IMG/VR virus record: IMGVR_UViG_3300045988_044618
Location: 1 to 39,864 of that record
Strand: one strand, 5' to 3'
Source of the DNA: a virus
DNA length: 39,864 nucleotides
Shown: positions 1 through 39,864 of the stretch, piece by piece
How positions within the stretch are numbered: the first letter of the stretch is position 1
Layout: every line of letters starts with the position of its first letter
The notes under the pieces: generated by a model
What the model was told of the DNA's origin: nothing
The model's input: the letters and a program-made list of their open reading frames with translations, nothing else
Database searches by the model: none
Program-made: the position numbers and the translations under genes

Positions 1-200
1 GAGACCTGCGCATTGCCGAAGACCTGCGCATCGCCGGAGACCCACGCATTGCCGTCGTGGGAGAGGTTGTCTTCCTTCTCAATAAATCCGCCAAGTTCTC
101 CCTTCTCGACGTCGCAAAAAGCGACGAGAGCCTTAACGCGGAACAGCTTCTTCCCAAAAACGTTCGTTACAAATTCGGCGGTCAGTTCAAATTTCTTCAT
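1..200 (-). CDS. Hexapeptide (GNAxVx) repeat protein, 5' part; continues at 39401..39864 across the circular junction (202 aa total)
   Basis: ATG at 200 follows AAAGGAGG with a 9-nt spacer. Translation is MKKFELTAEFVTNVFGKKLFRVKALVAFCDVEKGELGGFIEKEDNLSHDGNAWVSGDAQVFGNAQVS. The frame is continuous with 39401..39864 once the 55-nt overlap is removed (145+464 nt = 203 codons). It is absent from the ORF track because it runs off the window edge. Confidence 0.8.
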   Translation of the reverse strand, partial: MKKFELTAEFVTNVFGKKLFRVKALVAFCDVEKGELGGFIEKEDNLSHDGNAWVSGDAQVFGNAQV

Positions 201-438
201 GGCTGGATTCCTCCTTTGGATACAGTCCGCACAGCAGATTCAACGCCAGCAGGGCGGCGATGGTGGTGGGGATGTTGAGAGAACCGAGCGCGGCCAGCAG
301 CAGCACAAGGTCTGCGGTGATTGCCAGCTTGACGGCGGCGCGTTTCAGTGATAGAATACAGTTAGAGCTTTTTGCGATGCTCTGTTTTTTTGCCGTTCCG
401 GTGGTGGTGCACCGGGGCGGCGTTTTTGTTTTGGTCAT
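187..438 (-). CDS. Small membrane protein (83 aa), early operon
   Basis: ATG at 438 follows AAGGAG. It has a basic N-terminus and two hydrophobic segments (LAITADLVLLLAALGSL, IPTTIAALLALNLLCGLY). Its end overlaps the next gene's start by 14 nt. Confidence 0.65.
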   Translation of the reverse strand: MTKTKTPPRCTTTGTAKKQSIAKSSNCILSLKRAAVKLAITADLVLLLAALGSLNIPTTIAALLALNLLCGLYPKEESSHEEI

Positions 439-442
439 GTGA

Positions 443-745
443 TCAGGCTCCTTTTAAAAAGTTGATCAATGCAGTCCGAAGGTTTTCAAACTCTGTAATG
501 TCGTCCTGTGAGACATTAGGCGTGACGGTGGATTTACGCACGTCCGCCACCGGGTAATACGTTGCAAATTCGTCAAGCGTGATGCCCAGTGCGGCGCATG
601 CTTTGCCAACCTCCGGCCAGCGCCAATCATTAGCGCCGTTGATGCGGTTTGACATCTGAGTGCTGGACAAGTCGCACGCGTCCGCAAGACGCTGTTTGTT
701 GTAGCCCTTGCTTTTGATAAGCGCTGTAAAAGAAAGGTTTGTCAT
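443..745 (-). CDS. XRE-family helix-turn-helix DNA-binding protein (100 aa)
   Basis: HTH motif KGYNKQRLADACDLSSTQMSNRINGAN. The SD is AAAGGAGG, embedded in the AACTAGAAAGGAG element. It is the second gene of the leftward early operon. Confidence 0.8.
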   Translation of the reverse strand: MTNLSFTALIKSKGYNKQRLADACDLSSTQMSNRINGANDWRWPEVGKACAALGITLDEFATYYPVADVRKSTVTPNVSQDDITEFENLRTALINFLKGA

Positions 746-763
746 GGTGGTTACTCCTCCTTT

Positions 764-958
764 CTAGTTATCGGTTAGCAAATAGTCAACCGGCACGCCG
801 AAATAGTCAGCCACTTTCTTTAGCGTCGTGATGCTGGGGCCGTAAGGCGATTTTTCCCACTTGCCAAGTGCGCCGTTTGAGATTCCGGCGCGTTCCTCAA
901 GGATTGTGCGGGAAATATTGTTTTTTCGGCACAACGCATCAATTTTCGAAATATTCAC
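764..958 (-). CDS. Cro-like XRE-family HTH regulator (64 aa, GVG start)
   Basis: HTH motif NNISRTILEERAGISNGALGKWEKSP. It is the first gene downstream of the leftward promoter and divergent from the CI-like gene. The start is GTG, preceded by AACTAGAAAGGAG. Confidence 0.8.
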   Translation of the reverse strand: MNISKIDALCRKNNISRTILEERAGISNGALGKWEKSPYGPSITTLKKVADYFGVPVDYLLTDN

Positions 959-979
959 CTAGCAAAAGCTCCTTTCTAG

Positions 980-1008
980 TTGACTATTACTAGAAAATAT
1001 GCTACTAT
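980..1008 (+). promoter_or_regulatory. Rightward sigma-70-type promoter in the genetic switch
   Basis: TTGACT (980-985), 17-nt spacer, TACTAT (1003-1008). The -35 lies inside the inverted repeat TTTCTAG(973-979)-N10-CTAGAAA(990-996). Confidence 0.55.
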
Positions 1009-1094
1009 GAACTTGCGAGATTTATAACAGCATATTTTTAGCTAGTCCGCTGAATTTTAGGGGGCTTGGTTCTTTGTTGCCCTCTATGCTATCT

Positions 1095-1123
1095 ATTATA
1101 CTAGCATTTATGCTAGATGTAAA
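1095..1123 (-). promoter_or_regulatory. Leftward early promoter (drives Cro-like operon)
   Basis: On the minus strand: TTTACA (1123-1118), 17-nt spacer, TATAAT (1100-1095). The spacer is the palindrome CTAGCATTTATGCTAG (1101-1116). Two TTTCTAGC direct repeats lie at 1128-1145. Confidence 0.65.
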
Positions 1124-1173
1124 TAGCTTTCTAGCATTTTCTAGCGAATTAGCAATATGCACAAAGAAACGGT

Positions 1174-1539
1174 GTGATTTGTGTGCGATACGTGGAAAAA
1201 GCCAAGAAAATAGCAAAGAAAAAAGGAATTGCCTTCACGCATATTAGTACAGAGCTTGGAAAAAGTCGTGGCTATTTGTCTGAAATGCTAGCAAACGGGC
1301 GCGATTTGCCAGAGCATATGCTAGCCGATGTTGCCAGTTTGCTAGGAGTCACCGTTGCCGACCTGACCGGGGATTTCAAAAACGAAAAAAAGCCCACCGC
1401 ACAAGGCGATGGGCTAATATCTGGTTTGCCGCAAGATGTACAAAAAATTATTTCTCTTTGCCAAGAGAACCCTCAGCTTGCAAGCGCTCTATTAAATCTT
1501 GCGCAGCAGTTACAAAATCGGTCATCTGATCAGGCGTAA
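1174..1539 (+). CDS. CI-like repressor, XRE-family HTH (about 115-121 aa; start codon uncertain)
   Basis: HTH motif GIAFTHISTELGKSRGYLSEMLANGRDLP. It lies on the plus strand, divergent from the Cro-like genes and next to the switch region. Possible GTG starts are at 1174, 1183 and 1192. Confidence 0.75.
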   Translation: MICVRYVEKAKKIAKKKGIAFTHISTELGKSRGYLSEMLANGRDLPEHMLADVASLLGVTVADLTGDFKNEKKPTAQGDGLISGLPQDVQKIISLCQENPQLASALLNLAQQLQNRSSDQA

Positions 1540-1614
1540 ATTCTGAAATAATTTTTATAAGTTTTTCTGTGTCTGTCATTGCTGATTCCTCCAATCAAAT
1601 AAGGTTGTGATACT

Positions 1615-2526
1615 ATGGGCTTTTTTGACTTTTTGAAGCCGAAACCAAAAGTAAATGTTTCCATAACTACACATGAGCCGACTAAAGATGAAATTGCAAA
1701 GCAATACACTAATTACTGCAAAGCGCAAGCAGAAAAGCGGCACGCAGAGCAGGAAGAGCGTGCAAATGAGTATTTCTTGGCGCTTTCCGCTGATGATCTT
1801 GCAGACAAAAACGGCCTGAAGCCAACAGAAATTTTAATGCTTTCTTATTTAGAGAAATATTCCAGTGGAAAGCCTGTTGCAAAGTTCTGGCATTATGATT
1901 ATGGTGTTGATGACGTTTGGCCTATAATCAAAAAATTGGAATCAATGGGTTTTTCCGAAAACGGGAAATTGACCGAAAAGGGAAAAGAAGAAATAAAAAA
2001 TAACGAATATGTTTATTTTTGGCACAGAAAAACTTACGCTCGTGCTACTTTTTCCTTGTCAGAGTTTTGCCGCGCCGTAAACGCTCGAAGAGACATCCCG
2101 TATCGGGATTTAATATGGGGAAAATACAATAAACTATATATGGAAGCAATTTCGTCTCCAAAAAAATGCCGTGATTTACGATATTCCATGTATGAGTTTT
2201 TGGCAGACGAAAAAAAGTTTAAAACGGCTTTTTCTATGCTACTTGAAATACCTTTTTATGATATGAACTGCCAATATCCTTTTATAGCTCCTGGTATTAT
2301 GCAGGAACTAAAGAAAGCCCAAAAAAAGGCCGGCTTTACTGAAGATCAAATTTTTGATATGGCAAAAGAAAGATACGGCAGGATGCTTGTTGAAAACCCA
2401 ACTGTTCCTGCGATAGATGCCGCTGGTATTGTAACATCCTACATTTTTGGAAAAGATGGTCTCGCTCAAAGAGTTTTGAAATCTTACAATATTGATTGCA
2501 CCCGGCTATTTTCTAGCAACCATTGA
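1615..2526 (+). CDS. Hypothetical protein (303 aa) in AT-rich island between repressor and integrase
   Basis: This is a long uninterrupted ORF on the lysogeny-module strand. It is visibly more AT-rich than the rest of the genome. I recognise no motif, and the SD is weak (AAGG). Confidence 0.6.
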   Translation: MGFFDFLKPKPKVNVSITTHEPTKDEIAKQYTNYCKAQAEKRHAEQEERANEYFLALSADDLADKNGLKPTEILMLSYLEKYSSGKPVAKFWHYDYGVDDVWPIIKKLESMGFSENGKLTEKGKEEIKNNEYVYFWHRKTYARATFSLSEFCRAVNARRDIPYRDLIWGKYNKLYMEAISSPKKCRDLRYSMYEFLADEKKFKTAFSMLLEIPFYDMNCQYPFIAPGIMQELKKAQKKAGFTEDQIFDMAKERYGRMLVENPTVPAIDAAGIVTSYIFGKDGLAQRVLKSYNIDCTRLFSSNH

Positions 2527-2583
2527 TTGTATTTTACACAACTCACAGTTGTATTTCAACACTTTCACAAAAATACTCGTTTG

Positions 2584-2664
2584 TCAAATCTTTATAATCC
2601 GCTTTTTCGGTCTTCTGCGCCGCCCGTGTCTTGGTGGAACATCCAAATCAGGCAGTTTCTTCAT
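2584..2664 (-). CDS. Possible very small basic ORF (26 aa, MKKLPDLDVPPRHGRRRRPKKRIIKI)
   Basis: ATG at 2664 follows GCAAGGAGGG. It overlaps the end of the 40-aa ORF upstream. It is below the ORF-track length cutoff. Confidence 0.25.
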   Translation of the reverse strand: MKKLPDLDVPPRHGRRRRPKKRIIKI

Positions 2665-2770
2665 GGTCTTCTTCCCTCCTTGCACGGTCTTGCAGCACAG
2701 CACGGTACAGGGCTTCAATGTTTGCCGCATTACGGTTTTGGTAATTCTTTAGACGTTCCACGTTATTCAT
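2648..2770 (-). CDS. Possible small ORF (40 aa, MNNVERLKNYQNRNAANIEALYRAVLQDRARREEDHEETA)
   Basis: ATG at 2770 follows a perfect AGGAGG with an 8-nt spacer. It is below the ORF-track cutoff. Confidence 0.35.
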   Translation of the reverse strand: MNNVERLKNYQNRNAANIEALYRAVLQDRARREEDHEETA

Positions 2771-2953
2771 TGTTGATTCCTCCTGTGTTTTCTGTCTACA
2801 GTAAGAATCTTAACATGTTTTTTATACCATAGCTTCCATTTATTTCCATAGCATTTTTTGAAGAAATATTTCTTTATATTTTCTTGATTGCTACGGTAGA
2901 AAAATTTTACCGCATTTGAAGTGCAAAACATGTAAAAAATTGAGGGTGATAAA

Positions 2954-3547
2954 ATGGAAAGTAGAGCTGATTTCCGAGAACGTGAAGGGCTTATTCTTTC
3001 GCAGTGCCGGTTGGAATCCGGGCTTTCGCAAGAATATGTAGCCCGGCAGATGGATGTGAACATCCGCACGGTGCGCAACTGGGAAGAAGGGCTTTCCCCT
3101 ATCCGAAACGATGACCTGTTGATGTGGTTCACCGTCTGCAAACAATCCCCATGGCGCTGGCTGCAGCGAATCTGGATGCCGTCTGCATTCAGCGATACCG
3201 ATACTCCAAACTGGACGGACGAGCAGGTAGACAAGGCACTTTCTGATTATATCGCTCAGATGCCGAGCGTGTACAAGCGAAGGCTGCTGTATATCCTTTG
3301 TGGGGCGCACGGGAGCGATTGGGCGGGCCAGATAGACTTATTGTGCGCTAACGCTCATACGTCCATGCAAAGCCGTGTACGCGTCTGCCAGGCCGTAATA
3401 CAGAACTACCGGATAGATACCGTAACTGGGGATGACCCATGCCAGGAAAGCATCAAGCCGGACTTTGACCGCCTGCAAATATGCCTGCAAGCCGGAGAAG
3501 CTGCCGTTCTGGCAGGCAATGGCGAATATAACGCAAGGGAAAAATAA
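2954..3547 (+). CDS. HTH (XRE-type) protein with unknown ~130-aa C-terminal domain (197 aa)
   Basis: N-terminal motif ESGLSQEYVARQMDVNIRTVRNWEEG. The SD is GAGGGTGA. It lies directly upstream of the integrase on the same strand. Confidence 0.75.
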   Translation: MESRADFREREGLILSQCRLESGLSQEYVARQMDVNIRTVRNWEEGLSPIRNDDLLMWFTVCKQSPWRWLQRIWMPSAFSDTDTPNWTDEQVDKALSDYIAQMPSVYKRRLLYILCGAHGSDWAGQIDLLCANAHTSMQSRVRVCQAVIQNYRIDTVTGDDPCQESIKPDFDRLQICLQAGEAAVLAGNGEYNAREK

Positions 3548-3647
3548 AAAATCCCCTGCCGGTGGTGCCACACCAGCAAGGGATAAAGGGCCGTCAACAT
3601 AAAAAGTTGACGGCATTATTATAACACACACACAAAGGAGCCGCAAT

Positions 3648-4733
3648 ATGAAAAGGACAAATACTGCAAAATGGATTGAAAGCGCCGGGCGTTGGCAAAT
3701 CAACGTGCAGAAGAACGGAGTGCGCAAGACGTTTACCAGCGCCAAGCCGGGCCGCACAGGCCAGAGGGAAGCTAACAAAAAAGCAGATGAATGGCTTGAC
3801 ATAGGCGTAAAGACGGAACGCATTAAGGTTTCTGACGCATGGGAACAGTTGTTACAGCAGAAAAAACTTGTGTCTGATGCAGAATACAAAAACATGGCAT
3901 CGTTTGGGCGCTCCCATTTGCTGCCAGCCATCGGGGTCAAGTCAGTAAAAGCCGTTACGGAACAGGATTTCCAAAAAATTATAGATTATGCGTTTCGCCA
4001 TCCACAGGGGAACAGCAAAGATCCCTTATCCAAAAAGACGTTACAGAACTATGCCAACTACTGCAAGCAATTTGTGAATTTTTGCCGAAAATCAAAATGG
4101 ACAACGCTTGAGCTTGAAGAGTTACAGATTCCGGCAGCGTCCAGAAAAAAGGGAAAGAACGTTCTGACAGTTGAAGCGCTGAACACACTATTAAAAGTAG
4201 ATACGACCATCATGCGCGGAAAATCTGTGCACGATGAATACATAAATTATTACAGGTTCCAAGTGCTAACAGGTATGCGCCCCGGTGAAATGCGGGGGCT
4301 GCGATGGGAAGACGTTGACGGGAATTTGTGCAGGTTGAAGCAGGCTATCAATGCGCACGGGCAAATCACGAAGGGAAAAAACGAAAACGCTTTGCGCACG
4401 GTCGTGCTATCCAGACGCGCAGTGGACGTGCTGGAAGCTCAGAAAGCCGTAACTGGAAAGCAGGAGTACATCTTCCCCATGGCATCCATGCACACCTACT
4501 ACCACCGCTGGCAGCGCTATCAGCGCTCTAATGACATGCCGGAGCTGAGTCTTTACGAACTGCGCCACACATTTGTTAGCATAGCAAAAGAGTTGCCAAC
4601 GGGCGAGTTAAAGCAGCTTGTCGGGCATAGCAAGGATATGGACACCTACGGCACATACTCTCATCACATCGCCGGAGACGACAAACGGACAGCGCAAAAT
4701 CTACAAGAAATCTTTGACAGACTGGTGGACTAA
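3648..4733 (+). CDS. int: Tyrosine recombinase / phage integrase (361 aa)
   Basis: Catalytic-domain motifs are present: GMRPGEMRGLRWEDV (Arg), LYELRHTFVS (H-x-x-R) and GHSKDMDTYGTYSHH (His/Tyr). The SD is AAAGGAG. attP-like repeats lie immediately downstream. Confidence 0.95.
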   Translation: MKRTNTAKWIESAGRWQINVQKNGVRKTFTSAKPGRTGQREANKKADEWLDIGVKTERIKVSDAWEQLLQQKKLVSDAEYKNMASFGRSHLLPAIGVKSVKAVTEQDFQKIIDYAFRHPQGNSKDPLSKKTLQNYANYCKQFVNFCRKSKWTTLELEELQIPAASRKKGKNVLTVEALNTLLKVDTTIMRGKSVHDEYINYYRFQVLTGMRPGEMRGLRWEDVDGNLCRLKQAINAHGQITKGKNENALRTVVLSRRAVDVLEAQKAVTGKQEYIFPMASMHTYYHRWQRYQRSNDMPELSLYELRHTFVSIAKELPTGELKQLVGHSKDMDTYGTYSHHIAGDDKRTAQNLQEIFDRLVD

Positions 4734-4756
4734 AAGTACACACTAAAAGTACACAC
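4731..4756 (+). repeat. Tandem 13-bp repeat TAAAAGTACACAC x2 (candidate integrase arm-type sites)
   Basis: Two exact adjacent copies start at the int stop codon. The core AGTACAC(A/G) recurs at 4929-4936 and 4941-4949. Confidence 0.6.
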
Positions 4757-4858
4757 TTTTTCTTTTAAATACATGAAATAATATAAAAAGCATGTGATGA
4801 AATAAAAAATATAGCAATATACCGCTATATTTTCAATCACTAAAAGCATAAAGCATAG

Positions 4859-4881
4859 TTCGAGTCCTGTCACCTCGACCA
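4859..4881 (+). other. attP core: 3' end of a tRNA gene (T-loop to CCA)
   Basis: TTCGAGTCCTGTCACCTCGACCA reads as T-loop, T-stem 3' strand, acceptor 3' strand, discriminator and CCA. The matching 5' T-stem is absent upstream, so only the 3' fragment is carried. This is typical of phages that integrate into tRNA genes. Confidence 0.65.
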
Positions 4882-4887
4882 CAACAA

Positions 4888-4927
4888 ATGCCGTAGATTA
4901 GTTTAAATCTACGGCATTTTCTTTTTC
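4888..4927 (+). terminator. Intrinsic terminator after the tRNA fragment
   Basis: An 11-bp stem ATGCCGTAGAT/ATCTACGGCAT is followed by TTTTCTTTTTC. Confidence 0.7.
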
Positions 4928-4928
4928 A

Positions 4929-4949
4929 AGTACACGTTTTAGTACACAC
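4929..4949 (+). repeat. Second pair of AGTACAC(G/A) arm-type-like repeats
   Basis: AGTACACG lies at 4929-4936 and AGTACACAC at 4941-4949. Both have the same orientation as the copies at 4735-4756 and flank the tRNA-derived core. Confidence 0.55.
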
Positions 4950-4953
4950 TTAC

Positions 4954-5091
4954 CTATTTTCTCTGCAAACTGTGTACCAAATCATTATACACATCCGGAC
5001 GTGCTTCTTTCAGCGCATCCATAAACTCATCCAGCACACGCCACACTCGCCCGGTATCGGCCTTTTTTACAATCTCCAAAAATTCACTCAT
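4954..5091 (-). CDS. Small protein (45 aa), paralogous to the C-terminus of the upstream 117-aa protein
   Basis: ATG at 5091 overlaps the upstream stop (ATGA). VWRVLDEFMDALKEARPDVYNDLVHSL resembles AALNVLDELMSALYVANPKVYNGVMRKL of 5084..5437. It is below the ORF-track cutoff. Confidence 0.55.
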   Translation of the reverse strand: MSEFLEIVKKADTGRVWRVLDEFMDALKEARPDVYNDLVHSLQRK

Positions 5092-5437
5092 CCTGTAAAC
5101 GCTCCAATTTCCGCATTACGCCATTATAAACTTTAGGGTTTGCTACATACAAGGCCGACATAAGCTCATCCAGCACGTTCAGCGCTGCTGCGATGTCTAC
5201 GTTTGACACAGCCCGTAAAAAGTCACTGCTGCCAACAGCAGCCCTTGCAGACGGCTCTGCCGCTTCGTAGTAGCGCACAGGCTCTTGCAGTTTTGCTTTC
5301 TGCGGAGAATGGGACGCATCTGCAAGACGCTGATTTTTCACAACATACAGCGCTGCCAAATTTTTAACTCTGGTCATGGTGAGTTCGCTGTTTTCGATTT
5401 CGGCTATAGCGCCGTCAATCTCTCGCACGTCAACCAT
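5084..5437 (-). CDS. Hypothetical protein (117 aa), accessory operon
   Basis: The SD is GTGAGGTG. The protein is predicted helical. It is tightly linked to 5455..5850. Confidence 0.7.
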   Translation of the reverse strand: MVDVREIDGAIAEIENSELTMTRVKNLAALYVVKNQRLADASHSPQKAKLQEPVRYYEAAEPSARAAVGSSDFLRAVSNVDIAAALNVLDELMSALYVANPKVYNGVMRKLERLQDE

Positions 5438-5454
5438 AGCCCTTACACCTCACT

Positions 5455-5850
5455 TTAACCGTTTCGCATCGTGTCAATGCAGCGCTGGATGACTTCCCTG
5501 TCTTTGCTGTCAGCCCCGCGCATAATATCTTCCATGCGGGAAATCAGTGAATCGCGCCCATCGTCCATGCTGTAGTGCCCGCGCACATAATGCGAACCGC
5601 GCCGCGCATAGCTGCTGCCGCGTCCATAATTGCCGCGCATATTGGCGCTCCAATCACCATCGCGGCTGTAATCCTCATCGCGGCTGTAACCGTCATCTTC
5701 CAGCATGACAATTTTGTCGATGTTTTTGATAGTGTCAGTCAGCTTGTGAACAGTTTCCAAGTCACCGGCAGACATTTCACCCTTCTTTCCGATTTCGTCC
5801 AGTTCTGCGCACAGCATGTCTTTCAAGTCATACAAAACTCTTTTACTCAT
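5455..5850 (-). CDS. Hypothetical protein (131 aa) with helical N-domain and Arg/Gly/Tyr/Ser/Asp-rich low-complexity centre
   Basis: The SD is AAAGGAG. The low-complexity centre reads DDGYSRDEDYSRDGDWSANMRGNYGRGSSYARRGSHYVRGHYS. Confidence 0.7.
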   Translation of the reverse strand: MSKRVLYDLKDMLCAELDEIGKKGEMSAGDLETVHKLTDTIKNIDKIVMLEDDGYSRDEDYSRDGDWSANMRGNYGRGSSYARRGSHYVRGHYSMDDGRDSLISRMEDIMRGADSKDREVIQRCIDTMRNG

Positions 5851-5862
5851 GATTTACTCCTT

Positions 5863-6285
5863 TCAGCTCACTCTCTCGACCACAAAGTTTGCGTTCGCAA
5901 ACAAAACGGTTTGTGTGCTTGTATTTTCGGCGGCAACGGTCAGGCAGCAGCCGCGCGGAACTTCAACAAAAGACGTCACATAGATATTAAAGAAGTTTTC
6001 TACTGCTGCCGGTGTCACGGTTGCAGTCGCACTGTTCAGCGGTTCACCGTTGATAGCAAGCGCCGCCGTGATAGCTTCCACTGTGCCGCCTGTAGGGATA
6101 GCAACGTTTGCACCGAAGCCCACTTTGAAACGCGCTTTGCACTGGTTCGTAATGCCGCGCAGCGTAACAATACCGGCGCCTTCTCTGTGTACGACACAGC
6201 CCTTGCCCGCTACTGCCGTTTCCGTCAACGGCACGTTCTGGCCTGCTGCCACGCTCACGGTATTGGCGTTTGTAAATTCAGCCAT
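5863..6285 (-). CDS. Beta-rich 140-aa protein, possibly a TNF/C1q-like (BclA C-terminal-domain-like) fold
   Basis: The SD is GAAAGGAA and there is no signal peptide. It has four Cys (GKGC, NQC, RGCC) and alternating beta-strand-like pattern. The fold assignment is from memory and is unverified. Confidence 0.7.
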   Translation of the reverse strand: MAEFTNANTVSVAAGQNVPLTETAVAGKGCVVHREGAGIVTLRGITNQCKARFKVGFGANVAIPTGGTVEAITAALAINGEPLNSATATVTPAAVENFFNIYVTSFVEVPRGCCLTVAAENTSTQTVLFANANFVVERVS

Positions 6286-6300
6286 AAAATCATTCCTTTC

Positions 6301-6335
6301 AAAAAAAGATAGTGGCGGGACGATTGCCCCGCCAC
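6301..6335 (-). terminator. Intrinsic terminator/attenuator inside the accessory operon
   Basis: On the minus strand: GTGGCGGG-GCAATCGT-CCCGCCAC followed by TATCTTTTTTT. It sits between the 258-aa and 140-aa genes. Confidence 0.6.
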
Positions 6336-6398
6336 ATTTTGCACTATCGGCACGGGGCCGAACATGTCAGATGTTCCGACAAGTTGCCGTATTCATTT

Positions 6399-7175
6399 TT
6401 AGCATCCGCAGCTGTTGCAGGCGCCGCAATTCCCATACTGATACGGTGCGGGAACAGGGAAAGCCGGAACAGGGCGGGGGTTGTAGTAAGCAAGCTGCCC
6501 GCTCATATAGGCTTTCAGCGTTTCATTCTGCGCGGCCTGACTTGCGGCAAGCTGTGCAGCGAAAAGCTGCTGGTTCTGCTCGGCAATCTTGGCATCTTTA
6601 GCCTCAATGCGCTGCGCCGTCAGTGCGTCAAGCACAGCGCGGGCGTTCGCGTTCTGGTTTTCGATGATGTCCCGAGTGCCGTTCTGAATGGTCTGGCGCG
6701 TGTCGCAAGCCTGCGTAGCGAGGTTGTAGTTTACGCCCTGGATAGCCTCGCGGGTCTCGCAGCAGCAATTCGCCTGCTGCATCTGCATGGCGTTGAGCTG
6801 CTGCATAAATGCCGCCTGCTGATTGGCGCGGCTGATTTCGGCGCTCATAAAGCCCTGCTGCATAGCGTTCTGCACACCGTTGACAAGCTGTGCCTGAGCA
6901 TAGAAGCCGTCACACAGACCGTTGTTCACGACGTCGATTTTGCGTTCGATGTTGGCAAAGTCGCTGGTGAGGATGTAACCATCGACAGCGCCAGCACCAT
7001 TACCGCCGCCAAAGCCGTTGTTGCCCCAGTTGCCGCCCCAGCCGCAGAAAACGAAGAGGAAGAGAATGATAATCCACCACGCACCATCGCCGCCAAAGCC
7101 CCAGCCGTTGCCATTGCCCGTATTCGCGGGCTGAACAGGCATTGTCATAACAGTGCCGTCCGAAGAAAGACTCAT
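6399..7175 (-). CDS. Gly/Asn/Gln-rich membrane-anchored protein with Cys-rich C-terminus (258 aa)
   Basis: The SD is AAAGGAG. The N-terminus is GNGNGWGFGGDGAWWIIILFLFVFCGWGGNWGNNGFGGGNG, a Gly-rich flanked TM segment. A long Q/N/A-rich region contains QQANCCCETRE. The C-terminus is YQYGNCGACNSCGC. Confidence 0.8.
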   Translation of the reverse strand: MSLSSDGTVMTMPVQPANTGNGNGWGFGGDGAWWIIILFLFVFCGWGGNWGNNGFGGGNGAGAVDGYILTSDFANIERKIDVVNNGLCDGFYAQAQLVNGVQNAMQQGFMSAEISRANQQAAFMQQLNAMQMQQANCCCETREAIQGVNYNLATQACDTRQTIQNGTRDIIENQNANARAVLDALTAQRIEAKDAKIAEQNQQLFAAQLAASQAAQNETLKAYMSGQLAYYNPRPVPAFPVPAPYQYGNCGACNSCGC

Positions 7176-7229
7176 GTTTAACTCCTTTCAAAAGTTGAAT
7201 GTATTGTTCACCGTGCGCACGGGTTGAAC

Positions 7230-7448
7230 CTATTTTAAAAAGCTCTGAAACTGCTGCGCCATCGCTTGAAGCTGATTTAGCTGCTGCTGGCTCATTTTGC
7301 CAGATTGCAGCAACTTTTGAACTTCTTGTTTCGGGTCGCCTTGAAAATCCTGTCGGAACTGCTGAAACTGCTGCATCATTTGCTGAAATTGTCCCATTGC
7401 GCCCGGCATTTTGCCGCCGCTAAGAGCGTTAAACAGAGGGTTGCTCAT
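7230..7448 (-). CDS. Gln-rich small protein (72 aa)
   Basis: The SD is AAGGAGG. Sequence: MSNPLFNALSGGKMPGAMGQFQQMMQQFQQFRQDFQGDPKQEVQKLLQSGKMSQQQLNQLQAMAQQFQSFLK. Confidence 0.75.
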   Translation of the reverse strand: MSNPLFNALSGGKMPGAMGQFQQMMQQFQQFRQDFQGDPKQEVQKLLQSGKMSQQQLNQLQAMAQQFQSFLK

Positions 7449-7899
7449 TGTCTGCCTCCTTTTTCTTGCGCGTCAAAGGTTTATCTGCCGCCAGCGCGTC
7501 AAAGCGGGCTGTCAACGCGTTGAACTCTTGCCGTGTGACATATTCCTCTTTCGGTTTTTGCGCGGTCTGTGCTGGCTGTTTCTGGCTTGCCGTGCGTTCC
7601 GAGTAGTCAAAAACGCGCAATGGCTGAGGCATACCGCTGGCGTCGGTGGCCTTAATGTAAAATGTACTGTTTTCGCTGTCCATCAGCAGTACGCTGTTCC
7701 CTGCCGCCACCATATACGCTTTGGCTCCCTCTTCGCCTTGCACCCAGATAATAGGCGAGCTTTGCTGTGCCGGTTGCTGCTGCGGATATGCCGCCTGTCG
7801 GAGCTGTGCGAGTTGATCGGGCATGGCCGACGGCATCTGCTGCCCCATTGGATAATATCCCGGTGCGAATCCAGGTTGATACGGTACGCCAAACGCCAT
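7429..7899 (-). CDS. Pro/Gln/Tyr-rich N-terminus plus small beta domain protein (156 aa from ATG 7899)
   Basis: The track ORF starts at TTG 7905. ATG 7899 follows AAAGGA. The core is IIWVQGEEGAKAYMVAAGNSVLLMDSENSTFYIKATDASGMPQPLRVFDY. Confidence 0.75.
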   Translation of the reverse strand: MAFGVPYQPGFAPGYYPMGQQMPSAMPDQLAQLRQAAYPQQQPAQQSSPIIWVQGEEGAKAYMVAAGNSVLLMDSENSTFYIKATDASGMPQPLRVFDYSERTASQKQPAQTAQKPKEEYVTRQEFNALTARFDALAADKPLTRKKKEADNEQPSV

Positions 7900-7905
7900 A
7901 GTCAA

Positions 7906-8280
7906 TCATCCTTTCTGCCAGTAGTACAGCGGCACTTCATCTCCGCTGTCCCATGTATCCAGCCAATCCCCATTTTGCACGCACACAACATGCGTCGCCA
8001 TTGCCAAAATATAAGTGCCGTCCGGTTGGTCTTTTGCAAACTGCGCCACTGTGTAACAGTCCGGGCAACTGTTCGGAATTGCCGAACGGTTCCACCCGCA
8101 CCGCCGAAGATAGTGGCCCCAAACATAGTTTGCAGACGGCATATCATGCAGTTCAAATCCTGCCAGCACCAGCGCCGCATATACAGCCTCCCACGATTGA
8201 TGTGTTGCGGCTGCAATGGCTCTGACGGTGCAATCGCCAACGCGCTTTTGCTCTGGGTTCAAGTTTAATTCTCTGTACAT
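7906..8280 (-). CDS. Putative papain-like (C39-like) cysteine peptidase-fold protein (124 aa)
   Basis: The SD is AGAGGA. It has a Cys/His/Asp pattern: GDCTVRAI ... MATHVVCV ... DTWDSG. It is the first gene of the accessory operon. The fold call is inferred from the motif pattern only. Confidence 0.6.
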   Translation of the reverse strand: MYRELNLNPEQKRVGDCTVRAIAAATHQSWEAVYAALVLAGFELHDMPSANYVWGHYLRRCGWNRSAIPNSCPDCYTVAQFAKDQPDGTYILAMATHVVCVQNGDWLDTWDSGDEVPLYYWQKG

Positions 8281-8338
8281 GGTTTTATCCTCTATATTTA
8301 TTGTAATATTTTACACATTTTCGCGTGCGCCACATCTG

Positions 8339-8371
8339 CGCCAACTTTACGCCAACTTTACGCCAACTTTT
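8339..8371 (+). repeat. Tandem repeat CGCCAACTTTA x3 (11-bp period)
   Basis: Copies lie at 8339-8349, 8350-8360 and 8361-8371 (the last base differs). The array sits 24 bp upstream of the -35 of the consensus promoter. Confidence 0.8.
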
Positions 8372-8394
8372 TTATAAAAATCCCGCAATTCCAC

Positions 8395-8423
8395 TTGACA
8401 TTACTACGCTAGCGTAGTATAAT
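8395..8423 (+). promoter_or_regulatory. Consensus sigma-70 promoter with 18-bp palindromic operator
   Basis: TTGACA (8395-8400), 17-nt spacer, TATAAT (8418-8423). The perfect palindrome TACTACGCTAGCGTAGTA (8402-8419) fills the spacer. Confidence 0.8.
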
Positions 8424-8467
8424 ATAGACACAGTAAGAAATAACCACTTACACGAAAGGAAATAAAA

Positions 8468-8827
8468 ATGAGTAAGCTCGATTTTAGCGACGCCATCTAT
8501 AAACAGACCCACGTCCGCATTGACAACAACGCCCTCATCGACGACATCCGCAAGGCCATCAGCACCAGCGAAATGGAGAACGACGAGCGCCAGCGCATCA
8601 CCGGACAGGATGATGTCATGGAGCGCTGGGAGTACCTCGTCGACTTCCACCGGGACGAGATTCTCGACGACGACGGCGAACTTCTGCAGGTCACTGACAC
8701 CGTGAAGGTCATCGAGATCACCATTTACCCGCGCAGCCGTAACTCCGTCTTTGTCCGCGCCGGATTCCCTGTCAATGAGGACATCTTCGTTGAGCTTCCC
8801 GCCGACGCCGACAGCTTTGAAATCTAA
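8468..8827 (+). CDS. Small highly acidic protein (119 aa; 28 Asp+Glu vs 13 Lys+Arg)
   Basis: The SD is GAAAGGAA. It lies on the plus strand, opposite to the flanking operons, and is the first gene after the consensus promoter. I recognise no motif. Confidence 0.75.
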   Translation: MSKLDFSDAIYKQTHVRIDNNALIDDIRKAISTSEMENDERQRITGQDDVMERWEYLVDFHRDEILDDDGELLQVTDTVKVIEITIYPRSRNSVFVRAGFPVNEDIFVELPADADSFEI

Positions 8828-8840
8828 AAGGAGGCCATCT

Positions 8841-9329
8841 GTGGAAATTTCCCTAAAGGAATACGCCGCCCGGCATAGCCGCGCCGCGGCGACTGTCCGC
8901 CAAAAGGCCATCCGTGGCGGATTTAAGACCGCTCGCCGCGTTGGCCGTGACTGGCTCATTGATGAAGATGAACCCTACATTGACGAGCGCTTTGCCATGC
9001 TTTCCACGCCGCCAGACCTGTGGCTTTTGACAAACGGCAGGCACAGCCGCACCATCAGCGACGCCGGCGCCGTCAAAATCGGCAGCGACGAATTCTCCGC
9101 TCTTATTCCAACCGGCGCGGGTGACGGCGAATCTGCCTACTGCATCTATACGCGGGCAGAGCTGGACGCCGTCGGCATCAACACCGCCGACCTTCACTAC
9201 TTCACCCTTGTTTCCGGCAGCTTCAACATCTACGACTACGACTGCGGGTGCACCGTATCGGAGACTGTAAAAGGAATCTTCAACGTTTTCTATGCGGACG
9301 GTATCGTCTTTTTTGTAAAAGCCGAATAA
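8841..9329 (+). CDS. Excisionase/MerR-like HTH (HTH_17-type) N-domain protein with unknown C-domain (162 aa from GTG 8841)
   Basis: AAAGGAGG, 6 nt, then GTG. The N-terminus is ISLKEYAARHSRAAATVRQKAIRGGFKTARRVGRDWLI. The longer track ORF (8751) overlaps the upstream gene and lacks an SD. Confidence 0.7.
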   Translation: MEISLKEYAARHSRAAATVRQKAIRGGFKTARRVGRDWLIDEDEPYIDERFAMLSTPPDLWLLTNGRHSRTISDAGAVKIGSDEFSALIPTGAGDGESAYCIYTRAELDAVGINTADLHYFTLVSGSFNIYDYDCGCTVSETVKGIFNVFYADGIVFFVKAE

Positions 9330-9332
9330 AAT

Positions 9333-9385
9333 AAAAAAGCGCCCCTCCAGTGTCCACCATGGACACAATGAGGGGCGCTTTTTAT
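9333..9385. terminator. Bidirectional intrinsic terminator
   Basis: AAAAAAGCGCCCCTC ... GAGGGGCGCTTTTT with an inner GTGTCCA/TGGACAC hairpin. It lies between the convergent genes 8841..9329(+) and 9382..9552(-). Confidence 0.8.
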
Positions 9386-9552
9386 TCAGCCTTCAACTTC
9401 CCAACAATCGCCTTTACCCGTCTGTTTACCGTCCGTTCACTCAAATTCAGTTCTGCCGCAATATCAGCATTGCGCCAGCCGCGCCGCCGAAGCTGCAAAA
9501 CATCCGTTTCTTCATCGGTCAGCAAACCGCCGACAAAATCAAACTTTGGCAT
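9382..9552 (-). CDS. LuxR/GerE-type (sigma-70 region 4-like) HTH protein (56 aa)
   Basis: Sequence: MPKFDFVGGLLTDEETDVLQLRRRGWRNADIAAELNLSERTVNRRVKAIVGKLKAE. The ATG lies 2 nt after the holin stop. It is below the ORF-track cutoff. Confidence 0.7.
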   Translation of the reverse strand: MPKFDFVGGLLTDEETDVLQLRRRGWRNADIAAELNLSERTVNRRVKAIVGKLKAE

Positions 9553-9554
9553 GA

Positions 9555-9749
9555 TTACTCATCCTTCTTGTTCTTGCTTTCGGCCTGTGTGCCAAAATAA
9601 AAGGCCACGACCATTGTCACAATGGTCATGACCGTGTCAGGCTGTAATTTCTCCCGCAGCGCCAATGCCGCAAACACTGCAACAACAACCAGCGTCACAA
9701 TGGTTTTTACCTTGATAAGCGCTGCCAGATTTTTTAAAAAATCGCCCAT
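9555..9749 (-). CDS. Putative holin (64 aa, two TM segments)
   Basis: Hydrophobic segments are IVTLVVVAVFAALAL and VMTIVTMVVAFYFG, with a charged C-terminus KNKKDE. The SD is AAAGGGAG. It lies in the lysis cassette. Confidence 0.7.
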   Translation of the reverse strand: MGDFLKNLAALIKVKTIVTLVVVAVFAALALREKLQPDTVMTIVTMVVAFYFGTQAESKNKKDE

Positions 9750-9765
9750 TGATATGCACTCCCTT

Positions 9766-10119
9766 TCAGCCGATCAGATGATTTTGCAAGGCTTCCTTTG
9801 CTTTCTGCATCTGGTCAATGTTGTTCCCATCCAGATTGTGGTCAAGCAGGGCCAGCAATGCCTGCATGGTCACATGCTGCCCCTCGTCCATGCGGTCAAG
9901 CCGCTGCTTGTCGTTTTTCAAGAATCCCTCCATGACATTCACCCGCGTTTCGAGCTGTGTGATGCGTTTGTCCTGGTCGGCTTTCGGCTTTTTTATGGCA
10001 GTGATGACTTTGCTGATGGCAACGCCCCCAGCATACAGTCCGGCGGCAGCGCCCGCCGCGTAAATTAAAAACGCCCAGGCCTCCGCAAGCGTAAACGAAA
10101 ATACGTGCTGCATAGGCAT
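9766..10119 (-). CDS. Membrane-anchored coiled-coil protein of the lysis cassette (about 117 aa)
   Basis: The N-terminal TM segment is AWAFLIYAAGAAAGLYAGGVAI, followed by a helical region. It lies between the endolysin and the holin. The start overlaps the endolysin stop (GTGTGATG). Confidence 0.65.
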   Translation of the reverse strand: MPMQHVFSFTLAEAWAFLIYAAGAAAGLYAGGVAISKVITAIKKPKADQDKRITQLETRVNVMEGFLKNDKQRLDRMDEGQHVTMQALLALLDHNLDGNNIDQMQKAKEALQNHLIG

Positions 10120-11261
10120 CACACCTCCACAAATTTAGCGTGATACGCCTTGTCGTTGTCCAGACCGTACTTCTTGGCGATGAGGTAGAACTCCATCGCC
10201 GCAGCGTTCGGCAGGACGACGTGATCCAGCCAGACTTCCTGATGCGTCGGCGCGGCGGGCTTGTCCTCTTTGATGGCGGCATCGTACCGTGTCAGGTTGA
10301 ACTGCTTTACGACAGCCAGCAGACTTGCGGTATACGTCGGACTGGTTGCCCAGCCATCAGCCCGGATGTACTCGCACGCCTTGTTGATGTCGGTACAGCC
10401 GACCAGATTGGAATAGCGCGGCATGGTCGTCAGCTTTTTGATGTAGTCCTCGACGCAGGCGACCATCGTATCGTAGGCGCGGAAGCCCGCCGTGATGGTG
10501 ATGTACTTGCTGCCGTCCCACTCCTTCGTAGCCTTGTTGTACACTCTGCCGCTCCAATTGCTGGCCTTGATGCCGAACAGGTTGTTTGCCTGTACTGCAA
10601 GCTCGCTCGTGCCGTAGGCGCTCTCCAAGCAAGCCTGAGCAATGCAGAGGGACGGGAGAAGATGCGCATTCAGGCAGCGGCTCTGGCACTTCTCGGCCAT
10701 GACGTCAATGAACGTTTGCTCTTTCGTCTTGGCGGGCGCCGCGTCTGCCACGTCGCCCTTCAAGCGCTTCGTGACCTGTGCCGCAATGTCGGGGAACTTG
10801 CTCTTGAGATAGGGGCCGGGGCAGGCGGTAGCCGCGTAGAAGCAGTGCATCGTGAGCGAGCCGTTCTTGTCGCCGGTGTAGGTCAGTTCCTTGATGCCGT
10901 TGCGGCGGCAAATGTCGGTGCAAAGGTCGAGCAGGGCGGCATACGCCTTGTCGCTGACGTGCCAGTCCGGTGCGCTGCTGTCGTTAGCGACTTCGATAGT
11001 AATGGCCCGCTGGTCGTTCCACGGGCTGGAACTGCACCACGACCTGTCCGCCTCGTGGCAGAACAGCCCGATACGCCCGCCGGATTCGATGGCGTAGTTT
11101 GCGCTCATCTGGCGTGAGGGCCTACTGACAAGAGCGCCGAAAGATTCAAGCGTCATGTTGCCAGCCATGTGATGAACTGTAATCTTGCTGATGGGCTGGC
11201 TCCGGGGCCGGTTGCAGTTTGGGCTGATGGCCGTGTAAACGGCCAGTGCAGAATCACTCAT
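10119..11261 (-). CDS. Bifunctional endolysin: N-acetylmuramoyl-L-alanine amidase (Amidase_2/PGRP-type) + glucosaminidase domain (380 aa)
   Basis: Amidase_2 motif: ITVHHMAGN ... SANYAI ... RSWCSS ... NDQRAITIEVAN. Glucosaminidase motif: LPSLCIAQACLESAYGTSELAVQANNLFGIKA. Confidence 0.9.
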   Translation of the reverse strand: MSDSALAVYTAISPNCNRPRSQPISKITVHHMAGNMTLESFGALVSRPSRQMSANYAIESGGRIGLFCHEADRSWCSSSPWNDQRAITIEVANDSSAPDWHVSDKAYAALLDLCTDICRRNGIKELTYTGDKNGSLTMHCFYAATACPGPYLKSKFPDIAAQVTKRLKGDVADAAPAKTKEQTFIDVMAEKCQSRCLNAHLLPSLCIAQACLESAYGTSELAVQANNLFGIKASNWSGRVYNKATKEWDGSKYITITAGFRAYDTMVACVEDYIKKLTTMPRYSNLVGCTDINKACEYIRADGWATSPTYTASLLAVVKQFNLTRYDAAIKEDKPAAPTHQEVWLDHVVLPNAAAMEFYLIAKKYGLDNDKAYHAKFVEV

Positions 11262-11320
11262 TCTCGTCCTCTCCCTTCCCGTTCGACAGTTCCTCGTCCA
11301 TTTCGGGCGACAGGATCATT

Positions 11321-11629
11321 TCATCCTTCATTGGTTTCACTCTCCTTTTCGTTGGTGTCGTTTTCTTCGTCTGTGGTATTTTCAGCGCCGTAAACCTCCG
11401 GCACATCCGGCGTCTCCGTAACCTCGTCTGCGCTTTCTCTCGCATCCACCGCATCATAATACGCCTGCGCCAGCGTCTCCACCTCGGCAATGTCCGCCTC
11501 ATCCAGCAGGCCGTTGTCGTAGTGCGTGTACGCCTTGTCCAGCCAGAACGCAACGTCACGTCCTGCTGCAATCTCTCGCTTGATACTGCGCAACGTCAAA
11601 TCGTGCCGTGCTTTACTTTTGATAGCCAT
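11321..11629 (-). CDS. Hypothetical protein with acidic tail (102 aa), between fibre and endolysin
   Basis: The SD is AAAGGAG. The position corresponds to small XkdX-like fibre-associated proteins; this is based on position only. Confidence 0.6.
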   Translation of the reverse strand: MAIKSKARHDLTLRSIKREIAAGRDVAFWLDKAYTHYDNGLLDEADIAEVETLAQAYYDAVDARESADEVTETPDVPEVYGAENTTDEENDTNEKESETNEG

Positions 11630-11642
11630 TTTATTACTCCTT

Positions 11643-13520
11643 TCAGGTTTGCGATGCTACTGCATCTTCCAAATCGGTAATCCGCTTAATGGGGTCTGCG
11701 CGTCCCGTCACAGTCACGCTGTCGGCATCGGTTAGCACGGTGTTCACGCCGGATAAGGCTTTAACAGATGCGTTCCCGGTTGCCGAGAATGATGTAGGAG
11801 TTGCCACCTTATAACATACATTCACACCGTCTGGGAATTTTGCAGCGTATGCTTCGCCCGAATCCAAACCTTCTACTCTCAAATAGACATCTCCTGATGC
11901 TGACACTCCTAAACCAATCGTTCCGCCGTTGATATCGTATGCTGGCTTTGTTGGGAGGCAATCACACACGCCGTCAAATGCAACCCTATTAGATGGTGGA
12001 AGCTGTATACCATTCAGAATATTGCTAGATGCATATCCAAGCATCGCTGATATGCTTTTGTTATAATTCAGATTTTCCATCCGAATATTGACCTTGTTAT
12101 ATTGTGATTCTCCTACTCCGCTCACCGCGTCCACCTCACCACCGTACACGGTTTCGGGCAGGGTCAGGGTGTTGGTCTGGCCTACTTGCACTGTGTTATT
12201 CAGCAGAATTGGCCGAATGTTTTCGGGCGATGGGTTGCCCGTTCCCCCTTGAACAGGTTTCTCCGAAAAAAAGACACTATTCGTATCTGGCACAACAAAT
12301 AGCTTTTTCAACTTATAAGCAACTTGCACAGGCGTGCCAGCGGCGTACTGGGCGGCAAGGTAGGCATTCCACTCGTCTATTGTTCCTCCCGCATATGTAT
12401 CATTATAAATTCTGAAATAGTGGTGCTCTTGTGCTTCAACTGATATTCCGTTTTGGCGTGCGAATGTTTCGTCTGCTGTACGTGTCGGATATTGATTGCA
12501 TACAATATCACCCTTAATATGGGACATCGTGGGAGTGGCTATTTCAGGCACTTGAAATTTGAAACCAACTTTGCTAGGACTGTCGGTTGTGTCAGTGCCC
12601 CAATTTTCTGTTCCGTTCAGCGTCAGCATTTTCCACGACCGCAATCCATCCGCCAGATTAACTGTCACGATGTTTCTTCCCTTGATGGGACGAATGTTTT
12701 CGGGGCTGGGTGTTCCGCTTCCCTCCTGCACGGGTTCCCACTTCGCTTTTACCCCCAGCGGGTATCCCGCCACAGGGTAGCACACAACAGGGTTTCCGCT
12801 TTCTTCCAGCGGCGGGCAAAGCATATCCACGATGTTCTTGCTGCTCCACGGATTTTCACCAATGGTGCTGTCATCTGGGTAGGCACGCTGCATCTGGTTT
12901 TTCAGCGTGCCAATGTCTTTTATAGCCTGACTGTAGTCAGAAGGCATCCCGTCAACGAGGGTCTGTGCCTTGTCCGCACTGTTCTTGGCATTGTCGGCGA
13001 ATCCCTTGGCTTGGTCTCTAACGGCCTCAGTCTGGGCCTTAATCTGCTCTGTGGCAGCCTTAACAGCTGTCACATCTTCCAAGAGCTGCTGAATAGTCTT
13101 GTACTCGTCGCTGCTGATAATAGCATTTTCAGGTAGAGGGTTTCTGTCGAAGTGCAGCCAGATGGGCGCACTGCCTGCAATGCCACCGCCGACAGTGATT
13201 TCAACAATCGGGTAATAGTCACCCCATCCAGTAGACATTTGCGGAGTGACAGCAAAATATGCGATTGTGCGCTCTGCATTCACGCCGAGCGCAGGATTGT
13301 ACACATAATAGCCGTCGCGCTTGTCCATGCGGATGTTTACATCTGCGTCAGACGGGACTTTATACTCTGTGCCGCCTTTTTTGAGCGAAACGCAAAGAAC
13401 AGGAATGGTCTGGTCATACTGAACCAGATTCACGGCCTTTTTGTCGGGCCTGCTGTCGAAGTCTACGGTACACGATTTGAGATGTGCTGTAGACAACGGT
13501 TCATAAATAGTTGCTGCCAT
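11643..13520 (-). CDS. Tail fibre / receptor-binding protein (625 aa from ATG 13520)
   Basis: AAGGGGG, 6 nt, then ATG 13520 (the track start at 13583 overlaps the upstream gene). It has a central coiled coil. The motif G-x-G-x-PSPENIRPI occurs twice (about 12684-12722 and 12203-12250). Confidence 0.75.
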   Translation of the reverse strand: MAATIYEPLSTAHLKSCTVDFDSRPDKKAVNLVQYDQTIPVLCVSLKKGGTEYKVPSDADVNIRMDKRDGYYVYNPALGVNAERTIAYFAVTPQMSTGWGDYYPIVEITVGGGIAGSAPIWLHFDRNPLPENAIISSDEYKTIQQLLEDVTAVKAATEQIKAQTEAVRDQAKGFADNAKNSADKAQTLVDGMPSDYSQAIKDIGTLKNQMQRAYPDDSTIGENPWSSKNIVDMLCPPLEESGNPVVCYPVAGYPLGVKAKWEPVQEGSGTPSPENIRPIKGRNIVTVNLADGLRSWKMLTLNGTENWGTDTTDSPSKVGFKFQVPEIATPTMSHIKGDIVCNQYPTRTADETFARQNGISVEAQEHHYFRIYNDTYAGGTIDEWNAYLAAQYAAGTPVQVAYKLKKLFVVPDTNSVFFSEKPVQGGTGNPSPENIRPILLNNTVQVGQTNTLTLPETVYGGEVDAVSGVGESQYNKVNIRMENLNYNKSISAMLGYASSNILNGIQLPPSNRVAFDGVCDCLPTKPAYDINGGTIGLGVSASGDVYLRVEGLDSGEAYAAKFPDGVNVCYKVATPTSFSATGNASVKALSGVNTVLTDADSVTVTGRADPIKRITDLEDAVASQT

Positions 13521-13531
13521 TTTACGCCCCC

Positions 13532-15019
13532 TTAATAATAAGCAAGGATAAATTGTATGCTTGCACTTGTTCCCGCCGCGCATTGCGCCCAGTATTCGCT
13601 TCCGCTGCTTATGCCAGCGGCTTGTAAACTGTTTTCACCGGAGCCAGGGCTTCCGGCGTACTGAATGCCCACGAGCGTGCCGCCCGTAAAGGAGAATCCG
13701 TTTCGGCCTCCTCCACAAGTTTTCCATACTGTAGAGGTTTTTATTCCCGTCGCGCTCACTTTACCGCCACCTGCGTGGTAGCCGCCCGGGACTGTGACAA
13801 CGCCGCCCGGGTTGATTGTCTTTCCCCAGTCGCCCTGATTTGGCATTGAGCCGCCAACGTTCACGCCCGCTTCAGCGCTCGTGAAACTGTTGCCCGCCAG
13901 AACTGCGGACGCAGGAGCAGAGCCGACAGGGATTGCAACCTCTGGATAACCTGCGCCAGCGTCGTCCTTATAAGCGCCCTTGGGAATACGCGCATTGAGG
14001 TTTCCGCTACCGACGCTGTAGGAGACAGGTGAGACGGTCTTGGGCTGTATAGGCAAATTACCAGTCTTGATTGTCTTATCTTTGGCGTAATACTTCTTAC
14101 CGTCCAGCACATCAGCAGGCTCGGCGGTAGCCAGTGCTAGCTTTGCATTGCCAAGACCACCGCCGCCATTAAAATTTAGCTGTGAGCCGTCATATGTAAA
14201 CAGTACCCATCTGTCTTTGACAATCGTGTCCGCGTCAACGGCCTGCGCGCCCACATACGCAGGAGCAGCCTTGCCATTGATGCTGAACGTGTCTCCGCTG
14301 GAGAACGTTGCAGGGGCCTTGAAGCGGCCCACGGCGCCAGAGCCAGTCAGTGCAAACGTGTTGCCTGTTTTGGCGCAGCTGTACACCTGTACAGTAGCAG
14401 ATGTGCCAAGCCCCGCAGGGTCGTAGACGTCTTTCAGCATGGTAGCGCTGCCCGCCTTAATAGCTGCAATCTCGTCCGCCATCGACTTGATAAGAGCTTC
14501 ATATTGCTTTTGCAGCGTGCCAGTCGGCAGCCTGGTCACGCCGTCACGCATAAGGCCGCAGACACTTTCATCAAGCATCGTGTTGGTGACGTCTGCGGCG
14601 CTTACTGTAAGGCTGCCAGCAGGGACAGACACAGTGTATAGACCAAGCTCATAAAGCAGCTCTGAGCGCGTTAGAGTAGGCGCTACAGGACTTGAAGCGG
14701 GTGTGCCGGTCTTTACCTCAAACGTGCTTTCGTTAGTGCTCTTAGTAAAGCGAAGCACGATTCTGTCAATGCGGGGGAGCGCACCGTCCGCAATGGGGAT
14801 TGCGACAGATACATTTTCAGTGCTAACAACGCTTTTCCCTTTAAACGTGCCGTTGTTAATCCAGGCCATGCCTGTCCCGATGGTGATTTTTCGTGCCTCT
14901 GTAACGGTTGCGGGGAACGATTCGGCAGCATATACACCGCTTGTGCGGGTGCAGAGGTAGGTCTCTGCATCTTCTGCCGTGTACTCCACATCGTTCAGAG
15001 GATATGTGATAATTGCCAT
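13532..15019 (-). CDS. Tail fibre / host-specificity structural protein (495 aa)
   Basis: The SD is AAGAGGT. It is a large Gly/Ser/Thr/Ala-rich beta-type protein sitting between the tail-tip and RBP genes. Confidence 0.65.
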   Translation of the reverse strand: MAIITYPLNDVEYTAEDAETYLCTRTSGVYAAESFPATVTEARKITIGTGMAWINNGTFKGKSVVSTENVSVAIPIADGALPRIDRIVLRFTKSTNESTFEVKTGTPASSPVAPTLTRSELLYELGLYTVSVPAGSLTVSAADVTNTMLDESVCGLMRDGVTRLPTGTLQKQYEALIKSMADEIAAIKAGSATMLKDVYDPAGLGTSATVQVYSCAKTGNTFALTGSGAVGRFKAPATFSSGDTFSINGKAAPAYVGAQAVDADTIVKDRWVLFTYDGSQLNFNGGGGLGNAKLALATAEPADVLDGKKYYAKDKTIKTGNLPIQPKTVSPVSYSVGSGNLNARIPKGAYKDDAGAGYPEVAIPVGSAPASAVLAGNSFTSAEAGVNVGGSMPNQGDWGKTINPGGVVTVPGGYHAGGGKVSATGIKTSTVWKTCGGGRNGFSFTGGTLVGIQYAGSPGSGENSLQAAGISSGSEYWAQCAAGTSASIQFILAYY

Positions 15020-16003
15020 TTAGTACCTCTTTGTAATTACAGGTGTCCCAAGTTCAACGCTGTACTGTGTGACATTGTTCTGCGCAGTAATAGTCTTTCC
15101 CATGATACGGACTTTCGCATTGATGCCCAGCTCTGGGAAAATGCAGGAAACAACGTCTCCCAAGTTCACGCAGTCGGAATCAATATCAAAGTCCATCGTT
15201 TCAAGGCGCAGCTGCTCAAGCAACTTGCCTTTCCCGTACTCCACAAGCCGCGCTTTGTAGTCCTTTAGGCTTTCGTCGTTTTTCTGCTGCTCCTGCCGAG
15301 CGTCTACGTACATTTCGCGACGGTCAATGCCCGCTGAAGCCGTGTCGCCTGCATAGACGGTGATACGCTCGTCGCCTGTGCCCGCGCCAGAAACGATAGC
15401 GACATTCTTGTAGCTTGCTGTTGAGACGCAGTAGTCCAGATTGCCGACATTTTGAAACCATGTCGAAAACTTTACGGTCTGACTTTCGCCCGGTTTGTAT
15501 ACCTCAAAAAGCAGCTTTCTATTCGGCTTGTCAAAGCGTAGCCTGAAACCAGCGTCAACGGCCTGCGCTATTTTTTCGCAGTATTCCTCAATGGTCTGGT
15601 CGGACGTTTGGGCCTCAAACTTGTCAGCAAGCCCGCATGACGCGCCCAGAGCCACGCAGGGCCACGCTTGCATATCATGAATAAGAGTACGCATAGCGGT
15701 TTCTGCGTTGATATTTGATAGCTCTGCGGTGCTTACGCGGTCAGATAAAAGCCGTGTTGCAGGAGCGCCGTTGACAATGATTTTGTTTCCCTCCGTCTGC
15801 ACGGATTTTATAATCATAAGCGTGTCGCTGTCGTCTATTTCGCAGTAATAGTCCTCTTTCATGAGGTCGCTGTATTCCTGCTGCTGCGACAATTCCAGCT
15901 GGAACGTGCCAAGCTGATTATATTTTTCCGTCCAAACAAGGGAGACAAACGTTTCAATCTGCCCGAGCTTGTTCAGTTGAGGGTCGTATACTCTACATAT
16001 CAT
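15020..16003 (-). CDS. Tail-tip protein, Siphovirus Gp37-like position (327 aa from ATG 16003)
   Basis: The N-terminus MICRVYDPQLNKLGQIETFVSLVWTEKYNQLGTFQLEL resembles Gp37-like tail proteins (from memory). The ATG overlaps the upstream stop. Confidence 0.6.
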   Translation of the reverse strand: MICRVYDPQLNKLGQIETFVSLVWTEKYNQLGTFQLELSQQQEYSDLMKEDYYCEIDDSDTLMIIKSVQTEGNKIIVNGAPATRLLSDRVSTAELSNINAETAMRTLIHDMQAWPCVALGASCGLADKFEAQTSDQTIEEYCEKIAQAVDAGFRLRFDKPNRKLLFEVYKPGESQTVKFSTWFQNVGNLDYCVSTASYKNVAIVSGAGTGDERITVYAGDTASAGIDRREMYVDARQEQQKNDESLKDYKARLVEYGKGKLLEQLRLETMDFDIDSDCVNLGDVVSCIFPELGINAKVRIMGKTITAQNNVTQYSVELGTPVITKRY

Positions 16004-16847
16004 CGAATACCCCCACATAGGCGTCATTATAGAAAACGCTCGTATTCAAGGCGTGTTCAGCGCCGTCAGTGTAGGAATGCTTGAGAATGTTGTCGCCCGC
16101 GCGAATGTAGTACAGGTTGCTTGCGTCATCGAGCTTTCCGTAGATGTTAGTTTCTACGTCACCGCTCGTTTTGATAACGGTCAGACGCTTGGATGCGCCC
16201 TCCCGGCTTACTGTGATATACTCGCCAGCTTGCAGTGATTCGTTGATTTTCAGCTTTTCCAGCGTGTTCACATTCGTGATTTCGGGATTGCTCAACGGAA
16301 GCTGCGCGTAGAAAATAACAGAGAACGTAACGTCCGTATCTCCGTCATTGATAAAGTTCATGAATACACTGCCGTCTGTAACGCCGAACTTGTGCTTTTT
16401 GTAGTTCACCGGGAACTTGAAGGACGGCGTCAGCTTTCCAATCTGCTGCCCTTTGCGGTCAGATGCCAGCCAGTAAGGGAAGGGGCAGAGAACCGTGAAC
16501 TGAAAAGCAGCGTCAAAGCGGCGCTGCTTGAAAGCCGGGGTTTTCTTCACGGTGCAGTTGCAGTAATAGCCGTCGCCGAAATACAGCTTGCCGAATGAGT
16601 TTGGCGTCAGGGTGCGCAGCATTTTACGCTTCATCACTCTGCTGTCGCCCAGCAGGTAGCCGCTGACTTCCCGCGTGATTTCTCCGACAGTCGCGCTCTC
16701 AAAGGTCTTGCCGACCTGTTGAAAGCCCTGCGACAGCGCTACATCAACATCTACATCCGAAAGAGGGTCTATATTCACGATAGAACCGTAATTATAGCCG
16801 AAATACAGCGTTTCGCCGTCATCCCGCACAAATCTTGCTGTGTACAT
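15993..16847 (-). CDS. Distal tail protein (Dit)-position phage tail protein (284 aa)
   Basis: It lies immediately downstream of the tape measure. The N-terminus MYTARFVRDDGETLYFGY is typical of phage-tail-family proteins (from memory). Confidence 0.7.
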   Translation of the reverse strand: MYTARFVRDDGETLYFGYNYGSIVNIDPLSDVDVDVALSQGFQQVGKTFESATVGEITREVSGYLLGDSRVMKRKMLRTLTPNSFGKLYFGDGYYCNCTVKKTPAFKQRRFDAAFQFTVLCPFPYWLASDRKGQQIGKLTPSFKFPVNYKKHKFGVTDGSVFMNFINDGDTDVTFSVIFYAQLPLSNPEITNVNTLEKLKINESLQAGEYITVSREGASKRLTVIKTSGDVETNIYGKLDDASNLYYIRAGDNILKHSYTDGAEHALNTSVFYNDAYVGVFDDM

Positions 16848-16860
16848 GCTTCACCCTCTT

Positions 16861-18892
16861 TCAAATTGCACCCATCATAAGCGCCCGCCGCTGCTCATAC
16901 TGCGCCTCGCGCATAAGCTCTGCCGCAGTTTTGGCCTGACTGTAGATGTTTTGGATAATAGTCACGCCGCCAACAGCAGCGTTTTTCTCGCCTTTTCGAT
17001 AGCTGTCGGCCTCTTTAGCCGTCAGAACCATTTCCCCGCGATGCAGGTTTGCAACGTAGTCGTTATAGGGAACATAGTCCAGACCGCCAGCGTGGGAGCC
17101 GTTTGTCTGCACCGTGCCGGTAAAGCCGGAGACCATGCCATCTACAAAATTTCCGACCTGTTCTTTCAGCCAGCCGCCCATACTCTTAATACCCTCGAGC
17201 AAGCTTTTTGCCGCGTTCACGCCTAAATCAAAGATTTTGCCGGGTAATTCCTGAAGGCCCGTAACAACAGCATCTAGCAAATCTTTTGCGGCCTGTTCAC
17301 CGTTTTTCCTCAATTCTTCGGCCCACTCTACGACTTTTTCAATCGTTTTTGTGAACCACTCTGCAATGTTTCCTGGCAACTGAGTAAAAAACTCAATTAC
17401 GTTATTCAGGAACGTAGATGCAGCGTCGATTGCGTTGGACTTCATTTGCCCAGCCCATGCAATGACGTTCTGGATCGTGGTAGACAGGAACGTTAAAACG
17501 TTGCCGGGCAGTTGCGTAAAGAACTCAACTACGTTTTGCAAGAATTGGGAACCAGCCTGCCGCGCATTCTCTACCGTTTCTATCGCCCAAATTGCGATGT
17601 TTGCAAGCGATGTGCCGAGAAATACGCCTAAGTTGTACGGGAGTTGCGAGAAAAATTCTACAACAGCATTGATAAAATCACTGCCAGCTTGGCGGGCATT
17701 CTCTGCTGTCTGTATAGCCCAATCTGCGATGCTCTGCACGGCGTTTGTCATGAACTCAGATATTTTATCGGGGAGCTGTTGAAACCACTCTATTGCACTG
17801 TTAATCGCCTCTGGAACGGTCTCTGTGAAGAATGTAACAACAGTGGTTTTAACAAACTCAAAAATTTCGTTGACTTTGTTTCTGAAATCTTCGTTCGTTG
17901 CGTACAGAGTGACAAATACGCCAATCAAAGCCGCAATCAGCGTGATTACGATTGCAATCGGGTTGGCTGACATAACGGCGTTGAGCGCAGCCTGCGCAGC
18001 CTTGAGTTTGCCTTGCGCCAAAGAAAGCAAATCAATTTTCCCAGTAAGCAGCCCAACGACAACTTCCGACCCTTTGAGCGTGCCATCCAAAGCGCCCTGT
18101 GCAACCTCTGAATCAGAAAGACCCATGCTGAACAGTGATACCGCAACTTTGGCCTCGTCGAAAGCAGTTACCATCTTCTGGATTTTCGTTCCAATTTGCC
18201 ATCCAGCAATAGCAGTGCCAACCGCGCCAATGGCAGGAGCCAAGTCTTCTATAACAGGGATTACTTCGTTGACTGCCTCTTTGACTTCATCAAAAATATC
18301 AAAAATTACACTAAAATCAGAATTTTCGATTGCGCTTGTCAGCGCATTTACTATCGCATCGCCAAAAAAAGAGAATAATTCATCAATGATTGGCTGTAAC
18401 TCGTCTGCCAAAAATCCAAGGCCGTTAAATAGTGCCTCTATCCCTTCTACGACGGTTGGCATCATGCTTTCAATAACAGTGCTGACTACAGGGGCCAACT
18501 GTGCACCTATTTCAGTCATGGCGTTAATCAGCGTTGGGACAATTTCTTGAATACGCGGCAAAATGTTTTGAGCAGCAGTAAGAAGACTGTCTACGAAATT
18601 ATTGATTAGCTGCTGAACATCCTGTTCGGGGTCTGCAATGCCTGTAAGCAGATTTTCCCAGGCGCTCTTCATCGAAGCTGTACTACCTTGGATGGTAGTT
18701 GCAGCTTCTTTGCTGGTCGTCCCCATGATGCCCATGTTGGCCTGCACCACGTGGATAGCAGAGACAATGTTAGAGTATGACAAGCTGGAGCCGTCCACCG
18801 TTACGCCGAGTTCTTTTTGCACATCCGTAAGCGTGGATGCCTCTTTCACAAGGCGCTCCATTTCGGTTTTTGTACCACCATACCCAAGTTTG
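16861..18892 (-). CDS. Tape measure protein, exon 2
   Basis: The frame is open upstream of the annotated Met as (L)KLGYGGTKTEMERLVKEA. The body is long and helical with ~37-aa internal repeats (ARQAGS.F...VVEFF.QLP). Joined to exon 1, it gives an 857-aa protein. Confidence 0.85.
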
Positions 18893-19097
18893 CACTTTGT
18901 TAATCTCCCGCTTGTACAATCAGCATATACGGGAGGTCAGACTGTCGCTTCTCCTATTTATAGGAGTCCTCTCACTCAGTCGTTCACGCTGGCATTACCT
19001 TGCGCCCTGTTGCCCCTGCTGCGGGGTGTCCAAGTCAATCAGAGAGGATTCGCGCTTGCGGATTATGTATTATGCCACAGCGCCCCCAAAGGTGTTA
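18893..19097 (-). ncRNA. Group I-like self-splicing intron (205 nt, no ORF) in the tape measure gene
   Basis: It starts after U (19098) and ends in G (18893). Helices: P3 19048-19042/18973-18967, P7 18981-18977/18944-18940, P8 18966-18961/18956-18951, P9 18935-18930/18910-18905. Removing it restores NYTMLDNL|KLGYGGTKTEM in frame. Confidence 0.65.
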
Positions 19098-19639
19098 AGG
19101 TTATCGAGCATGGTATAGTTTTGCTTCGCAAACCCGTTATATGCGTCCTGGATGGACTGCATATTGGTGCCCATTTTGTTTGCATTATCGGACATATCCG
19201 AAATTGCAGTATTCGCCATTTCAGCGGCTTTTTGTGTATCGCCGCCCAAACTTGAAACCAGAGTCGCAGCAAACGATGTTGATGTCTCCATGTACTCGTT
19301 TGCAGACAGGCCAACGTTCTTGTACGCGTCTTTTGCATAGCCCTCAATAATACCTGCGCTGTCCTTGTACAAGGTTTCTACGCCGCCGACAAGCTGCTCA
19401 TAGTCTGCGTAACTGCTCAGGGATGCTTTTCCAATATTGAGAGCTGCACCTGCTGCCGATTTTCCAACAGATACAATCGTGCTTCCAACAGCTTTCAGGC
19501 CATCAAAAACTGCATTTCCAAGAAACGTCCCGCTGAACACATCCCAAAAAGATGTTGTTTTGCCGCTTGCATCGTTTAACTGCCGTTCATAATCATCTGT
19601 ATCAAGACTTAATTTTGCGTTTAGATTAAATACGTCCAA
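19098..19639 (-). CDS. Tape measure protein, exon 1 (TTG start)
   Basis: AACTAGAAAGGAG, 7 nt, then TTG 19639. The exon ends ...GFAKQNYTMLDNL. In the unspliced RNA the frame would read through NTFGGAVA to a stop at 19070. Confidence 0.85.
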
Positions 19640-19657
19640 CTTCTCACTCCTTTCTAG

Positions 19658-19686
19658 TTGATTTTTTGTTAGCCATGCTGTATCCT
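19658..19686 (+). promoter_or_regulatory. Candidate promoter of the plus-strand moron
   Basis: TTGATT (19658-19663), 17 nt, TATCCT (19681-19686). The -35 overlaps the same CTCCTTTCTAGTT element that overlaps the -35 of the switch promoter at 980. Confidence 0.4.
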
Positions 19687-19707
19687 AGCTTTAGGAGGTG
19701 TTTTGCT

Positions 19708-20082
19708 ATGGCAAAAGCTAAAAATGCAGTTATCGCAGGAGATTACGTCGGAAAGAAGGTCAATCTTTCTTTTGGTCGAGTTCAACTCGACATGGGATTG
19801 ATGCCCGCAATCACATTAGACAGAAGCACCGTTGCAGATTGTTCTGTTGTGGATGAATCTCAGAAGAAGTCTATGTCTTCTGGTGTGATGCGTGGTCTTG
19901 TTGGCGGCGCCTTTCTTGGGCCTGCTGGTCTCGTGGCTGGCGCAGTCACCGCAAAACAAAAAGGCATTTATCAGATTGCAATTCAGCTGAAAGAAGACCC
20001 CCAGTGGGTTGCAAGCGGTAAACGCTTTTTAATCGAGGTAGACGATAAAATCTACAAAGCCATTATGACAAACTGCTTCTAA
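19708..20082 (+). CDS. Moron: 124-aa protein with glycine-zipper-like hydrophobic segment
   Basis: AGGAGG, 8 nt, then ATG 19708 (the track start at 19666 lacks an SD). The hydrophobic segment is GVMRGLVGGAFLGPAGLVAGAVTA. It lies on the opposite strand inside the tail module and is followed by a hairpin terminator. Confidence 0.7.
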   Translation: MAKAKNAVIAGDYVGKKVNLSFGRVQLDMGLMPAITLDRSTVADCSVVDESQKKSMSSGVMRGLVGGAFLGPAGLVAGAVTAKQKGIYQIAIQLKEDPQWVASGKRFLIEVDDKIYKAIMTNCF

Positions 20083-20085
20083 AAT

Positions 20086-20124
20086 GAGCCGCCCTATTTT
20101 GGGGGCGGCTCTTCCAGTTTTCTC
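20086..20124 (+). terminator. Hairpin terminator after the moron
   Basis: GAGCCGCCC-TATTTT-GGGGGCGGCTC followed by TTCCAGTTTTCTC. It overlaps the 3' end of the minus-strand 85-aa ORF. Confidence 0.5.
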
Positions 20125-20351
20125 AGCTTGTTCTTCATGTGTTCTTTGATTTCATCCGCTGTTCGGGTTTCCTCTGGCGGCGGGTTGATTATATCCCAGT
20201 ACCTTTTCGGCTCGCTTTTTGTTTTTATCATGTTTTTTGTAATCGTGATAAGTACATCCGACATATAAACACGATATGCCACTTCATCCGTTTTTTCTTT
20301 GATTCGGTATGGCAGTGCCGACATAAACGCACGGGCGCTCAGTTTCGGCAT
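20094..20351 (-). CDS. Tail assembly chaperone, -1 frame extension (gpT-like part of a G/GT pair)
   Basis: There is no SD before ATG 20351. This frame stays open upstream to the slippery site at 20402-20408. It sits between the chaperone and the tape measure. Confidence 0.65.
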   Translation of the reverse strand: MPKLSARAFMSALPYRIKEKTDEVAYRVYMSDVLITITKNMIKTKSEPKRYWDIINPPPEETRTADEIKEHMKNKLRKLEEPPPK

Positions 20352-20368
20352 GCTTAAGATTGCGACTA

Positions 20369-20740
20369 TTACGCTTTCTGCGCCGTACCGAAAGACTGTT
20401 TGAAAAAATTAACGAAGTCCTCGTCTTTCACAAGTTCGTTAATCTGCGCCAACGTGCTTAAGAAACCCTGCTTTCCGCATTCTTCTGGGGTAAGGCCGTT
20501 AAACAGAGAAAGAATCGCATATACGTCTTCTCTGTGGTCTTTCAAGAAGATGGGAACAAGATTCACAACGCGCGTAAGGCCGAACCTATAGACGTCAATC
20601 TGCGTATGTTCCCCTTTGGGAAGCCTGCGTTGAACCTCTGCAATGAGGTTTTTGTCATCGGCCATGTTCTGGATATGAGGGGCGGCGATGCACAAGACAT
20701 CGCAGGTCTCGTCGGTTGTCATCTGAGAAAGCAGTCGCAT
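20369..20740 (-). CDS. Tail assembly chaperone (gpG-like, 123 aa)
   Basis: The SD is GGAGGA with a 7-nt spacer. It lies between the major tail protein and the tape measure. It contains a slippery heptamer near its 3' end. Confidence 0.75.
   Translation of the reverse strand: MRLLSQMTTDETCDVLCIAAPHIQNMADDKNLIAEVQRRLPKGEHTQIDVYRFGLTRVVNLVPIFLKDHREDVYAILSLFNGLTPEECGKQGFLSTLAQINELVKDEDFVNFFKQSFGTAQKA
20402..20408 (-). promoter_or_regulatory. -1 programmed ribosomal frameshift slippery heptamer U UUU UUC
   Basis: On the minus strand the 0 frame reads AAT TTT TTC AAA. The -1 frame is open from here through 20351 to 20094. Confidence 0.6.
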
Positions 20741-20743
20741 TTT

Positions 20744-21310
20744 TTATTCCTCCGTGCTGTCGATGCTGTAGAACTCCATAGGGACAACGTCCTGCGCAGT
20801 GATGGAGACATGGCCAGTCAGCTCACAGGAAATCTGCCCCTTGCCGCTCTTGGTAGTCTGCAACGAGAAGCCACCAGTGGACAAAGCGTTTTTCAGGCAG
20901 ATAGCAACGCAGCCACCATCGGCGCGGTCACCTACCCACCACAGTTCGTCTTTGAAGTCGGTTTGCTTCAAGTCGCGGCGAGGCGTAATCTTGTTCGTGG
21001 TAACGTCTGCACAGCCCAGAGCCATCTTGATGTTGTCAGGGGACGTGCCAAGAGCCGTGAAGGACATTTTGCACTCCCAGCCGTCCAGATGTTTCAGCTC
21101 TTTGGTATTGACCGGGCAGTTGTCAACGTCCTCGCCCAAATCGGAGAAGGTCGGAACGCAAGTGGCGTTGATGCCGCCAGTAGTGGCGCAGATAATGTCG
21201 CCGTCCTTCGGAGCGGCAATGCTTGCTGGGTTGAATGTGTTCAACAGCACACCAGCGTCAAGCTGCAATGCGTCAAACGTATCTTTGGGAATAGCGGTAA
21301 ATTTACCCAT
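20744..21310 (-). CDS. Major tail protein (188 aa)
   Basis: The SD is GAGGTG. Position and size fit. The N-terminus MGKFTAIPKDTFDALQLDAGVLL is typical of siphovirus major tail proteins (from memory). Confidence 0.75.
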   Translation of the reverse strand: MGKFTAIPKDTFDALQLDAGVLLNTFNPASIAAPKDGDIICATTGGINATCVPTFSDLGEDVDNCPVNTKELKHLDGWECKMSFTALGTSPDNIKMALGCADVTTNKITPRRDLKQTDFKDELWWVGDRADGGCVAICLKNALSTGGFSLQTTKSGKGQISCELTGHVSITAQDVVPMEFYSIDSTEE

Positions 21311-21319
21311 ATTTTCACC

Positions 21320-21685
21320 TCAATTTTGGCATAAAAATTCGGCGGTAATGTTCAAATACCGCCGTTTAATGTTTTTGTCTGTTTCATCTGCCAGCGCTTG
21401 ACAGAAAGGAGAACCGCGCCGAATCCAAATGTAGCCACCGTCAAATTTCAGCAACTTGCCGCCGATGCCGATAGCGTCCGAGATTTCCTGCGCTTTGGCA
21501 TTTGGGACAGCCTCAGACGTCGTATAGAACCACAGGTTCACCGTAAGCGACGGAGCGCCTCCTTCAGCGTCAAAGACCGCATCATAAGTCAAGTATGGGA
21601 GTACAACGTCGTCCGGAACGGCGTTTGTAGCATACGCAGGAAGAAAGCTATCGAAAAACTGCTGTAGTGCAGCGCCCTTTGTCAT
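21320..21685 (-). CDS. Tail terminator / tail-completion-position protein (121 aa)
   Basis: The call rests on gene order (immediately upstream of the major tail gene) and size. Confidence 0.55.
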   Translation of the reverse strand: MTKGAALQQFFDSFLPAYATNAVPDDVVLPYLTYDAVFDAEGGAPSLTVNLWFYTTSEAVPNAKAQEISDAIGIGGKLLKFDGGYIWIRRGSPFCQALADETDKNIKRRYLNITAEFLCQN

Positions 21686-22044
21686 TTCGGCAGCCCTCCC
21701 ATGCGTTCAGCCGTAAAGCTCATTAAGTTGCGCAGCATAGAGGAAGCTGTTTTCGGGGCTTGCTTTTCTTCCGGGCGGCTTGTTACGCGATAATACGCGC
21801 CTGTTTCAACGTCTTTGTAGACGCTGCCATACTCAATCGGCACATCCAGGTTGACAACGCCGGTATATACGCTGGTCACGCCCTCTGCTTCTGCACGGCG
21901 AGCCTCCAAACTGCTATCCAGCGAAACGAAATTGTCAAACTCCGCGCCCTCTGCCCACTCGACAACATAGCCACCTTCGCCGTCCGGCTTTGTGGTCTTG
22001 TCCATAATGCAGCAGCGGCGCGAAAACGCATCCAGTAAGCTCAT
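21682..22044 (-). CDS. Head-tail joining (head-closure-position) protein (120 aa from ATG 22044)
   Basis: GGAGG, 5 nt, then ATG 22044. The call rests on gene order. The stop overlaps the next start (ATGA). Confidence 0.55.
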   Translation of the reverse strand: MSLLDAFSRRCCIMDKTTKPDGEGGYVVEWAEGAEFDNFVSLDSSLEARRAEAEGVTSVYTGVVNLDVPIEYGSVYKDVETGAYYRVTSRPEEKQAPKTASSMLRNLMSFTAERMGGLPK

Positions 22045-22466
22045 AATTTCCTCCACTTGTTCAGCCGTGATGCAAATACACTCTGCCAGCCCAGCAGAGA
22101 GCCGCCAGAACCGCCGCTCGCAGTAGATTTGGTGTAACTATACCCCGCAAAGCTTTCGCTTTGAAATGGGCTATTTGCGGCGTTCTCGTACTGCGTGCGC
22201 CACGCCTTAATTTCTTCTTCAAGGTGCAGAAATTCGGTAGGCACGGCCATGGCCCAGATAGCGCCATCAAAGGTTTCATCCCTTAACGAGCAGTTACCGT
22301 ATTGATACACGCCATCGTTCAGAACGCTGCCCACAACGCGGAAATACTGTCCGGCACGCAAAAAAGGCAGCACAATGCTCCCGCCCTTGATGCTGAACTC
22401 GCCCAGATGGACGCCATTCTGTGTGACAAACCAGTTCCGGCACTCCCTCATCAATTCCTCAAGCAT
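22041..22466 (-). CDS. Head-tail connector-position protein (141 aa)
   Basis: AGGAGG, 7 nt, then ATG. It is the first gene after the major capsid gene. Confidence 0.55.
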   Translation of the reverse strand: MLEELMRECRNWFVTQNGVHLGEFSIKGGSIVLPFLRAGQYFRVVGSVLNDGVYQYGNCSLRDETFDGAIWAMAVPTEFLHLEEEIKAWRTQYENAANSPFQSESFAGYSYTKSTASGGSGGSLLGWQSVFASRLNKWRKL

Positions 22467-22480
22467 TGTGCTGCCTCCTA

Positions 22481-23479
22481 TTACTTTTTGAACTTTGCCA
22501 GTACGACTTTTGCTTCGTTGGTCAGCGCCGCAACGTAGAACTCGTCAGCGGTGATCTCGGTGGAACGTTTACGCGGCTTGCGCTCGGTCTCCACGTTGAT
22601 ATTGCGCTTGCGGTAGATGGTCAGAGCGGGCACATCGTCCTCAGTCTCGCCGTCCTCGTTCAGCTTGACGATGGGGCAAGCGTAATAGGCGGTAGCAGCA
22701 GCCTTGACCTTATCGCCGACAATCAAAGCAGCAGCGCAATGCGGCTGGATGGTCGCCAGATGCTTTTTGGTGGAGGTTTCGGCGGTAGTATCAGCGACAA
22801 TCTCAATGGTGCCGGTGCTGTTGTCCTTCTCGTACTCGATAGAAGGAACCTTGCGGCTTGCCACAACGCGGGTGTTTGCAATCTTGCCGATTTCGCCGGT
22901 GACAGCAACGCCAGCCTGATACTTGTCAGCGCTGATAAAATCAGCATCCTTGCGCAGGGTCGCCATCTGCTTGGGGTTGATGAACATGACCTTGTCGCTG
23001 TTGATCTCCTCGTTGAACACGTCGATAGCGTCCACAACGCCGCTGTATTTGATAGCGGCGGCAGTGCCGTCATACACCAGCGTAGCGCCCTGCAAGGCTT
23101 CCATGCAGTCATTGTCGATTTTGGCAGCGATAGACAGCGCCAGCTGCGCGTTGGCTTCGCCAACAGGGTTGCCGTAGCCGGACATCACAGCTTCATCGGT
23201 CAGGCCGACACCCTTCATGGCCTTCTTGATTTTGTACTTCTTGTCCTTGGTGCTCATCTTGTCGATGTCAACGTCAACGCCCTCTGCCACGTCCTCTGCG
23301 TCACCAATGTAACCGTAAGACGGCACAGTAATGGTATCGCCGGGCACGCCAGCAAGGGTGTCATCCACCTTTGCAAAAGGCGCAACGCGGATTTTGTCAA
23401 GGATTTTAGCCGAAATCATATCGGCCATAACTTCCGGGTCAATCAGGTCTGCAAGCTTGGTCAAAATAGTATCTGCCAT
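22481..23479 (-). CDS. Major capsid protein, HK97 fold (332 aa)
   Basis: The SD is AAAGGAG. Size and position fit (after the scaffold gene). The sequence MADTILTKLADLIDPEVMADMISAK ... GNPVGEANAQLALSIAAKIDND is typical of Firmicute-phage capsid proteins (from memory). Confidence 0.85.
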   Translation of the reverse strand: MADTILTKLADLIDPEVMADMISAKILDKIRVAPFAKVDDTLAGVPGDTITVPSYGYIGDAEDVAEGVDVDIDKMSTKDKKYKIKKAMKGVGLTDEAVMSGYGNPVGEANAQLALSIAAKIDNDCMEALQGATLVYDGTAAAIKYSGVVDAIDVFNEEINSDKVMFINPKQMATLRKDADFISADKYQAGVAVTGEIGKIANTRVVASRKVPSIEYEKDNSTGTIEIVADTTAETSTKKHLATIQPHCAAALIVGDKVKAAATAYYACPIVKLNEDGETEDDVPALTIYRKRNINVETERKPRKRSTEITADEFYVAALTNEAKVVLAKFKK

Positions 23480-23482
23480 GTG

Positions 23483-24103
23483 TTAATCTCCTTTGCTGTT
23501 TGCAAGCTCGGAATACTGCTCCGGGCTTTCTTTCTTGAGTTTCAGTCGTTCGGCATAGCCCATTTTCTTAAAGGCTTCTGCCGTAATACCACTGCCGCCA
23601 TTGTTGGCGGGCGGGTTCGGTGTGGTTGCGCCTTGGGTGCTGGTAGTTACAACAAATTCGCCGTAACCGTCTTTCAAGCTGGTTTCAAACTTTGCAGCGT
23701 CTTTCGCCGTGCCGTTTTCGTCTAGCTCCAAAGCATCCAGAAAACCATCCGCCTTTGCCATCTTGGCAACAGTGGCAATCCGTTTGTCGGCGATGCCGAT
23801 TTTTTTCAGGGCGGTCTCCAGTGCCTTTTCTTTGGCAGCAGTAGTCTTTTCGGCGGCCACGCTTGTTTTGTAATCCTCAAAAGCCTTGTGCTCGGATTCA
23901 TACTTTTCTTTGTAACCGTCATCACCCTTTCCTTTTAGGTCGTCCAGTTCCTTTTGAACGCCGGGAAGTTTTTCCGCGTCGGCTTTATAGCGGTCAACGT
24001 CCGCTTTCAAACCGTTTACGGTGTCAGTGTGGGCTTCAATAATGGTGTCCTGCTGTTCTTCGGTCAGCCCCATACCTTTCAGCAGCTTGCGAGTAATAGC
24101 CAA
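23483..24103 (-). CDS. Scaffolding protein (206 aa from TTG 24103)
   Basis: AAAAGGAG, 8 nt, then TTG 24103. The sequence LLKGMGLTEEQQDTIIEAHTDTV and the charged coiled-coil body fit a scaffold. The longer track ORF runs through hairpin-rich intergenic sequence. Confidence 0.75.
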   Translation of the reverse strand: MAITRKLLKGMGLTEEQQDTIIEAHTDTVNGLKADVDRYKADAEKLPGVQKELDDLKGKGDDGYKEKYESEHKAFEDYKTSVAAEKTTAAKEKALETALKKIGIADKRIATVAKMAKADGFLDALELDENGTAKDAAKFETSLKDGYGEFVVTTSTQGATTPNPPANNGGSGITAEAFKKMGYAERLKLKKESPEQYSELANSKGD

Positions 24104-24240
24104 TGTTTTCGCTCCTTTTCTTCGGTGCCGGTCCTTCGACATTCGCGTTTTATTCAAAACGGCAGTGCTTCGCCGTTTTTGCGTATAAAAATAGCACCTG
24201 CCGCAAACGCGGTAGATGCTAATAAAAAGAGCCGATAGGC

Positions 24241-24639
24241 TTATTTGCCTTTCAGCTCTTGTTCGATAATTCTGTTATACTGCGCGGCATGGTCTGCCAC
24301 TGCGGGTTTGATGTACGGTTTGGCACGTTGCCCGTGCGTAAGGTGCCAATTGCCTTTTTCGTCTTGATACGTCCACGGCGTTTGTCTGCCGCCGGGATAA
24401 TAAACGCCTGTGCCGCACTCCACATATACGCCGTATTCGCTATTTGTGCCAATATATGCAGCTTTTTCGCCGTCGCTGACAGTATGTGTAATGCTGTTGC
24501 GTAGGTTGCCTGTGTCCACGGGGCATAGCTTTTTAGCGTACCCCTCACCCACCAGCCCGCACTTTTCCAACGCCCGCTGGCAAGCGGATTCCAGCGCTTC
24601 TAATACCTCATCGCTGTGGTCTTCAAGTCGTATCTGCAT
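24241..24639 (-). CDS. HK97 gp10-family phage protein (132 aa)
   Basis: The motif CPVDTGNLRNSITH ... YVECGTG is characteristic of the HK97 gp10 family. The start overlaps the end of the MuF-like gene. Confidence 0.75.
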   Translation of the reverse strand: MQIRLEDHSDEVLEALESACQRALEKCGLVGEGYAKKLCPVDTGNLRNSITHTVSDGEKAAYIGTNSEYGVYVECGTGVYYPGGRQTPWTYQDEKGNWHLTHGQRAKPYIKPAVADHAAQYNRIIEQELKGK

Positions 24640-25630
24640 TGCGTTTCCACCCCGCCCACTCTGTAAAGGTCATATCTTCCACAAGCACAGATTTCCCCGT
24701 TTTTGGGTCTTTGGCACGTCTGCTACCGCTGCTTGTATCCTCGCCGTCAACCTCCGCAATCTGCGTACAGCGGCAGTTATACACAAGATAGCCCGGCGCG
24801 GAAGTATCGCCCGGGTACATAATCTCGTACCCGTCCACCTTGAACGGCTTGTCTACATCGACCGTCTGCCCATCAAGCATTGCGTGTGCGTGGCGTGTTC
24901 TGCCGTCCAGCGTTGCCAGCCAGCGCTTTTTAAGCTTGATGCCCATATCCTGTGCGGCGCGGTAAGTATCTAGCCGCCCCGCGTTCTGCGCCCCTGTGAC
25001 CGCCGTTCTCGCCGTTCTTATGGCGCTTGTGCGGTTCATATCCTGCATACGGCTTTGTAAGTCGTTGGCTATTTTCGGTATGCTTTTGCCTTGCAGGATG
25101 GAGCTTGTCACGCTGGCGGTAATTTGCTGCTTGCCGTATTTCAGGTCTATGCCGCGCTGCAATGCCCGCTTTGGCGGGTAGTACGGCATCAAATCAGGTT
25201 GTTCCACAATCAGACGTTTCACTGTCTGCTCATCCCACAGCGTAAAATCTGCTTTGTCGGAAACCTGCTCGATTTTGTAAGCTGCATAATTGCGGTTCAG
25301 GCTGTAAATGTCCGGAGTGGCGTCGTTGACGTATGCCACAGCCGTTGCATTGGCATCAGTGTATCTTTCTGCCACTTTATCGCGCAGGGCTTCAAAACGC
25401 TTTCCGCGCCCTATCTGCGCAAGCCGCCACTGCTTGTATTGCTGCTCTGTGATTTCGCCTGCATCGAGCTTTTCTTTCATGGCCGCATCGCGCTTCTCAA
25501 ACTGCTCAAAATAGGCTTTCACCGTGTCGGTCAATTCGTCGGCAGCTTCTTTGTACAGCTTTGCAATGCGCTGTTCCATCTCGGCGAGCTGTTCATCCGT
25601 AAGTTTGTGGGCATAATCAGGTTTTCTCAT
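24623..25630 (-). CDS. Minor head protein, SPP1 gp7 / Mu F-like head morphogenesis protein (335 aa)
   Basis: The motif is RWLATLDGRTRHAHAMLDGQTV ... YPGDTSAPGYLVYNCRCT. Confidence 0.85.
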   Translation of the reverse strand: MRKPDYAHKLTDEQLAEMEQRIAKLYKEAADELTDTVKAYFEQFEKRDAAMKEKLDAGEITEQQYKQWRLAQIGRGKRFEALRDKVAERYTDANATAVAYVNDATPDIYSLNRNYAAYKIEQVSDKADFTLWDEQTVKRLIVEQPDLMPYYPPKRALQRGIDLKYGKQQITASVTSSILQGKSIPKIANDLQSRMQDMNRTSAIRTARTAVTGAQNAGRLDTYRAAQDMGIKLKKRWLATLDGRTRHAHAMLDGQTVDVDKPFKVDGYEIMYPGDTSAPGYLVYNCRCTQIAEVDGEDTSSGSRRAKDPKTGKSVLVEDMTFTEWAGWKRNADTT

Positions 25631-26016
25631 TTTCTTCTTTTAGTACCGCCTACGAACCCCATAATTTCTTTGCTTAGTTTCGCTTGGCTGCTTTTGTACG
25701 TTGAAGTGGTGATTTCTCTTTTTGTAGCTTCACCAAAAGAATTCACAAATGTTTTTCCCTTTGTTTTTTCAGCAGTCACATTTCTGCTTGCGGTCACTAT
25801 TTTGTTTGTTATCGAACGCTTTTTTGATTCAAGCGCCTGTTTTTTTCTCTGTACATCGTAATATCCGCTTGGCATATTCCACGCAGGATTTTTTGATGCG
25901 TAATCCGCCAACCTTTTATTCAGTTTGTCAATTTGGGAATTTAGGCTTTTTTCTTTTTCTTTTAAGGCGCCTATACTCGCACTACCGCTGCCGCTTCCAG
26001 AACCTCTACCGCCCAT
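25627..26016 (-). CDS. Hypothetical protein (129 aa from ATG 26016) starting MGGRGSGSG
   Basis: AAGGAG, 8 nt, then ATG 26016 (the track's GTG at 26022 is too close to the SD). The first 27 coding nt are identical to those of 26648..27097. Its stop overlaps the MuF start. Confidence 0.65.
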   Translation of the reverse strand: MGGRGSGSGSGSASIGALKEKEKSLNSQIDKLNKRLADYASKNPAWNMPSGYYDVQRKKQALESKKRSITNKIVTASRNVTAEKTKGKTFVNSFGEATKREITTSTYKSSQAKLSKEIMGFVGGTKRRK

Positions 26017-26034
26017 TCTCACATCTCCTTCTTA
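25991..26034 (-). repeat. 44-bp direct repeat, copy 1 (SD + start + MGGRGSGS codons)
   Basis: On the minus strand: TAAGAAGGAGATGTGAGAATGGGCGGTAGAGGTTCTGGAAGCGG. It is identical to 27072..27115. Confidence 0.95.
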
Positions 26035-26632
26035 CTTGCTTATAATATGGTTGAATCCTCGTGACGTTCCAATCAAATTCTTCAGGGCATTTGCCATACC
26101 ACAAAATCTCACTGGGTTCAAGCCTTGCCAATGCCGCCCGAACGCCTTTTTCAAACAGCGCTTGATTCTGCTTGTTTTGCTGCGTTCCAACGCTGGATAT
26201 TGCCACAATCGAATGTTTCGGTTCACCATCAAAACACCATTCATAGCTTTTCTCGTCGCTCCAACACAAGGTTGGCACAACGTGAATCCCGCATTGCTGC
26301 CAGTATGCCGCCATCCAGTGCTTGCGATAGTGATTGTATATCTGCATAGCAAGCGGCATATCTGTATACATTGAGAAATCAGGCGCACACACAGCACCAA
26401 ATTTTCGCAGCAGCGGAATGTACTTGTCCGGCTGATTCCACACCCTTTGGAATTGATAATCATCCACGAAAAAGTGAACGCCTTTTGTTGCGCAGTCCGT
26501 ACAGGTTTTAGCAAAGTTGAACGGAATCCATTCCAGATGCCGCACATCAATGTACTCCGGCTGTATAATCGGTGTGTCATATACGCCCGCACCAATAAAG
26601 CGGGCTTTGTCGAGATTTTCAAAGTTCAGCAT
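26006..26632 (-). CDS. DUF4417-like protein (208 aa)
   Basis: VHFFVDDYQFQRVWNQPDKYIPLL ... APDFSMYTDMPLAMQIYNHYRKHWMAAYWQ matches my memory of DUF4417 (unverified). There is no SD. The last 10 codons are encoded by the 44-bp repeat. Confidence 0.6.
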   Translation of the reverse strand: MLNFENLDKARFIGAGVYDTPIIQPEYIDVRHLEWIPFNFAKTCTDCATKGVHFFVDDYQFQRVWNQPDKYIPLLRKFGAVCAPDFSMYTDMPLAMQIYNHYRKHWMAAYWQQCGIHVVPTLCWSDEKSYEWCFDGEPKHSIVAISSVGTQQNKQNQALFEKGVRAALARLEPSEILWYGKCPEEFDWNVTRIQPYYKQVRRRCENGR

Positions 26633-26647
26633 AATATATACCCAGTA

Positions 26648-27097
26648 TTACTTGATTCCGGCTTCGCGCATTTTCTTTTCAATGGTCTTTCTCTTCATAC
26701 CGACGCGAACGCCCTTAACTCCGGCTGCCTTTGCCTGCGCAATCAGCGCATTATAGGATTTTTGTCCAGATTCAAATCTGCTTTGTCGCGCCAATTCTGA
26801 CGCGCTTTTTTGAGCAGTGAATTTTTTTCCGGTGGCATCCTCCCAAGTGGCGCTATACTGCGATGCCGCCCGCCGTGTGCTGTAAAATTCCTGAGCCTTT
26901 TTGTCTGTAATCCACTCGGAAGGTTTTCCATCGGGGGCAAGCTGCGTTTTCGGAACCCATACAATGCGACTTTTTGTTTGCTCCAAATCATAATCTTCTA
27001 CGTTTATGCGCAACTGTACCGCTCGCTCTGTTTCGCCAAAATACGAAATTCCTGTTTTGTCTTTACTTCTACCGCTTCCAGAACCTCTACCGCCCAT
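26648..27097 (-). CDS. Hypothetical protein (149 aa from ATG 27097) starting MGGRGSGSG
   Basis: It has the same SD, start and first 9 codons as 25627..26016, then diverges (RSKDKTGISYFGETERAVQLRINVEDY...). Confidence 0.65.
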   Translation of the reverse strand: MGGRGSGSGRSKDKTGISYFGETERAVQLRINVEDYDLEQTKSRIVWVPKTQLAPDGKPSEWITDKKAQEFYSTRRAASQYSATWEDATGKKFTAQKSASELARQSRFESGQKSYNALIAQAKAAGVKGVRVGMKRKTIEKKMREAGIK

Positions 27098-27115
27098 TCT
27101 CACATCTCCTTCTTA
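27072..27115 (-). repeat. 44-bp direct repeat, copy 2
   Basis: It is identical to 25991..26034 and begins exactly at the portal stop codon TAA (27115-27113). Confidence 0.95.
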
Positions 27116-28432
27116 ATTCCCAGTAGTGCGGTTTAGCATTTCCGCCGCCTTTCGCTTCATCAATTCCTCGTACTGATCAGCATCGCCGTTAATGGTCAGC
27201 AGCTTTTTGGTAATGTACTCATCATCGTAATACTCCGCGCCCAGCATCACGGTCTGCGCTTCTTCCTGCTTGTTGATAATCTGGTTGCGCGTGTATGTCG
27301 GCTCGTCATCAAGCCCAGCAACCGCCAAAATGCCCTTGATGCAGCGTGAAACGCAGCTTTCAAACTTATCCGTTTTCAAATCAAGCGGAACATAGCTTGC
27401 CTTGATAGCCGTTGCCGTCTGGTTTCCCGCGCTCACGGCAGATGCGTCAAACGCCTGGAAATCCGTGTACAGCTTTTTGGTCAGCATGTCAATGGTTGCT
27501 TGCGTGCCCTGAAACGGCGCTTCAATGCTTTGCGGTGTGGCCTTCGCGCCCTCTTCGCCGTCAGCATGGGCGACGTGGGTGGTTTTAAGCCGCTCAATAA
27601 ACCTTGTATCGTCCTGCTCATCCATGCCGCCGCAGTTTGTAAGCACCCAATAAATGAGATTGCCCTCATCCACATTGTTTACCATGTTGCTGCTGGCAAG
27701 GTCGAGCGCGTCAACGGTGTTTTTCCTGCCGCAAAGTTCGCTTCTTGCTTGTTCGCCGTTTTTCAGCGGGATAATGGGAAATCCGGGATAATTCTCGCCG
27801 TCATAAATTTCTGTGCCGTCAATCTCCGAGTACCGAACTTTCAACTTGTACGGCAATTTCCCGTTTAAACTGCGTACTTCACCGTTGCGCGGTTTAATGT
27901 AATCAGTGTAACCGTCCATCTCGTACAGCGTTGCCCGCAGCGGTTTGTCCGGGTCAATCTGCCAGAACCGGATTCCGGCTTTTAGTGCGCCATCTTCTTC
28001 ATCGTATAACGGCACAAACTGCTCCGGCGCGAACACCTGAATATGGTCAAGATTCCAGAATACGAAAGACTGCCCACCAATCAACGCATGGCGGGCAGCA
28101 TCCATAATATCTTCATCAAACGTGGCGCCAAGCGCCTTTTTTGTGGCATCCTTGTTAAACGCAACGCCGTTGCCTAACAGGTAAGAAACTTCCTGATCTA
28201 CAACAAATCCAAAAAACTTGCTAGCAATCTTGTGGTTTGCTGTGTACATATCGGGATGCGCTTTTCCCTCAAGATCGTACACCATTTTTTCATAGCGGTT
28301 GATTGTGGGATTTTCGCCCCAATAGTAAAGCTTTGCGTCCAGCATGTCCCGCGTCTTTTTCTGGCCTTTAAAATCGTTTATGGTGTCAAACACAAACCCC
28401 ATGCGGGAACGTTCATCTTCACCGACCGCCAC
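27113..28432 (-). CDS. Portal protein, SPP1 gp6-like (439 aa; start uncertain, GTG 28432 or ATG 28402)
   Basis: Position (after TerL) and size fit. The motif is YYWGENPTINRYEKMVYDLEGK ... HKIASKFFGFVVDQEVSYLLGNGV. Confidence 0.85.
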   Translation of the reverse strand: MAVGEDERSRMGFVFDTINDFKGQKKTRDMLDAKLYYWGENPTINRYEKMVYDLEGKAHPDMYTANHKIASKFFGFVVDQEVSYLLGNGVAFNKDATKKALGATFDEDIMDAARHALIGGQSFVFWNLDHIQVFAPEQFVPLYDEEDGALKAGIRFWQIDPDKPLRATLYEMDGYTDYIKPRNGEVRSLNGKLPYKLKVRYSEIDGTEIYDGENYPGFPIIPLKNGEQARSELCGRKNTVDALDLASSNMVNNVDEGNLIYWVLTNCGGMDEQDDTRFIERLKTTHVAHADGEEGAKATPQSIEAPFQGTQATIDMLTKKLYTDFQAFDASAVSAGNQTATAIKASYVPLDLKTDKFESCVSRCIKGILAVAGLDDEPTYTRNQIINKQEEAQTVMLGAEYYDDEYITKKLLTINGDADQYEELMKRKAAEMLNRTTGN

Positions 28433-28459
28433 AAAGTCTTGATACGTTCTGATTTTCCC

Positions 28460-29740
28460 TCACCGCCCTCTGTCAAAAATGCTCTTGTACTTTGTATCTG
28501 CCGCATCTCCGGCTTTGCCCGCCGTGCTTTCCATCGCATAACGCACTGCATCAATGTGATGATTGTTCAAATCCGGGTAGCCTTCCAGCACTTCCCCTGT
28601 CTTGCCGTCCCGCTCATACTCGTACTCACTAAACTCTTTCGCCGTGTCCGGGCAACGTTCTGGGTCAATGACAATAGCTTCCAGCATTTGCAGCCATTTT
28701 GTGCCATAGCGAACCGATTTCGGCCCCTTGCGGGCCGGGAACGTCTTTATGCCGTACTTGTTATAGTCCGCAATGGATTTTGGCTCGGCGCTATCCGCGC
28801 AGACTTTATCCTCACGCGTCAGCCCTTTATCCAAAAGCAGTTGCGCAGTATCCCTATTGCTGGTTCTGCGCCGTGTCTGCTCATCAAATATGTACAGCGT
28901 GCGCCGCGCTGCGTCATAGTGCATCGCATTGTATGCCCAAGGGTCAGGGTACCAGCCCCAGTCAACCCCTCGCTTAATGCGGTCAAAGCTGGCAATCTGT
29001 TCATCGGTGATTTTCTCAATCCGCAGATTCTCAAATACTGCCGTGCCGTTGCCGACAACCTCGCCAAGATACTCATGCCGGTATGCTGTTTCGTTTGTGC
29101 GCTCCAAGTATTCAGCATCGGCCAGAAACCGCTCGCCGAGCCATTCTGCGGGCGTTGTTTTGTAGGTGGAATGATGTACTAGCTTTCCCTTGCGGACTTT
29201 CAGAGCGTACCCGTTTGCCCAGTTCCGCGCCATTGCTGGCGGGTTGAAGCTCTTGAACGTGATGAACCAGTCACCGCCGCGCAAGCAGGACTGCTCCACA
29301 TTTCGGATTTGCTCTTCACCGTCAAACTGGTCAAGCTCTTCAAACCACGCAATCCCGATATAGCCGAACGGCATCTTGATTGACTTGACCTTTCCGGGGT
29401 CGTCCATACCGAAAAAAAGCACCTTCTGCCCTGTCGGCAAATAGGTGCATTCCATCGGGCTGACAGTGCATCGGAAATAATCGTGTAACCCCAGCTCGTT
29501 TATCGCCCATACAATCTGGGCATAAACGCTTGTGCGTAATGTATTTGCCACTCGGCGGAACACTGCCGCATGACATTGCGGATGCTTGAGCAGCTGCAAA
29601 ATCAGCTCTATGCTGATATAGCTTGATTTTGTACTGCCGCGCCCGCCTTTGGCGACAAGCTCTTTTACATTGCCTTCCTTGATTTCACGGTGGACTTTGG
29701 CGAAACAAGGGGAAACAATCCCGGACATCTTACAAGTCAT
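28460..29740 (-). CDS. terL: Terminase large subunit (426 aa)
   Basis: It has a Walker A-like motif VAKGGRGSTKSS and a C-terminal nuclease-type region. The start overlaps the TerS stop. Confidence 0.9.
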   Translation of the reverse strand: MTCKMSGIVSPCFAKVHREIKEGNVKELVAKGGRGSTKSSYISIELILQLLKHPQCHAAVFRRVANTLRTSVYAQIVWAINELGLHDYFRCTVSPMECTYLPTGQKVLFFGMDDPGKVKSIKMPFGYIGIAWFEELDQFDGEEQIRNVEQSCLRGGDWFITFKSFNPPAMARNWANGYALKVRKGKLVHHSTYKTTPAEWLGERFLADAEYLERTNETAYRHEYLGEVVGNGTAVFENLRIEKITDEQIASFDRIKRGVDWGWYPDPWAYNAMHYDAARRTLYIFDEQTRRRTSNRDTAQLLLDKGLTREDKVCADSAEPKSIADYNKYGIKTFPARKGPKSVRYGTKWLQMLEAIVIDPERCPDTAKEFSEYEYERDGKTGEVLEGYPDLNNHHIDAVRYAMESTAGKAGDAADTKYKSIFDRGR

Positions 29741-30155
29741 CTATAATTTGCACCTCGCTATCCTGCTGTTGTTCCGGCTTATCTTGCCATCCAAAATTTG
29801 CTCGCAAGCTGAACTGTGCGCCGCCGGAGCCGTCTTTGTCGTACAATCTTTCTTCGGCGTATTGTTCACAAAGGGTCTTTGCGCGCGTAATCGTGTCATT
29901 GAACTCTGGTTTGTTTTGATAATTCAAAAGCGCCTGCCTTGATGCAAAACCAAGCGCAAGCGCCAATCCTGTCACAGTAGGCGGCTTTTTATCGTCATAG
30001 ATGATATAGCCGTTTTTATTTCGCATCGGTTCGCCGTTATCGTCTAAGAACGGCTTTCCTTTACAGGCTTCAAAGTAGGCATCAATCTTTTCTTGCATTG
30101 CCTTTACGCTTCTGTATTTAGGTGGTGCGCCCCCCGGATTTTTTCTTGATGCCAC
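29730..30155 (-). CDS. terS: Terminase small subunit (141 aa from GTG 30155)
   Basis: GAGGTG, 5 nt, then GTG 30155. The sequence is PPKYRSVKAMQEKIDAYFEAC ... PPTVTGLALALGF ... (HTH). The track's longer start at 30191 lies inside a terminator hairpin. Confidence 0.75.
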   Translation of the reverse strand: MASRKNPGGAPPKYRSVKAMQEKIDAYFEACKGKPFLDDNGEPMRNKNGYIIYDDKKPPTVTGLALALGFASRQALLNYQNKPEFNDTITRAKTLCEQYAEERLYDKDGSGGAQFSLRANFGWQDKPEQQQDSEVQIIDDL

Positions 30156-30175
30156 TTTATCACCTCGCTTTACAA

Positions 30176-30204
30176 CACAAAAAGCCCACACAATTTGTGT
30201 AGGC
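30176..30204 (-). terminator. Intrinsic terminator ending the structured RNA
   Basis: On the minus strand: GCCTACAC-AAATT-GTGTGGGC followed by TTTTTGTG. It lies immediately upstream of the terS SD. Confidence 0.75.
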
Positions 30205-30660
30205 TTATATCCCCCAAAACCCCTTTGCGCCGGAGGAAAAGCGCGTTCCCGCCCTACCGGTCTCTGCTATGCCGGTCTCACCCGTTGCGGTGAGCAAATC
30301 CGCAACGTAGTTCAGCAGCACTTGTATTCCGCGCGCTTACCCGCGGTCTCTGCTTTGATGTTATGGGTTCCGGCGATGCGTAACTGCGTCAGTAACGTAG
30401 TCCGCACAAGCAGATGCCGAACGGTTTTCTCGATGTCACCGTCTAAACGTCCCCGAACTTCTCCGCTTTCAAAATCGGTGTGCAATCGGGTATGCGCCCT
30501 GTCGTATAGGGCTATGCACCGTCGATCTTCCGAGGTGTCGGTTATCTATCGCGTTTCCTACGCCGGGCTTTCACCGGTGGGAGCGACCCAGCACGTGCCC
30601 TCAGCCGGACTTGAACCGGCACACCAAGGCTCTTGCCATTGAGCTACAAGGGCATGTGCG
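30205..30660 (-). ncRNA. Candidate large structured non-coding RNA (~450 nt) beginning with a tRNA-like element
   Basis: There is no credible ORF on either strand. The region is GC-rich with many hairpins. A possible long-range helix pairs 30581-30574 with 30260-30252. GCAGAGACCG and ACTACGTT motifs are each duplicated. The region is bounded by a tRNA and a terminator. Confidence 0.5.
30596..30653 (-). ncRNA. tRNA-like element lacking an anticodon arm
   Basis: It has an acceptor-like stem GCCCTTG/TGAGGGC, a D-arm GCTC-AATGGCAA-GAGC and a T-arm GCCGG-TTCAAGT-CCGGC. Only 8 nt (CTTGGTGT) link the D and T arms. There is no CCA. The stem extends to 13 bp (30659..30591). Confidence 0.6.
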
Positions 30661-30741
30661 GCTTGCCGTTTGCACGACCATTGTCATCATTTGTGAGGTA
30701 TACCGCGCACGCTCACACAGACAGGTTGCGACCCTGCCGTC

Positions 30742-30815
30742 TGGCGCGGGTGGAAGGTCTTGACCCCTCATCTTGCGGTTTTGGATACCGCAGTTCTGCA
30801 TTGAACTACACCCGC
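30742..30815 (-). tRNA. tRNA-Trp (anticodon CCA), 74 nt with encoded CCA
   Basis: It has a perfect 7-bp acceptor stem GCGGGTG/CACCCGC, discriminator G and anticodon arm GCGGT-ATCCAAA-ACCGC. The D-loop (AATGCA) lacks GG and the T-loop is GTCAAGA. Confidence 0.75.
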
Positions 30816-31188
30816 ATAAAGGCGCGTCAGTTGCGCGTGTTGCACTTTTTGTAGGCCAAAAGTAAAGCTCATTTTAATTAACTGTGTCCAAGTCGGTATA
30901 AATTAAAAATGAAATTCACTTTTTTAATAACTTGTGCAACAGAGGCTTGCCGCGATCTGTTGGTACTGCACATAGGTCTTGCACCTTTGCCACGCCGTAG
31001 CTTGCGGAGCGCAGCGCCCTTGCTGTATTGACTTGTCAGGCCAAGTTTGCGGCTGGCTATGCAGCAAATAAAATGCCGGTCTTTCCCGGCTGTCAGTATC
31101 GAGAATAGGAGGTTTTGCTATGAACTGTAATGTACCCTCTTTACAGTTCCCAGCATATTCATAATACCACTTGACAACGTCCCCACAG

Positions 31189-31578
31189 TTACCCTTTTTT
31201 CTTGTCCAAAAGCAAGAAAAATTTTCTTCTGATTTCGTAAAACTGCCGTCTGCCGCAATACACAGGCTGGTATTCGTAAGCCTTTCCCTCTGTCACGTTT
31301 TTCAAAAGAGCGCACCAGTTTAAAGGGTCTGCTTCTCTTGCCGCGTCCTCAATGATTCTGACATCTGTGCTTAACTTTAGCGCTCTGTCCGCCTTTCTAG
31401 CTGTTGGGTCTGACTTTCCGTTTCCGTGCGGCAAACCGTCATTTGAAACAGCATCAAGCCCTCTTGCACTAGCAATTTCCAACCGCATTTCAGTGTATCT
31501 TTTGCAAAAGTGCTTTAATTCAAGGTATCTTTCTTTTGAAATTCCATATTCATCTAGGTTGAGCGGTCTTTCTCTCAT
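31189..31578 (-). CDS. Putative late-gene transcriptional regulator (sigma-70 region-4-like / ArpU-RinA-position, 129 aa)
   Basis: It is the last gene before the packaging module. The motif pattern is EYGISKERYLELKHFCKRYTEM ... DGLPHGNGKSDPTA ... CGRRQFYEIRRKFFLLL (from memory). Confidence 0.55.
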   Translation of the reverse strand: MRERPLNLDEYGISKERYLELKHFCKRYTEMRLEIASARGLDAVSNDGLPHGNGKSDPTARKADRALKLSTDVRIIEDAAREADPLNWCALLKNVTEGKAYEYQPVYCGRRQFYEIRRKFFLLLDKKKG

Positions 31579-31699
31579 TTTTGCTCCTTTCTTCCAGTTT
31601 CATGCAGCGCGGAAGCGTGCAAATATCGCCATTCTTCCACTCGCATGTCGCGCAAAGATGTTTGCGGGCGTATTCATCAACTAGTTGCTGTTTTGTCAT
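31550..31699 (-). CDS. Small Cys-rich protein (49 aa)
   Basis: GGAGGTGA, 3 nt, then ATG 31699. Sequence: MTKQQLVDEYARKHLCATCEWKNGDICTLPRCMKLEERSKNERKTAQPR. It is below the ORF-track cutoff. Confidence 0.55.
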   Translation of the reverse strand: MTKQQLVDEYARKHLCATCEWKNGDICTLPRCMKLEERSKNERKTAQPR

Positions 31700-31721
31700 G
31701 GGTCACCTCCGGGGGTAGAAG

Positions 31722-31922
31722 TCATTTTAGAAGCCTCCTTATGATTCTATAACATGCAATGCCGATGCGGGTTACGACCAGCAGCGGCCAGAAAACAAGG
31801 ACAATAACGTTGTCTGCGCCGTCTACGGTGTCCATTCGGTCTGTGTGGTTGATATACAGGACGGCGAGCAGGCCGCACAGGTCGTAAACACAGACTGCGG
31901 CGATAACAAGGATAATGGTCAT
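31722..31922 (-). CDS. Small two-TM membrane protein (66 aa)
   Basis: The ATG overlaps the upstream stop. Hydrophobic segments are IILVIAAVCVYDLCGLLAVLYI and VIVLVFWPLLVVTRIGIA. Confidence 0.65.
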   Translation of the reverse strand: MTIILVIAAVCVYDLCGLLAVLYINHTDRMDTVDGADNVIVLVFWPLLVVTRIGIACYRIIRRLLK

Positions 31923-32275
31923 GGGGTCACCTCCGGGGGCTCTGGAAGTGGCATCCAGTGGGTGACGGCGTCAAGAGCGTAATAATCGCCAACATTGATA
32001 AAAACCTCTGTGCCAGGAAGCCTAAACGCCATTGACATTGAATCAAACGCCGATTCGTATGCAAGAACCACATCTTTAGCACCTGGCAGTTTGTCTTTAA
32101 CGCTTATCCAATGCGCCGTAGGCCGCACGGATTCCGGGTCGATTGTCGGTGTATCGTCCACCAATCCGCGCCCATACTCTGCGCCACTTTTATATGCTTG
32201 GTACTCGCCGCCCTCATAAGCGCATCCTCTTATGTCAGACAGGGGCGGTACTTTATCCGCATCAATCAGTCTCAT
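31919..32275 (-). CDS. DUF551-like phage protein (118 aa)
   Basis: The C-terminal signature is HWISVKDKLP ... THWMPLPEPPE (from memory of DUF551). Confidence 0.6.
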   Translation of the reverse strand: MRLIDADKVPPLSDIRGCAYEGGEYQAYKSGAEYGRGLVDDTPTIDPESVRPTAHWISVKDKLPGAKDVVLAYESAFDSMSMAFRLPGTEVFINVGDYYALDAVTHWMPLPEPPEVTP

Positions 32276-32900
32276 TTTCTTTCCCCTCTCTTTCTTCTAC
32301 ATACGCCATGTTCTGGCGCAGATTGAGCGATTTCGGATTGAGAATACAAGCAGGGACGACAGCGCAGCTGGCGCGCGCATTGCTGCTGCGAAACTGACCA
32401 TCCGTCCCCACATAGCGAACGTCGTATGCGTAGCCCGTGTCAAAATTCTTATCTCCGCAATACCAAGGCGTGGCAGTCCAAATCCGGCTGTCGTAACGCG
32501 GGATGTAGTCACGGTACTTGCGGTACTCGTCACAGGTCAGGATAAAAACAAAGTCCTGTACAGTGCCATAAGCTCTGTCACCGTTGTCGGCTACAAGGTC
32601 AACGGCATGCAGCAGCAGACTTTTTCTCTCGAAAACACTGTTCGCCATATCAGATAGAATCCCCCGCACATTACTGGTGCGGTAGTTATTCATATTGCCC
32701 TTTTCGTCGGCAAAAATACAACTTTGGCAGAACTTTTTATCGGTAAATATATCACTTGGGCAGAATTTTACATCTTTTGCCCACGACTTTGCCATAATAG
32801 CCAGTACGCCGCCGTCAGGGTGGTTCGGGTCAAGGCAGACCCACTCAAAGCCCTTAAACATAAAGTGTTCGCCAGGACGCAGGGCTGTGATGTTAGTCAT
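32262..32900 (-). CDS. Hypothetical protein (212 aa)
   Basis: This is a long ORF in the operon. I assign no confident family. Confidence 0.65.
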   Translation of the reverse strand: MTNITALRPGEHFMFKGFEWVCLDPNHPDGGVLAIMAKSWAKDVKFCPSDIFTDKKFCQSCIFADEKGNMNNYRTSNVRGILSDMANSVFERKSLLLHAVDLVADNGDRAYGTVQDFVFILTCDEYRKYRDYIPRYDSRIWTATPWYCGDKNFDTGYAYDVRYVGTDGQFRSSNARASCAVVPACILNPKSLNLRQNMAYVEEREGKENETD

Positions 32901-33246
32901 TGTCGGTTACCTCCTCGTTCCAGTAGTCTGTTTTGCAAGCACCACAAGAAATATTTTCGCATCTTTTCGGTGGCATGTATTCTATATTAAGATTCTGCGG
33001 ACAAATATCGAGCACACGTCCACTTTTCGGTGCATTCGGGAACATCTTCAAAAACTCGCTCTGGCGGGTCTTGACTGGGTGGTCTTTTGCCCATTGCTCG
33101 ACTTTTGAAATCGTTTCCTCGATGCTTTCAACTGAATCGTCATCTGGCCAAATCATGCACAAGTCCCCTCTACAAGCAAGGTATTTCTTACAGCCTTTAC
33201 TTTTGCAGTATCTGTTTACCGTCTTGAAAAATTCAACTGCGTCCAT
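32893..33246 (-). CDS. Cys-rich hypothetical protein (117 aa)
   Basis: It is in the operon. The start overlaps the upstream stop (TAATG). Confidence 0.65.
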   Translation of the reverse strand: MDAVEFFKTVNRYCKSKGCKKYLACRGDLCMIWPDDDSVESIEETISKVEQWAKDHPVKTRQSEFLKMFPNAPKSGRVLDICPQNLNIEYMPPKRCENISCGACKTDYWNEEVTDND

Positions 33247-33410
33247 TACAATACCTCCAATCTCAAAATTTCATCCCAAGTGATTTTGTCATACCCGCGC
33301 TGCACATACTGGCCGTAGGAGATGCCCAGCGCTACGGCTTCTCTTACGCATTGTTCAATGGATTTGATGCGGGGTTTCAGTACTGCACGTCCCACATCAT
33401 CTTGCCGCAT
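33246..33410 (-). CDS. Small hypothetical protein (54 aa)
   Basis: It fills an otherwise empty gap. It ends in a TAATG overlap with the next gene. The SD is weak. Confidence 0.45.
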   Translation of the reverse strand: MRQDDVGRAVLKPRIKSIEQCVREAVALGISYGQYVQRGYDKITWDEILRLEVL

Positions 33411-33432
33411 TTCTCGCAGAATTTAGAGACTG

Positions 33433-33762
33433 TCATAGCGGCTCCTCCGTCTTTTTGGCATCAATGCCAATGCCCTGTAGTGTTACCTGTGCCCAAAGGT
33501 CTGCAAGCTGGTCGTTGCGGTACTCATTGTATTTGTCGGCCACCGGCCCTGTCATGTAATTCTGGATTTTAACCAACGTCCGGCGGGACAAGCCAGCCTG
33601 ATAGCAGGCCAGCAGGCAGAGATACGTCGCCCGCGTGGCGATGTCGCCGCGTTCTTTCATGACGGCTTCATGGGCTTTGGCGGTGATCTCTGCAATTTTA
33701 TTGTCTGCATAGCGGTCAATTGCCGCCTGCATTTCTTTGGTCGGATGGATTCGTGCTTTCAT
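33433..33762 (-). CDS. Hypothetical protein (109 aa)
   Basis: It is an ORF in the operon with SD GAAAGAG. Confidence 0.65.
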   Translation of the reverse strand: MKARIHPTKEMQAAIDRYADNKIAEITAKAHEAVMKERGDIATRATYLCLLACYQAGLSRRTLVKIQNYMTGPVADKYNEYRNDQLADLWAQVTLQGIGIDAKKTEEPL

Positions 33763-33884
33763 AGTCCTTAACTCTTTCCTGTTTTGTATAGTCCGTATCT
33801 TCTCACATCCCGCCGGATTTTCCTGCCGCGCTCGGCATCTGCGGAATCGGCATGCTGTTCCTGCAGGCGCTTTTGGCGGATTTT

Positions 33885-33974
33885 CTAGAACATGGCGCTG
33901 TAGTCCCCGTATGCCTTGCAGCTGCTATGGCAGTGCAGCTTACGGTTTGGGCAGCTTTTGCATGGAGAGTCCAT
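33885..33974 (-). CDS. Small Cys-rich ORF (29 aa) ending at an in-frame TAG; the frame stays open for 38 more codons to 33768
   Basis: Sequence: MDSPCKSCPNRKLHCHSSCKAYGDYSAMF-TAG-KIRQKRLQEQHADSADAERGRKIRRDVRRYGLYKTGKS. Confidence 0.4.
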   Translation of the reverse strand: MDSPCKSCPNRKLHCHSSCKAYGDYSAMF

Positions 33975-33979
33975 ATTAT

Positions 33980-34363
33980 TCACGGCTCCAATTCTTCAAT
34001 GGTAATTTCGGTGCGTGGGTTGTCTTTGTCGTACAGCACGCGGCTGCCGTCCACGTTGTCGATGATGGTATAGTTATCATCCGCCAAAATCCTTGCCTTG
34101 ACCAGAACATCGTGCGGCGCCTCTATCAGGTTGGACAGGTCGCACTTTCTACGGGTGGGCATATAGAACACCGTCACAACACGGCAGGGGCGGTTTATAG
34201 GGGCGTTTGGCTTTGGGGTGAGATACCATAGGGCGGCGGCCTCGTACTTCTTGTAGGCTTTGCTAGGGGCGATGAACGGGCGGCCTGTGCGGCGGTTTAC
34301 TAAAATCTGCTGGCTGTTTTTTTTGGTGATTGGCGGCAGGGGGATGATGTAGTGGTAGGTCAT
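33980..34363 (-). CDS. rusA: RusA-family Holliday junction resolvase (127 aa)
   Basis: The motif is PPITKKNSQQILVNRRTGRPFIAPSKAYKKYE ... RKCDLSNLIEAPHDVLVKARILADDN. Confidence 0.8.
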   Translation of the reverse strand: MTYHYIIPLPPITKKNSQQILVNRRTGRPFIAPSKAYKKYEAAALWYLTPKPNAPINRPCRVVTVFYMPTRRKCDLSNLIEAPHDVLVKARILADDNYTIIDNVDGSRVLYDKDNPRTEITIEELEP

Positions 34364-34986
34364 AAGTCACCCCATTGTTCCGCCATTGCTGCCGCAATTC
34401 CGGGGAAAGTCTTGCTGCGCTCTTTCGCATGGCCTCTTCCGAGCCACCAAATTCTCGCCCGTTCCTTTTCCGGCAGTGTCATCATAAAATCATGTACATT
34501 GTCTGTTTCTGTAAGAAGAGGCAGGTTTTTAAGCCACAGACATGTTCTCTTTTGTTCAGGATGCCCGAACTGCCACGGATTTATAACCTGGTCTGCGCGT
34601 CTGTACAAGGTGCTCATTACGCTGACGGGGTTTTCAATCGCAATGTGCTCTATGTCTGCTTCCGCAAATTTCATAAAAAAAGCCGCCGCCTCATACTTCA
34701 GGCTCAAAGGCTTTCGTCCATCTTTGAACCATCTTGCTCCTGATACGGACAAATGCGTGCACGGCGGGTGAGCAATAAGCAAATCCCACTTGCCTATATC
34801 ATGAGCCTTGCCGTCCATCGTTACGATTTGCCCCCCACCAATTGCTTTCAGGGCATCGCCTAAAATATGCCATTCCGGGTGTCCACCTGACGGTTCCTGA
34901 ATGTCGCAGCTGTACGCTTCATGTCCGCGTCCTCGGAACGCCTTGCATACTGTCTGCGATTCTTCACAGGCAACTAATACTTTCAC
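34360..34986 (-). CDS. Phage-type DNA cytosine-C5 methyltransferase-like protein (208 aa from GTG 34986)
   Basis: AAAGGAG, 8 nt, then GTG 34986. It has a PPC motif (LIAHPPCTHLSVSG) and an ENP/ENV-like motif (IAIENPVS). Confidence 0.6.
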   Translation of the reverse strand: MKVLVACEESQTVCKAFRGRGHEAYSCDIQEPSGGHPEWHILGDALKAIGGGQIVTMDGKAHDIGKWDLLIAHPPCTHLSVSGARWFKDGRKPLSLKYEAAAFFMKFAEADIEHIAIENPVSVMSTLYRRADQVINPWQFGHPEQKRTCLWLKNLPLLTETDNVHDFMMTLPEKERARIWWLGRGHAKERSKTFPGIAAAMAEQWGDL

Positions 34987-35168
34987 GGTACAATCTCCTT
35001 TACTTTCGCATAATACTTCTCGCTGTACCAGATGTCCGGCAGGCTGGGATTTTGCGTGTAACCTGCTGTGCGCAGGGCGGCTTCGGCGTTCCAACGTGTG
35101 GAATACAGGCGCTTGGAGTGTGTGATGTCGCCGGTAGAGCGGGAATAAGTGATGATTTCATACTTCAT
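34983..35168 (-). CDS. Small hypothetical protein (61 aa from ATG 35168)
   Basis: The ATG overlaps the end of the 52-aa ORF, and the stop overlaps the next start (GTGA). The longer track start has no support. Confidence 0.5.
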   Translation of the reverse strand: MKYEIITYSRSTGDITHSKRLYSTRWNAEAALRTAGYTQNPSLPDIWYSEKYYAKVKEIVP

Positions 35169-35316
35169 CGGTGTGCAGGGCCTCTTGCAGGTGCTTTTGC
35201 GCACTGTCCATAATATCTGCGGCCTTTTCAAGTTTCTCTTTAGCGACGCTGCGCAGGTTGGTTGCATAGGCAAGCTCGGCAAACGCGAGCTTGAACAGAA
35301 AATCTTTATCAGTCAT
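35158..35316 (-). CDS. Small coiled-coil protein (52 aa)
   Basis: ATG 35316 overlaps the helicase stop. Sequence: MTDKDFLFKLAFAELAYATNLRSVAKEKLEKAADIMDSAQKHLQEALHTDEV. It is below the ORF-track cutoff. Confidence 0.5.
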   Translation of the reverse strand: MTDKDFLFKLAFAELAYATNLRSVAKEKLEKAADIMDSAQKHLQEALHTDEV

Positions 35317-36487
35317 AGTCCGTCATCTCCATAAAACGTTGATAGGTTCCGTCAAAGGCGATGTGCAAATCGCCTGTAATGCCGCGCTTGTTCTTGGCAA
35401 GGGAGAAATAGTATTCGGTTTCGCCTTTGCCCAAAAGGATGATTGCATCTGCGTCCTGTTCTATCTGGCCGGATTCTTTGAGGTCCTGTACCTTCGGTGC
35501 GTCCACGCCGCCGCGGTTTATCTGGGCAAGCGCCACCACAAGGCGGCCTGTTGTCTGGGCGAGGGTGTGCAGCTGCATTGAAATGTTTGTGACCACCTCA
35601 TACCGGCTGTTGCCCCTGCCGGGAATCAATTGTAGATAATCCACGATGATGACATCCGCCTGCTTGGCGGCTGCGGTAGCCGATACCCATGCGACATTTT
35701 GACCGCCTGCATTGATGAGCCATAGCGGCAGGCTGCTGATAGTTGCGCACGCCTTGGCGTATTCTTCATCCTGCGGGGCGCGGCGCTTAAAGACGATCTC
35801 CTCCATCGGGATAAGGGCAAAGCAGGAAATGAGCTTATCAAACAAGCCGACCTGGTCTGTCTCATAGGAGAAAAAGCAGACCTTTTTGCCGTCCTTGGCA
35901 AATTGCAATGCCATCTGCAAGCCGAGCGCGGTCTTACCTGCACTGGGCCTGCCGCCTACAACGACCATCTGCCCGGGGCGGATAGAGCAGCGCCTATCCA
36001 GCGCGCTGAGGCCCGTTTTGATGCTGCGGTCTGTCTTGTCGTTCTGCTCCATGAGCCACTTGCCTGCGACCTCTGCAACGGTCATGCAGCGGCTATCGAC
36101 GCTGTCCTCTGTGAGAACGTCAGAGAGGGACGCAGACAGGCCGCGCATGTCATCGACGCTCTTTCCGGCTTCTGCAATTTGAAGGCCAATTCGGGCGGCT
36201 CTGCGGCGCTGAGAGGCATCCTTGACAGCGGCAACGAATTTGCGGTAACCGCTGATAGAGGGAAGTGATGCAGCGCATACTGCGGCGGTCTCGCGGTTCT
36301 TCATGAGCACATAGTCATCCTGTGCAAAGTACCCGCGCGTCGTGTACATTGATTTGATCTCGGCAAATGTGGCGGCGCAGGCACCGTCCGCAAAATCGCT
36401 TTCGCTTATGTGGTCGATGCAGTAGAGGATGCTGTCCGGCGCGTAGACCATTGCGCCGATAACGCATTGTTCCGGTGTGAGGCTCAA
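35309..36487 (-). CDS. DnaB-like replicative DNA helicase (392 aa, TTG start)
   Basis: It has a Walker A motif VVVGGRPSAGKTALGLQMAL and a DnaB-type N-domain. The start overlaps the upstream stop. Confidence 0.85.
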   Translation of the reverse strand: MSLTPEQCVIGAMVYAPDSILYCIDHISESDFADGACAATFAEIKSMYTTRGYFAQDDYVLMKNRETAAVCAASLPSISGYRKFVAAVKDASQRRRAARIGLQIAEAGKSVDDMRGLSASLSDVLTEDSVDSRCMTVAEVAGKWLMEQNDKTDRSIKTGLSALDRRCSIRPGQMVVVGGRPSAGKTALGLQMALQFAKDGKKVCFFSYETDQVGLFDKLISCFALIPMEEIVFKRRAPQDEEYAKACATISSLPLWLINAGGQNVAWVSATAAAKQADVIIVDYLQLIPGRGNSRYEVVTNISMQLHTLAQTTGRLVVALAQINRGGVDAPKVQDLKESGQIEQDADAIILLGKGETEYYFSLAKNKRGITGDLHIAFDGTYQRFMEMTDYD

Positions 36488-37140
36488 TCAATCCACTTCC
36501 TTTCCGGCGGGGCCGTCTGCTGGCGGCTGCGCTCCCATGTGCGCACTACGGCTTTCCAGTCTTTCATTTGGTTCTTGCCTATCTTCCAGCCCTTGCTTAT
36601 GTAGAAGTCGCAAAACTCATTGCCATCAATGCCGTTGTTTCGTTCCCGGCAATAGGCGTTGACTTCTTCAGGCGTAGGGGGAACAAACCGCTTTGAAACG
36701 GACACACCCCCGTCCCCCTGTGGGGGATTATAGGGGGTATTCTTAACTTCTTTATTCTTCTTTATATAAGGGTCTGTGCCCTCACTGTGCCCTCTCTGTG
36801 CCCTCTGTTTGCCATCGTCCGTGCCCGTGCATTGATAGTCGTTGTAGTTATTTACCGTGAATACGCTAAATTTTACACACGGCAACTGTGCCACTTCCTG
36901 TGTCTCTTTTAGGTGGTTTATTGCAGTGCGAACTTGTTTGACTGTTAATCCGGTGTCGGTTGCAATTTGACGGATAGAGGAAACTGCCTGACCGGGTTCT
37001 AATTGGACGCCTTTGTAGTAGCACGGCTCATAGCAAGCCAGAAACAGCAAGTGCAGAAACACGCATTTTGTGGGGGTATCGGTATACCAGCCCCACTTCA
37101 TCATGCGGCGGTACAGCTTTATGTAACCCTCGTTTTCCAT
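36484..37140 (-). CDS. Phage replisome organizer / DnaD-domain replication protein (218 aa)
   Basis: The N-terminus is YIKLYRRMMKWGWYTDTPTKCVFLHLLFLA and the C-terminus is FCDFYISKGWKIGKNQMKDWKAVVRTWE. Confidence 0.75.
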   Translation of the reverse strand: MENEGYIKLYRRMMKWGWYTDTPTKCVFLHLLFLACYEPCYYKGVQLEPGQAVSSIRQIATDTGLTVKQVRTAINHLKETQEVAQLPCVKFSVFTVNNYNDYQCTGTDDGKQRAQRGHSEGTDPYIKKNKEVKNTPYNPPQGDGGVSVSKRFVPPTPEEVNAYCRERNNGIDGNEFCDFYISKGWKIGKNQMKDWKAVVRTWERSRQQTAPPERKWID

Positions 37141-37143
37141 TTT

Positions 37144-37383
37144 TCAACACTCCATGTAATACTCAGCGACGCGGCAAAGTCTGCCGTAGCGGTTGCGGCG
37201 CTGTACCATGCGGGAGGCTACCGGGTAGCCTCTCCGTTTGAGGTCGGTTATGCGGGAGGCAAGGCGGGAACAGCCGTAGTCCTCGAGCGCATCCAGAGCG
37301 GTAAGGGAATCGCCGTTTTCAAGCGCGGCGAGAATCTGGTCAAGCTGGCTCGGCTGCTTTCTTTCGTTCTTTCTTTCTTTCAT
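37144..37383 (-). CDS. Winged-helix DNA-binding protein (79 aa from ATG 37383)
   Basis: TAGGAGGTG, 6 nt, then ATG 37383. The sequence is LDQILAALENGDSLTALDALEDYGCSRLASRITDLKRRGY. Confidence 0.65.
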   Translation of the reverse strand: MKERKNERKQPSQLDQILAALENGDSLTALDALEDYGCSRLASRITDLKRRGYPVASRMVQRRNRYGRLCRVAEYYMEC

Positions 37384-37395
37384 GACGCGCACCTC

Positions 37396-37860
37396 CTAGA
37401 ACGGAAAATCCCCCTCATCCTCAATGAGGGCATAGTCGTCAGACTGGCCGGAAGAATAGGAAACGTCGGGCATGCCCTGCGTGCGCTGTGAGGGGGCTGC
37501 GGGGCGCTGTGCGGCGTTCTGCGGGGCAGGGCTGGCACTTTCCTTACTGCCACAGAAATTCACGTTCTGGGCCACGATTTCGGTCGCTGTGCGGTTCTGG
37601 CCGTTCTTGTCCTGATACTGGCGGGTCTGTAAGCGGCCATCAATGGCGATCAGCGCACCTTTGGGGAAGTATTTGCAGACAAACTCTGCGGTTTTGCCCC
37701 AGGCAGTAACGTCCAGCCAGTTGGTCTGGTTCTGGCCGCTGGCATCCTTATAGCCGGAATCGTTGGCGATGCGGAAAGAACAGACGGATTTGCCGCTGTT
37801 TGTGGTTTTAAGTTCCGGCGATGCAGCGAGTCTTCCGATAATAGCAACAACATTCAGCAT
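37396..37860 (-). CDS. ssb: Single-stranded DNA-binding protein (154 aa)
   Basis: It has an OB-fold N-terminus MLNVVAIIGRLAASPELKTT, a Gln/Pro/Ala-rich linker and an acidic tip DEGDFPF. Confidence 0.9.
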   Translation of the reverse strand: MLNVVAIIGRLAASPELKTTNSGKSVCSFRIANDSGYKDASGQNQTNWLDVTAWGKTAEFVCKYFPKGALIAIDGRLQTRQYQDKNGQNRTATEIVAQNVNFCGSKESASPAPQNAAQRPAAPSQRTQGMPDVSYSSGQSDDYALIEDEGDFPF

Positions 37861-37872
37861 AGATTGTTCCTC

Positions 37873-38667
37873 TCAAATCATTTCAAATTCGGTAATGCGC
37901 TTGCGGCTTATGCACCAAGCGCAATGGCCGCAGGCGGTGGGCTCTTCCTGCCCGGCAAGAATCTGGGCCATCCGCTGCATGGTATAGGCGGTATCCGCGG
38001 CAGCGGCCTGCATGATCTCATCGCCAAAGGCAATGGCCTGCACATCGCAGTCGGCTTTGCTGGCGGCAATCAGCCCCACGCGGGGCACGGTCAGACCGTT
38101 CTGGCGGGCAATCTCGCGGTAGATGTACAGCTGGATGGGGTAGTTCCAGTACGCCCACCAGTCCAGATATTCCTCGCGGGCGGTATCGTAAATGGGCAAA
38201 AAGCTGCGCATGGCTTTCAGGTCATAAATGCTACCGTCACGGTCAACAAGGTCCATCATGCACCGCACCGGCATCCCGTTCAGCTCGCCGGTCAAAATCA
38301 CCTGCTTTTTGCTGCGCCGCACGATGCCCCACAAATAGGGTATGCGCCGCACGGCATGGGCCATGGTGGGGGCGGCGGCATACTCTGCACGCAGCTGGCC
38401 TTTGGTGGGGCCGCGGCTGCTGCACAGTTCCGGGTGGGCGGCCAGATATTGGTGGTACTGGGGGCCGGGCAGGGTCAGGGCCGCTTCAAACAGGTGGCCG
38501 AAGGCAAAGGCCGGCTTGTTTTCCTCGTGTTGAATCTTGCCGCAGTAGTCTGCCAGCCAGGCGGCTTCGCACCGCTTGGCAGCTTTGACGTCACTGCTGG
38601 AAAGCCACCGCCTGTGCGCGGCCCGGCTATGGTAGTTCTCTTCAGTCAGTATGAACTTCCGGGGCAT
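37873..38667 (-). CDS. PD-(D/E)XK (RecB/Cas4-like) exonuclease with Cys cluster (264 aa)
   Basis: Motifs are MDLVDRDGSIYDLKA (D...D-x-K), PIQLYIY (Q-h-x-x-Y), a C-terminal CGHCAWC and an N-terminal Cys. Confidence 0.75.
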   Translation of the reverse strand: MPRKFILTEENYHSRAAHRRWLSSSDVKAAKRCEAAWLADYCGKIQHEENKPAFAFGHLFEAALTLPGPQYHQYLAAHPELCSSRGPTKGQLRAEYAAAPTMAHAVRRIPYLWGIVRRSKKQVILTGELNGMPVRCMMDLVDRDGSIYDLKAMRSFLPIYDTAREEYLDWWAYWNYPIQLYIYREIARQNGLTVPRVGLIAASKADCDVQAIAFGDEIMQAAAADTAYTMQRMAQILAGQEEPTACGHCAWCISRKRITEFEMI

Positions 38668-39196
38668 GGTCCGCCGCCTCCTTCCGCTTTGTCACACAAG
38701 GCCAGCAAAGCACCTGCCCGTACTTTTTGCGGGCGGCTTCGGCCACCTTGGCGGCGGTCCATTCCTGCCCGTTGATGCTGCACCCCTGCACAGGCTGTCC
38801 ACAGTCGGCGCAAACCAGCGGGGCAGGGGCCGCAGCGGGCTGAACCTTTTTCTGCCGGATGCGGATGCCGCCCACACGCTCTTTGCCAAACTTTACGGTG
38901 GGGTCAAAGTAGAGCTGCACCGCCATGCCTACCCATTCATCCATAAAGGAGGAACCGGCCAGTTTTTCCAGCATTTTGGCGTTGGTTTTGTTGCAGATCA
39001 TGGGCTTGGCGTTTTCTTTCCAGTGCACCACCAGGCACATTTCCTGGCTGCCTTTTTCGCCGGTCACCAGCTCCTGGTCCACGGCGGCAATGGTCAAAAT
39101 CACATCCTTGCCGTCCGGCAGGCACCAGTTGCCGAACCAGTCCGGGTTGAATGCACGTTTCCAGTGCAGGTGCTGGGTTGTAATGTTGTTATCCAT
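38642..39196 (-). CDS. Hypothetical protein with C-terminal zinc-ribbon-like CxxC...CxxC (184 aa from ATG 39196)
   Basis: GGGAGA, 6 nt, then ATG 39196. The sequence is ICNKTNAKMLEKLAGSSFMDEWVGMAVQLYFDPTVKFGKERVGGIRIR, with CADCG...CWPC. Confidence 0.7.
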   Translation of the reverse strand: MDNNITTQHLHWKRAFNPDWFGNWCLPDGKDVILTIAAVDQELVTGEKGSQEMCLVVHWKENAKPMICNKTNAKMLEKLAGSSFMDEWVGMAVQLYFDPTVKFGKERVGGIRIRQKKVQPAAAPAPLVCADCGQPVQGCSINGQEWTAAKVAEAARKKYGQVLCWPCVTKRKEAADHAPEVHTD

Positions 39197-39197
39197 C

Positions 39198-39404
39198 TCA
39201 AATCTCCCGTATGGCCGTATGGGCGGCAATGCCCAGCGTGGTCAGTATTGTGTCAACGTCTAAATCGTCGTAAAGGTAGGTCTCGCCGTTCAGGGTCACA
39301 ATCTCGTCGCCCTCGTAATAGGGCGTGCCGTCAGCTGTGCAGCCAACGGGCAGCTCATCTTCCGGCGGAAATGGGTTATCTTGATGCCCCAAAAAGCTGG
39401 TCAT
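39198..39404 (-). CDS. Hypothetical acidic protein (68 aa)
   Basis: The SD is TGAGGTG. The ATG overlaps the stop of the hexapeptide-repeat gene (ATGA). Confidence 0.65.
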   Translation of the reverse strand: MTSFLGHQDNPFPPEDELPVGCTADGTPYYEGDEIVTLNGETYLYDDLDVDTILTTLGIAAHTAIREI

Positions 39405-39864
39405 TCGGACACCTCATGATTTTCTTTTTCATCAGAAAAATGCAGCTCCATCAAGTCGGCAATCGCGAGGTACTCTTTAGCGTATTTGCTGCCGCCGTGG
39501 GTTTTCTTGACGATTTCGCGGAACTGCGCTAAATCACCATAAAAGCAACCGCACTGTATGCGGATAATTTTATCCTTGCAGCGGAAAAATGTGGTCGCGC
39601 GGAAATAACGGCCAAAGCCTGTAACGACGGCAAAGTCTGCATCGCCGTAGACCCACGCATTGCCGGAGACCTGCGCATTGCCGTAGACCCACGCATTGCC
39701 GGAGACCTGCGCATTGCCGTAGACCCGCGCATTGCCGTAGACCCACGCATTGCCGGAGACCTGCGCATTGCCGGAGACCCACGCATCGCCGTAGACCCAC
39801 GCATCGCCGGAGACCTGCGCATTGCCGAAGACCTGCGCATCGCCGGAGACCCACGCATTGCCGT
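39401..39864 (-). CDS. Hexapeptide (GNAxVx) repeat protein, 3' part (repeats + C-terminal domain); the 5' part is at 1..200
   Basis: The frame ending at TGA 39403-39401 reads ...GNAWVYGNAQVSGNAWVYGDADFAVVTGFGRYFRATTFFRCKDKIIRIQCGCFYGDLAQFREIVKKTHGGSKYAKEYLAIADLMELHFSDEKENHEVSE. The two track ORFs here (MRGSPAMRRS..., MGLRRCAGLR...) are the wrong frames of the same repeat. Confidence 0.8.
   Translation of the reverse strand, partial: GNAWVSGDAQVFGNAQVSGDAWVYGDAWVSGNAQVSGNAWVYGNARVYGNAQVSGNAWVYGNAQVSGNAWVYGDADFAVVTGFGRYFRATTFFRCKDKIIRIQCGCFYGDLAQFREIVKKTHGGSKYAKEYLAIADLMELHFSDEKENHEVSE
39647..39862 (-). repeat. Twelve tandem 18-bp units encoding G-[ND]-A-x-V-x hexapeptides
   Basis: The units are GGCAATGCGTGGGTCTAC / GGCAATGCGCAGGTCTCC and variants. 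The unit containing GAAGAC (GDAQVF) occurs only once per genome copy. Confidence 0.95.

Follow-up and report, generated by a model that had tools for sequence, protein, structure and literature searches.

A horizontally portable accessory cassette in siphophages infecting gut and rumen Firmicutes

The region at positions 4954 to 8280 of the window (the whole 39,864-nt stretch of viral DNA analyzed, IMG/VR record IMGVR_UViG_3300045988_044618) forms a self-contained accessory cassette, horizontally portable among siphophages infecting gut and rumen Firmicutes. Thousands of gut-Firmicutes phages carry it in tightly conserved form. Its conserved core is g2-g3-g4-g5-g6, usually with a helix-turn-helix (HTH) gene before it and g1 alongside, and g7 (and g8) is an addition of one lineage. 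An earlier note on this DNA had interpreted the region as a lysogenic-conversion operon, perhaps encoding a spore-surface system. That interpretation is partly supported, and the cassette probably has neither the lysogen role nor the spore-surface role proposed there.

As claimed previously, eight minus-strand ORFs with the expected lengths and couplings fill the region, which was confirmed by an ORF check of the window (Table 1). The exact products of all eight are recorded in public gene calls. From g1 to g8, the successive gaps or overlaps are +6, -20, +54, +113, +12, +17, and -8 nt. The flanks are also as described, with lysis genes on one side and att and integrase on the other. The Gln content is 7.8% in the cassette proteins versus 3.8% in the other phage proteins of the window (6,010 residues), in line with the reported Gln-richness, and is highest in g3 (27.8%). 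On the Kyte-Doolittle scale, a membrane-grade hydrophobic stretch is unique to g4, and by this scale and direct reading of the sequences, the other cassette proteins lack an N-terminal hydrophobic leader. The statement that no known function was matched still holds: the cassette proteins gave no match to Pfam, NCBIfam, PADLOC, or named PHROGs, and no component matched a characterized system.

Table 1. Features of the cassette and its surroundings in the window
Feature	Position (nt)	Strand	Basis or remark
Integrase	3648-4733	+	Flanks the cassette on one side
tRNA 3'-end fragment GTTCGAGTCCTGTCACCTCGACCA, att core	4858-4881		Integrase side of the cassette
Strong 14-bp hairpin closing the cassette	4886-4919	-	Just before att core and integrase
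g8, 45 aa, paralogue of g7 C-terminal module	4954-5091	-	8-nt overlap with g7
g7, 117 aa, probably helical	5084-5437	-	
g6, 131 aa	5455-5850	-	phrog_28802, E = 5e-9
g5, 140 aa, predicted all-beta jelly roll of BclA-CTD/ExsF/TNF/C1q type	5863-6285	-	
Terminator-like hairpin, 10 bp, 8 GC pairs, plus T-run	6312-6335	-	Fold z = -3.2
g4, 258-aa hallmark protein	6399-7175	-	
g3, 72-aa peptide, 28% Gln	7230-7448	-	
g2, 156 aa from ATG, 158 aa from upstream TTG	7429-7899	-	
g1, 124 aa, predicted minimal papain-like Cys-His-Asp enzyme	7906-8280	-	
Control region of the cassette, divergent	8281-8394	-	Sequence read directly
Stand-alone GerE/LuxR-type (sigma-70 region 4-like) HTH protein, 56 aa	9382-9552	-	Pfam, PHROG
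Endolysin, Amidase_2 + Glucosaminidase	10119-11261		With holin-like genes, flanks the cassette on the other side

The g1-g7 order is repeated at 33 to 80% amino acid identity beside nonhomologous integrases and endolysins, and the adjoining endolysin varies among Amidase_2 plus Glucosaminidase, PGRP, C39-like, and M23 types. Because this synteny is conserved across unrelated phages, the cluster goes beyond chance, and the co-occurrence survey called for earlier indeed showed one co-occurring unit. Profile searches of 85 diverse loci, which fell into three synteny types, detected g4 in 85, g2 in 78, g5 in 64, g1 in 61, g6 in 59, the HTH gene in 53, g3 in 41, and g7 in 29 (all of synteny type A). 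Lineages without g3 carry g3' instead, a family of NP-repeat, Met/Gln/Asn-rich proteins of 70 to 80 aa. Some lineages have g1 at the front of the cassette and others at the back, a mobility that speaks for a link in function and not just in history. In relatives, homing endonucleases have repeatedly inserted in the cassette, which is co-oriented with the late genes everywhere. The g4 family comprises at least 8,000 clusters at 90% identity, all 250 to 290 aa, unnamed, and without a Pfam domain. At 50% identity, 762 clusters were obtained (E ≤ 1e-10), and a search of genome contigs returned 250 stretches from gut Clostridia, Erysipelotrichia, and Bacilli. Homologue clusters numbered 7,032 for g5 and 3,438 for g1, and the exact sequences of g6 and g8 occur in at least 1,000 public contigs and at least 1,000 contigs, respectively.

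With the exception of g1, the core proteins contain no enzyme signature and look structural: g4 membrane anchored, g5 a jelly roll, and g2, g3, and g6 of low complexity. Conserved cysteines are present in g4, g5, and g1. Every motif quoted in the earlier note was found in g1, g3, and g4. In g4 (phrog_16490, E = 7e-55), these are the N-terminal Gly/Trp-flanked hydrophobic segment (residues 32 to 48; Kyte-Doolittle mean of 2.0 over 17 residues), CCC, and the C terminus GNCGACNSCGC. The protein also has a Gln/Asn-rich region, a probable coiled coil, and its conserved cysteines are C88 in GLCDG, CCC137-139, C157, and those of the C-terminal GCGC. The g3 peptide (phrog_22984, E = 1e-22) starts with MSNPLFNALSGG and has a conserved NPLF..LGG start and GDP..V..LL.SG..SQ.QLNQ core. 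In g2 (phrog_21718, E = 1e-34), a Pro/Gln/Tyr-rich N terminus and a conserved block of ~50 aa (V53, K83, G89) are accompanied by a C-terminal YVT..E helix or coil and a charged tail; the g2 profile and its members had no PDB or Pfam hits. In g6, conserved helical-looking N- and C-terminal segments surround an Arg/Gly/Tyr/Ser/Asp low-complexity core. The conserved C-terminal module of g7 reads SDFL..V....A..V(M/L)DELM..L...NP..Y..VM.KL, and the suspected paralogy of g8 was confirmed, with 44% identity to g7 residues 71 to 113 (E = 1e-10).

Judged by its motifs and structure model, g1 looks like a small papain-like cysteine-protease-like enzyme, as suggested previously. The motifs GDCTVRAI, THVVCV, and DTWDSG are all present. 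The predicted catalytic residues are Cys17, His97, and Asp108, with a possible oxyanion Asn6/Asn8, and 36 diverse homologues all retain D16, C17, R20, L58, H97, G104, and D108. The AF2 model (pLDDT 95.2, pTM 0.89) places the Cys at a helix N terminus and the His and Asp on neighboring strands. No PDB structure matched significantly, the best being Josephin-2 (E = 0.15). The protein matches phrog_3754 (function not annotated; E = 9e-29), and all 22 of its BFVD matches are uncharacterized phage proteins, with weak C39 and Josephin hits. Since homologues are solitary in unrelated phages (Bacillus Tsamsa-like phages, Geobacillus GBK2, and Lak megaphages), g1 may do a separate job.

A Cys-His-Asp enzyme beside a Gly-zipper-like membrane protein, in a hot spot typical for phage-borne defense genes, would suit a conflict system (abortive-infection defense, anti-defense, or bacteriocin-like). 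Here, g1 would activate or process membrane-active g4 or, in view of how g3 starts, a Gly-Gly leader peptide. We consider this the least probable of the readings weighed. All proteins lack PADLOC hits, the kind and number of nonenzymatic partners are unlike those of known defense systems, and g1 can be missing from the core or occur apart from it. The earlier speculation that g1 processes Gly-Gly partners also found no support: no C39 model matched g1, no ABC-transporter signature was found, the GG of g3 is absent in Butyrivibrio virus Ceridwen and in the g3' family, and some g1 homologues are solitary.

The HTH gene, which lies outside the region covered by the earlier note, closes the lysis block. 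Its product matches Pfam GerE (E = 2.6e-10; 40.2 bits against a cutoff of 23.5), Sigma70_r4 (E = 1.1e-6), and sigma-factor and HTH families in PHROG. A homologue also immediately precedes the cassette in Ceridwen and Dulem virus 39, as in the 53 loci above, making this protein a candidate cassette regulator. The separate divergent control region described before was confirmed. It adjoins a perfect TTGACA-17-TATAAT promoter directed rightwards (8395 to 8423) and contains, upstream of g1, three exact 11-bp direct repeats AAAGTTGGCGT (8339 to 8370) with no other copies in the window. The repeats are followed by TGGCGCAC, the -10-like TGTGTAAAAT (8308 to 8317), an RBS, and the g1 ATG at 8280. In close relatives, the repeats occur in two to three copies or are degenerate, and the core ...TGGCGCAC..GAAA.TG.GTAAAATATTACAAT is kept. 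In other lineages, a hairpin with a T-run directly precedes TGnGATAAT-like motifs, which were found in 8 of 73 unique upstream regions versus 0.7% of background windows (~16-fold enrichment). By eye, a coding sequence abuts the first cassette gene in about one-quarter to one-third of the unique upstream regions. The internal terminator reported earlier corresponds to the terminator-like hairpin, which precedes the g5 start by 25 nt; in relatives, the g4-g5 gap is commonly 100 to 1,000 nt and sometimes contains a small helical ORF or homing endonuclease.

Ceridwen, a cultured phage without an annotated integrase, with all genes on one strand and only a lytic cycle in vitro, carries the complete cassette (HTH and g1-g7; HMM E = 6e-15 to 2e-51, with 9e-33 for g7). 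A MuF-like head gene and scaffold/capsid genes enclose the cassette in Dulem virus 35 and in a prophage of Enterocloster; in Dulem virus 35 and L162, it is within the head-gene cluster in the same orientation. In Dulem virus 39, it is surrounded by replication genes. Dulem virus 33 has no long intergenic gap here: each ORF overlaps or touches the next from the endolysin gene past the HTH gene to g1. The claimed classic lysogenic-conversion role is weakened by these contexts. The repeated homing endonuclease insertions and the coding sequences that reach the first cassette gene also count toward a lytic role. Thus, because of carriage by Ceridwen and the head-gene and replication-gene placements, we favor a portable structural cassette active late in the lytic cycle over all rivals, but only as a tentative choice. 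Ceridwen retains an XRE/antirepressor pair and may be a recently decayed temperate phage, which is counted against this choice.

Alternatively, the cassette could be a lysogenic-conversion moron, expressed in the repressed prophage from its own sigma-A-type promoter with the HTH protein as a switch, where g4 as a surface or membrane protein would alter the lysogen envelope (e.g., superinfection exclusion or surface properties). This is a serious but doubtful candidate. In the window, Dulem virus 33, and Gemmiger prophages, the cassette lies between the lysis genes and attP/int. This slot, its usual position, is the classic conversion slot and counts against the lytic-late reading. The same is true of the terminator and separate promoter-like element between the lysis genes and the cassette in the window and many relatives, also the signature of a moron. 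The extended -10-like motifs after the HTH gene terminator in many lineages, the closing terminator, and the very high prevalence of Gemmiger prophage proteins in metagenomes also fit a moron. However, an integrase-less lytic phage keeps the whole cassette, which elsewhere sits among head or replication genes or is operon-continuous with lysis genes, and PADLOC gave no hit. In addition, surface conversion looks odd because six of the seven proteins lack an export signal.

For the favored lytic-late structural cassette, the infected cell would produce the proteins in its cytoplasm during the late program. Transcription would either continue from the lysis genes or start at a cassette promoter controlled by the neighboring HTH protein, whose proposed binding sites are the 11-bp repeats at about -38 to -70. 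Anchored by g4, the proteins might then form a nonvirion, possibly cysteine-cross-linked assembly that acts at the envelope as the cell lyses or afterward, with g1 trimming or cross-linking one partner. The assembly might serve egress, provide a shield or adhesin for progeny, or bring about exclusion. A structure built after holin expression would have little time to act unless it works postlysis.

Modeling supports a BclA-CTD/ExsF/TNF-like jelly-roll fold for g5 (AF2 pLDDT 78.7, pTM 0.74; TM of ~0.7), consistent with the earlier comparison to BclA, TNF, and C1q domains. The protein has an invariant G112-C113-C114 and matches phrog_20016 (E = 2e-57). Such knobs are common as receptor- or glycan-binding tips, and the Foldseek matches include a cyanophage tail-fiber domain, the phi812 spike knob, and the BC2L-C lectin. 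g5 and its partners could be a nonessential decoration, fiber, or adhesin on capsids or tails, traveling between phages as such add-ons do. In agreement with this, scaffold and capsid genes adjoin the cassette in Dulem virus 35 and L162, and the cassette is co-oriented with late genes. Still, we think a virion accessory unlikely. The hallmark g4 is of membrane type and the partners are of low complexity, the lysis block usually separates the cassette, which has its own regulator, from the structural genes, and some lineages replace g5 with an unrelated Cys-rich beta protein, g5' (hhalign probability of 0.5%).

Coat and exosporium proteins are typically leaderless, Cys-rich, and of low complexity, and the cassette proteins share this chemistry, so this part of the earlier spore-surface idea stands. 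Leaderless Cys-, Gln-, and Tyr-rich proteins would be deposited from the mother cell in sporulating lysogens and remodel the coat or exosporium, with the stand-alone GerE-family regulator in control and g1 as a transglutaminase-like cross-linker of Gln-rich proteins. Clostridia account for many of the hosts, among them Acutalibacter and Enterocloster isolates. The host range does not fit, since it includes Gemmiger formicilis and Butyrivibrio fibrisolvens, described as non-spore-forming, and reduced-genome Bacilli, "Mollicutes," and Erysipelotrichaceae bins. A lytic phage also carries the cassette, and no NCBIfam or Pfam sporulation family matched, including the YjcZ and GerQ models. Overall, spore remodeling appears slightly less likely than a virion accessory. 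A g5 homologue from Dulem virus 35 matched Pfam BclA_C at E = 4e-7, under the family cutoff. In Foldseek, g5 itself matched F-BclA (9h38), BclA (1wck), 2z5w, ExsFA (7r1m), and EDA (E = 1e-6 to 5e-5; TM, 0.65 to 0.73). Thus, the closest solved folds of g5 are the exosporium proteins F-BclA, BclA, and ExsFA, whereas its sequence identity to BclA/ExsF is only 13 to 15%.

A six-frame ORF listing of the window returned the eight minus-strand cassette genes (g1 to g8) at the places and with the sequences quoted in the earlier note, and all eight products are present exactly in public gene calls. From g1 to g8, successive genes are spaced by +6, -20, +54, +113, +12, +17, and -8 nt, so the tight packing described there was borne out, as was the hairpin inside the operon, which lies in the g4-g5 gap. 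The proposed paralogy between g8 and the C terminus of g7 was also confirmed (44% identity, E 1e-10), the two sharing the module SDFL...DELM...NP..Y, and the flanks were as described, with lysis genes on one side and the att/integrase region on the other. Glutamine accounts for 7.8% of residues in the cassette proteins versus 3.8% in the window's remaining phage proteins, a twofold difference, and for 27.8% in g3. Among the cassette proteins, a membrane-grade hydrophobic segment is found in g4 only.

Features of the accessory cassette and its flanks in the window (g1 to g8 from the six-frame ORF listing)
Feature	Position	Strand	Description
g1	7906-8280	-	124 aa
g2	7429-7899	-	156 aa, counted from ATG
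g3	7230-7448	-	72 aa
g4	6399-7175	-	258 aa
Strong hairpin + T-run	6312-6335		in the 113-nt g4-g5 gap
g5	5863-6285	-	140 aa
g6	5455-5850	-	131 aa
g7	5084-5437	-	117 aa
g8	4954-5091	-	45 aa
Endolysin	10119-11261		Amidase_2 + Glucosaminidase; lysis-side flank
DUF7365 protein	9766-10122	-	membrane-anchored coiled-coil protein, Pfam domain of unknown function; lysis-side flank
Holin-like protein			64 aa; lysis-side flank
HTH	9382-9552	-	GerE-type, 56 aa; lysis-side flank
Terminator	4886-4919		integrase-side flank
tRNA 3'-end fragment	4858-4881		24 nt, GTTCGAGTCCTGTCACCTCGACCA; integrase-side flank
Integrase	3648-4733		beyond terminator and tRNA fragment

The tRNA fragment is flanked by 13-bp direct repeats ACTAAAAGTACAC (2.2 copies) and more GTGTACT copies (4729-4757 and about 4925-4950); these are probably integrase arm-type sites round the attP core. 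Elsewhere in the window, an Rfam D12-methyl RNA match (RF02950; 30244-30307, minus strand; 89.1 bits versus a gathering score of 57) adjoins a tRNA-Trp (30742-30815) and a second tRNA-like match (30596-30653). The same 18-bp unit, GCATTGCCGGAGACC..C (12.5 copies, 54-bp super-period), lies at both window ends (2-54 and 39639-39863), which suggests a phage contig, circularly closed or with terminal redundancy, that was cut within a repeat array. Tandem repeats of 33 bp (2.3 copies; 32700-32774) and 11 bp (4.8 copies; 36773-36826) in the early/replication part may be origin or operator arrays.

The earlier note had asked whether the gene set co-occurs in other genomes, and it proved to be one conserved, portable unit. 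Distant-mode DNA search and tblastn recovered g1 to g7 from Dulem virus 33 and MT835551 with their order preserved and with 33-80% amino-acid identity, and the integrase and endolysin of these phages are nonhomologous to those of the window. A degenerate-pattern scan built on the g4 alignment returned 250 stretches in species-representative genomes, from bins of Oscillospiraceae, Lachnospiraceae, Ruminococcus, Christensenellales, Erysipelotrichaceae, and Bacilli and from isolates of Acutalibacter, Muriventricola, Lachnospira, and Enterocloster; the MAG host names include evident mis-binnings (Collinsella, Akkermansia, and Alloprevotella). When the ORFs of 85 diverse loci, whose starts are approximate, were searched with iterated profiles, g4 was found in all 85, followed by g2 (78), g5 (64), g1 (61), g6 (59), HTH (53), g3 (41), and g7 (29). 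The g4 family comprises at least 8000 clusters at 90% identity, or 762, all of 240-290 aa, at 50% identity and E<=1e-10; the g5 family has 7032 clusters at 90% identity and the g1 family 3438 clusters. Proteins identical to those of the window are present on hundreds to more than 1000 public contigs, mostly from Gemmiger formicilis or Caudoviricetes, with "hypothetical protein" as the source name throughout.

Three gene orders were distinguished: HTH-g1-g2-g3-g4-g5-g6-g7 (type A), HTH-g2-(g3')-g4-g5-g6-g1 (type B), and g1-(DUF7365 protein)-HTH-g2-g3-g4-g5-g6 (type C). Because g1 accompanies the core in all three types yet switches side, this is good evidence of a functional tie between them. 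In other lineages the g3 slot is occupied by g3', an NP-repeat, Met/Gln/Asn-rich protein of 70-80 aa, and in some the g5 slot holds a Cys-rich beta protein, g5'.

Several observations concern these variable positions (L numbers denote individual cassette loci from the survey). The g5' proteins (alignment A8; among others L154 9124-9525, L134 1942-2361, L123 8730-9113, L084 7734-8150, and L162 8954-9349) are 130-145 aa long and have an N-terminal CxxxCxxC motif plus other cysteines; their core is beta-rich, and the tail is of Pro/Thr type. They have no match in PDB, Pfam, or PHROG and no detectable relationship to g5 (hhalign probability 0.5%). Ena, the endospore appendage protein, was ruled out as an identity for g5', with no match at all. 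Some type B cassettes (L122 4146-4751, L125 9196-9771, and L161 10620-11300) carry in the g6 slot a longer Arg/Asp/Tyr-rich protein with the conserved C-terminal domain …W..M.N.DGT.G.H…Y.E.E…SDY and no PHROG match. HNH/NUMOD-type homing endonuclease genes have repeatedly inserted within the cassettes of different phages, at g3/g4, g2/g4, g4/g5, or g5/g6 (L001 9752-10303, L172 24928-25722, L094, L097, L128, L145, L157, and L160). In several lineages, the window not among them, an extra small ORF with the motif RLI.AG(I/M).P..A...V.W(Y/F)..QG.D..LE.Y(V/I).E.E immediately precedes g1 or g2 (L001 11357-11506; also L119, L141, L150, L092, and L130). The DUF7365 protein accompanies the lysis genes in the window and at L172 (20017-20379), L084 (5345-5632), and L162 (6384-6830) and has a weak PHROG "holin" match (E 1e-5); in type C loci it lies inside the cassette, between g1 and HTH, and may be functionally part of it.

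Scans of all eight proteins against Pfam, NCBIfam, and PADLOC gave chance-level matches at most. Each of g1 to g6 matched one PHROG annotated "unknown function," with E values from 5e-9 (g6) to 2e-57 (g5) and the other four between 1e-22 and 7e-55, while g7 and g8 had no significant PHROG match. PDB sequence searches, with single sequences (g1, g4, and g5) or profiles (g5, g1, g2, and g5'), returned nothing credible, the topoisomerase I matches to g4 being coiled-coil noise, and scanning the members of the g1, g2, and g5' alignments one by one against Pfam gave nothing recurrent. Literature searches on phage-borne BclA/exosporium genes, YjcZ, and Gemmiger prophages returned nothing about the cassette. 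A GerQ-like identity for g2, with its Gln-rich N terminus and beta domain, was ruled out, as GerQ models in NCBIfam and Pfam were unmatched. The likeness to YjcZ-type sporulation peptides drawn in the earlier note was not upheld: neither g4 nor any other cassette protein matched the NCBIfam/Pfam sporulation models at E<=1 beyond chance, and the resemblance to YjcZ and spore-coat proteins is compositional only. A further alternative is that the cassette is a conflict or bacteriocin-type system; the eight proteins matched no family of PADLOC-DB defense models at E<=1, and we regard this reading as very improbable.

The hallmark protein of the cassette is g4. Its Gly/Trp-flanked hydrophobic segment is followed by GLCDG, CCCxT..AI.GVNYN, TRDI..NQ, LAASQ..QN, P.PA..VP.P, and a GCGC terminus, in that order, and no variation was seen at cysteines C88, C137-139, C157, C256, and C258 in a four-way alignment with identities down to 41%. 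Secondary structure was judged from sequence for g2, g3, g4, g6, and g7; in g2, a head rich in Pro, Gln, and Tyr leads into a conserved block of about 50 aa with a helical tail behind it, and g6 has an Arg/Gly/Tyr/Ser/Asp core between two conserved helical-looking segments.

The earlier guess that g5 recalls TNF/C1q-like BclA C-terminal domains held at the level of fold. The AlphaFold2 model, built with 32 homologues, is all-beta with eleven strands (pLDDT 78.7, pTM 0.74). Its best solved-structure neighbors in Foldseek are the F-BclA tip domain (9h38), the BclA C-terminal domain (1wck/2z5w), EDA/TNF ligands, and ExsFA (7r1m/9h3d), with E values of 1e-6 to 5e-5 and TM scores of 0.65-0.73. On the ten-strand jelly roll of BclA-CTD/ExsF, g5 is matched to 9h38, 1wck, 2z5w, and 7r1m at probability 1.00. 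Family membership by sequence did not hold: the window g5 had no match to BclA_C (PF18573) at E<=1, its homologue in Dulem virus 35 scored 30.3 bits, below the cutoff of 38, and a g5 profile did not find BclA among PDB sequences.

A similar division was obtained for g1, in which a papain/C39-like Cys-His-Asp pattern had been noticed. Across 36 homologues D16, C17, R20, L58, H97, G104, and D108 are invariant, and C17, H97, and D108 are so in 62 homologues as well. In the highly confident model (pLDDT 95.2, pTM 0.89), a helix starts at Cys17, with His97 and Asp108 on adjacent strands, and the residues and the order of secondary-structure elements are consistent with a papain-like scaffold. The C39 part of the claim was not sustained, since searches of Pfam and NCBIfam and a profile search of PDB for a clan CA or C39 family match were empty. 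Among solved structures Foldseek gave nothing significant; the best was Josephin-2 (E 0.15, TM 0.44), followed by weaker matches to Tae4, a USP-like DUB (TssM), and PaTox, all of them papain-like. Against predicted viral structures (BFVD), 22 matches below 1e-3 were obtained, all to uncharacterized proteins from phages of many phyla, including those of Pseudomonas, Enterococcus, Sphingomonas, and Cellulophaga; weak entries included a "Peptidase C39" phage protein (E 1e-2) and "Josephin." In addition, tblastn found g1 homologues alone in Bacillus Tsamsa-like phages and Geobacillus GBK2 (36-41% identity) and a lone homologue in Lak megaphages (27%); the Tsamsa-like ones are annotated "putative peptidase" in a few phages and "hypothetical protein" in most. 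From the BFVD matches and the lone homologues, g1 belongs to a phage-wide family (phrog_3754) of predicted minimal papain-like enzymes. The speculation that g1 processes Gly-Gly-containing partners did not survive comparison: GG is present in the window g3, but not in Ceridwen g3 (…FNQYGQN…), from a cultured Butyrivibrio phage with the cassette, or in the g3' family. As the GG site is unconserved and none of the cassette loci examined contains a transporter gene, a double-glycine leader and C39 processing system was rejected.

For the control of the cassette, three exact 11-bp repeats AAAGTTGGCGT (8339-8370) were found upstream of g1, their only occurrence in the window. After them come TGGCGCAC and then a -10-like TGTGTAAAAT, with no -35 element. 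By our count the repeats cover about -38 to -70, which is the arrangement of an activator site. The neighboring HTH protein, which passes the GerE/LuxR test (PF00196; 40.2 bits versus a cutoff of 23.5, E 2.6e-10), is the obvious candidate to bind them; it could also act as a repressor or serve the lysis genes instead. A general late-activator role for it here is unlikely, as the AAAGTTGGCG repeats are confined to this site in the window. Relatives have two to three or degenerate repeat copies with an unchanged core promoter. In other lineages, a hairpin and T-run are directly followed by TGnGATAAT-like motifs, and the strict T-run plus extended -10 pattern was present in 8 of 73 unique upstream regions versus 0.7% of random windows. 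In roughly a quarter to a third of these regions, by eye, a coding sequence abuts the first cassette gene, and in the annotated Dulem virus 33 the ORFs run from endolysin through HTH to g1 without a long break. With upstream arrangements that differ in this way, some cassettes form a transcription unit of their own and others belong to the late operon. A promoter common to all cassettes was rejected, given the rarity of the strict motif and the many loci without intergenic space.

In the window, a plus-strand insert (8468-9329) with its own promoter, a perfect sigma-70 TTGACA-17-TATAAT (8395-8423), separates the cassette from the HTH gene. Its two ORFs (8468-8827, 119 aa; 8751-9329, 192 aa), located between the HTH gene and the promoter of the cassette, have no match in Pfam, PADLOC, or PHROG, and it is present in only 6-9 of 82 close relatives; it looks like a separate, recently acquired moron.

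In the window, the cassette's place fits its reading as a lysogenic-conversion operon. The slot, terminator, and promoter favor a moron expressed in lysogens, and the Gemmiger prophages run in the order tail genes, endolysin, holin, GerE-HTH, terminator, cassette, prophage end, and host rnf genes. Neighboring endolysins elsewhere are of the PGRP, C39-like, or M23 type. Ceridwen carries the DUF7365-type protein, HTH, and g1 to g7 (HMM E 6e-15 to 2e-51), yet it has no annotated integrase, all its genes are on one strand, and its growth was seen to be lytic only. In Dulem virus 35 and an Enterocloster hominis isolate prophage, the cassette lies between a MuF-like head gene and the scaffold/major-capsid genes, and in Dulem virus 39 it follows the integrase gene, among replication genes. 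These three findings count against a purely lysogenic role, and we consider a moron expressed in lysogens unlikely, if far from negligible. Virion decoration or an adhesin is another reading; the cassette lies among head genes in two of these genomes, though the lysis block usually stands between it and the structural genes, and we judge this reading improbable. Remodeling of the spore surface would be in keeping with g5's exosporium-like fold and with the set's coat-like chemistry. This idea, raised in the earlier note, is weakened because the named hosts, Gemmiger formicilis and Butyrivibrio fibrisolvens, are described as non-spore-forming, and it now appears quite improbable.

In general, we hold with high confidence that this is a genuine portable accessory cassette whose core, g2 to g6, is structural and not enzymatic, with g1 an enzyme and g5 of the TNF/BclA fold. 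The mechanism that we favor for it is that leaderless subunits would be made late in the lytic cycle, with HTH switching the cassette on, and would come together on g4, as their membrane anchor, in a non-virion assembly that is possibly open to disulfide cross-linking. This assembly would act at or after lysis, and g1 would trim or cross-link a partner. As a whole, this late-lytic mechanism is one that we infer tentatively and regard as possible rather than probable. A bolder version, which is a long shot, is a portable "coat-building" cassette of tailed phages of strictly anaerobic gut Firmicutes, making a very late, membrane-anchored exosporium-like layer or matrix. Its parts would be a BclA/ExsF-fold subunit, a Cys-rich anchor, prion-like adaptors, and a papain-like finishing enzyme; cross-linking through the conserved cysteines would set in when the lysate meets oxygen, and progeny or cell ghosts would be shielded or tethered during fecal-oral transit. 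If true, bacterial viruses would have their own equivalent of occlusion bodies or the spore surface, one independent of sporulation. That some new non-virion structure is made carries more than this small probability, and there is a real chance of something categorically new.

The cassette ranks with the most widespread uncharacterized gene sets of phages that infect human-gut Clostridia. It can pass between unrelated phages and brings its own regulator, and it joins components that resemble those of spore surfaces to a new family, spread across phages, of predicted papain-like enzymes. It is clearly under strong selection in the gut, where phage accessory functions are almost unknown. Since B. 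fibrisolvens DSM 3071 and Ceridwen form a cultured pair with the whole cassette, its function is directly testable. If it builds a non-virion structure, a new chapter of tailed-phage biology would be opened; should it prove to be a conversion module, abundant commensals, Gemmiger among them, would very commonly be modified by it.

Among known systems, g5 resembles the BclA C-terminal domain, ExsFA (BxpB), and F-BclA of the Bacillus cereus group (PF18573; TNF/C1q superfamily) in its all-beta jelly roll and size and, like ExsFA, is a stand-alone domain of about 140 aa without a signal peptide. However, it is only 13-15% identical to BclA and ExsF, lacks a collagen-like stalk or repeats and an exosporium-targeting N terminus, and is phage encoded, with hosts that include non-spore-formers. 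With clan CA peptidases (C39-like bacteriocin-processing domains, Josephin/USP deubiquitinases, and NlpC/P60-Tae4 amidases), g1 shares the Cys...His...Asp order, a Cys at a helix N terminus, and invariance of the three catalytic-type residues and an upstream Asn, but at 124 aa it is smaller, with no significant sequence or structure match; the Bacillus transglutaminase Tgl is a functional analogue. The 56-aa HTH protein, above the Pfam GerE threshold, is like stand-alone GerE/LuxR regulators. Lambda CII-style activators bind direct repeats at the -35 region, and the window cassette promoter, with no -35 and three direct repeats at an 11-bp period, resembles their targets, whereas other lineages have a palindrome or hairpin instead.

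Morons and lysogenic-conversion modules sit between lysin and attP in Sfi21-like streptococcal phages and toxin-carrying prophages. The cassette is like them in occupying this slot in the window, in having its own control region and terminator, in being dispensable for virion architecture, and in moving horizontally between unrelated phages. It differs in comprising seven to eight coevolving genes and a dedicated regulator rather than one or two genes, in occurring also in a lytic phage that lacks an annotated integrase, within head-gene clusters, and amid replication genes, in its fusion into the late operon of some phages, and in its mostly leaderless proteins. The very late occlusion genes of baculoviruses encode polyhedrin, p10, polyhedron-envelope protein, and v-cath. 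As a functional analogy only, the cassette likewise would combine non-virion structural proteins with a papain-like protease, after the structural genes and around lysis; it has no sequence or fold relationship to them, and the matrix here is purely a model. Of these, BclA/ExsF, clan CA peptidases, GerE-type regulators, and phage morons cover one part or aspect apiece; the ensemble, which no described system matches, is an autonomous phage accessory cassette.

Follow-up and report, generated by a model that had tools for sequence, protein, structure and literature searches.

RESULTS

A two-gene unit that runs against the surrounding phage operons

The 39.9-kb stretch of DNA analyzed here (the window) comes from a temperate human-gut phage; the closest entries in GenBank are phage fragments from human faeces that carry no annotation. 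A unit of two genes was found on the plus strand at positions 8328 to 9383, within the accessory segment that separates lysis from int, where it opposes the surrounding minus-strand phage operons, the late operon included. Clostridial acr loci likewise adjoin the lysis module (10.1101/2023.05.22.541795). The features of the unit and of its flanks are as follows.

5084-8280, minus strand: accessory block (flanking genes)
8328-8372, plus strand: four CGCCA-N6 direct repeats, starting at 8328, 8339, 8350 and 8361, in 11-bp phase
8395-8423, plus strand: consensus sigma-70 promoter, TTGACA (8395-8400), 17 nt, TATAAT (8418-8423), 12/12 match
8402-8419, no strand: 18-bp perfect palindrome TACTACGCTAGCGTAGTA, made of TACTACGCT followed by AGCGTAGTA; predicted operator of the gene 2 helix-turn-helix (HTH)
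8468-8827, plus strand: gene 1, ATG start, 119 aa, ribosome-binding site GAAAGGAAA; candidate effector
8841-9329, plus strand: gene 2, GTG start, 162 aa, ribosome-binding site AAGGAGG (8828-8834)
8841-8990, plus strand: gene 2 N-domain, aa 1 to 50, winged helix of the lambda-Xis/BldC type; predicted autorepressor (Aca-like) module
9012-9329, plus strand: gene 2 C-domain, aa 58 to 162 plus stop, acidic (net -8), mostly beta; candidate second effector
9334-9383, both strands: bidirectional intrinsic terminator, a 14-bp GC-rich stem around a second 7-bp stem
9382-11261, minus strand: lysis cassette and a 56-aa GerE-type HTH (flanking genes)

The sequence features listed in a preliminary description of this DNA were confirmed at their positions, and the orientation of the flanking genes bore out its plus-strand operon set against the minus-strand flow; the start of gene 2 was corrected to the GTG at 8841, not 8842. 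The two genes are co-directional, lie 13 nt apart, and have one 12/12 promoter and one terminator in common. The terminator was described as bidirectional, and its folding agreed with this: the hairpin reached -35.6 kcal/mol on the plus strand (z = -9.3) and -35.9 kcal/mol on the minus strand (z = -8.4), and on either strand it was followed by a U-run. A PADLOC scan returned no match for gene 1, gene 2, or any of their neighbors, and neither protein had an enzymatic or a membrane domain.

A consensus promoter with a palindrome in its spacer

The perfect promoter with an 18-bp palindrome in its spacer was found as described, and its 12/12 match is unique in the window (0.00 expected from 100 shuffles). 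A conserved ATAGACA motif downstream of the -10 probably marks the transcription start region. The palindrome takes up the spacer and extends into the -10 by two bases, and no second copy of it was found in the window even when two mismatches were allowed.

Upstream of the promoter, the three tandem 11-bp repeats reported earlier were recovered as CGCCAACTTTA at 8339-8370 (period 11, 2.9 copies, 100% match), and a fourth, degenerate CGCCA unit was added that begins at 8328. The 11-bp phasing of CGCCA gave 3 overlapping pattern matches, where 0.26 were expected. The array stops 22 nt upstream of the -35 and lies 3.6 kb from int. It could be the true binding site of the regulator, or an additional one.

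Gene 1 encodes an acidic orphan protein

With 17 D and 11 E against 4 K and 9 R, gene 1 has a net charge of -15 and a pI of 4.3; the residue count thus upholds the earlier statement that this 119-aa protein is very acidic, at about -15. Its family is small and orphan, with the motifs WITGQDD...WEY...I(T)PRS..F..AG. No significant match was obtained in Pfam, PHROGs, or NCBIfam, searches of PDB sequences gave noise only, tblastn against 50,697 GenBank phage records gave nothing, and a literature search on the signature motifs of both proteins gave nothing relevant. The predicted structure (pLDDT 89, pTM 0.78) consists of two helices and a long three-stranded sheet. When it was compared with the PDB by Foldseek, no solved structure was matched, including Ocr, ArdA, and any solved Acr. 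Acidic DNA mimics had been put forward as a precedent for this gene; the acidity holds, and the confident model had no PDB match. The analogy is one of charge, which by itself is not diagnostic.

Gene 2 joins an Xis-type winged helix to an acidic module

The structural check proposed for both proteins in the preliminary description, prediction followed by Foldseek, was informative for the N-domain of gene 2, which led to Xis-type folds, and gave no PDB match for gene 1 or for the C-domain of gene 2. The best N-domain superposition was on lambda Xis (1rh6_B, TM 0.77, rmsd 1.7 A over 51 columns), and the folds of Pukovnik Xis, RdfS, and BldC were matched as well. The linker between the two domains was of low confidence, with a pLDDT below 50 at residues 51 to 54. 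Against BFVD, the sole match of the C-domain was an uncharacterized gut siphovirus protein.

At the sequence level, gene 2 had no Pfam match at an E value of ≤1 and no significant match in PHROGs or NCBIfam, and its PDB sequence search gave noise only. A profile of the gene 2 HTH domain run against the PDB found no solved Aca and no AcrIIA1. Among the 50,697 GenBank phage records, tblastn matched the N-domain only, in Bifidobacterium phage BigBern1, where the neighboring genes are all hypothetical.

The C-domain also exists free-standing elsewhere, as 123-aa proteins. In another phage, such a protein is encoded by the first gene of a unit and is followed by an 82-aa HTH_3 (Xre-type) regulator, and the promoter of that unit carries its own repeated operator. 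Conversely, at least five C-terminal extensions that are unrelated to one another, a Cas8c fragment among them, are attached to the HTH of the gene 2 family. Because its C-domain is an autonomous acidic module that is found elsewhere as a first gene, gene 2 is more plausibly a fusion of regulator and effector than a simple autorepressor. The earlier view of gene 2 as an excisionase/MerR-like HTH followed by an unknown C-domain stands for the HTH, whose fold is of the Xis type, and is revised where it made the protein a simple autorepressor.

The palindrome covaries with the recognition helix in related loci

Relatives of gene 2 were collected with an alignment of the N-domain, as the full-length alignment had no stretch conserved enough for scanning. 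The stretches of DNA that we fetched came from gut phage contigs and from genomes of Clostridia, and they contained the HTH domain at 103 places. A scripted search detected a promoter matching at least 10 of the 12 consensus positions within 2.6 kb upstream in 84 of these, and most of the 84 had a 17-nt spacer with an inverted repeat. Wherever the palindrome was present, the promoter and the HTH were 44 to 1500 nt apart. Most members of the family are only 55 to 70 aa long and have no C-domain, and such members lie behind equally good spacer palindromes (L026, L083, and L019, for example). Members of the family were also seen far from any integrase, beside the terminase, or adjoining a CRISPR array.

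Across 40 distinct promoters, the complementarity between the two arms of the spacer repeat was 72% in register and 13 to 30% when shifted. Paired positions changed together: pair 11-22 was AT in 17 promoters and TA in 11; pair 12-21 was AT in 13, TA in 8, and CG in 7; and pair 15-18 was CG in 15, AT in 6, and TA in 3. These values were reached by at most 1 in 2000 shuffles, in statistics that ignore the shared ancestry of the promoters. The arms also went with the recognition helix of the regulator. Helices of the form A/D-x-[VA]RQK were paired with CTAC..GTAG arms, those of the form V/I-x-[VA]RQ[KR] with CA(T/A)C arms, and VRHKC with TCCG..CGGGA arms. Judged from this covariation and from the conserved position, the palindrome is predicted to be the operator of the gene 2 N-domain. 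The CGCCA repeats were kept at 2 to 6 copies in all loci with a gene2-type regulator, irrespective of the gene upstream. The palindrome and the 11-bp repeats, although present as first described, are not peculiar to this unit, since related loci have conserved both.

Small acidic cargo and a possible link to type I-C CRISPR-Cas

The genes under the family promoters formed 45 clusters without relation to one another; most of these hold small and acidic proteins (net -5 to -22), and the cargo is hypervariable. Almost none of them could be assigned to a family; a small GNAT is among the clusters. The slot ahead of gene2-type regulators was occupied by one of four alternatives, namely gene 1, a divergent form of 111 aa, an unrelated 82-aa protein, or a fusion of the two. 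Gene 1 relatives, for their part, were found ahead of a 68-aa HTH_3 protein, with the palindrome GTACCGCTAAAGCGGTAC in the promoter spacer, and ahead of a 77-aa HTH_26 protein, and another one belongs to a palindrome-bearing three-gene unit between lysis and int. The gene 1 family pairs with three unrelated regulators. A comparison with solved structures was also made for the Xre-type partners of the relatives of gene 1 and of the C-domain, and its matches included no Aca; the L007 regulator resembles C.AhdI and C.BclI.

At three loci (L011, L013, and L054), the homologous promoter TTTACA-TTGTAGAGCTAGCGCTG-TATTAT-ATAGACA precedes a 58-aa gene of the AcrIC5 family (PF22147, 91.7 bits, E = 3e-26), and downstream of this gene lies an HTH homologue with 84% identity across the domain. 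Activity against type I-C has been demonstrated by experiment for an AcrIC5 homologue of Gram-positive origin (PMC10651486). A 29-aa open reading frame after acrIC5 in L011 was considered as a Racr and was rejected as a truncated copy of a 105-aa cargo gene. RNA anti-CRISPRs and elements resembling CRISPR repeats were sought with Rfam in both the operon and the acrIC5 locus, and only subthreshold chance hairpins were returned.

At L112, the family HTH is fused to a C-terminal segment of Cas8c/Csd1 (protein P0071; PF09709, 32.6 bits; TIGR01863) that spans positions 446 to 556 of the 559 of PF09709, and the promoter bears TACTACGC. AcrIB4, a homologue of the Cas8b C terminus (Cas11-like), is a precedent for this fusion (10.1101/2025.06.06.658234). 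The apparent link to CRISPR is one of guilt by association, drawn from two of the 45 cargo clusters or fusions.

DISCUSSION

An autoregulated accessory operon, probably of the anti-CRISPR type

We consider the segment 8328-9383 to be, probably, an autonomous accessory operon under negative autoregulation, carried by a temperate phage of gut Clostridia, and its most likely role is in anti-defence (anti-CRISPR type). DNA binding, repression, and immune inhibition by its proteins are inferred from the features described above. Upon phage entry, the consensus sigma-70 promoter would give a burst of transcription. As the product of gene 2 accumulates, its Xis-fold winged helix would bind the 18-bp palindrome, on the assumption that it does so as a dimer, although monomers on direct repeats are the usual mode for winged helices of the Xis type; occupancy from the spacer into the start of the -10 would then shut the promoter. 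In the meantime the operon would supply two acidic effector modules, gene 1 and the C-domain of gene 2, the latter fused to the regulator much as an HTH and an inhibitor domain are united in AcrIIA1. The best guess for the target, made by association, is type I-C or a related class 1 CRISPR-Cas system; another nucleic-acid-targeting defence may be the target instead. Gene 1 and gene 2 are good candidate immunity inhibitors because the regulator family drives a known anti-CRISPR gene elsewhere. The acr/aca-like layout proposed in the preliminary description is accordingly retained for its recurring design and for the links to AcrIC5 and Cas8c, and it is revised where it made gene 2 a mere repressor.

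The unit shares several properties with the acr-aca operons, such as acrIF1-aca1 and acrIF8-aca2. In both, one or more small, acidic, and poorly conserved open reading frames precede a conserved small HTH gene, a strong promoter has inverted repeats overlapping its core elements, and cargo and regulator shuffle independently between elements; moreover, the HTH family described here shares an operon with a validated Acr family, AcrIC5. It differs from them in that gene 2 has the winged-helix fold of an excisionase (Xis/MerR-like) with no significant match to a Pfam HTH, and in that gene 2 matched no Aca by sequence in a comparison with the solved Acas only. The best Pfam matches of 12 known Acas include HTH_24, HTH_3, HTH_29, KORA, DUF1870, and YdaS_antitoxin (AcaFinder preprint). 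No homology of gene 1 or of the C-domain to a known Acr or anti-defence protein was found in Pfam, PHROGs, NCBIfam, the PDB (sequence and fold), or the GenBank phages.

AcrIIA1 and AcrIIA13 to AcrIIA15 are similar in another way, as the N-terminal module of gene 2 is likewise predicted to act on the palindrome of its own promoter and is followed by a separable C-terminal module, and the family HTH is joined to different C termini in different phages. The HTH of AcrIIA1 is Xre-like, and gene 2 resembles none of these proteins in sequence or fold in the PDB. The Cas8c segment of P0071 may be the type I-C counterpart of the Cas11-like mimicry of Listeria AcrIB4, which corresponds to the Cas8b C terminus; that fusion, however, belongs to a related locus and not to the window, whose C-domain is unrelated to Cas8c. 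With the acidic DNA mimics Ocr, ArdA, AcrIIA4, AcrIC5, and AcrIC9, gene 1 (net -15) and the C-domain (net -8) share their charge, and neither is structurally similar to any solved mimic.

Alternative readings

Gene 1 could be the sole effector, with gene 2 a plain two-domain transcription factor whose C-domain serves in dimerization or ligand sensing. This would explain how a palindromic operator, which needs a dimer, is recognized by an Xis-type domain, typically monomeric; a low-confidence linker between two domains is also seen in many regulators, and the model of the preliminary description is compatible with gene 1 as the only effector. We nevertheless regard it as unlikely. Most members of the family have no C-domain and still lie behind spacer palindromes of equal quality, and the C-domain occurs on its own, as the 123-aa product of a first gene that has a separate Xre regulator behind it. 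The HTH has been fused to at least five unrelated extensions, one of them a Cas8c fragment, and the C-domain is acidic, as is the other cargo. Quite unlikely, in our estimate, is that the unit is another kind of lysogenic-conversion moron under its own HTH control, for prophage defence, superinfection exclusion, or a toxin-antitoxin-like pair. The strong, constitutive-looking promoter and the dedicated terminator fit such a moron too, as does the accessory position between lysis and int, counter to the late operon. HTH autoregulation through promoter operators is typical of toxin-antitoxin and C-protein systems as well, and the L007 regulator is similar to two C proteins. Against it, PADLOC matched neither the two proteins nor their neighbors, enzymatic and membrane domains were absent, the cargo of homologous operons is small, acidic, and hypervariable, and the sole recognizable relatives in those operons, AcrIC5 and the Cas8c fragment, point to counter-defence.

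It had also been suggested that gene 2 encodes the excisionase of the phage, a recombination directionality factor, with gene 1 as an unrelated moron. The N-domain does have the fold of lambda Xis, weak excisionase matches were seen in PHROG and Pfam, and no other xis was recognized in the window with queries that included lambda Xis and the HTH_17 protein of L014. The direct repeats close upstream of the promoter have the form that Xis sites usually take. This reading is very improbable because identical or nearly identical proteins adjoin integrases that are only 21% identical: the same protein (P0021) is found beside two such integrases (L001 versus L002), and a 98%-identical HTH lies beside an integrase 21% identical to that of the window (L014). 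The integrases of the window and of L001, in turn, share 94% identity, and the gene 2 of L001 is only about 70% identical. In these comparisons, gene 2 was not co-inherited with a cognate integrase. Family members also occur far from integrases, by a terminase, or by a CRISPR array, and the early operon of L014 carries a separate HTH_17 protein. Lambda Xis, Pukovnik Xis, and BldC, whose fold residues 1 to 50 of gene 2 share, bind arrays of direct repeats head to tail; the conserved and covarying element here is a palindrome whose sole copy in the window is in gene 2's own promoter, 3.6 kb from int.

A conserved regulator as an anchor for candidate anti-defence genes

Few of the anti-defence genes, anti-CRISPR genes included, of phages that infect human-gut Firmicutes have been mapped out. 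Such genes lack sequence conservation, and their discovery therefore depends on conserved "anchor" regulators, of which the gene 2 family would be one. It would probably escape standard HTH-profile screens, given that gene 2 lacks a Pfam match at an E value of ≤1 and, with 162 aa, exceeds the 150-aa limit of AcaFinder. Its DNA signature (TTGACA, a 17-nt spacer palindrome, and TATAAT) marks the 45 candidate effector clusters in the fetched loci. If active, gene 1 and the C-domain of gene 2 would represent two new inhibitor folds.

A more far-reaching reading, which we offer tentatively and hold to be possible rather than probable, is that the Xis-fold HTH is an unnamed and widespread Aca family of gut Clostridia phages, that gene 1 and the C-domain of gene 2 each represent a new family of anti-CRISPR or other anti-defence proteins with a new fold, and that the CGCCA repeats are a second site of the same regulator, for an Xis-style filament. 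Were all of this true, the promoter/operator cassette would mark dozens of unrecognized anti-defence genes, the C-domain would be delivered as a regulator-inhibitor fusion, and control would be two-tiered, with the palindrome for repression and the direct repeats for architecture or activation. To our knowledge, such control by a palindrome and direct repeats has not been described for any Aca. Provided that the proteins are active, the pairs of operators and recognition helices would also constitute a set of orthogonal repressor-promoter parts.

Architecture of the unit

The window is a temperate siphovirus-like genome of human-gut source, and the GenBank records closest to it are human-faecal phage fragments without annotation. 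Its landmarks are the following:

443-745, minus strand, Cro-like HTH
2954-3547, CI-like HTH_3 protein
3648-4733, integrase
5084-8280, minus strand, seven-gene accessory block
9766-10122, minus strand, holin (lysis cassette)
10119-11261, minus strand, amidase/glucosaminidase (lysis cassette)
33-39 kb, replication genes (PD-(D/E)XK nuclease, SSB, DnaB, RusA)
Structural genes, minus strand

The unit studied here lies on the plus strand, flanked by the lysis cassette on one side and the accessory block on the other. All of the sequence features listed in the preliminary description were found in the window. The promoter (TTGACA-17-TATAAT, 8395-8423) matched the consensus at 12 of 12 bases and was the sole such site in the window, where shuffles expect 0.00. 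Its spacer contains the perfect 18-bp palindrome TACTACGCTAGCGTAGTA (8402-8419), of which the window has no second copy with two mismatches allowed. The tandem 11-bp repeat CGCCAACTTTA is present in 2.9 copies (8339-8370), and with a degenerate fourth unit at 8328 the CGCCA motif occurs four times in 11-bp phase (8328-8372). Gene 1 (8468-8827) encodes a 119-aa acidic protein (17 D and 11 E versus 4 K and 9 R), and gene 2, which starts at GTG 8841, encodes 162 aa. A nested hairpin at 9334-9383, of about -36 kcal/mol on either strand and with U-runs on both sides, forms the bidirectional terminator. The unit very probably has the architecture of an autoregulated operon.

Among the products of the accessory block, which separates the unit from the integrase, are a phrog_3754 protein, a 72-aa protein rich in Q, and a 258-aa protein rich in Gly, Asn, and Cys; Pfam and PADLOC matched none of the seven genes. 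The block is kept in the related loci L001 and L005, and a different one takes its place in L002-L004 and L014. At the lysis cassette end, a 56-aa HTH protein of the GerE/LuxR or sigma-70 region-4 type (9382-9552, minus strand) adjoins the unit, as it does in L002, L014, and L015. A possible role for this protein is to control the accessory block downstream of it on the minus strand, or to act on the CGCCA repeats.

The HTH covaries with the promoter palindrome

A profile of the N-terminal HTH domain of gene 2 was used to scan genome and viral collections, and matched 11 Clostridia genome loci and 80 viral contigs. The genome hosts included Eubacteriaceae, Anaerovoracaceae, Pseudoramibacter, Lacrimispora, Roseburia, Lachnospiraceae, and Acutalibacteraceae. 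With earlier contexts added, the HTH was found at 103 places. For 84 of them, the 2.6 kb upstream contained a promoter with 10 or more matches to the 12 consensus bases; where a palindrome was present, the promoter lay 44-1500 nt from the HTH. Most of these promoters had an inverted repeat in the 17-nt spacer, in the same register as the palindrome of the window. The arms varied by lineage, with complementarity kept.

Arms of the spacer inverted repeat and the loci carrying them
TACTAC..GTAGTA: window, L017, L026, L061, L086, L094
TACATC..GATGTA: L019, L045-48, L083-85
CAACG..CGTTG: L049
CATCG..CGATG: L040, L042
TCCG..CGGGA: L022, L099-L110

Complementarity at the seven pairs that the -10 leaves free was 72% in register versus 13-30% in shifted registers among 40 distinct promoters, and pairs 11-22, 12-21, 15-18, and 16-17 lay above nearly all of 2000 column shuffles, both statistics ignoring shared ancestry. 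Recognition helices with A or D two residues before [VA]RQK went with CTAC arms, those with V or I at that position went with CA(T/A)C arms, and VRHKC went with TCCG arms. That the operator class follows the predicted recognition helix is good, though indirect, evidence for reading of the palindrome by the HTH. Since the palindrome overlaps the -10, binding of the HTH there should repress the promoter.

The CGCCA-N6 repeats had a different distribution. They occur in 2-6 copies in all loci whose regulator resembles gene 2, independently of the upstream gene, and most other HTH-family loci lack them; in the window, none was found outside 8328-8372. Direct-repeat binding is typical of the Xis fold, and the repeats may be a site for the Xis-fold domain in this mode. 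Alternatively, they may be a site for the adjacent GerE-type protein, or part of the divergent promoter that serves the minus-strand block.

Gene 2 is probably a regulator-effector fusion

Gene 2 had no match in Pfam, PHROGs, NCBIfam, PADLOC, or PDB sequences, and a single one among GenBank phage records, covering the N-domain only, in Bifidobacterium phage BigBern1. In the AlphaFold model (pLDDT 82), the N-domain is a beta-helix-helix-beta-beta winged helix, followed by a disordered linker and an all-beta C-domain. As proposed from the sequence, the HTH is excisionase/MerR-like: the N-domain model aligns structurally with lambda Xis (1rh6_B, TM 0.77, rmsd 1.7 A), and also with BldC, Pukovnik Xis, and RdfS. 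The C-domain, which is acidic (net -8), had no counterpart in the PDB and one relative only in BFVD, an uncharacterized gut siphovirus protein.

The two modules are separable. Residues 1-50 were found joined to at least five unrelated C-termini, and are commoner on their own, in 55-70-aa proteins with a basic tail, than in fusions. Residues ~58-162 also form 123-aa proteins of their own. In a counter-oriented two-gene unit, the first gene encodes the C-domain alone and its partner an 82-aa HTH_3 protein; an 18-bp direct repeat lies in the promoter spacer and leader.

Gene 1 had no match in Pfam, PHROGs, NCBIfam, PADLOC, PDB sequences, or GenBank phage records, and initially appeared orphan-like, its relatives all being >90% identical. 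An exhaustive phmmer and profile search yielded a small family (27-55% identity) sharing the motifs WITGQDD, WEY, and I(T)PRS..F..AG. The predicted model (pLDDT 89, pTM 0.78), a long three-stranded sheet with two helices packed on it, had no structural match in the PDB. In a 1.2-kb ENA contig, a 96-aa ORF (P0010) combines a pyruvate:ferredoxin oxidoreductase N terminus (PF01855) with the final ~43 residues of gene 1; it probably arose by chimeric assembly or by recombination.

Loci with gene2-type regulators differ in the first slot, before the regulator. It is occupied by gene 1 in 7 loci, by a 111-aa divergent relative in 5, by an unrelated 82-aa protein in 12, and in 3 (L040, L042, and L043 [2331-2987]) by a 218-aa fusion of the 82-aa domain and a gene1-like domain. 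The fusion indicates that two alternative first-slot genes can join into one protein. Gene 1 relatives are also found ahead of a 68-aa HTH_3 protein at the edge of a prophage, where the palindrome GTACCGCTAAAGCGGTAC fills the promoter spacer, and ahead of a 77-aa HTH_26 protein downstream of a lysin; others lie in a three-gene unit under TTGACA-ATGTCACGATATCGTGC-TATTAT, between lysis and int. In acr-aca loci (anti-CRISPR genes with an associated HTH autorepressor), effectors and regulators exchange partners (AcaFinder preprint); likewise, gene 1 and the gene 2 C-domain change regulators, and the HTH changes effectors. By this distribution, both proteins of the window behave as candidate mobile effectors. 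Because the exchange goes both ways, as in acr-aca loci, gene 2 is best read as a probable regulator-effector fusion, for which AcrIIA1 is the model.

The preliminary description offered as an alternative that gene 2 is the phage excisionase. The N-domain fold fits this, and no further xis could be recognised in the window. However, one and the same protein (P0021, in L001 and L002) lies beside integrases only 21% identical to each other, and the HTH of L014 (98% identical) also lies beside an integrase 21% identical to that of the window. Conversely, the L001 integrase is 94% identical to that of the window, yet its gene 2 is only ~70% identical. Members of the HTH family are also found beside terminase genes or chromosomal CRISPR arrays, and the operator palindrome is confined to the protein's own promoter. 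These pairings speak against the alternative. A plain two-domain repressor is also weakened as an explanation, by HTH-only homologues with equally good palindromes and by the free-standing C-domain. The proposal of an HTH autorepressor is supported by the covariation within the HTH family, with gene 2 itself probably not a plain autorepressor.

Cargo of related operons includes CRISPR-linked proteins

ORFs between promoter and HTH gene, or just past the HTH gene, fell into 45 unrelated clusters, mostly small and acidic (net -5 to -22). Among 36 cluster representatives, Pfam recognised three kinds only: an AcrIC5-family protein (PF22147, 91.7 bits, E = 3e-26), a 110-aa GNAT, and zinc-ribbon proteins; PHROGs added HNH/AP2-like and ParB-like proteins. 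A Gram-positive AcrIC5 homologue was experimentally shown to block type I-C interference (PMC10651486), and AcrIC5 co-localises with many putative Aca families (AcaFinder preprint). The AcrIC5-locus promoter, TTTACA-TTGTAGAGCTAGCGCTG-TATTAT-ATAGACA, is visibly homologous to that of the window. Another protein, P0071 (L112, 384-872), joins the HTH to the C-terminal ~110 residues of Cas8c/Csd1 (PF09709, 32.6 bits; TIGR01863), a region from which type I-C systems produce Cas11 by separate translation. This fusion is driven directly by TTGACA-ATACTACGCATACAGAG-TATAAT, a promoter holding the TACTACGC half-site. With its Cas11c-like segment, P0071 could act as a subunit-mimic anti-CRISPR on type I-C, by analogy with AcrIB4, a validated Acr whose homology is to the corresponding portion of Cas8b (10.1101/2025.06.06.658234).

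Guilt by association (AcrIC5, the Cas8c fusion) and regulatory-site covariation support the acr/aca-like interpretation, modified in that gene 2 is probably a regulator-effector fusion. A moron of another type (defence, exclusion, or TA) would fit the position and autonomous expression of the unit, but PADLOC gave no defence-family match. Overall, an anti-defence locus is the moderately favoured reading, namely, a putative acr-aca-type operon on an excisionase-fold regulator with two candidate effectors.

Several other contents of related loci were observed. In L085 (2556-2888), the cargo under the same promoter type is the 110-aa GNAT; AcrVA5, an anti-CRISPR, is likewise an acetyltransferase. 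A 29-aa ORF between acrIC5 and the HTH gene in L011 (4875-4964) is a shortened remnant of a 105-aa acidic cargo gene that L054 has in full (2576-2893); searches of this site for Rfam or CRISPR-repeat-like RNA were negative. Basic zinc-ribbon/AP2-like proteins (PHROG "HNH endonuclease" matches) lie in or beside several operons (L019, 3280-4017; L024, 4108-4605; L011, 5479-6219), and AP2-domain genes are reported to be common acr-locus neighbours in clostridial phages (10.1101/2023.05.22.541795). In a Eubacteriaceae MAG (L016, 1416-4198), a stand-alone 73-aa HTH homologue lies directly past a CRISPR array (61-nt period, ~2340-3740) and a Cas2-DnaQ-like ORF, and is followed by a RelB/RelE-like pair.

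What the first reader, a model, noticed from the sequence alone, without database searches (positions are those of the whole stretch)
18893..19097. Group I-like intron (205 nt) splitting the tape measure gene
The track shows two adjacent minus-strand ORFs (19070..19639 and 16861..18861) about 200 nt apart. ORF1 reads ...GFAKQNYTMLDNL and then runs into NTFGGAVA-stop. The frame of ORF2 is open upstream of its Met as KLGYGGTKTEMERLVKEA. Joining nt 19098 to nt 18892 gives GAT AAC CT|C AAA CTT GGG, which reads ...NYTMLDNLKLGYGGTKTEMERL.... I recognise that contiguous motif from uninterrupted Firmicute-phage tape measure proteins. The joined product is a single 857-aa ORF. The excised 205 nt begin after a U and end in G, as group I splicing requires. 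They also fold in the diagnostic group I core order P7-P3'-P8-P8'-P7'. P1 is CCU|UAA-CACC-UUUGGG, with U.G at the splice site. P2 is 19083-19052. P3 is TCCTCTC 19048-19042 / GAGAGGA 18973-18967. P7 is GACTG 18981-18977 / CAGTC 18944-18940. P8 is CTCCTA 18966-18961 / TAGGAG 18956-18951. P9 is CTCCCG 18935-18930 / CGGGAG 18910-18905. There is no homing endonuclease ORF. Introns in phage structural genes are known but uncommon, and tail length would depend on splicing.
Basis: partly seen in the sequence, partly recalled or inferred. Interest (0 to 1): 0.8.

Follow-up and report, generated by a model that had tools for sequence, protein, structure and literature searches.

The report
Small self-splicing intron in tail gene

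Summary
The observation and the interpretation both hold. Window 18893-19097 (minus strand) is a 205-nt insertion that splits a tape-measure (TMP) gene inside the conserved motif NYTMLDNL|KLGYGG. Uninterrupted homologues read straight through, and one differs from the window by a gap of exactly 205 nt.

The insert belongs to a large RNA family (at least 120 viral contigs). Other members split ribonucleotide reductase, coat and other phage genes, and some carry GIY-YIG or HNH endonuclease ORFs.

On 96 distinct cores the group I fold (P3-P8, with the P3/P7 pseudoknot and a bulged P7) is 97.4% paired, against 38-47% in slid controls. 19 of 31 pairs show compensatory changes.

Fourteen distinct copies at the same TMP site keep P1 with U.G at the splice site, P2, P9, a terminal G, and an in-frame stop in the P2 loop. 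A model trained without any TMP copy finds the window's element at 97 bits.

Rfam does not detect it. Rfam also scores T4 td below threshold and misses T4 nrdB, so that negative result carries little weight.

Splicing itself was not shown. Group I introns in TMP genes are published (B. cereus-group prophages, IA1/IA2). This one is a compact, structurally different lineage, so I file it as a new member of a known kind.

The parts
19098..19639 (-). TMP exon 1 (TTG start at 19639 as listed; the last exon base is U19098)
   Evidence: ORF list. PHROG tape-measure families phrog_6900/58/3981. Homologues read through the junction.
18893..19097 (-). Group I intron, 205 nt, no ORF
   Evidence: Exact 205-nt gap against intron-less L001. 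Family covariation. Held-out covariance model gives 97 bits, E 4.7e-18 for the core 18936-19058.
16861..18892 (-). TMP exon 2 (first base C18892; stop codon included at 16861-16863)
   Evidence: Frame open from 18892. PHROG tape-measure families. The spliced product aligns to phrog_58 in one stretch, residues 46-773.
19084..19100 (-). P1 hairpin: 5' strand CCU|UAA (19100-19095) pairs with the internal guide UUGGGG (19089-19084). U19098.G19086 is the wobble pair at the 5' splice site.
   Evidence: MFE fold. P1 is present in 14 of 14 TMP-site copies at 5-6 bp. RNAalifold.
19052..19083 (-). P2 hairpin (9 bp with a 1-nt bulge). Its loop holds the in-frame stop UAA at 19072-19070 that ends the exon-1 reading frame.
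   Evidence: Compensatory changes, e.g. UGUGG/CCGCA versus UCGCC/GGCGA. GCAUAA is conserved in the loop.
19042..19048 (-). P3 5' strand (UCCUCUC)
   Evidence: 7 of 7 pairs covary across 96 cores.
18967..18973 (-). P3 3' strand (GAGAGGA)
19006..19034 (-). P4-P5 arm: P4 is 19034-19031/19009-19006, P5 is 19026-19023/19016-19013, with A-rich J4/5 and J5/4.
   Evidence: P5 covaries at 4 of 4 pairs. P4 is invariant, which the search pattern partly imposes, so P4 is compatible but untested.
18986..19005 (-). P6/P6a: P6 is 19005-19002/18989-18986, P6a is 18999-18998/18992-18991.
   Evidence: P6 pair C-G to G-C, 71:25. P6a has CG, GC and UA.
18977..18983 (-). P7 5' strand: A18983, bulged C18982, GACUG 18981-18977. 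G18981-C18940 is the presumed guanosine-binding pair.
   Evidence: The outer pair across the bulge is AU 70, GC 22, CG 2, UA 2. The inner pair is AU 75, GC 20, UA 1.
18939..18944 (-). P7 3' strand (CAGUCU), preceded by J8/7 AAGCGA at 18950-18945
   Evidence: The motif GNGANAGUC was not part of the database scan pattern, yet it occurs within 110 nt in 116 of 128 members.
18951..18966 (-). P8 hairpin (CUCCUA/UAGGAG)
   Evidence: 4 of 4 tested pairs covary.
18905..18935 (-). P9 hairpin (CUCCCG...CGGGAG)
   Evidence: Compensatory variants CUACCG/CGGUAG, CUGCAC/GUGCAG, CUGUAC/GUACAG, CUGCAA/UUGCAG.
18893..18904 (-). 3' tail AUUAACAAAGUG. The terminal G18893 is omega-G. GU 18895-18894 can pair with AC 18937-18936 (P9.0, tentative).
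   Evidence: Terminal G followed by CAA in 14 of 14 copies. P9.0 forms 2 bp in 8 of 14, with three pair types.
18889..18892 (-). P10 partner: the first four exon-2 bases, CAAA, pair with UUUG at 19090-19087, so the ligated exons CCU|CAAA line up on the guide UUUGGGG.
   Evidence: 4 bp in the window and L081, 2 bp in the other 12 copies.

Best explanation
Window 18893-19097 (minus strand) is a compact group I self-splicing intron with no endonuclease ORF, sitting inside the tail tape-measure gene of a siphovirus-type (pro)phage.

Proposed mechanism:
1. The gene is transcribed as one pre-mRNA.
2. Ribosomes translating exon 1 stop at the UAA in the P2 loop, before the catalytic core.
3. The RNA folds into P1-P9.
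4. An external guanosine bound at the G-C pair of P7 next to the bulged base attacks after U19098, which is held in a U.G wobble by the internal guide UUGGGG.
5. The terminal G18893 then takes the guanosine site. Exon 2 is aligned on the same guide by P10.
6. The exons are ligated to ...GAU AAC CU|C AAA CUU GGG..., giving one 857-aa tape-measure protein that reads NYTMLDNLKLGYGG.

Shown here: the exact 205-nt insertion, the fold with covariation, membership of a family that splits many phage genes, and conservation of the splice-site features.

Inferred: that splicing actually happens, the guanosine chemistry, and the exact phosphodiester (a 1-nt shift would give the same protein but would not end the intron in G).
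For: Insertion and host gene:
- Intron-less homologues: L001 shows a gap of exactly 205 nt. L001 and L002 read NYTMLDNLK(I/L)GYGG without interruption.
- The joined frame is open for 857 codons.
- The spliced protein aligns to tape-measure PHROGs in a single stretch across residue 181. phrog_58 scores 252 bits, against 102 and 128 for the halves; phrog_6900 covers residues 46-207.
- Neighbouring genes are the canonical tail module: major tail protein, chaperones, TMP, Dit, minor tail protein.

RNA family:
- At least 120 IMG/VR contigs hold the core pattern.
- Members lie between halves of the P22-type coat gene and RNR genes. In L007 a single RNR barrel-domain alignment crosses the junction.
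- Some members encode GIY-YIG or HNH endonucleases.

Structure:
- On 96 distinct cores, 97.4% of cells are paired against 38-47% in slid controls. 19 of 31 pairs have compensatory changes. The covariation score is 0.478 against 0.06-0.09. 0 of 500 shuffles reach the observed values.
- The supported fold includes the P3/P7 pseudoknot and a P7 pair spanning a bulged base with four pair types.
- RNAalifold independently finds P1, P2, P3-P6, P8 and P9.

TMP-site copies:
- 14 distinct copies of 201-213 nt lie at the identical TMP site in otherwise unalignable phages.
- All have P1 with U.G, the same P2 architecture, a P9 whose sequence varies compensatorily, a terminal G followed by CAA, and a stop codon in L2.
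- Flanking ORFs are intact in relatives.

Models:
- A covariance model built without the window or any TMP copy scores the window's core at 97 bits, E 4.7e-18.
Against: - No match to Rfam Intron_gpI, even at E<=10. This is weakened by the control: T4 td scores below the gathering cut-off and T4 nrdB is missed.
- No RNA or protein data, so splicing is not demonstrated.
- P4, and part of the P6/P7 invariance, is imposed by the search pattern used to collect the family, so those pairs are untested.
- The single-sequence fold is only moderately better than shuffles (z = -2.2).
- P9.0 and P10 are weak in most copies.
- The subgroup could not be assigned.
Confidence: 0.9

Rival explanations
1. It is a dead intron relic, or a split gene. 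The element descends from a group I intron but no longer splices. The tape-measure function is then either lost (a defective prophage) or supplied by two separate polypeptides: 189 aa ending NTFGGAVA, and 666 aa starting at Met 18861.
For: - Splicing is not demonstrated.
- Exon 2 has an in-frame ATG at 18861.
- Gene callers everywhere annotate the halves as separate proteins.
- Functional split genes without an intron exist, e.g. Aeh1 nrdA as described in PMC3653736.
Against: - Every core position that is invariant in the family is intact in the window.
- 14 diverged copies at this site keep all helices through compensatory changes, which needs selection on the RNA.
- The 10 codons upstream of Met 18861 (KLGYGGTKTE) are conserved with homologues and are in frame exactly from the predicted 3' splice site.
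- Both exons are free of stops and frameshifts over 857 codons.
Confidence: 0.06
2. It is a non-intron insertion, such as a miniature transposable element or another structured RNA, that happens to sit in the gene.
For: A short 'AA' is repeated at both boundaries (CUU AA... / ...GC AA), so a 2-nt target duplication cannot be excluded from the sequence alone. There is no Rfam hit.
Against: - The fold is the specific group I topology, with pseudoknot, bulged P7, U.G and terminal G, and it is supported by covariation.
- Relatives carry homing endonuclease ORFs and always sit in frame-restoring positions inside genes.
- The element occurs once in the window, not as dispersed copies.
Confidence: 0.02
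3. Translational bypassing, as in T4 gene 60: ribosomes hop over the insert from the CUU at 19099-19097 to the CUU at 18888-18886.
For: Matching CUU codons lie near both boundaries.
Against: - The hop would delete Lys-Leu and give DNL-GYGG, whereas homologues have DNLKLGYGG.
- The gap is about 210 nt against 50 nt in gene 60 (established knowledge).
- No stop codon follows the take-off codon.
- Bypassing does not explain the conserved ribozyme core.
Confidence: 0.005

Closest known systems
Group I introns TMP-IVS1, IVS2, IVS3a/b in tape-measure genes of Bacillus cereus-group prophages, including B. anthracis lambda01 (Tourasse & Kolsto 2008, PMC2504315). The same paper lists a TMP intron in Lactobacillus phage JCL1032.
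   Same: - Same host gene type, in (pro)phages of Firmicutes.
- Several insertion sites within one conserved gene.
- Most copies lack a complete endonuclease gene.
- Related introns sit at the same site in different phages.
- P1/P10 are adapted to the site.
   Different: - Those introns are IA1 or IA2. The window's intron has no room for P7.1/P7.2: 0 nt between P3' and P8, and 3 nt between P7 and P3'.
- It is only 205 nt.
- It sits in a different TMP family, from gut Clostridia phages.
- Sequence relatedness to the Bacillus introns was not tested, because those sequences were not on hand.
Introns in capsid and minor-tail genes of Cluster J mycobacteriophages (Pope et al. 2013, PMC3706429)
   Same: Group I introns in late structural genes of temperate siphoviruses. 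The tail-gene introns there lack an endonuclease.
   Different: Splicing was shown experimentally there. The host gene and bacterial phylum differ. No structural comparison was made here.
Phage T4 td and nrdB introns (subgroup IA2, with I-TevI / I-TevIII)
   Same: Same class of ribozyme and same biology: insertion in conserved codons, and members of the window's family also sit in RNR genes and can carry GIY-YIG or HNH ORFs.
   Different: My family model does not recognise the T4 introns (best 11.9 bits). The T4 introns are about 600-1000 nt with ORFs, while this one is 205 nt and ORF-less.
Minimal bacterial group I ribozymes such as the Azoarcus pre-tRNA-Ile intron (IC3, about 205 nt). This comparison is from memory and was not tested.
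   Same: Similar size and the same stripped-down set of helices (P2, P3-P9, no P5abc, no P7.1/7.2).
   Different: That intron sits in a tRNA anticodon loop rather than in a protein-coding gene.

Membership tests
Group I self-splicing intron | Conserved core of paired regions in the order P3-P4-P5-P5'-P4'-P6-P6'-P7-P3'-P8-P8'-P7', with the P3/P7 pseudoknot | tested here: met
   97.4% of cells paired on 96 distinct cores against 38-47% in slid controls. 19 of 31 pairs have compensatory changes. P3 covaries at 7/7 pairs, P5 at 4/4, P8 at 4/4, and P6 and P7 covary where they vary. P4 is invariant and therefore untested.
Group I self-splicing intron | P1 helix formed by the end of the 5' exon and an internal guide sequence, with a U.G wobble at the cleavage site | tested here: met
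   CCU|UAA pairs with UUGGGG, with U19098.G19086. The same helix is present in 14 of 14 copies at this site. Two adjacent U.G pairs exist, and the choice between them rests on the terminal-G rule.
Group I self-splicing intron | The intron ends in G (omega-G) | tested here: met
   G18893. A terminal G followed by CAA is found in 14 of 14 copies. A site-C intron in a related TMP also follows a U and ends in G.
Group I self-splicing intron | Guanosine-binding G-C pair in P7 next to a bulged nucleotide | tested here: met
   G18981-C18940 lies next to bulged C18982. The pair across the bulge shows AU, GC, CG and UA. The invariance of the G-C pair itself is partly imposed by the search pattern. That this is the G site follows from established knowledge of group I structure (Tetrahymena G264-C311, A263 bulge), recalled rather than computed.
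Group I self-splicing intron | Precise removal restores an uninterrupted, conserved host reading frame | tested here: met
   857-codon open frame. Exact 205-nt gap against L001. Motif continuity in L001 and L002. Single-stretch PHROG alignment across the junction.
Group I self-splicing intron | Match to the curated covariance model Rfam RF00028 (Intron_gpI) | tested here: not met
   No hit at the gathering score or at E<=10, nor in four relatives. The control shows the model is not a valid membership test for phage introns: T4 td scores 40.3 bits against a 50-bit cut-off, and nrdB is absent.
Group I self-splicing intron | Guanosine-dependent self-splicing of the transcript | not testable with these tools
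   Needs in-vitro transcription with GTP and Mg2+, or RNA from infected cells.
Subgroup IA1/IA2 (the class of the published TMP introns and of most phage introns) | Extra helices P7.1/P7.2 between P7/P3' and P8 | tested here: not met
   0 nt between P3' (ends 18967) and P8 (starts 18966), and only AGU between P7 and P3'. So the element is not filed under IA.
Mobile (homing) group I intron | Intron-encoded homing endonuclease | tested here: not met
   There is no room for an ORF in 205 nt. Other family members do carry GIY-YIG or HNH ORFs. All 14 TMP site-A copies are 201-213 nt.

The most novel reading that the evidence does not exclude
The nine-codon stretch QNYT-MLDNL-KLG-YGG of this tape-measure family is a contested homing hot spot, with at least three adjacent intron sites. 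The small endonuclease-less site-A intron may persist and spread because its presence splits the recognition sequences of the HNH endonucleases encoded by the site-B and site-C introns of competing phages. That would be immunity by occupancy during co-infection. Alternatively, host-dependent splicing may gate tail assembly. Either reading would make the intron a functional player in phage-phage competition rather than a passive parasite.
Probability: 0.1. Interest if true: 0.6.

Novelty: new member of a known kind. Interest (0 to 1): 0.35.

Why it matters
**Annotation.** Gene callers split this tape-measure gene into two 'hypothetical' proteins. Among the 120 best homologues of exon 1 in a 5.8-billion-protein database, about 100 are truncated within a few codons of this motif and only 11 read through. 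Tail-length predictions and protein clustering for many gut phages are therefore wrong for a trivial reason.

**Detection.** The RNA lineage is common in viral metagenomes (at least 120 contigs). It is nearly absent from deposited phage genomes (4 of 50,697, none annotated as an intron), and the Rfam group I model does not see it. A dedicated model would recover many split phage genes.

**Ribozyme.** At about 205 nt with rich natural covariation, it is a compact candidate for study.

None of this changes what is known about how such introns work.

Tried and rejected
- **Rfam.** Gathering threshold on the whole window, permissive search on 18700-19300, on four relatives and on site-B/C loci: no group I hit anywhere. 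I rejected this as evidence against an intron after the T4 control.
- **Family model R1 against T4 td/nrdB**: only noise, so no detectable sequence kinship with IA2 introns.
- **R1 on the site-B and site-C TMP insertions**: no hit, so they are different lineages.
- **Pfam on the TMP and its halves**: only sub-threshold noise. PHROGs was needed to name the gene.
- **Exact-sequence look-ups of two window proteins in public assemblies**: not on record, so the window's source genome was not identified. The nearest DNA relatives are human faecal phage contigs.
- **MAFFT columns for P1/P2** put the window and L081 one base out of register, so I evaluated those helices per sequence instead.
- **Considered and rejected:** translational bypass (it would delete Lys-Leu), intein (in-frame stops), miniature transposon (single copy, ribozyme core), group II intron (far too small, wrong structure).
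- **Not resolved:** subgroup assignment. The resemblance to IC3 or to the canonical R/S core elements is from memory only.

Full report
**1. What is in the sequence**

On the minus strand, an ORF at 19070-19639 (189 aa) ends ...GFAKQNYTMLDNLNTFGGAVA*. A second ORF at 16861-18861 (666 aa) begins 208 nt further on. The frame of the second ORF is open upstream of its Met as KLGYGGTKTE.

Joining base 19098 to base 18892 removes 205 nt and gives one 857-codon frame reading ...NYTMLDNLKLGYGGTKTEMERL....

**2. The insertion is real and lies inside a tape-measure gene**

- A blastn search of the phage collection found many tape-measure genes matching exon 1 up to within 3 nt of the proposed junction.
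- One human-gut phage contig (L001, MT838285) matches both sides with a net gap of exactly 205 nt. It reads ...NYTMLDNLKIGYGGT... without interruption. A second contig (L002) reads ...NYTMLDNLKLGYGGTKQEMERL....
- PHROGs names both halves 'tail length tape measure protein'. The spliced product aligns in a single stretch across the junction: phrog_58, residues 46-773, 252 bits against 102 and 128 for the halves; phrog_6900, residues 46-207.
- The neighbours form the standard siphovirus tail module: major tail protein 20744-21310, chaperone-position genes 20369-20740 and 20094-20351, then TMP, Dit 15993-16847 and minor tail protein 15020-16027.

**3. The insert belongs to a large family of gene-splitting RNAs**

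The insert's core (P3 to P7') matched four unrelated records by blastn.

| Locus | Record | Position of the match |
|---|---|---|
| L004 | Freshwater podovirus | Between two 'P22 coat protein' CDS halves |
| L005 | Roseobacter phage CRP-118 | Between two ribonucleotide reductase CDSs |
| L006 | Desulfovibrio phage | Unannotated |
| L007 | Thioalkalivibrio plasmid | Unannotated |

In most members a long open frame runs into the element and stops 16-55 nt before the core, and another long frame leaves it. Pfam on joined flanks gave:
- a class I/II RNR whose barrel-domain alignment crosses the junction unbroken (L007);
- B12-dependent RNR (L119, L033);
- NrdD with an HNH ORF (L006);
- GIY-YIG ORFs (L098, L073).

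Twelve members have an ORF inserted in P8. By eye these look GIY-YIG-like, but I did not verify that. This is the typical biology of mobile group I introns.

**4. Structure**

I aligned 96 distinct cores (A2) and wrote the group I core onto the columns: P3, P4, P5, P6, P6a, P7 with one bulged base, and P8, with P3 and P7 crossing as a pseudoknot. Pair counting gave:

| Measure | Observed | Control |
|---|---|---|
| Cells forming a standard pair | 97.4% | 38-47% in the six slid controls; 81% in shuffles |
| Pairs with changes on both sides | 19 of 31 | - |
| Covariation score | 0.478 | 0.06-0.09 (slid) |
| Shuffles reaching the observed paired %, cells changed on both sides, further pair types or covariation score | 0 of 500 | - |

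Per helix:
- P3 covaries at all 7 pairs, P5 at 4 of 4, P8 at 4 of 4.
- One P6 pair switches C-G to G-C (71:25).
- The P7 pair that spans the bulged base shows AU 70, GC 22, CG 2 and UA 2.

Caveat: P4, and part of P6/P7, is fixed by the pattern used to collect the family, so those pairs say nothing either way.

From established knowledge (recalled, not computed), the arrangement N-bulge-GACU(A/G)-AGU-P3' ... A(A/U)GCGA(C/U)AGUC corresponds closely to the canonical R and S elements. It also matches Tetrahymena C262-A263(bulge)-G264 ... C311-G312, where G264-C311 binds guanosine.

**5. Splice-site features, tested on copies at the same site**

The nine closest IMG/VR relatives sit at the same position in diverged tape-measure genes. 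Seven more copies came from bacterial genomes: Lachnospiraceae, Oscillospiraceae, Acutalibacteraceae, Ruminococcus, Enterococcus, and two low-coverage 'Streptomyces' contigs.

Together they give 14 distinct introns of 201-213 nt. The surrounding genomes are otherwise too diverged to align by blastn. RNAalifold on eight of them predicts P1, P2, P3-P6, P8 and P9.

Per-sequence evaluation shows, in all 14:
- P1 of 5-6 bp (CCUUA(A)/(U)UGGGG) with U.G at the cleavage site;
- a P2 of identical architecture but different sequence;
- a P9 stem with compensatory variants;
- a terminal G followed by CAA.

The in-frame stop (GCAUAA) in the P2 loop is conserved. Such a stop is expected for a phage intron that has to fold behind a translating ribosome.

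In the window, the guide UUUGGGG is complementary to the ligated exons CCU|CAAA. P10 is only 2 bp in most other copies. P9.0 (GU/AC) forms in 8 of 14, so both are tentative. Two adjacent U.G pairs mean the 5' cut could be one base further on.

**6. Covariance models**

| Model | Trained on | Result |
|---|---|---|
| R1 | Alignment A2 | One real hit in the window (18936-19058, 104 bits). Held-out genome copies score 107-120 bits. |
| R2 | 85 cores, excluding the window and every TMP-site copy | Window's element at 97 bits, E 4.7e-18. |

The only other 'hit' in the window (9293-9388, about 16 bits) is a terminator-like hairpin.

**7. The negative Rfam result**

Rfam found no group I intron in the window, in four relatives or in other interrupted TMP loci. 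As a control I ran the same search on phage T4. The td intron reached 40.3 bits against a gathering score of 50, and the nrdB intron was not reported at E<=1. The model is therefore not informative for phage introns of this kind.

**8. Comparison with what is known**

[quoted passage not shown] They also list a TMP intron in Lactobacillus phage JCL1032. Those introns are IA1 or IA2, and most lack a complete endonuclease gene. Pope et al. (2013, PMC3706429) showed splicing of introns in capsid and minor-tail genes of mycobacteriophages.

The phenomenon is therefore established. The differences here are:
- The intron has no P7.1/P7.2, so it is not IA.
- It is very small.
- Its lineage is common in viral metagenomes but present in only 4 of 50,697 deposited phage genomes, none annotated as an intron.
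- T4-type introns and this family do not recognise each other at the model level.
- I could not assign a subgroup.

**9. An unexpected side result**

I searched the large protein database with the exon-1 ORF. Of the best 120 clusters, only 11 read through the motif. About 100 stop within a few codons of it, at three positions:

| Site | Position | Typical tail |
|---|---|---|
| A (the window's site) | ...MLDNL\| | N(T/I/N)(F/M)G...AA*, about 40 clusters |
| B | ...MLDNLKLG\| | RQKNMPLAA*, KLHHCSV* and similar |
| C | ...KQNYT\| | INLMSAA*, including a Gemmiger formicilis entry seen on 18 contigs |

Loci for sites B and C carry insertions of about 800 nt, with an HNH/NUMOD4 ORF between the TMP halves. 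The site-C join (ACGAU|...AAAUG|GUUAGAC) restores NYT-M-LDNLKLGYGG and again follows U and ends in G. They are not detected by R1, so they are different introns. This nine-codon stretch is an insertion hot spot, much like the three-site picture in Bacillus.

**10. Verdict**

The finding is correct: a compact, endonuclease-less group I intron, confidence about 0.9. Splicing is inferred, not shown. It is a new member of a known kind. Its practical value is for phage annotation and for RNA-family coverage. Its conceptual novelty is low, unless the hot-spot competition idea turns out to be true.

Noticed in passing
window 30244-30307 (-), 30596-30653 (-), 30745-30815 (-): A full-length D12-methyl RNA motif (Rfam RF02950, 89 bits against a cut-off of 57) and two tRNA genes lie about 11 kb from the finding.
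   Followed up: no
window 19666-20082 (+): A 138-aa ORF on the opposite strand is wedged between the tail-chaperone-position genes and the tape-measure start. It has no Pfam hit. It may be a moron-type insertion or a spurious ORF.
   Followed up: partly
L136/L137 about 3050-3875; L139 about 3380-4208: Related tape-measure genes carry different, larger (about 800 nt) insertions with HNH_3/NUMOD4 endonuclease ORFs. They sit only 5 codons upstream (site C) or 3 codons downstream (site B) of the window's site. The site-C join restores the motif, follows a U and ends in G. Neither my family model nor Rfam detects them.
   Followed up: partly
protein hits P0001-P0120: Of the 120 best homologues of exon 1, about 100 are gene calls truncated within a few codons of the NYTMLDNLKLGYGG motif and only 11 read through. 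Interrupted alleles dominate this TMP family in public metagenomes.
   Followed up: partly
P0025, P0029, P0053, P0063: Some homologues continue after MLDNLKL as RIWWNK(N/R)RNAT.... This is the +1 frame of GYGGTK..., so it is either a frameshift or yet another insertion boundary. Unexplained.
   Followed up: no
L024, L048, L105: Three viral contigs hold two copies of the intron family 300-800 nt apart on the same strand, so some genes carry multiple introns of this lineage.
   Followed up: no
L021, L034, L042, L044, L050, L067, L069, L071, L080, L115, L121: Family members in which P8 is expanded by an ORF. Several start MIVYWIR..DIY..GYVGIT, which looks GIY-YIG-like by eye, but I did not check them against Pfam.
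   Followed up: no
L130 and L132 ('Streptomyces sp.' contigs, coverage 1.5x and 5x): The same TMP intron turns up in two Streptomyces assemblies on low-coverage contigs, while all other hosts are gut or rumen Firmicutes. This is probably contamination of those assemblies.
   Followed up: no
L135 (phage T4) 12956-14720 and 18236-20113: Rfam's Intron_gpI model scores the T4 td intron below its own gathering cut-off (40.3 against 50 bits) and does not report the nrdB intron at E<=1. This is a general blind spot when scanning phages with Rfam.
   Followed up: yes
window 9293-9388 (-): A GC-rich hairpin followed by a U-run (GCGCCCC...GGGGCGCUUUUUU) was picked up as a weak false hit by both covariance models. 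It looks like an intrinsic terminator.
   Followed up: no

What the first reader, a model, noticed from the sequence alone, without database searches (positions are those of the whole stretch)
25991..27115. 44-bp direct repeats bracket a DUF4417-like cassette inserted between portal and MuF genes
An exact 44-nt sequence occurs twice, 1,081 bp apart (27115-27072 and 26034-25991). On the minus strand it reads TAAGAAGGAGATGTGAGAATGGGCGGTAGAGGTTCTGGAAGCGG. Each copy supplies the SD, the ATG and the first codons (MGGRGSGS) of an otherwise unrelated protein (149 aa and 129 aa). Between the copies lie the body of the 149-aa gene and a DUF4417-like gene. That gene has no SD of its own, and its last 10 codons (VRRRCENGR-stop) read into the repeat in another frame. 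This looks like the scar of a recombinational cassette insertion or duplication in the head-morphogenesis region. The shared N-terminal leader could also be functional, for example as a capsid-targeting signal; that is speculation. DUF4417 has no known function.
Basis: partly seen in the sequence, partly recalled or inferred. Interest (0 to 1): 0.65.

Follow-up and report, generated by a model that had tools for sequence, protein, structure and literature searches.

The report
Shared MGGRG leader beside DUF4417 gene
The 44-base repeat is two copies of the start of a large, apparently undescribed family of phage proteins, many of them toxins, that all begin Met-Gly-Gly-Arg-Gly and sit next to a DUF4417 gene in phages from mycobacteriophage D29 to gut Clostridia phages; this points to a common tagging or delivery system.

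Summary
An exact 44-nt direct repeat (25991-26034 and 27072-27115, minus strand) supplies the RBS, ATG and first nine codons (MGGRGSGSG) of two unrelated genes that flank a DUF4417 gene between portal and MuF.

It is not simply an insertion scar.
- DUF4417 followed by an overlapping MGGRG-start gene is a conserved two-gene module. It appears in 70 of 78 Clostridia prophage loci found through DUF4417, in 92 of 95 viral-contig loci found through the leader DNA, and in 8 of 10 cultured phages sampled, including D29, Che12 and Streptococcus A1.
- The leader M-G-G-R-G-(S/A/G)-x-S-G fronts at least 34 unrelated protein bodies. These include ADP-ribosyltransferase, Tox-PL1 and DUF6883 domains.
- Codon usage in the leader varies, so selection acts on the peptide.
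- Four relatives place a Prp-type pro-peptide (..NLQFF) directly before GGRG, which suggests a free Gly N-terminus matters.

The exact nucleotide identity is a recent event specific to this lineage. A relative with the same gene order (L099) encodes the same leader with different bases. In relatives the 44-mer occurs only at the DUF4417 3' junction.

Most likely role (inferred, not shown): an N-terminal tag for DUF4417-dependent handling of variable cargo, probably loading into the virion. I found no description of this in the literature I searched.

The parts
27072..27115 (-). Upstream (derived, ectopic) copy of the 44-nt repeat. It contains the portal stop TAA, the AAGGAG RBS, and the ATG plus the first 26 nt of orfA. 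Its first 18 nt are a fragment of DUF4417 3' coding sequence that is non-coding here.
   Evidence: Exact match. In relatives this 44-mer occurs only at the DUF4417/next-gene junction. L099 has a different sequence at this position.
25991..26034 (-). Downstream (native) copy of the 44-nt repeat: the last 10 codons of DUF4417 in one frame, and the RBS, ATG and first codons of orfB in another.
   Evidence: The same junction, with 0-3 mismatches, is found in about 27 related loci.
26648..27097 (-). orfA, 149 aa. It has an MGGRGSGSG leader, a beta-rich core and C-terminal helices. It belongs to a family of at least 31 proteins that conserve the MGGRG(G/S)SSG N-terminus.
   Evidence: AF2 model with pLDDT 84.6 and the leader (residues 2-13) disordered. 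No Pfam, PHROG or PDB match. Weak Rho_N-like hits in 2 of 15 members only.
27071..27097 (-). Leader codons 1-9 of orfA (M G G R G S G S G).
26633..26647 (-). Spacer between orfA and DUF4417 (TACTGGGTATATATT), with no SD. It is homologous to the spacer in L099.
26006..26632 (-). DUF4417 gene, 208 aa. It is the conserved partner gene of MGGRG-leader genes. The predicted fold is alpha/beta with conserved acidic residues.
   Evidence: Pfam 2.9e-57. PHROG 8680 and the C-terminal half of PHROG 940. AF2 pLDDT 88.3. No significant PDB neighbour. Weak TGT/DpdA-like neighbours in BFVD.
26006..26016 (-). 11-nt overlap ATGGGCGGTAG: the orfB start codon and the DUF4417 stop codon, giving translational coupling.
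   Evidence: The same 11-nt overlap occurs in 31 loci. It also gives the C-terminal signature [N/H/D/Y]GR* in 77 of 120 DUF4417 homologs.
25627..26016 (-). orfB, 129 aa. It has an MGGRGSGSG leader, a variable coiled-coil and an invariant C-terminal FVNSFGEATKRxIT motif. It is the largest body family found next to DUF4417.
25990..26016 (-). Leader codons 1-9 of orfB (M G G R G S G S G).
27113..28432 (-). Portal gene (SPP1 type), the upstream boundary of the variable slot. Its 3' end is shortened relative to relatives (..NRTTGN* versus ..DRTT(E/D)GE(G/E)*).
24623..25630 (-). Short MuF (335 aa, no C-terminal extension), the downstream boundary of the slot.
   Evidence: Relatives L001, L004 and L092 have long MuF proteins with C-terminal extensions: HEYGH in L001/L004 (my reading of the sequence) and DUF6883 in L092.

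Best explanation
The two 44-nt copies are the translation starts of two members of a large polymorphic family of phage proteins. What defines the family is a short N-terminal leader, M-G-G-R-G-(S/A/G)-x-S-G, and a position next to a DUF4417 gene, usually overlapping its 3' end.

**Shown**
1. DUF4417 and MGGRG-leader genes are associated whichever partner is used for the search. The association holds in phages of Clostridia, Streptococcus, Mycobacterium and Gordonia.
2. The leader fronts dozens of unrelated bodies, including recognised toxin and effector domains, often as 2-4 tandem genes.
3. The leader is conserved as a peptide, not as DNA.
4. The exact 44-nt identity in this window is unique to this lineage. 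The upstream copy is the derived one and carries 18 nt of DUF4417 3' coding sequence into a non-coding position.

**Inferred**
- The upstream copy arose by recent gene conversion or recombination. The ancestor was either like L099 (same gene order, different orfA 5' end) or received orfA from a donor with DUF4417-orfA order. One crossover lay inside the shared leader and one junction, at GGAAT|TAAG, was illegitimate.
- Functionally, the leader exposes a free, flexible Gly-Gly-Arg-Gly N-terminus. This happens after Met removal, or after Prp cleavage in the variants that carry ..NLQFF before GGRG.
- That N-terminus tags variable cargo for a step that depends on DUF4417. The most likely step is incorporation into the capsid, so that the proteins are delivered with the DNA. 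This would parallel MuF-fused toxins and T4 internal proteins.
- orfA and orfB would be two such cargo or accessory proteins.
For: **Association, searched from the DUF4417 side**
- 77 of 120 DUF4417 homologs end in [N/H/D/Y]GR*. That is the out-of-frame reading of xATGGGNGGTAG.
- 70 of 78 usable prophage loci fetched with a DUF4417 profile have 1-3 MGGRG ORFs within 3.5 kb.

**Association, searched from the leader side**
- 123 of 125 matches to the leader DNA pattern in IMG/VR are ORFs of at least 50 aa.
- 92 of the 95 matches with enough flank have a DUF4417 gene on the same strand within 3.5 kb.

**Cultured phages**
- 8 of 10 sampled have the pair, including D29, Che12, Gail, Equemioh13, Gordonia LastResort, Streptococcus A1 and Javan83.

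**Polymorphic bodies**
- 34 BLAST clusters among 143 unique proteins.
- Pfam hits: ADPrib_exo_Tox (4e-32 and 2.8e-9), Gln_amidase/Tox-PL1 (1.2e-16) and DUF6883 (1.1e-14). DUF6883 is also fused to MuF in L092.

**Selection on the peptide**
- Families collected by body similarity keep the leader while the bodies fall to 30-45% identity.
- Each Gly position uses three or four synonymous codons, and Arg uses six.
- Positions 6, 8 and 9, which the search pattern did not require, are S/A/G in 131 of 134, S in 108 of 134 and G in 95 of 134.
- 61 of 63 within-locus leader pairs share no long nucleotide run that includes the RBS.

**Free N-terminus**
- L033, L122, L126 and L142 have M..(I/V)NLQF(F/L) directly before GGRG. 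This matches the Prp motif MLxx(D/N)LQ(F/L)F'A (PMC9405229).
- The leader is disordered in the AF2 model.

**Origin of the repeat**.

**Published precedents for virion loading**
- MuF-fused toxins and nearby stand-alone toxins are predicted to be head-packaged (PMC3482391, PMC5576092, PMC9503650).
Against: - There is no experimental evidence that any MGGRG protein is in a virion or that DUF4417 binds or acts on the leader. My searches found no virion proteomics for these genes.
- The DUF4417 fold gives no clear function: the best PDB match has E = 0.05 and TM below 0.45. The BFVD neighbours look like nucleic-acid transglycosylases rather than adaptors, and DUF4417 is often fused to ParB-like domains. 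Together these hint at a role on DNA.
- In some phages the module lies away from portal and MuF: upstream of the terminase genes in L096 and Streptococcus A1, and at the left genome end in Cluster-A-type mycobacteriophages.
- orfA and orfB themselves have no recognisable toxin domain.
- The direction of the recombination event, intragenomic conversion versus import with orfA, is not resolved.
- About 10% of DUF4417 loci lack an MGGRG ORF. Some use another shared leader, such as MAKGESGF in L034/L035.
Confidence: 0.6

Rival explanations
1. Simple scar. The repeat is only the footprint of a cassette insertion or duplication between portal and MuF, and the shared MGGRGSGS N-terminus is an accident of that duplication with no function.
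For: - The 44-nt identity is exact and unique to this lineage.
- The portal-MuF interval is a variable slot. It is empty in Chenonceau and Dulem virus 33 and holds a 76-aa ORF in L001.
Against: - The leader peptide is conserved in hundreds of genes with different codons and unrelated bodies.
- L099 has the same gene order without the nucleotide repeat.
- DUF4417 + leader gene is the ancestral unit, not the inserted piece.
Confidence: 0.04
2. Assembly artefact. The second copy, or the gene order, results from a chimeric metagenome assembly across a shared 44-mer.
For: - The window is a metagenome-type contig with a 55-nt terminal overlap.
- Related strains with DUF4417-orfA and DUF4417-orfB orders co-exist in gut samples.
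Against: - Mis-joining at the 44-mer could only swap what follows DUF4417. It could not create the novel portal-end/leader junction or the orfA-end/DUF4417 junction.
- The same order is seen in L099, from another sample and with different leader DNA.
- Five contigs of 20-50 kb carry the identical orfA with the same neighbours.
- 44 nt is shorter than the apparent k of 55.
Confidence: 0.02
3. RNA or DNA-level element. The conserved sequence acts as nucleic acid, for example as a translational operator, a coupling signal or a recombination site, and the peptide is incidental.
For: - The DUF4417 stop overlaps the leader start (ATGGGCGGTAG) in many loci, so translational coupling is real.
- Within the window's own lineage the junction 44-mer is highly conserved as DNA, partly because it is dual-coding.
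- Shared leader DNA evidently served as a recombination substrate here.
Against: - Between lineages the leader codons and upstream regions differ freely while the peptide is kept.
- Second and third tandem copies have their own RBS and no overlap with DUF4417.
- There is no stable RNA structure (z = -0.2 to +0.45) and no Rfam match.
Confidence: 0.05
4. The leader is functional, but not for capsid loading. Three alternatives are possible.
- DUF4417 is an enzyme that modifies or conjugates the free N-terminal glycine.
- DUF4417 is a general chaperone or neutraliser that holds toxic cargo through the leader.
- The leader is an export or degradation signal used in the infected cell.
For: - DUF4417 has the conservation pattern of an enzyme: invariant Asp, His, Arg and Lys at the C-terminal ends of strands.
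- Its structural neighbours are TGT/DpdA-like, weakly.
- ParB fusions suggest a role on nucleic acid.
- Variants with a Prp pro-peptide suggest that the free alpha-amino Gly is what matters.
- In some phages the module is not adjacent to head genes.
Against: - Nothing here discriminates these alternatives from capsid loading, and they are not mutually exclusive with it.
- The bodies overlap in domain content with MuF-fused, head-associated toxins. Most modules sit at the start of, or inside, the packaging and head operon.
- A single protein that neutralises many catalytic domains through a 9-aa tag is hard to picture.
Confidence: 0.25

Closest known systems
T4 internal proteins with a capsid targeting sequence (CTS)
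   Same: - A short conserved N-terminal leader is the only feature shared by a diverse, fast-evolving set of small proteins.
- The proteins are encoded in a variable locus, packaged in the head and injected (PMC3012670).
- The leader is modular and the bodies are swappable.
   Different: - The leader sequence is different.
- From my own knowledge, the T4 CTS is removed by the gp21 prohead protease and targets the scaffolding core. Here the leader appears to need a free N-terminus and is coupled to a dedicated DUF4417 gene.
- The hosts are siphophages of Gram-positive bacteria, not T-even myophages.
- Packaging has not been shown here.
MuF polymorphic toxins of temperate phages (Zhang et al. 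2012, PMC3482391; Jamet et al. 2017, PMC5576092)
   Same: - The genomic neighbourhood is the same (terminase-portal-MuF).
- The repertoire of variable domains is the same: ADP-ribosyltransferase, Tox-PL1, metallopeptidase-like, DUF6883.
- Small downstream genes are annotated as immunity genes in mycobacteriophage Gail.
- Both have a polymorphic C-terminus behind a constant N-terminus.
   Different: - The constant part is a 9-residue leader plus a separate DUF4417 gene, not a fused MuF domain of about 300 aa.
- The window's MuF is a short form without a toxin domain.
- orfA and orfB have no MuF domain and no recognised toxin domain.
Adaptor/chaperone-effector gene pairs of type VI secretion (DUF4123, DUF1795/Eag, DUF2169 upstream of effectors with conserved N-terminal motifs). 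This comparison rests on my own knowledge and was not tested here.
   Same: A conserved accessory gene lies immediately upstream of polymorphic effectors that share only an N-terminal motif. Tandem arrays of effectors also occur.
   Different: The machinery is unrelated, there is no sequence or fold relationship, and an interaction between DUF4417 and the leader has not been shown.
Prp-processed N-termini (ribosomal protein L27; phage 80alpha capsid and scaffold proteins)
   Same: Four relatives carry M..(I/V)NLQF(F/L) directly before GGRG. This matches the Prp recognition motif (PMC9405229, PMC5744158). Use of that motif by phage proteins has precedent.
   Different: The window's orfA and orfB have no pro-peptide: GGRG follows the initiator Met directly. 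The P1' residue is Gly rather than Ala or Ser. Cleavage has not been tested.
Short conserved boundary sequences at module junctions in mosaic phage genomes. This comparison rests on my own knowledge of lambdoid phage mosaicism.
   Same: A short sequence shared by non-homologous neighbouring genes acts as a patch for homologous recombination and cassette exchange. That is what seems to have produced the exact 44-mer here.
   Different: Here the shared patch is maintained by selection on an encoded peptide, and at the DUF4417 junction by dual coding. It is not maintained as a recombination site as such.

Membership tests
Pfam PF14386 (DUF4417) | Significant match to the family profile over its full length. 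| tested here: met
   Window 26006-26632: E = 2.9e-57, profile positions 5-180 of 183. Also PHROG 8680, E = 8e-69.
MGGRG-leader / DUF4417-associated proteins (defined in this report) | N-terminus M-G-G-R-G-(S/A/G)-x-S-G. | tested here: met
   orfA and orfB both start MGGRGSGSG. Consensus from 134 distinct leaders.
MGGRG-leader / DUF4417-associated proteins (defined in this report) | Encoded directly beside a DUF4417 gene on the same strand, typically overlapping its stop codon. | tested here: met
   orfB overlaps the DUF4417 stop by 11 nt. orfA ends 15 nt before the DUF4417 start.
MuF polymorphic toxins | N-terminal Phage_Mu_F domain fused to a C-terminal toxin domain. | tested here: not met
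   orfA and orfB have no Pfam or PHROG hit. The window MuF (335 aa) has the MuF domain only and no extension.
Polymorphic toxin systems (general) | Constant N-terminal trafficking part with variable C-terminal toxin domains. | tested here: met
   Met at family level: 34 body clusters, with ART, Tox-PL1 and DUF6883 hits. For the window's own orfA and orfB no toxin domain is detectable.
Polymorphic toxin systems (general) | Cognate immunity gene immediately downstream of the toxin. | not tested
   The only evidence is a deposited annotation of 'immunity protein' after the MGGRG gene of phage Gail. In the window, orfB is followed directly by MuF.
T4-type CTS internal proteins | T4-like CTS sequence removed by a gp21-type prohead protease, and presence in the head. 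| not testable with these tools
   The leader sequence is unrelated to the T4 CTS as I recall it. Processing and packaging need experiments.
Prp substrates | N-terminal (D/N)LQ(F/L)F motif preceding the mature N-terminus. | tested here: not met
   Absent from the window's orfA and orfB. Present in the DUF4417-adjacent proteins of L033, L122, L126 and L142.
TGT/DpdA-like transglycosylases (considered for DUF4417) | Significant fold or sequence similarity to TGT, including the catalytic Asp pair and the Zn site. | tested here: inconclusive
   BFVD neighbours annotated as queuine tRNA-ribosyltransferase at E = 1.7e-3 to 5e-2 and TM 0.46-0.56. No TGT among the top PDB hits. No sequence hit. At 208 aa the protein is too short for a full barrel.

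The most novel reading that the evidence does not exclude
DUF4417 is a small enzyme that acts on nucleic acid and is distantly similar to TGT/DpdA. It uses the free alpha-amino group of the N-terminal glycine of GGRG-tagged proteins to tether them, perhaps covalently, to the phage DNA. Any protein carrying the 9-residue tag would then be packaged with the genome and injected with it.

This one idea would account for several observations together:
- the apparent need for an exposed Gly N-terminus, produced by Met removal or Prp cleavage;
- the long flexible Gly/Ser linkers after the tag;
- the ParB-DUF4417 fusions;
- the position of the module at the packaging end of the genome;
- the polymorphic toxin bodies.
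Probability: 0.07. Interest if true: 0.95.

Novelty: new variant of a known kind. Interest (0 to 1): 0.72.

Why it matters
- **A function for DUF4417.** It would give a first functional context to DUF4417, a domain with no known function. The domain is present as gene 1 or 2 in hundreds of sequenced mycobacteriophages, including D29, and in very many gut prophages.
- **A second route for phage effectors.** It would define another way, besides fusion to MuF, in which temperate phages organise polymorphic toxins and effectors. It adds dozens of new candidate effector families, including the orfA and orfB families seen here.
- **A possible engineering tag.** If the 9-residue leader is enough for handling or loading, it would be a compact tag for putting foreign proteins into siphophage particles, as the T4 CTS is used.
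- **Annotation fixes.** Several GenBank records place the start of the downstream gene too late and miss the leader (Che12 gp2, LastResort gp2, Javan83_0031).
- **Testable in culture.** The hypothesis can be tested directly in cultured, genetically tractable phages such as D29, L5-type phages and Streptococcus A25/A1.

Tried and rejected
- tblastn of orfA and orfB against 50,697 phage records found no match at E = 1e-3. This is probably due to low-complexity masking and divergence. The family was reached instead through the protein database and through DUF4417.
- Pfam and PHROG scans of orfA and orfB found nothing significant. There were only coiled-coil noise for orfB and a weak Rho_N hit in 2 of 15 orfA relatives.
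- The orfA AF2 model has no PDB neighbour.
- The DUF4417 model has no significant PDB neighbour, and neither the sequence nor the profile matches the PDB.
- RNA element: no structure above shuffled controls and no Rfam hit.
- A 7-bp TACTGGG duplication lies at both ends of the orfA insert. I considered it as a target-site duplication. I did not rely on it, because L099 shares the same spacer with a different sequence there (TTCGGA).
- I considered reading the 1,081-bp unit as a mobile cassette and rejected it. It carries no recombinase or nuclease, and comparison with relatives shows that DUF4417-orfB is resident.
- Literature searches for MGGRG, DUF4417, mycobacteriophage VIP2 or polymorphic toxin, and virion mass spectrometry found no description of the leader or of its link to DUF4417. 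The library holds open-access papers only.
Full report
**1.

The 44-mer occurs exactly twice, at 25991-26034 and 27072-27115 on the minus strand. No match is expected by chance. All genes in this region are on the minus strand, in this order:
- large terminase, 28460-29740
- SPP1-type portal, 27113-28432
- orfA, 149 aa, 26648-27097
- DUF4417, 208 aa, 26006-26632 (E = 2.9e-57)
- orfB, 129 aa, 25627-26016
- short MuF, 24623-25630
- HK97 gp10-like protein, scaffold protein and capsid protein

Each repeat copy provides AAGGAG, the ATG and the codons for MGGRGSGSG. orfA and orfB are otherwise unrelated. The DUF4417 reading frame runs through the downstream copy and stops 11 nt after the orfB ATG. 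The TAA at the start of the upstream copy is the portal stop codon.

**2. The portal-MuF interval is a variable slot, but the repeat does not bracket "the insert".**

- In Flavonifractor phage Chenonceau and Dulem virus 33 the portal gene abuts MuF.
- In MT838701 (L001, 80-86% nucleotide identity) a 76-aa ORF lies between them. Homology to the window is lost across 27141-25634.
- The closest backbone I found, L006 (about 91% identity), has portal-DUF4417-orfB-MuF. The window differs from it by about 490 extra bp, consisting of the leader plus orfA, between portal and DUF4417.
- That extra segment is 89% identical to the orfA of L091 and L092, where orfA lies downstream of DUF4417 (portal-DUF4417-orfA-MuF).
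- More distant orfA homologs also sit immediately downstream of a DUF4417 gene. In L096 and L097 this is far from portal and MuF.

**3. A relative has the same gene order without the repeat.**

- L099 (orfB 98% identical) has portal-orfA-DUF4417-orfB-MuF. Its orfA body is about 94% identical to the window's, and the spacer between orfA and DUF4417 is homologous.
- Its orfA nevertheless starts GTG GGA GGT CGA GGC TCT GGA AGC GGA behind a different RBS. The peptide is the same and the DNA is different.
- That alternative RBS and leader DNA also precedes an unrelated 169-aa MGGRG gene in L030 and L031.
- Across all fetched loci the 44-mer (0-3 mismatches) occurs once per locus, always at the DUF4417/next-gene junction. 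Only the window and its 100%-identical twin L098 have a second copy.
- Among 63 within-locus pairs of leader genes, only the window and L098 pairs share a long exact run that includes the upstream RBS.

I conclude that the upstream copy (27072-27115) is derived. There are two possible routes. Either the 5' end of orfA was overwritten by a DUF4417-junction-type sequence, or it was imported together with orfA from a donor in which orfA followed DUF4417. In both cases one junction was illegitimate (GGAAT|TAAG, which also shortened the portal C-terminus) and one crossover lay inside the shared leader. The direction of the event is inferred, not proven. An assembly artefact is unlikely, because the novel junctions cannot arise from mis-joining at the 44-mer and the order recurs in independent contigs.

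**4. The leader defines a large family coupled to DUF4417.**

*Families collected by body similarity.* These keep the N-terminus while the bodies diverge.
- orfA family: MGGRG(G/S)SSG is kept down to about 45% identity.
- orfB family: M1, G2, G3, R4, G5 and S8 are invariant down to about 34% identity. It also has an invariant C-terminal FVNSFGEATKRxIT motif.

*Search from the DUF4417 side.*
- 77 of the 120 best DUF4417 homologs end in [N/H/D/Y]GR*, which is the out-of-frame reading of xATGGGNGGTAG. Many others read ..NGRKR.., the same leader with other codons.
- Of 78 usable prophage loci fetched from species-representative genomes with a DUF4417 profile, 70 have 1-3 MGGRG ORFs within 3.5 kb. 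Most are immediately downstream and some immediately upstream. The hosts are mainly Oscillospiraceae, Ruminococcaceae and Lachnospiraceae.

*Search from the leader side.*
- A DNA pattern for SD + ATG GGN GGN AGA GGN found 125 sites in the first 120 IMG/VR loci returned.
- 123 of these are ORFs of at least 50 aa.
- Of the 95 with at least 1.2 kb of upstream sequence, 92 have DUF4417 on the same strand within 3.5 kb.

*Cultured phages.* DUF4417 is present in 495 records: 385 Mycobacterium, 57 Streptococcus and 30 Gordonia. In 8 of 10 sampled, an MGGRG ORF starts at the DUF4417 3' end: D29, Che12, Equemioh13, Gail, Rumpelstiltskin, Gordonia LastResort, Streptococcus A1 and Javan83. In Che12, LastResort and Javan83 the deposited start lies downstream of the leader.

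**5. Selection acts on the peptide, and the bodies are polymorphic.**

- Among 134 distinct leader DNAs, each Gly position uses three or four synonymous codons and Arg uses six.
- Positions 6, 8 and 9 were not required by the search pattern. They are S/A/G in 131 of 134, S in 108 of 134 and G in 95 of 134.
- The bodies of 143 unique proteins fall into 34 BLAST clusters.
- Representative bodies match these Pfam families:
  - ADPrib_exo_Tox, 4e-32 and 2.8e-9
  - Gln_amidase/Tox-PL1, 1.2e-16
  - DUF6883, 1.1e-14; the same domain is fused to the C-terminus of MuF in L092
  - weakly, a Zn-metallopeptidase family
- By my reading of the sequences, other bodies carry HExxH or JAB-like HxHP..S..D motifs.
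- In mycobacteriophages the leader is followed by a long Gly-rich linker and a toxin-like body. In Gail the next gene is annotated as an immunity protein.
- Up to four leader genes occur in tandem, as in L096.
- A minority of lineages use another shared leader. In L034 and L035, three tandem genes after DUF4417 start MAKGESGF.

**6. A free Gly N-terminus seems to matter.**

- Gly at position 2 favours removal of the initiator Met (established knowledge).
- In L033, L122, L126 and L142 the DUF4417-adjacent protein begins M..(I/V)NLQF(F/L) directly followed by GGRG.
- This is the recognition motif of the Firmicute Prp protease, MLxx(D/N)LQ(F/L)F'A. Prp processes L27 and the phage 80alpha capsid and scaffold proteins (PMC9405229, PMC5744158). 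Cleavage there would expose the same GGRG N-terminus. This is an inference.
- In the AF2 model of orfA (pLDDT 84.6) residues 2-13 are disordered.

**7. What DUF4417 is remains open.**

- The AF2 model is confident (pLDDT 88.3). It is an alpha/beta domain with conserved Asp, His, Arg and Lys after the strands.
- It has no significant PDB neighbour: the best match has E = 0.05, and the hits are generic beta/alpha barrels.
- In the viral structure library, the best hits outside its own family are phage proteins annotated as queuine tRNA-ribosyltransferase (TGT/DpdA-like). The scores are borderline: E = 1.7e-3 to 5e-2 and TM 0.46-0.56.
- In phages DUF4417 is often fused to ParB-CTPase-fold domains (bioRxiv 10.1101/2025.10.10.680097; SpGS-1).
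- I treat the TGT likeness as a lead only.

**8. Mechanism**

The shown and inferred steps are listed under best explanation. The strongest precedents are two.
- MuF-fused polymorphic toxins, and stand-alone toxins in head-gene neighbourhoods, are predicted to be packaged and injected (PMC3482391, PMC5576092, PMC9503650).
- T4 internal proteins are diverse and share only a capsid targeting sequence (PMC3012670).

On that basis I propose that the GGRG leader tags variable cargo for a DUF4417-dependent step, most likely virion loading. orfA and orfB would be two cargo or accessory proteins of unknown activity. For the RNA-level rival, I found no RNA structure or Rfam family that explains the repeat.

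**9. Novelty and scoring**

- In the open-access library, "MGGRG" appears in no phage paper. DUF4417 appears in four papers, none of which assigns it a function or mentions the neighbouring leader genes.
- The repeat itself is an ordinary recombination footprint.
- What it exposes is a deeply conserved pairing of DUF4417 with a leader-tagged protein family, which includes toxin domains and reaches from gut Clostridia phages to D29. It appears to be undescribed and can be tested directly in cultured phages.
- I rate it a new variant of a known kind (phage head-associated polymorphic effectors and leader-tagged internal proteins), with interest 0.72.

Noticed in passing
window 1-55 and 39810-39864; tandem array 39603-39864 continuing into 1-73: The two ends of the window are identical over 55 nt, so the contig is a complete circular or permuted genome of about 39.8 kb. 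The junction lies inside an array of about 16 copies of an 18-nt unit (about GAGACCTGCGCATTGCCG), which probably encodes a hexapeptide repeat.
   Followed up: no
window 30742-30815 (-): A tRNA-Trp (anticodon CCA) is encoded upstream of the terminase genes.
   Followed up: no
L001 2010-3785; L004 7287-9026; L092 3958-5466: Close relatives carry long MuF proteins (502-591 aa) with C-terminal extensions. L001 and L004 have an HEYGH metallopeptidase-like motif and L092 has DUF6883. These look like MuF polymorphic toxins, whereas the window's MuF is the short 335-aa form.
   Followed up: partly
L034 4653-6375; L035 5534-6375: A different shared leader, MAKGESGF(x)K, starts two or three tandem genes downstream of DUF4417, including an orfB-like gene. 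P0088 and P0098 start MAKRGSGG. Leader variants therefore exist.
   Followed up: no
L183 (Che12) about 1061-1900; L306 (Gordonia LastResort) 1098-1985; L308 (Javan83) 2394-2804: The deposited CDS starts of the genes after DUF4417 lie downstream of the MGGRG start, and the Che12 gp1 annotation is correspondingly over-extended. These look like mis-annotated starts in GenBank.
   Followed up: partly
L307 (Streptococcus phage SpGS-1) 1288-3109: A ParB-DUF4417 fusion protein is followed by a 248-aa protein in which GGGRGANF is internal, after a 63-residue N-terminal region ending ..KINFTL. The body has a JAB-like HNHP..S..D motif. This may be another processed pro-form.
   Followed up: no
P0094 (177 aa); P0107 (158 aa); L030 6007-6324: Recombinant or truncated orfB variants exist. 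P0094 is an in-frame fusion of the DUF4417 N-terminus to the orfB C-terminus. P0107 joins a PF06378 domain to the orfB C-terminal motif. L030 has an orfB that lacks the leader.
   Followed up: no
window 26633-26647 compared with L006 5370-5390: In relatives the DUF4417 ATG lies 4 nt after the portal stop, with a GAGGGA SD-like sequence inside the portal 3' end. In the window DUF4417 follows orfA after a 15-nt AT-rich spacer with no SD, so its translation probably depends on coupling or re-initiation.
   Followed up: no
window 12208-12259 and 12685-12736: An imperfect 52-nt direct repeat (71% identity) lies inside the 646-aa ORF at 11643-13583 (-). It is probably an internal repeat of a tail protein.
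   Followed up: no
L096 5001-6568: Four MGGRG-leader genes lie in tandem directly after DUF4417, next to a DNA methyltransferase and upstream of the terminase. This shows that the module can sit outside the portal-MuF slot.
   Followed up: partly

Follow-up and report, generated by a model that had tools for sequence, protein, structure and literature searches.

The DNA analysed here (the window, 39,864 nucleotides of a gut phage, IMG/VR record IMGVR_UViG_3300045988_044618) contains about 1 kb between an upstream gene and terS, and the question it raises is what this spacer encodes. A preliminary description, made from the letters alone, had proposed that a tRNA-like element without an anticodon arm heads a structured RNA there, and had offered three readings, namely a large non-coding RNA of the ROOL/GOLLD kind, a processing handle for RNase P/Z, and a decayed tRNA array. 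The spacer proves to be an island of phage tRNAs and non-coding RNAs that reads in the direction of the late genes. Conserved structured RNAs follow one another along its minus strand, and the whole recurs as a conserved modular island in about 150 related gut-phage contigs and one Gemmiger genome (these loci are closely related and mosaic, and the locus counts given below are not independent events). Its order is a 105-nt cloverleaf-like RNA that ends in ACCA, variable tRNA cassettes, a three-hairpin module, a slot filled by a tRNA or tRNA-like element, and a core RNA of 270-420 nt that ends in the D12-methyl motif and is usually followed by a terminator and then by the first packaging gene. 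Local helices of the island covary in the comparison of related loci, and the data establish that the elements exist, that they are conserved and covary, and that they keep a fixed order. The features of the window are listed in the table below. The D12-methyl motif in the 3' 64 nt and the upstream extent of the island to 31065 had been overlooked in the preliminary description.

Island features in the window, in order of transcription
Feature	Position	Strand	Description
Terminator-like hairpin GCCGGGAAAGACCGGC with U-tract AUUUUAUUU	31066-31090	-	Terminator scan
A2, 105-nt cloverleaf-like RNA	30961-31065	-	8-bp closing stem, three arms, 3' tail UACCA
tRNA-Trp cassette	30742-30960	-	AT-rich spacer, small hairpin plus UUUAU, tRNA-Trp(CCA)
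Module B, three hairpins	30654-30741	-	Hairpins 30738-30720, 30717-30692 and 30678-30665
Armless tRNA-like element ('top-half' mimic)	30596-30653	-	Acceptor stem, D arm, T arm; Rfam tRNA 40.9 bits
Core 5' domain	30537-30591	-	Starts 5 nt past tRNA-like element; three hairpins, then conserved AUAGAUAACC
Variable domain, 'V1b' version	30419-30536	-	Alternative modules between conserved flanks
Module D, nested three-helix domain	30347-30418	-	P1 UCUGCUU/AAGCAGA, P2 GUGCG/CGCAU, P3 ACU.CGU/ACG.AGU
Small hairpin CCGC...GCGG	30329-30346	-	Helix 6; starts second variable stretch 30346-30308
D12-methyl RNA motif (RF02950)	30244-30307	-	Rfam match; two hairpins, junction GGGUGAG, G-rich tail AGGGCGGGAACG
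3' end of RNA unit	30172-30243	-	Hairpin GCGC/GCGC 30244-30227, G/U-rich stretch, 11-bp intrinsic terminator, U-tract
terS	29730-30166	-	SD GAGGUG 30166-30161; GTG start at 30155; Pfam GP3_package 2.5e-20

The gene terS is the first of the packaging operon, begins 17 nt after the terminator U-tract, and is followed by a gene with a Pfam Terminase_3 match (terL), which shares at most ~47% identity with terL of Blautia and C. perfringens phages. The upstream gene (31189-31578), once described as late-regulator-like, has no match in Pfam or NCBIfam, RinA and ArpU families included, and its sole match is PHROG 11237 of unknown function. The statement that the roughly 1 kb between the two genes holds no credible ORF stands in so far as no spacer ORF matches a Pfam or NCBIfam family, and needs qualification in that one frame antisense to the RNA is largely stop-free (median 105 aa vs 80 in shuffles); this frame runs antisense through the tRNAs. 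A protein-coding gene was rejected on the basis of the missing family match, of anchor-to-anchor distances without 3-periodicity (all three residues mod 3 occur), and of 1- and 2-nt indels within the most conserved stretch. In one related locus (L022), a 188-aa ORF upstream of the RNA island was considered as terS and set aside, Pfam support being absent. Rfam models identified only tRNA and D12-methyl above threshold in the window and nothing further at E<=10 within 30100-31300. No match was found for ROOL (RF03087) or GOLLD (RF01998) either at the gathering score in the window or at E<=10 in 30100-31300, nor for RNase P and group I/II intron models in Rfam. A tmRNA was detected neither by ARAGORN nor by Rfam, and the tRNA-like element is contiguous, not split. 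RAGATH-32 (16.8 bits vs 41.8) and the other weak hits were discarded as chance-level. BLAST of the whole spacer against 50,697 GenBank phage records returned no match, implying that cultured relatives are without the island.

At the upstream end, the terminator-like hairpin and its U-tract stop exactly at the first base of A2, and in related loci a hairpin plus U-run stands in front of 91 of 96 A2 copies, with a U directly before every one of them (96/96). Among 59 distinct A2 sequences (82-121 nt, the first of the three arms varying in length), 98.7% of cells are paired compared with 28-53% in shifted controls, and compensatory changes affect 8 of 25 pairs; the A2 strand is without an Rfam match at E<=10, and A2 is not in Rfam. 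The tRNA-Trp read earlier at 30815-30742 was called by ARAGORN and scores 51.6 bits with the Rfam tRNA model. Its cassette is an insertion relative to many relatives: the modules join at CCA ends, the cassette lying exactly between the ACCA of A2 and module B, and in L010, L015, L025 and others the positions equivalent to 30961 and 30744 are contiguous, meeting at the shared CCA. Other loci have Met, Thr, Ser or Asp tRNAs in place of tRNA-Trp, and the number of tRNAs varies widely among relatives (0-4). Module B, whose last hairpin (30678-30665) carries a GCAA tetraloop, has 98.7% of cells paired over 27 distinct sequences and compensatory changes in 4/20 pairs. The terminator-like hairpins with U-tracts that directly precede A2 and many tRNA-like modules make it harder to see how the island would be transcribed as a single precursor. 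A scan of 29800-31800 for sigma-70-type promoters found none.

The 58-nt element itself proved to be tRNA-like by model as well as by eye. It aligns with the Rfam tRNA model from end to end (model positions 1-71) and scores 40.9 bits, against a gathering score of 29 (E=2e-5 in a search of the whole window), with 4 nt in the alignment in place of 18 anticodon-arm positions, and all of the parts first noticed can be read in the sequence: the acceptor stem GCCCTTG/TGAGGGC (five Watson-Crick and two G-U pairs), the D arm, the T arm, an 8-nt linker (CUUGGUGU, standing for position 26, the anticodon arm and the variable loop) and no encoded CCA, position 73 being A. In common with a canonical tRNA it has the acceptor stem, a D arm with GG and a T arm with UUCAAGU, conserved loop residues included, and the 3' part of its linker reads like a variable loop. 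However, an anticodon stem-loop with a 7-nt loop is absent, ARAGORN made no call, and the element is conserved as such, which separates it from a canonical tRNA and from a pseudogene alike. Without any anticodon stem-loop it is unable to decode. A suggested extension of the acceptor stem to 13 bp was not borne out by relatives: five of the six extra pairs exist in the window, but the flanks of related copies are unrelated (e.g., TTTTATAT upstream).

The same 58-nt element was found in 89 viral contigs, with U as the preceding base in 88/88 copies, and where its acceptor and T stems vary, they do so by compensatory change. T stems exchange C-G for U-A, and acceptor stems exchange G-U for G-C and C-G for A-U, both among members of the family and in copies that lie in other surroundings; related armless copies with other acceptor and T stems occur in different genomic contexts (L146 and L111). 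Such a pattern indicates that the element is under selection. It could instead be a neutral relic, i.e., a functionless tRNA pseudogene that lost its anticodon arm within a decaying array, as might be expected from the widely varying tRNA content of the locus and from tRNA D-arm fragments beside the armless element in some loci (e.g., AGCATTGCTCATCTGGTAGAA). We consider this exceedingly improbable, and conservation largely refutes it: the element is kept in 89 contigs with compensatory variation, its relatives in L146 and L111 have different stems in other contexts, and acceptor and T stems are intact in more than 85 unrelated armless elements found elsewhere. An element that keeps its stems through compensatory change and turns up again in unrelated phages is not decaying. 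What stands of the decayed-array proposal is a tRNA island of variable content with tRNA fragments in some loci.

Downstream of this element, the core RNA of the window extends from 30591 to about 30172 (roughly 420 nt). Its 5' domain is near-invariant across 134 loci. The first of its hairpins (UGGG/CCCA, 30590-30578) has an invariant stem and a varying loop, and the second (CCGG/CCGG, 30577-30563) and third (CGU.G/CGCG, 30562-30550) show one compensatory change each; the hairpin CCGG-UGAAAGC-CCGG pointed out earlier is thus real, its compensatory variant being CAGG/CCUG. The variable domain occurs in other loci as an unrelated 'V1a' version or as a short version, and the V1b set consists of 15 sequences with too little variation for a structure test. 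Module D, with a conserved UACUG loop on P3, has 94% of cells paired in 55 distinct sequences vs 27-45% in shifted controls, and compensatory changes in 4 of 19 pairs, with which the core-wide count agrees (helices 4 and 5). One pair of the CCGC...GCGG hairpin is C-G or U-A, in 18 sequences each. Over the core as a whole, 96.7% of cells are paired and 91 cells are changed on both sides, compared with 24 +/- 5 in shuffles, a value reached by 0/500 shuffles, which indicates that the core is a real structured RNA. The case for structure is comparative; the folding energy of the single sequence 30660-30170 is unremarkable (z=-1.6); the 3' part (30312-30165) has z=-3.4. Comparison supported no long-range helix in the core. 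The closing helix once suggested, CCCACCGG x CCGGTAGGG, lacks covariation and is broken by all 33 variant cells, whereas its local competitor, hairpin 2 of D12-methyl, covaries in three versions; the duplicated GCAGAGACCG and ACTACGTT motifs are not kept as pairs by relatives. Pairings of 5' UGGGU with ACCCA at 30367 and of 5' CUCCC with the D12 tail were rejected, the partners varying without compensation or never varying.

These properties bear on the suggestion of a large phage RNA of the ROOL/GOLLD kind. GOLLD and ROOL are phage-encoded, lie in or next to tRNA islands, can have tRNAs embedded and fold into elaborate covarying structures (PMC12286853). It seems unlikely, though worth considering, that the core is likewise a stand-alone abundant structured RNA that acts in trans, with its own terminator, possibly a higher-order assembly, and no relation to the genes behind it. 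Several of its helices covary and several loops are conserved, its conserved ends and swappable middles are much like the conserved and variable halves of GOLLD (PMC12286853), it lies in a phage tRNA island with a tRNA-Trp in the same spacer, and it has a terminator of its own in most loci. However, the ROOL and GOLLD covariance models remain unmatched even at E<=10, the core measures only 270-420 nt vs about 580 and >800 nt, its single-sequence folding energy is unexceptional, support for long-range helices is absent, and about 30% of loci have a coding region that follows the RNA without a break. The core also lies at the head of a packaging operon, and homo-oligomeric cages and pseudoknots are features of GOLLD and ROOL. 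The core is not a member of these families, and the likeness is one of kind, in that a modular RNA within a phage tRNA island is conserved, covaries, and keeps its ends while its middle modules are exchanged.

The 3' part of the core is a full-length member of D12-methyl with both hairpins, the GGGUGAG junction and the G-rich tail (89.1 bits vs a gathering score of 57, E=3.6e-15, model positions 1-64 of 64). The motif (RF02950) stems from the survey of Weinberg et al. 2017 (PMC5737381), whose main text does not mention it. A literature search of partial coverage for D12-methyl found nothing relevant. The motif was presumably named for its position upstream of D12-class N6-adenine DNA methyltransferase genes. 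Some relatives place it before D12-class adenine methylase genes, whereas the window has terS instead; among relatives the gene behind it encodes a MethyltransfD12 protein (L008), a ParB-methylase, terS, a terL-like protein or portal. The GTTGCGG...CCGCAAC hairpin of the preliminary description corresponds to hairpin 1 of the motif and has two covarying pairs, hairpin 2 exists as ACCGG/CCGGU, CCCGG/CCGGG and GUCGG/CCGAC, and the junction GGGUGAG and the 3' tail AGGGCGGG, part of a single-stranded G-rich stretch, are nearly invariant. The Rfam model covers only 64 nt, whereas the comparison indicates that D12-methyl is the 3' end of a conserved 270-420-nt RNA in the window and ~134 loci, with a tRNA-shaped element in front of that RNA and, in most cases, a terminator behind it. 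An intrinsic terminator before the SD of terS, noticed earlier, was recovered by terminator scan at 30206-30182 with its U-tract, and terminators 30-49 nt past the motif occur in ~102 of 146 D12 loci (~70%), with compensatory stem variants and different genes behind them.

Homology among loci stops right after AGGGCGGG or after the terminator, and this clustering of breakpoints, directly upstream of terminase genes, might point to a DNA-level element, such as a pac/cos packaging site or a recombination site, in which the hairpins would be incidental; we also take the G-rich tail of D12-methyl to resemble the lambda cohesive-end sequence. We regard this as very unlikely, because stems change in a compensatory manner and loops and junctions do not change, as an RNA would be expected to behave, and because invariant G-U pairs (in P2 of module D in 55/55 sequences, and in the acceptor stem) would be A-C mismatches on the other strand. 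In addition, truncated loci share no end position near the motif (the stored stretches may not reflect contig ends), and the window assembles as a circle whose 55-nt terminal repeat lies elsewhere.

The position of D12-methyl also suggests a late-operon leader or attenuator, in which the motif and the terminator form a conditional stop before the packaging genes and the tRNA-like pieces are cargo of a tRNA island. The RNA would make RNA polymerase resistant to terminators, in the style of HK022 put RNA, or would be a riboswitch-type sensor; the core would have the same role as in the explanation preferred below, and the armless element would have no role in processing. D12-methyl always lies immediately before the first packaging-module gene, whichever gene that is, a strong terminator follows 30-49 nt past it in about 70% of loci, and the SD and start within ~25 nt leave no room for a promoter. 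Its two hairpins and conserved single-stranded G-rich tail suit such a device, the tail by its sequence being able to pair with a downstream UUUUCCUCC, and in other phages armless elements recur between late regulators of the RinA and ArpU families and terS. HK022 put RNA and lambda pR'-6S RNA-tR' are two-hairpin or short terminated RNAs between a late regulator and a late operon, to which the island is analogous in layout alone, with no sequence or model match. Nevertheless, mutually exclusive terminator and antiterminator pairing was looked for and not found, about 30% of loci have no terminator, and the Rfam type of D12-methyl is that of an sRNA gene. The terminator also moves with the RNA module in front of different genes and thus looks like the end of an RNA gene, and the constant tRNA-shaped slot is left unexplained. 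A leader of this type is possible but doubtful.

In that slot, directly 5' of the core, a tRNA or tRNA-like element is present in about 133 of 136 loci, with three exceptions; the occupants are the armless element (83 loci), tRNAs called by ARAGORN (24 loci, comprising Thr, Trp and an odd 86-nt type) and other elements with an acceptor stem and a T arm (~26 loci), and they always end 3-6 nt before GCUGGGUCGC. Unrelated sequences with the same shape in the same slot argue for a shape-dependent role. RNase P, RNase Z and the CCA-adding enzyme recognise exactly the tRNA parts that the armless element keeps, and U at -1 is a preference of bacterial RNase P. With its acceptor and T-arm fold at the boundary of a longer RNA, ending 5 nt before the core, and with U at -1, the element is probably best understood as an RNase P/Z processing signal, which makes the processing handle the best supported, on comparative grounds, of the three readings first offered. 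We tentatively favour, as a nearly even matter, the explanation that the armless element is a tRNA-processing substrate that releases the core RNA; cleavage at the element, and what the core RNA does, are what we infer. In this explanation, the element would be a conserved mimic of the tRNA top half (acceptor stem, T arm, D arm and their elbow) and a substrate for host enzymes of tRNA end processing. RNase P would cleave between the element and the invariant U that precedes it, and RNase Z or an equivalent would cut after A73, as suggested by the lack of an encoded CCA. Both cuts would release a core RNA whose 5' end is fixed 5 nt before the first hairpin and which comprises the conserved 5' domain, the swappable middle domain, module D, D12-methyl and the terminator. 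Since there is no room for a promoter between the terminator and terS, late transcription must read through the unit, and for this reason we are inclined to see the core and D12-methyl as cis-acting elements that influence the expression of late or packaging genes. The constant adjacency of tRNA and core could alternatively reflect a recombination hot spot that swaps tRNA cassettes. It is also conceivable that armless elements have a function of their own, e.g., as a decoy or a 5' cap, rather than serving as a release signal, considering that in other phages most of them stand alone, 70 of 87 lacking a tRNA within 1.5 kb.

Known systems offer partial parallels to the processing explanation. 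The tRNA-like mascRNA piece of MALAT1 is cut by RNase P and RNase Z, which defines the RNA ends, and in MALAT1 and MEN-beta (Rfam mascRNA-menRNA) a long non-coding RNA is likewise bordered by a small tRNA-like fold whose anticodon arm is degenerate. Those RNAs, however, are eukaryotic and have the piece at the 3' side of the long RNA, whereas here it is at the 5' side in a phage, cleavage would be by analogy, and there is no sequence relationship. Phage non-coding RNAs that host RNase P matures include the stable RNAs C and D, co-processed with the tRNA cluster of phage T4, C4 RNA of P1/P7 and CI RNA of P4. They are transcribed together with tRNAs or bear tRNA-like acceptor ends, but they differ in sequence, size and host, and none is known to have a tRNA with a deleted anticodon arm or D12-methyl.

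The armless architecture extends well beyond this island. Viral contigs of many environments yielded more than 100 distinct armless tRNA mimics of 55-62 nt whose acceptor stems are unrelated, and a further one lies in the cultured Bacteroides phage BF1-TP2 (PQ571263.1, about 67160-67220). In unrelated phages they are co-oriented with the flanking genes (61 vs 11), and U is found at -1 in 53% of 88 unrelated elements. Hints of charging were followed up and dismissed, the alanine identity pair G3:U70 being present in 6/88 and an encoded CCA in 7/88. A literature search of partial coverage on anticodon-less tRNA-like phage elements found nothing relevant, and such elements have probably been mis-annotated or ignored, since Infernal would label them as tRNA and ARAGORN misses them. 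It is possible, with rather less confidence than for the release of the core in this island, that armless mimics form a widespread undescribed class of phage RNA that recruits host tRNA-processing or elbow/acceptor-binding factors, and that D12-methyl is the 3' end of a ~350-420-nt modular RNA released by the mimic. On that reading, the mimics could be decoys, or could show where long phage transcripts are to be cut, frequently within the leader of the late or packaging operon.

Several implications follow. The orphan 64-nt Rfam motif D12-methyl is enlarged to a modular RNA several times longer at the head of a packaging operon, and its fixed place there provides a concrete handle for experiments. 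The island adds one more case to the unexplained tendency of large non-coding RNAs of phages to lie with tRNA islands. The armless architecture recurs with unrelated sequences in many phage lineages and is not a one-off, and the cultured pair of B. fragilis and phage BF1-TP2 allows a direct test of the class. If these elements are cut by RNase P and RNase Z, phages would punctuate their transcripts with the host tRNA-processing machinery, as in mitochondrial tRNA punctuation and in MALAT1-mascRNA.

The region upstream of terS had been described as a tRNA-like element without an anticodon arm, followed by many hairpins and a terminator, and this observation is largely real. ARAGORN detected tRNA-Trp in the window and nothing else, and an Rfam search of the whole window gave three matches, namely tRNA-Trp, the armless element (under the tRNA model) and the D12-methyl motif; together with the intrinsic terminator that was located, these matches confirm the tRNA-like element along with the hairpins and terminator. 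The 3' hairpins, read by eye in the preliminary description, are the known Rfam family D12-methyl, which had been overlooked, so that one part of the region is already catalogued. The finding is a variation on two known kinds, tRNA-like processing elements and the RNAs of phage tRNA islands. Membership of ROOL or GOLLD, one of the ideas put forward for this RNA, falls away as a permissive Rfam scan of 30100-31300 gave no match to ROOL, GOLLD, tmRNA, RNase P or intron models and all its extra matches were at chance level, although the analogy with these RNAs holds.

Modules of the RNA island and adjacent packaging genes, in order along the minus strand (coordinates run from higher to lower)
Feature	Coordinates	Strand	Remarks
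Terminator-like hairpin	31090-31066	-	with U-tract; before A2
A2	31065-30961	-	RNA upstream of the core
tRNA cassettes			optional
Terminator-like hairpin	30850-30816	-	before tRNA or tRNA-like module
tRNA-Trp	30815-30742	-	ARAGORN
Module B	30741-30654	-	RNA upstream of the core
tRNA or tRNA-like slot (here the armless element)	30653-30596	-	Rfam tRNA, 40.9 bits, model positions 1-71; the anticodon arm's 18 positions reduced to 4 nt
Spacer			5 nt
Core RNA, 5' domain	30591-~30537	-	followed by a variable domain
Core RNA, module D	30418-30347	-	followed by a second variable stretch
Core RNA, D12-methyl (RF02950)	30307-30244	-	Rfam, 89.1 bits, E=3.6e-15
Intrinsic terminator	30206-30182	-	30-49 nt beyond D12-methyl in ~70% of loci
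terS	start 30155	-	first packaging-module gene; Pfam GP3_package
terL		-	directly after terS; Pfam Terminase_3

The circularly assembled window represents the full genome of a temperate phage, with a 55-nt terminal repeat, integrase and HTH repressor genes, and nearly all genes on the minus strand. The terminal repeat that marks circularity lies inside a tandem array (18-nt (54-nt) unit, ~12 copies; 1-54 and 39639-39863) spanning the window ends. A stretch of low GC content on the plus strand (1000-3000, 37-40% versus ~50% elsewhere), adjoining an HTH gene and the integrase and containing ORFs 1615-2526 and 2527-2832 without Pfam match, could represent a moron or accessory cargo. Close relatives of the window are all viral contigs, the nearest GenBank terL matches come from human faecal samples, and a Gemmiger MAG is the only species-representative genome with the same RNA motif.

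By scanning viral contigs with a pattern for the D12 core, 110 loci were obtained, and an armless-element pattern detected 89 contigs, 47 of which were new. BLAST comparison of the window spacer with these loci reveals a mosaic of modules, whose order, from the hairpin before A2 to the packaging genes, is conserved. The cassette with tRNA-Trp (30960-30745) has been inserted: many loci join position 30961 straight to 30744 at a shared CCA, and Met, Thr, Ser or Asp tRNAs replace tRNA-Trp in others. Homology between loci ends directly 3' of AGGGCGGG or directly 3' of the terminator U-tract, and the packaging-module gene that follows is terS in ~34 loci, terL-like in ~30, and elsewhere a D12-class adenine methylase, ParB-methylase, portal or other gene. 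In one locus (L037, 6629-6765), a shortened D12-methyl (63.8 bits) begins only 5 nt behind tRNA-Met, the core RNA being missing from between them, implying that D12-methyl is able to sit right behind a tRNA. Two other Rfam motifs of unknown function were also observed in related contigs, RAGATH-5 in L064 (6298-6350, minus strand, 51 bits) and FuFi-1 in L126 (11551-11765, plus strand, 116 bits).

The substitution patterns indicate that the local helices of the island are RNA structure. The eight local helices of the core (48 pairs), assessed in 46 non-redundant sequences, had 96.7% of cells paired, and 11 pairs changed on both sides; cells with double changes numbered 91 versus 24 +/- 5 after shuffling, a value reached by 0 of 500 shuffles, and sliding the partners by 1-3 columns as a control gave only 28-44% pairing. 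Module D has four compensatory pairs (55 distinct sequences), D12 hairpin 2 occurs in three covarying versions, and the 5' domain begins with a hairpin of invariant 4-bp stem and variable loop, followed by two hairpins with one compensatory change each. A2, a conserved cloverleaf-like RNA absent from Rfam, folds into a four-way junction (82-121 nt, three arms) that is closed by an 8-bp stem and ends in UACCA at the 3' side (8 of 25 pairs compensatory). Module B separates the armless element from the CCA end of the module before it and contains three hairpins, all conserved, of which one carries a GCAA tetraloop (4 of 20 pairs compensatory). No long-range pairing was supported; the helix once proposed to close the domain lacks covariation and is broken by every variant. 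Folding energy of the whole stretch as a single sequence is ordinary (z=-1.6). With regard to coding potential, ORFs in the spacer have no match in Pfam or NCBIfam, and stop codons are unusually few in one antisense frame, but distances from one conserved anchor to another fall in all residues modulo 3, and 1- and 2-nt indels are present in the most conserved stretch.

Taking as the slot the element whose end lies 3-6 nt upstream of the core start GCUGGGUCGC, we examined 136 loci. The 58-nt armless element occupies it in 83, an odd tRNA called 'His(atg)' by ARAGORN (86 nt) in 16, tRNA-Thr in six, tRNA-Trp in two, and other elements with acceptor stem and T arm, without ARAGORN call, in ~26; three loci are exceptions, two with tRNA-Trp 60 nt upstream. 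The odd tRNA (e.g., L001 8501-8584, L007, L011 and L016) is 84-86 nt long, scores 45 bits with Rfam tRNA and has an irregular anticodon region. Changes in the armless element are compensatory; examples are a T stem of GCUGG/CCAGU and an acceptor stem closed by CAAGGGC. Such conservation makes a decaying pseudogene unlikely, and the earlier idea of a decayed tRNA array is mostly wrong. In seven loci (L018, L052, L125, L137, L139, L154 and L157), a D-arm-like tRNA fragment of ~20 nt (AGCATTGCTCATCTGGTAGAA) wedged between armless element and core has the look of a scar left by tRNA cassette turnover.

RNase P, RNase Z and the CCA-adding enzyme recognise the acceptor stem, T arm and D/T elbow, and the armless element keeps precisely these parts read by tRNA-processing enzymes. 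Considering that the slot is constant and defined by shape, that U precedes the armless element in 88/88 copies, that modules join at CCA ends and that the core starts with a small hairpin, it is quite possible, if short of probable, that the slot element would act as a processing signal releasing the core RNA, and such a handle is the best supported of the ideas first proposed. However, slot-core adjacency might instead stem from cassette recombination. A2 and many tRNA-like modules have a terminator-like hairpin with U-tract immediately at their 5' end; the base before A2 is U in 96/96 copies, and in 91 of 96 copies a hairpin followed by UUUUAUAU ends exactly at its first base. These hairpins may terminate transcription, serve as RNase P leader elements or protect the 3' end of the upstream fragment; speculatively, RNase P cleavage at the junction would leave that fragment ending in a protective hairpin.

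With 17 nt between the intrinsic terminator and the ribosome-binding site of terS, late transcription has to pass the terminator, and this speaks for a cis role of the core/D12-methyl RNA on late expression. A self-contained RNA gene fits equally well, as RNA and terminator move together and are found before different genes. A packaging site acting at the DNA level is unlikely in view of the compensatory changes and invariant G-U pairs.

Armless copies with different stems also exist without core RNA, for instance between portal and scaffold genes in contig L146. A generic pattern (D arm, then T arm within 6-14 nt) matched at least 120 viral contigs drawn from widely differing samples, and 101 distinct armless elements of 55-62 nt were found among the matches listed. 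At least 6/7 acceptor pairs (estimated chance in random sequence ~1%) and 5/5 T-stem pairs are present in 85 of these 101, with unrelated acceptor sequences, and most reach the Rfam tRNA threshold (38-56 bits). The listed elements (L159-L257, many environments) are mostly solitary and lie in the same orientation as neighbouring genes in 61 cases and opposite in 11; 58% have A at position 73, 53% are preceded by U, and CCA is encoded in few of them. Several are located directly upstream of terS, and several follow late regulators of the RinA or ArpU family at a distance of 77-223 nt. Next to one armless element, an Rfam tRNA match spanning 125 nt (L220, 135-259, plus strand, 49.9 bits) points to a tRNA carrying a large insertion or an intron. 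The cultured Bacteroides phage BF1-TP2 (L258, PQ571263.1) carries an armless element in an unannotated gap (~67160-67220). We found no description of armless tRNA-like elements in the searchable literature; armless tRNA mimics across phages make a wider lead, perhaps a new one.
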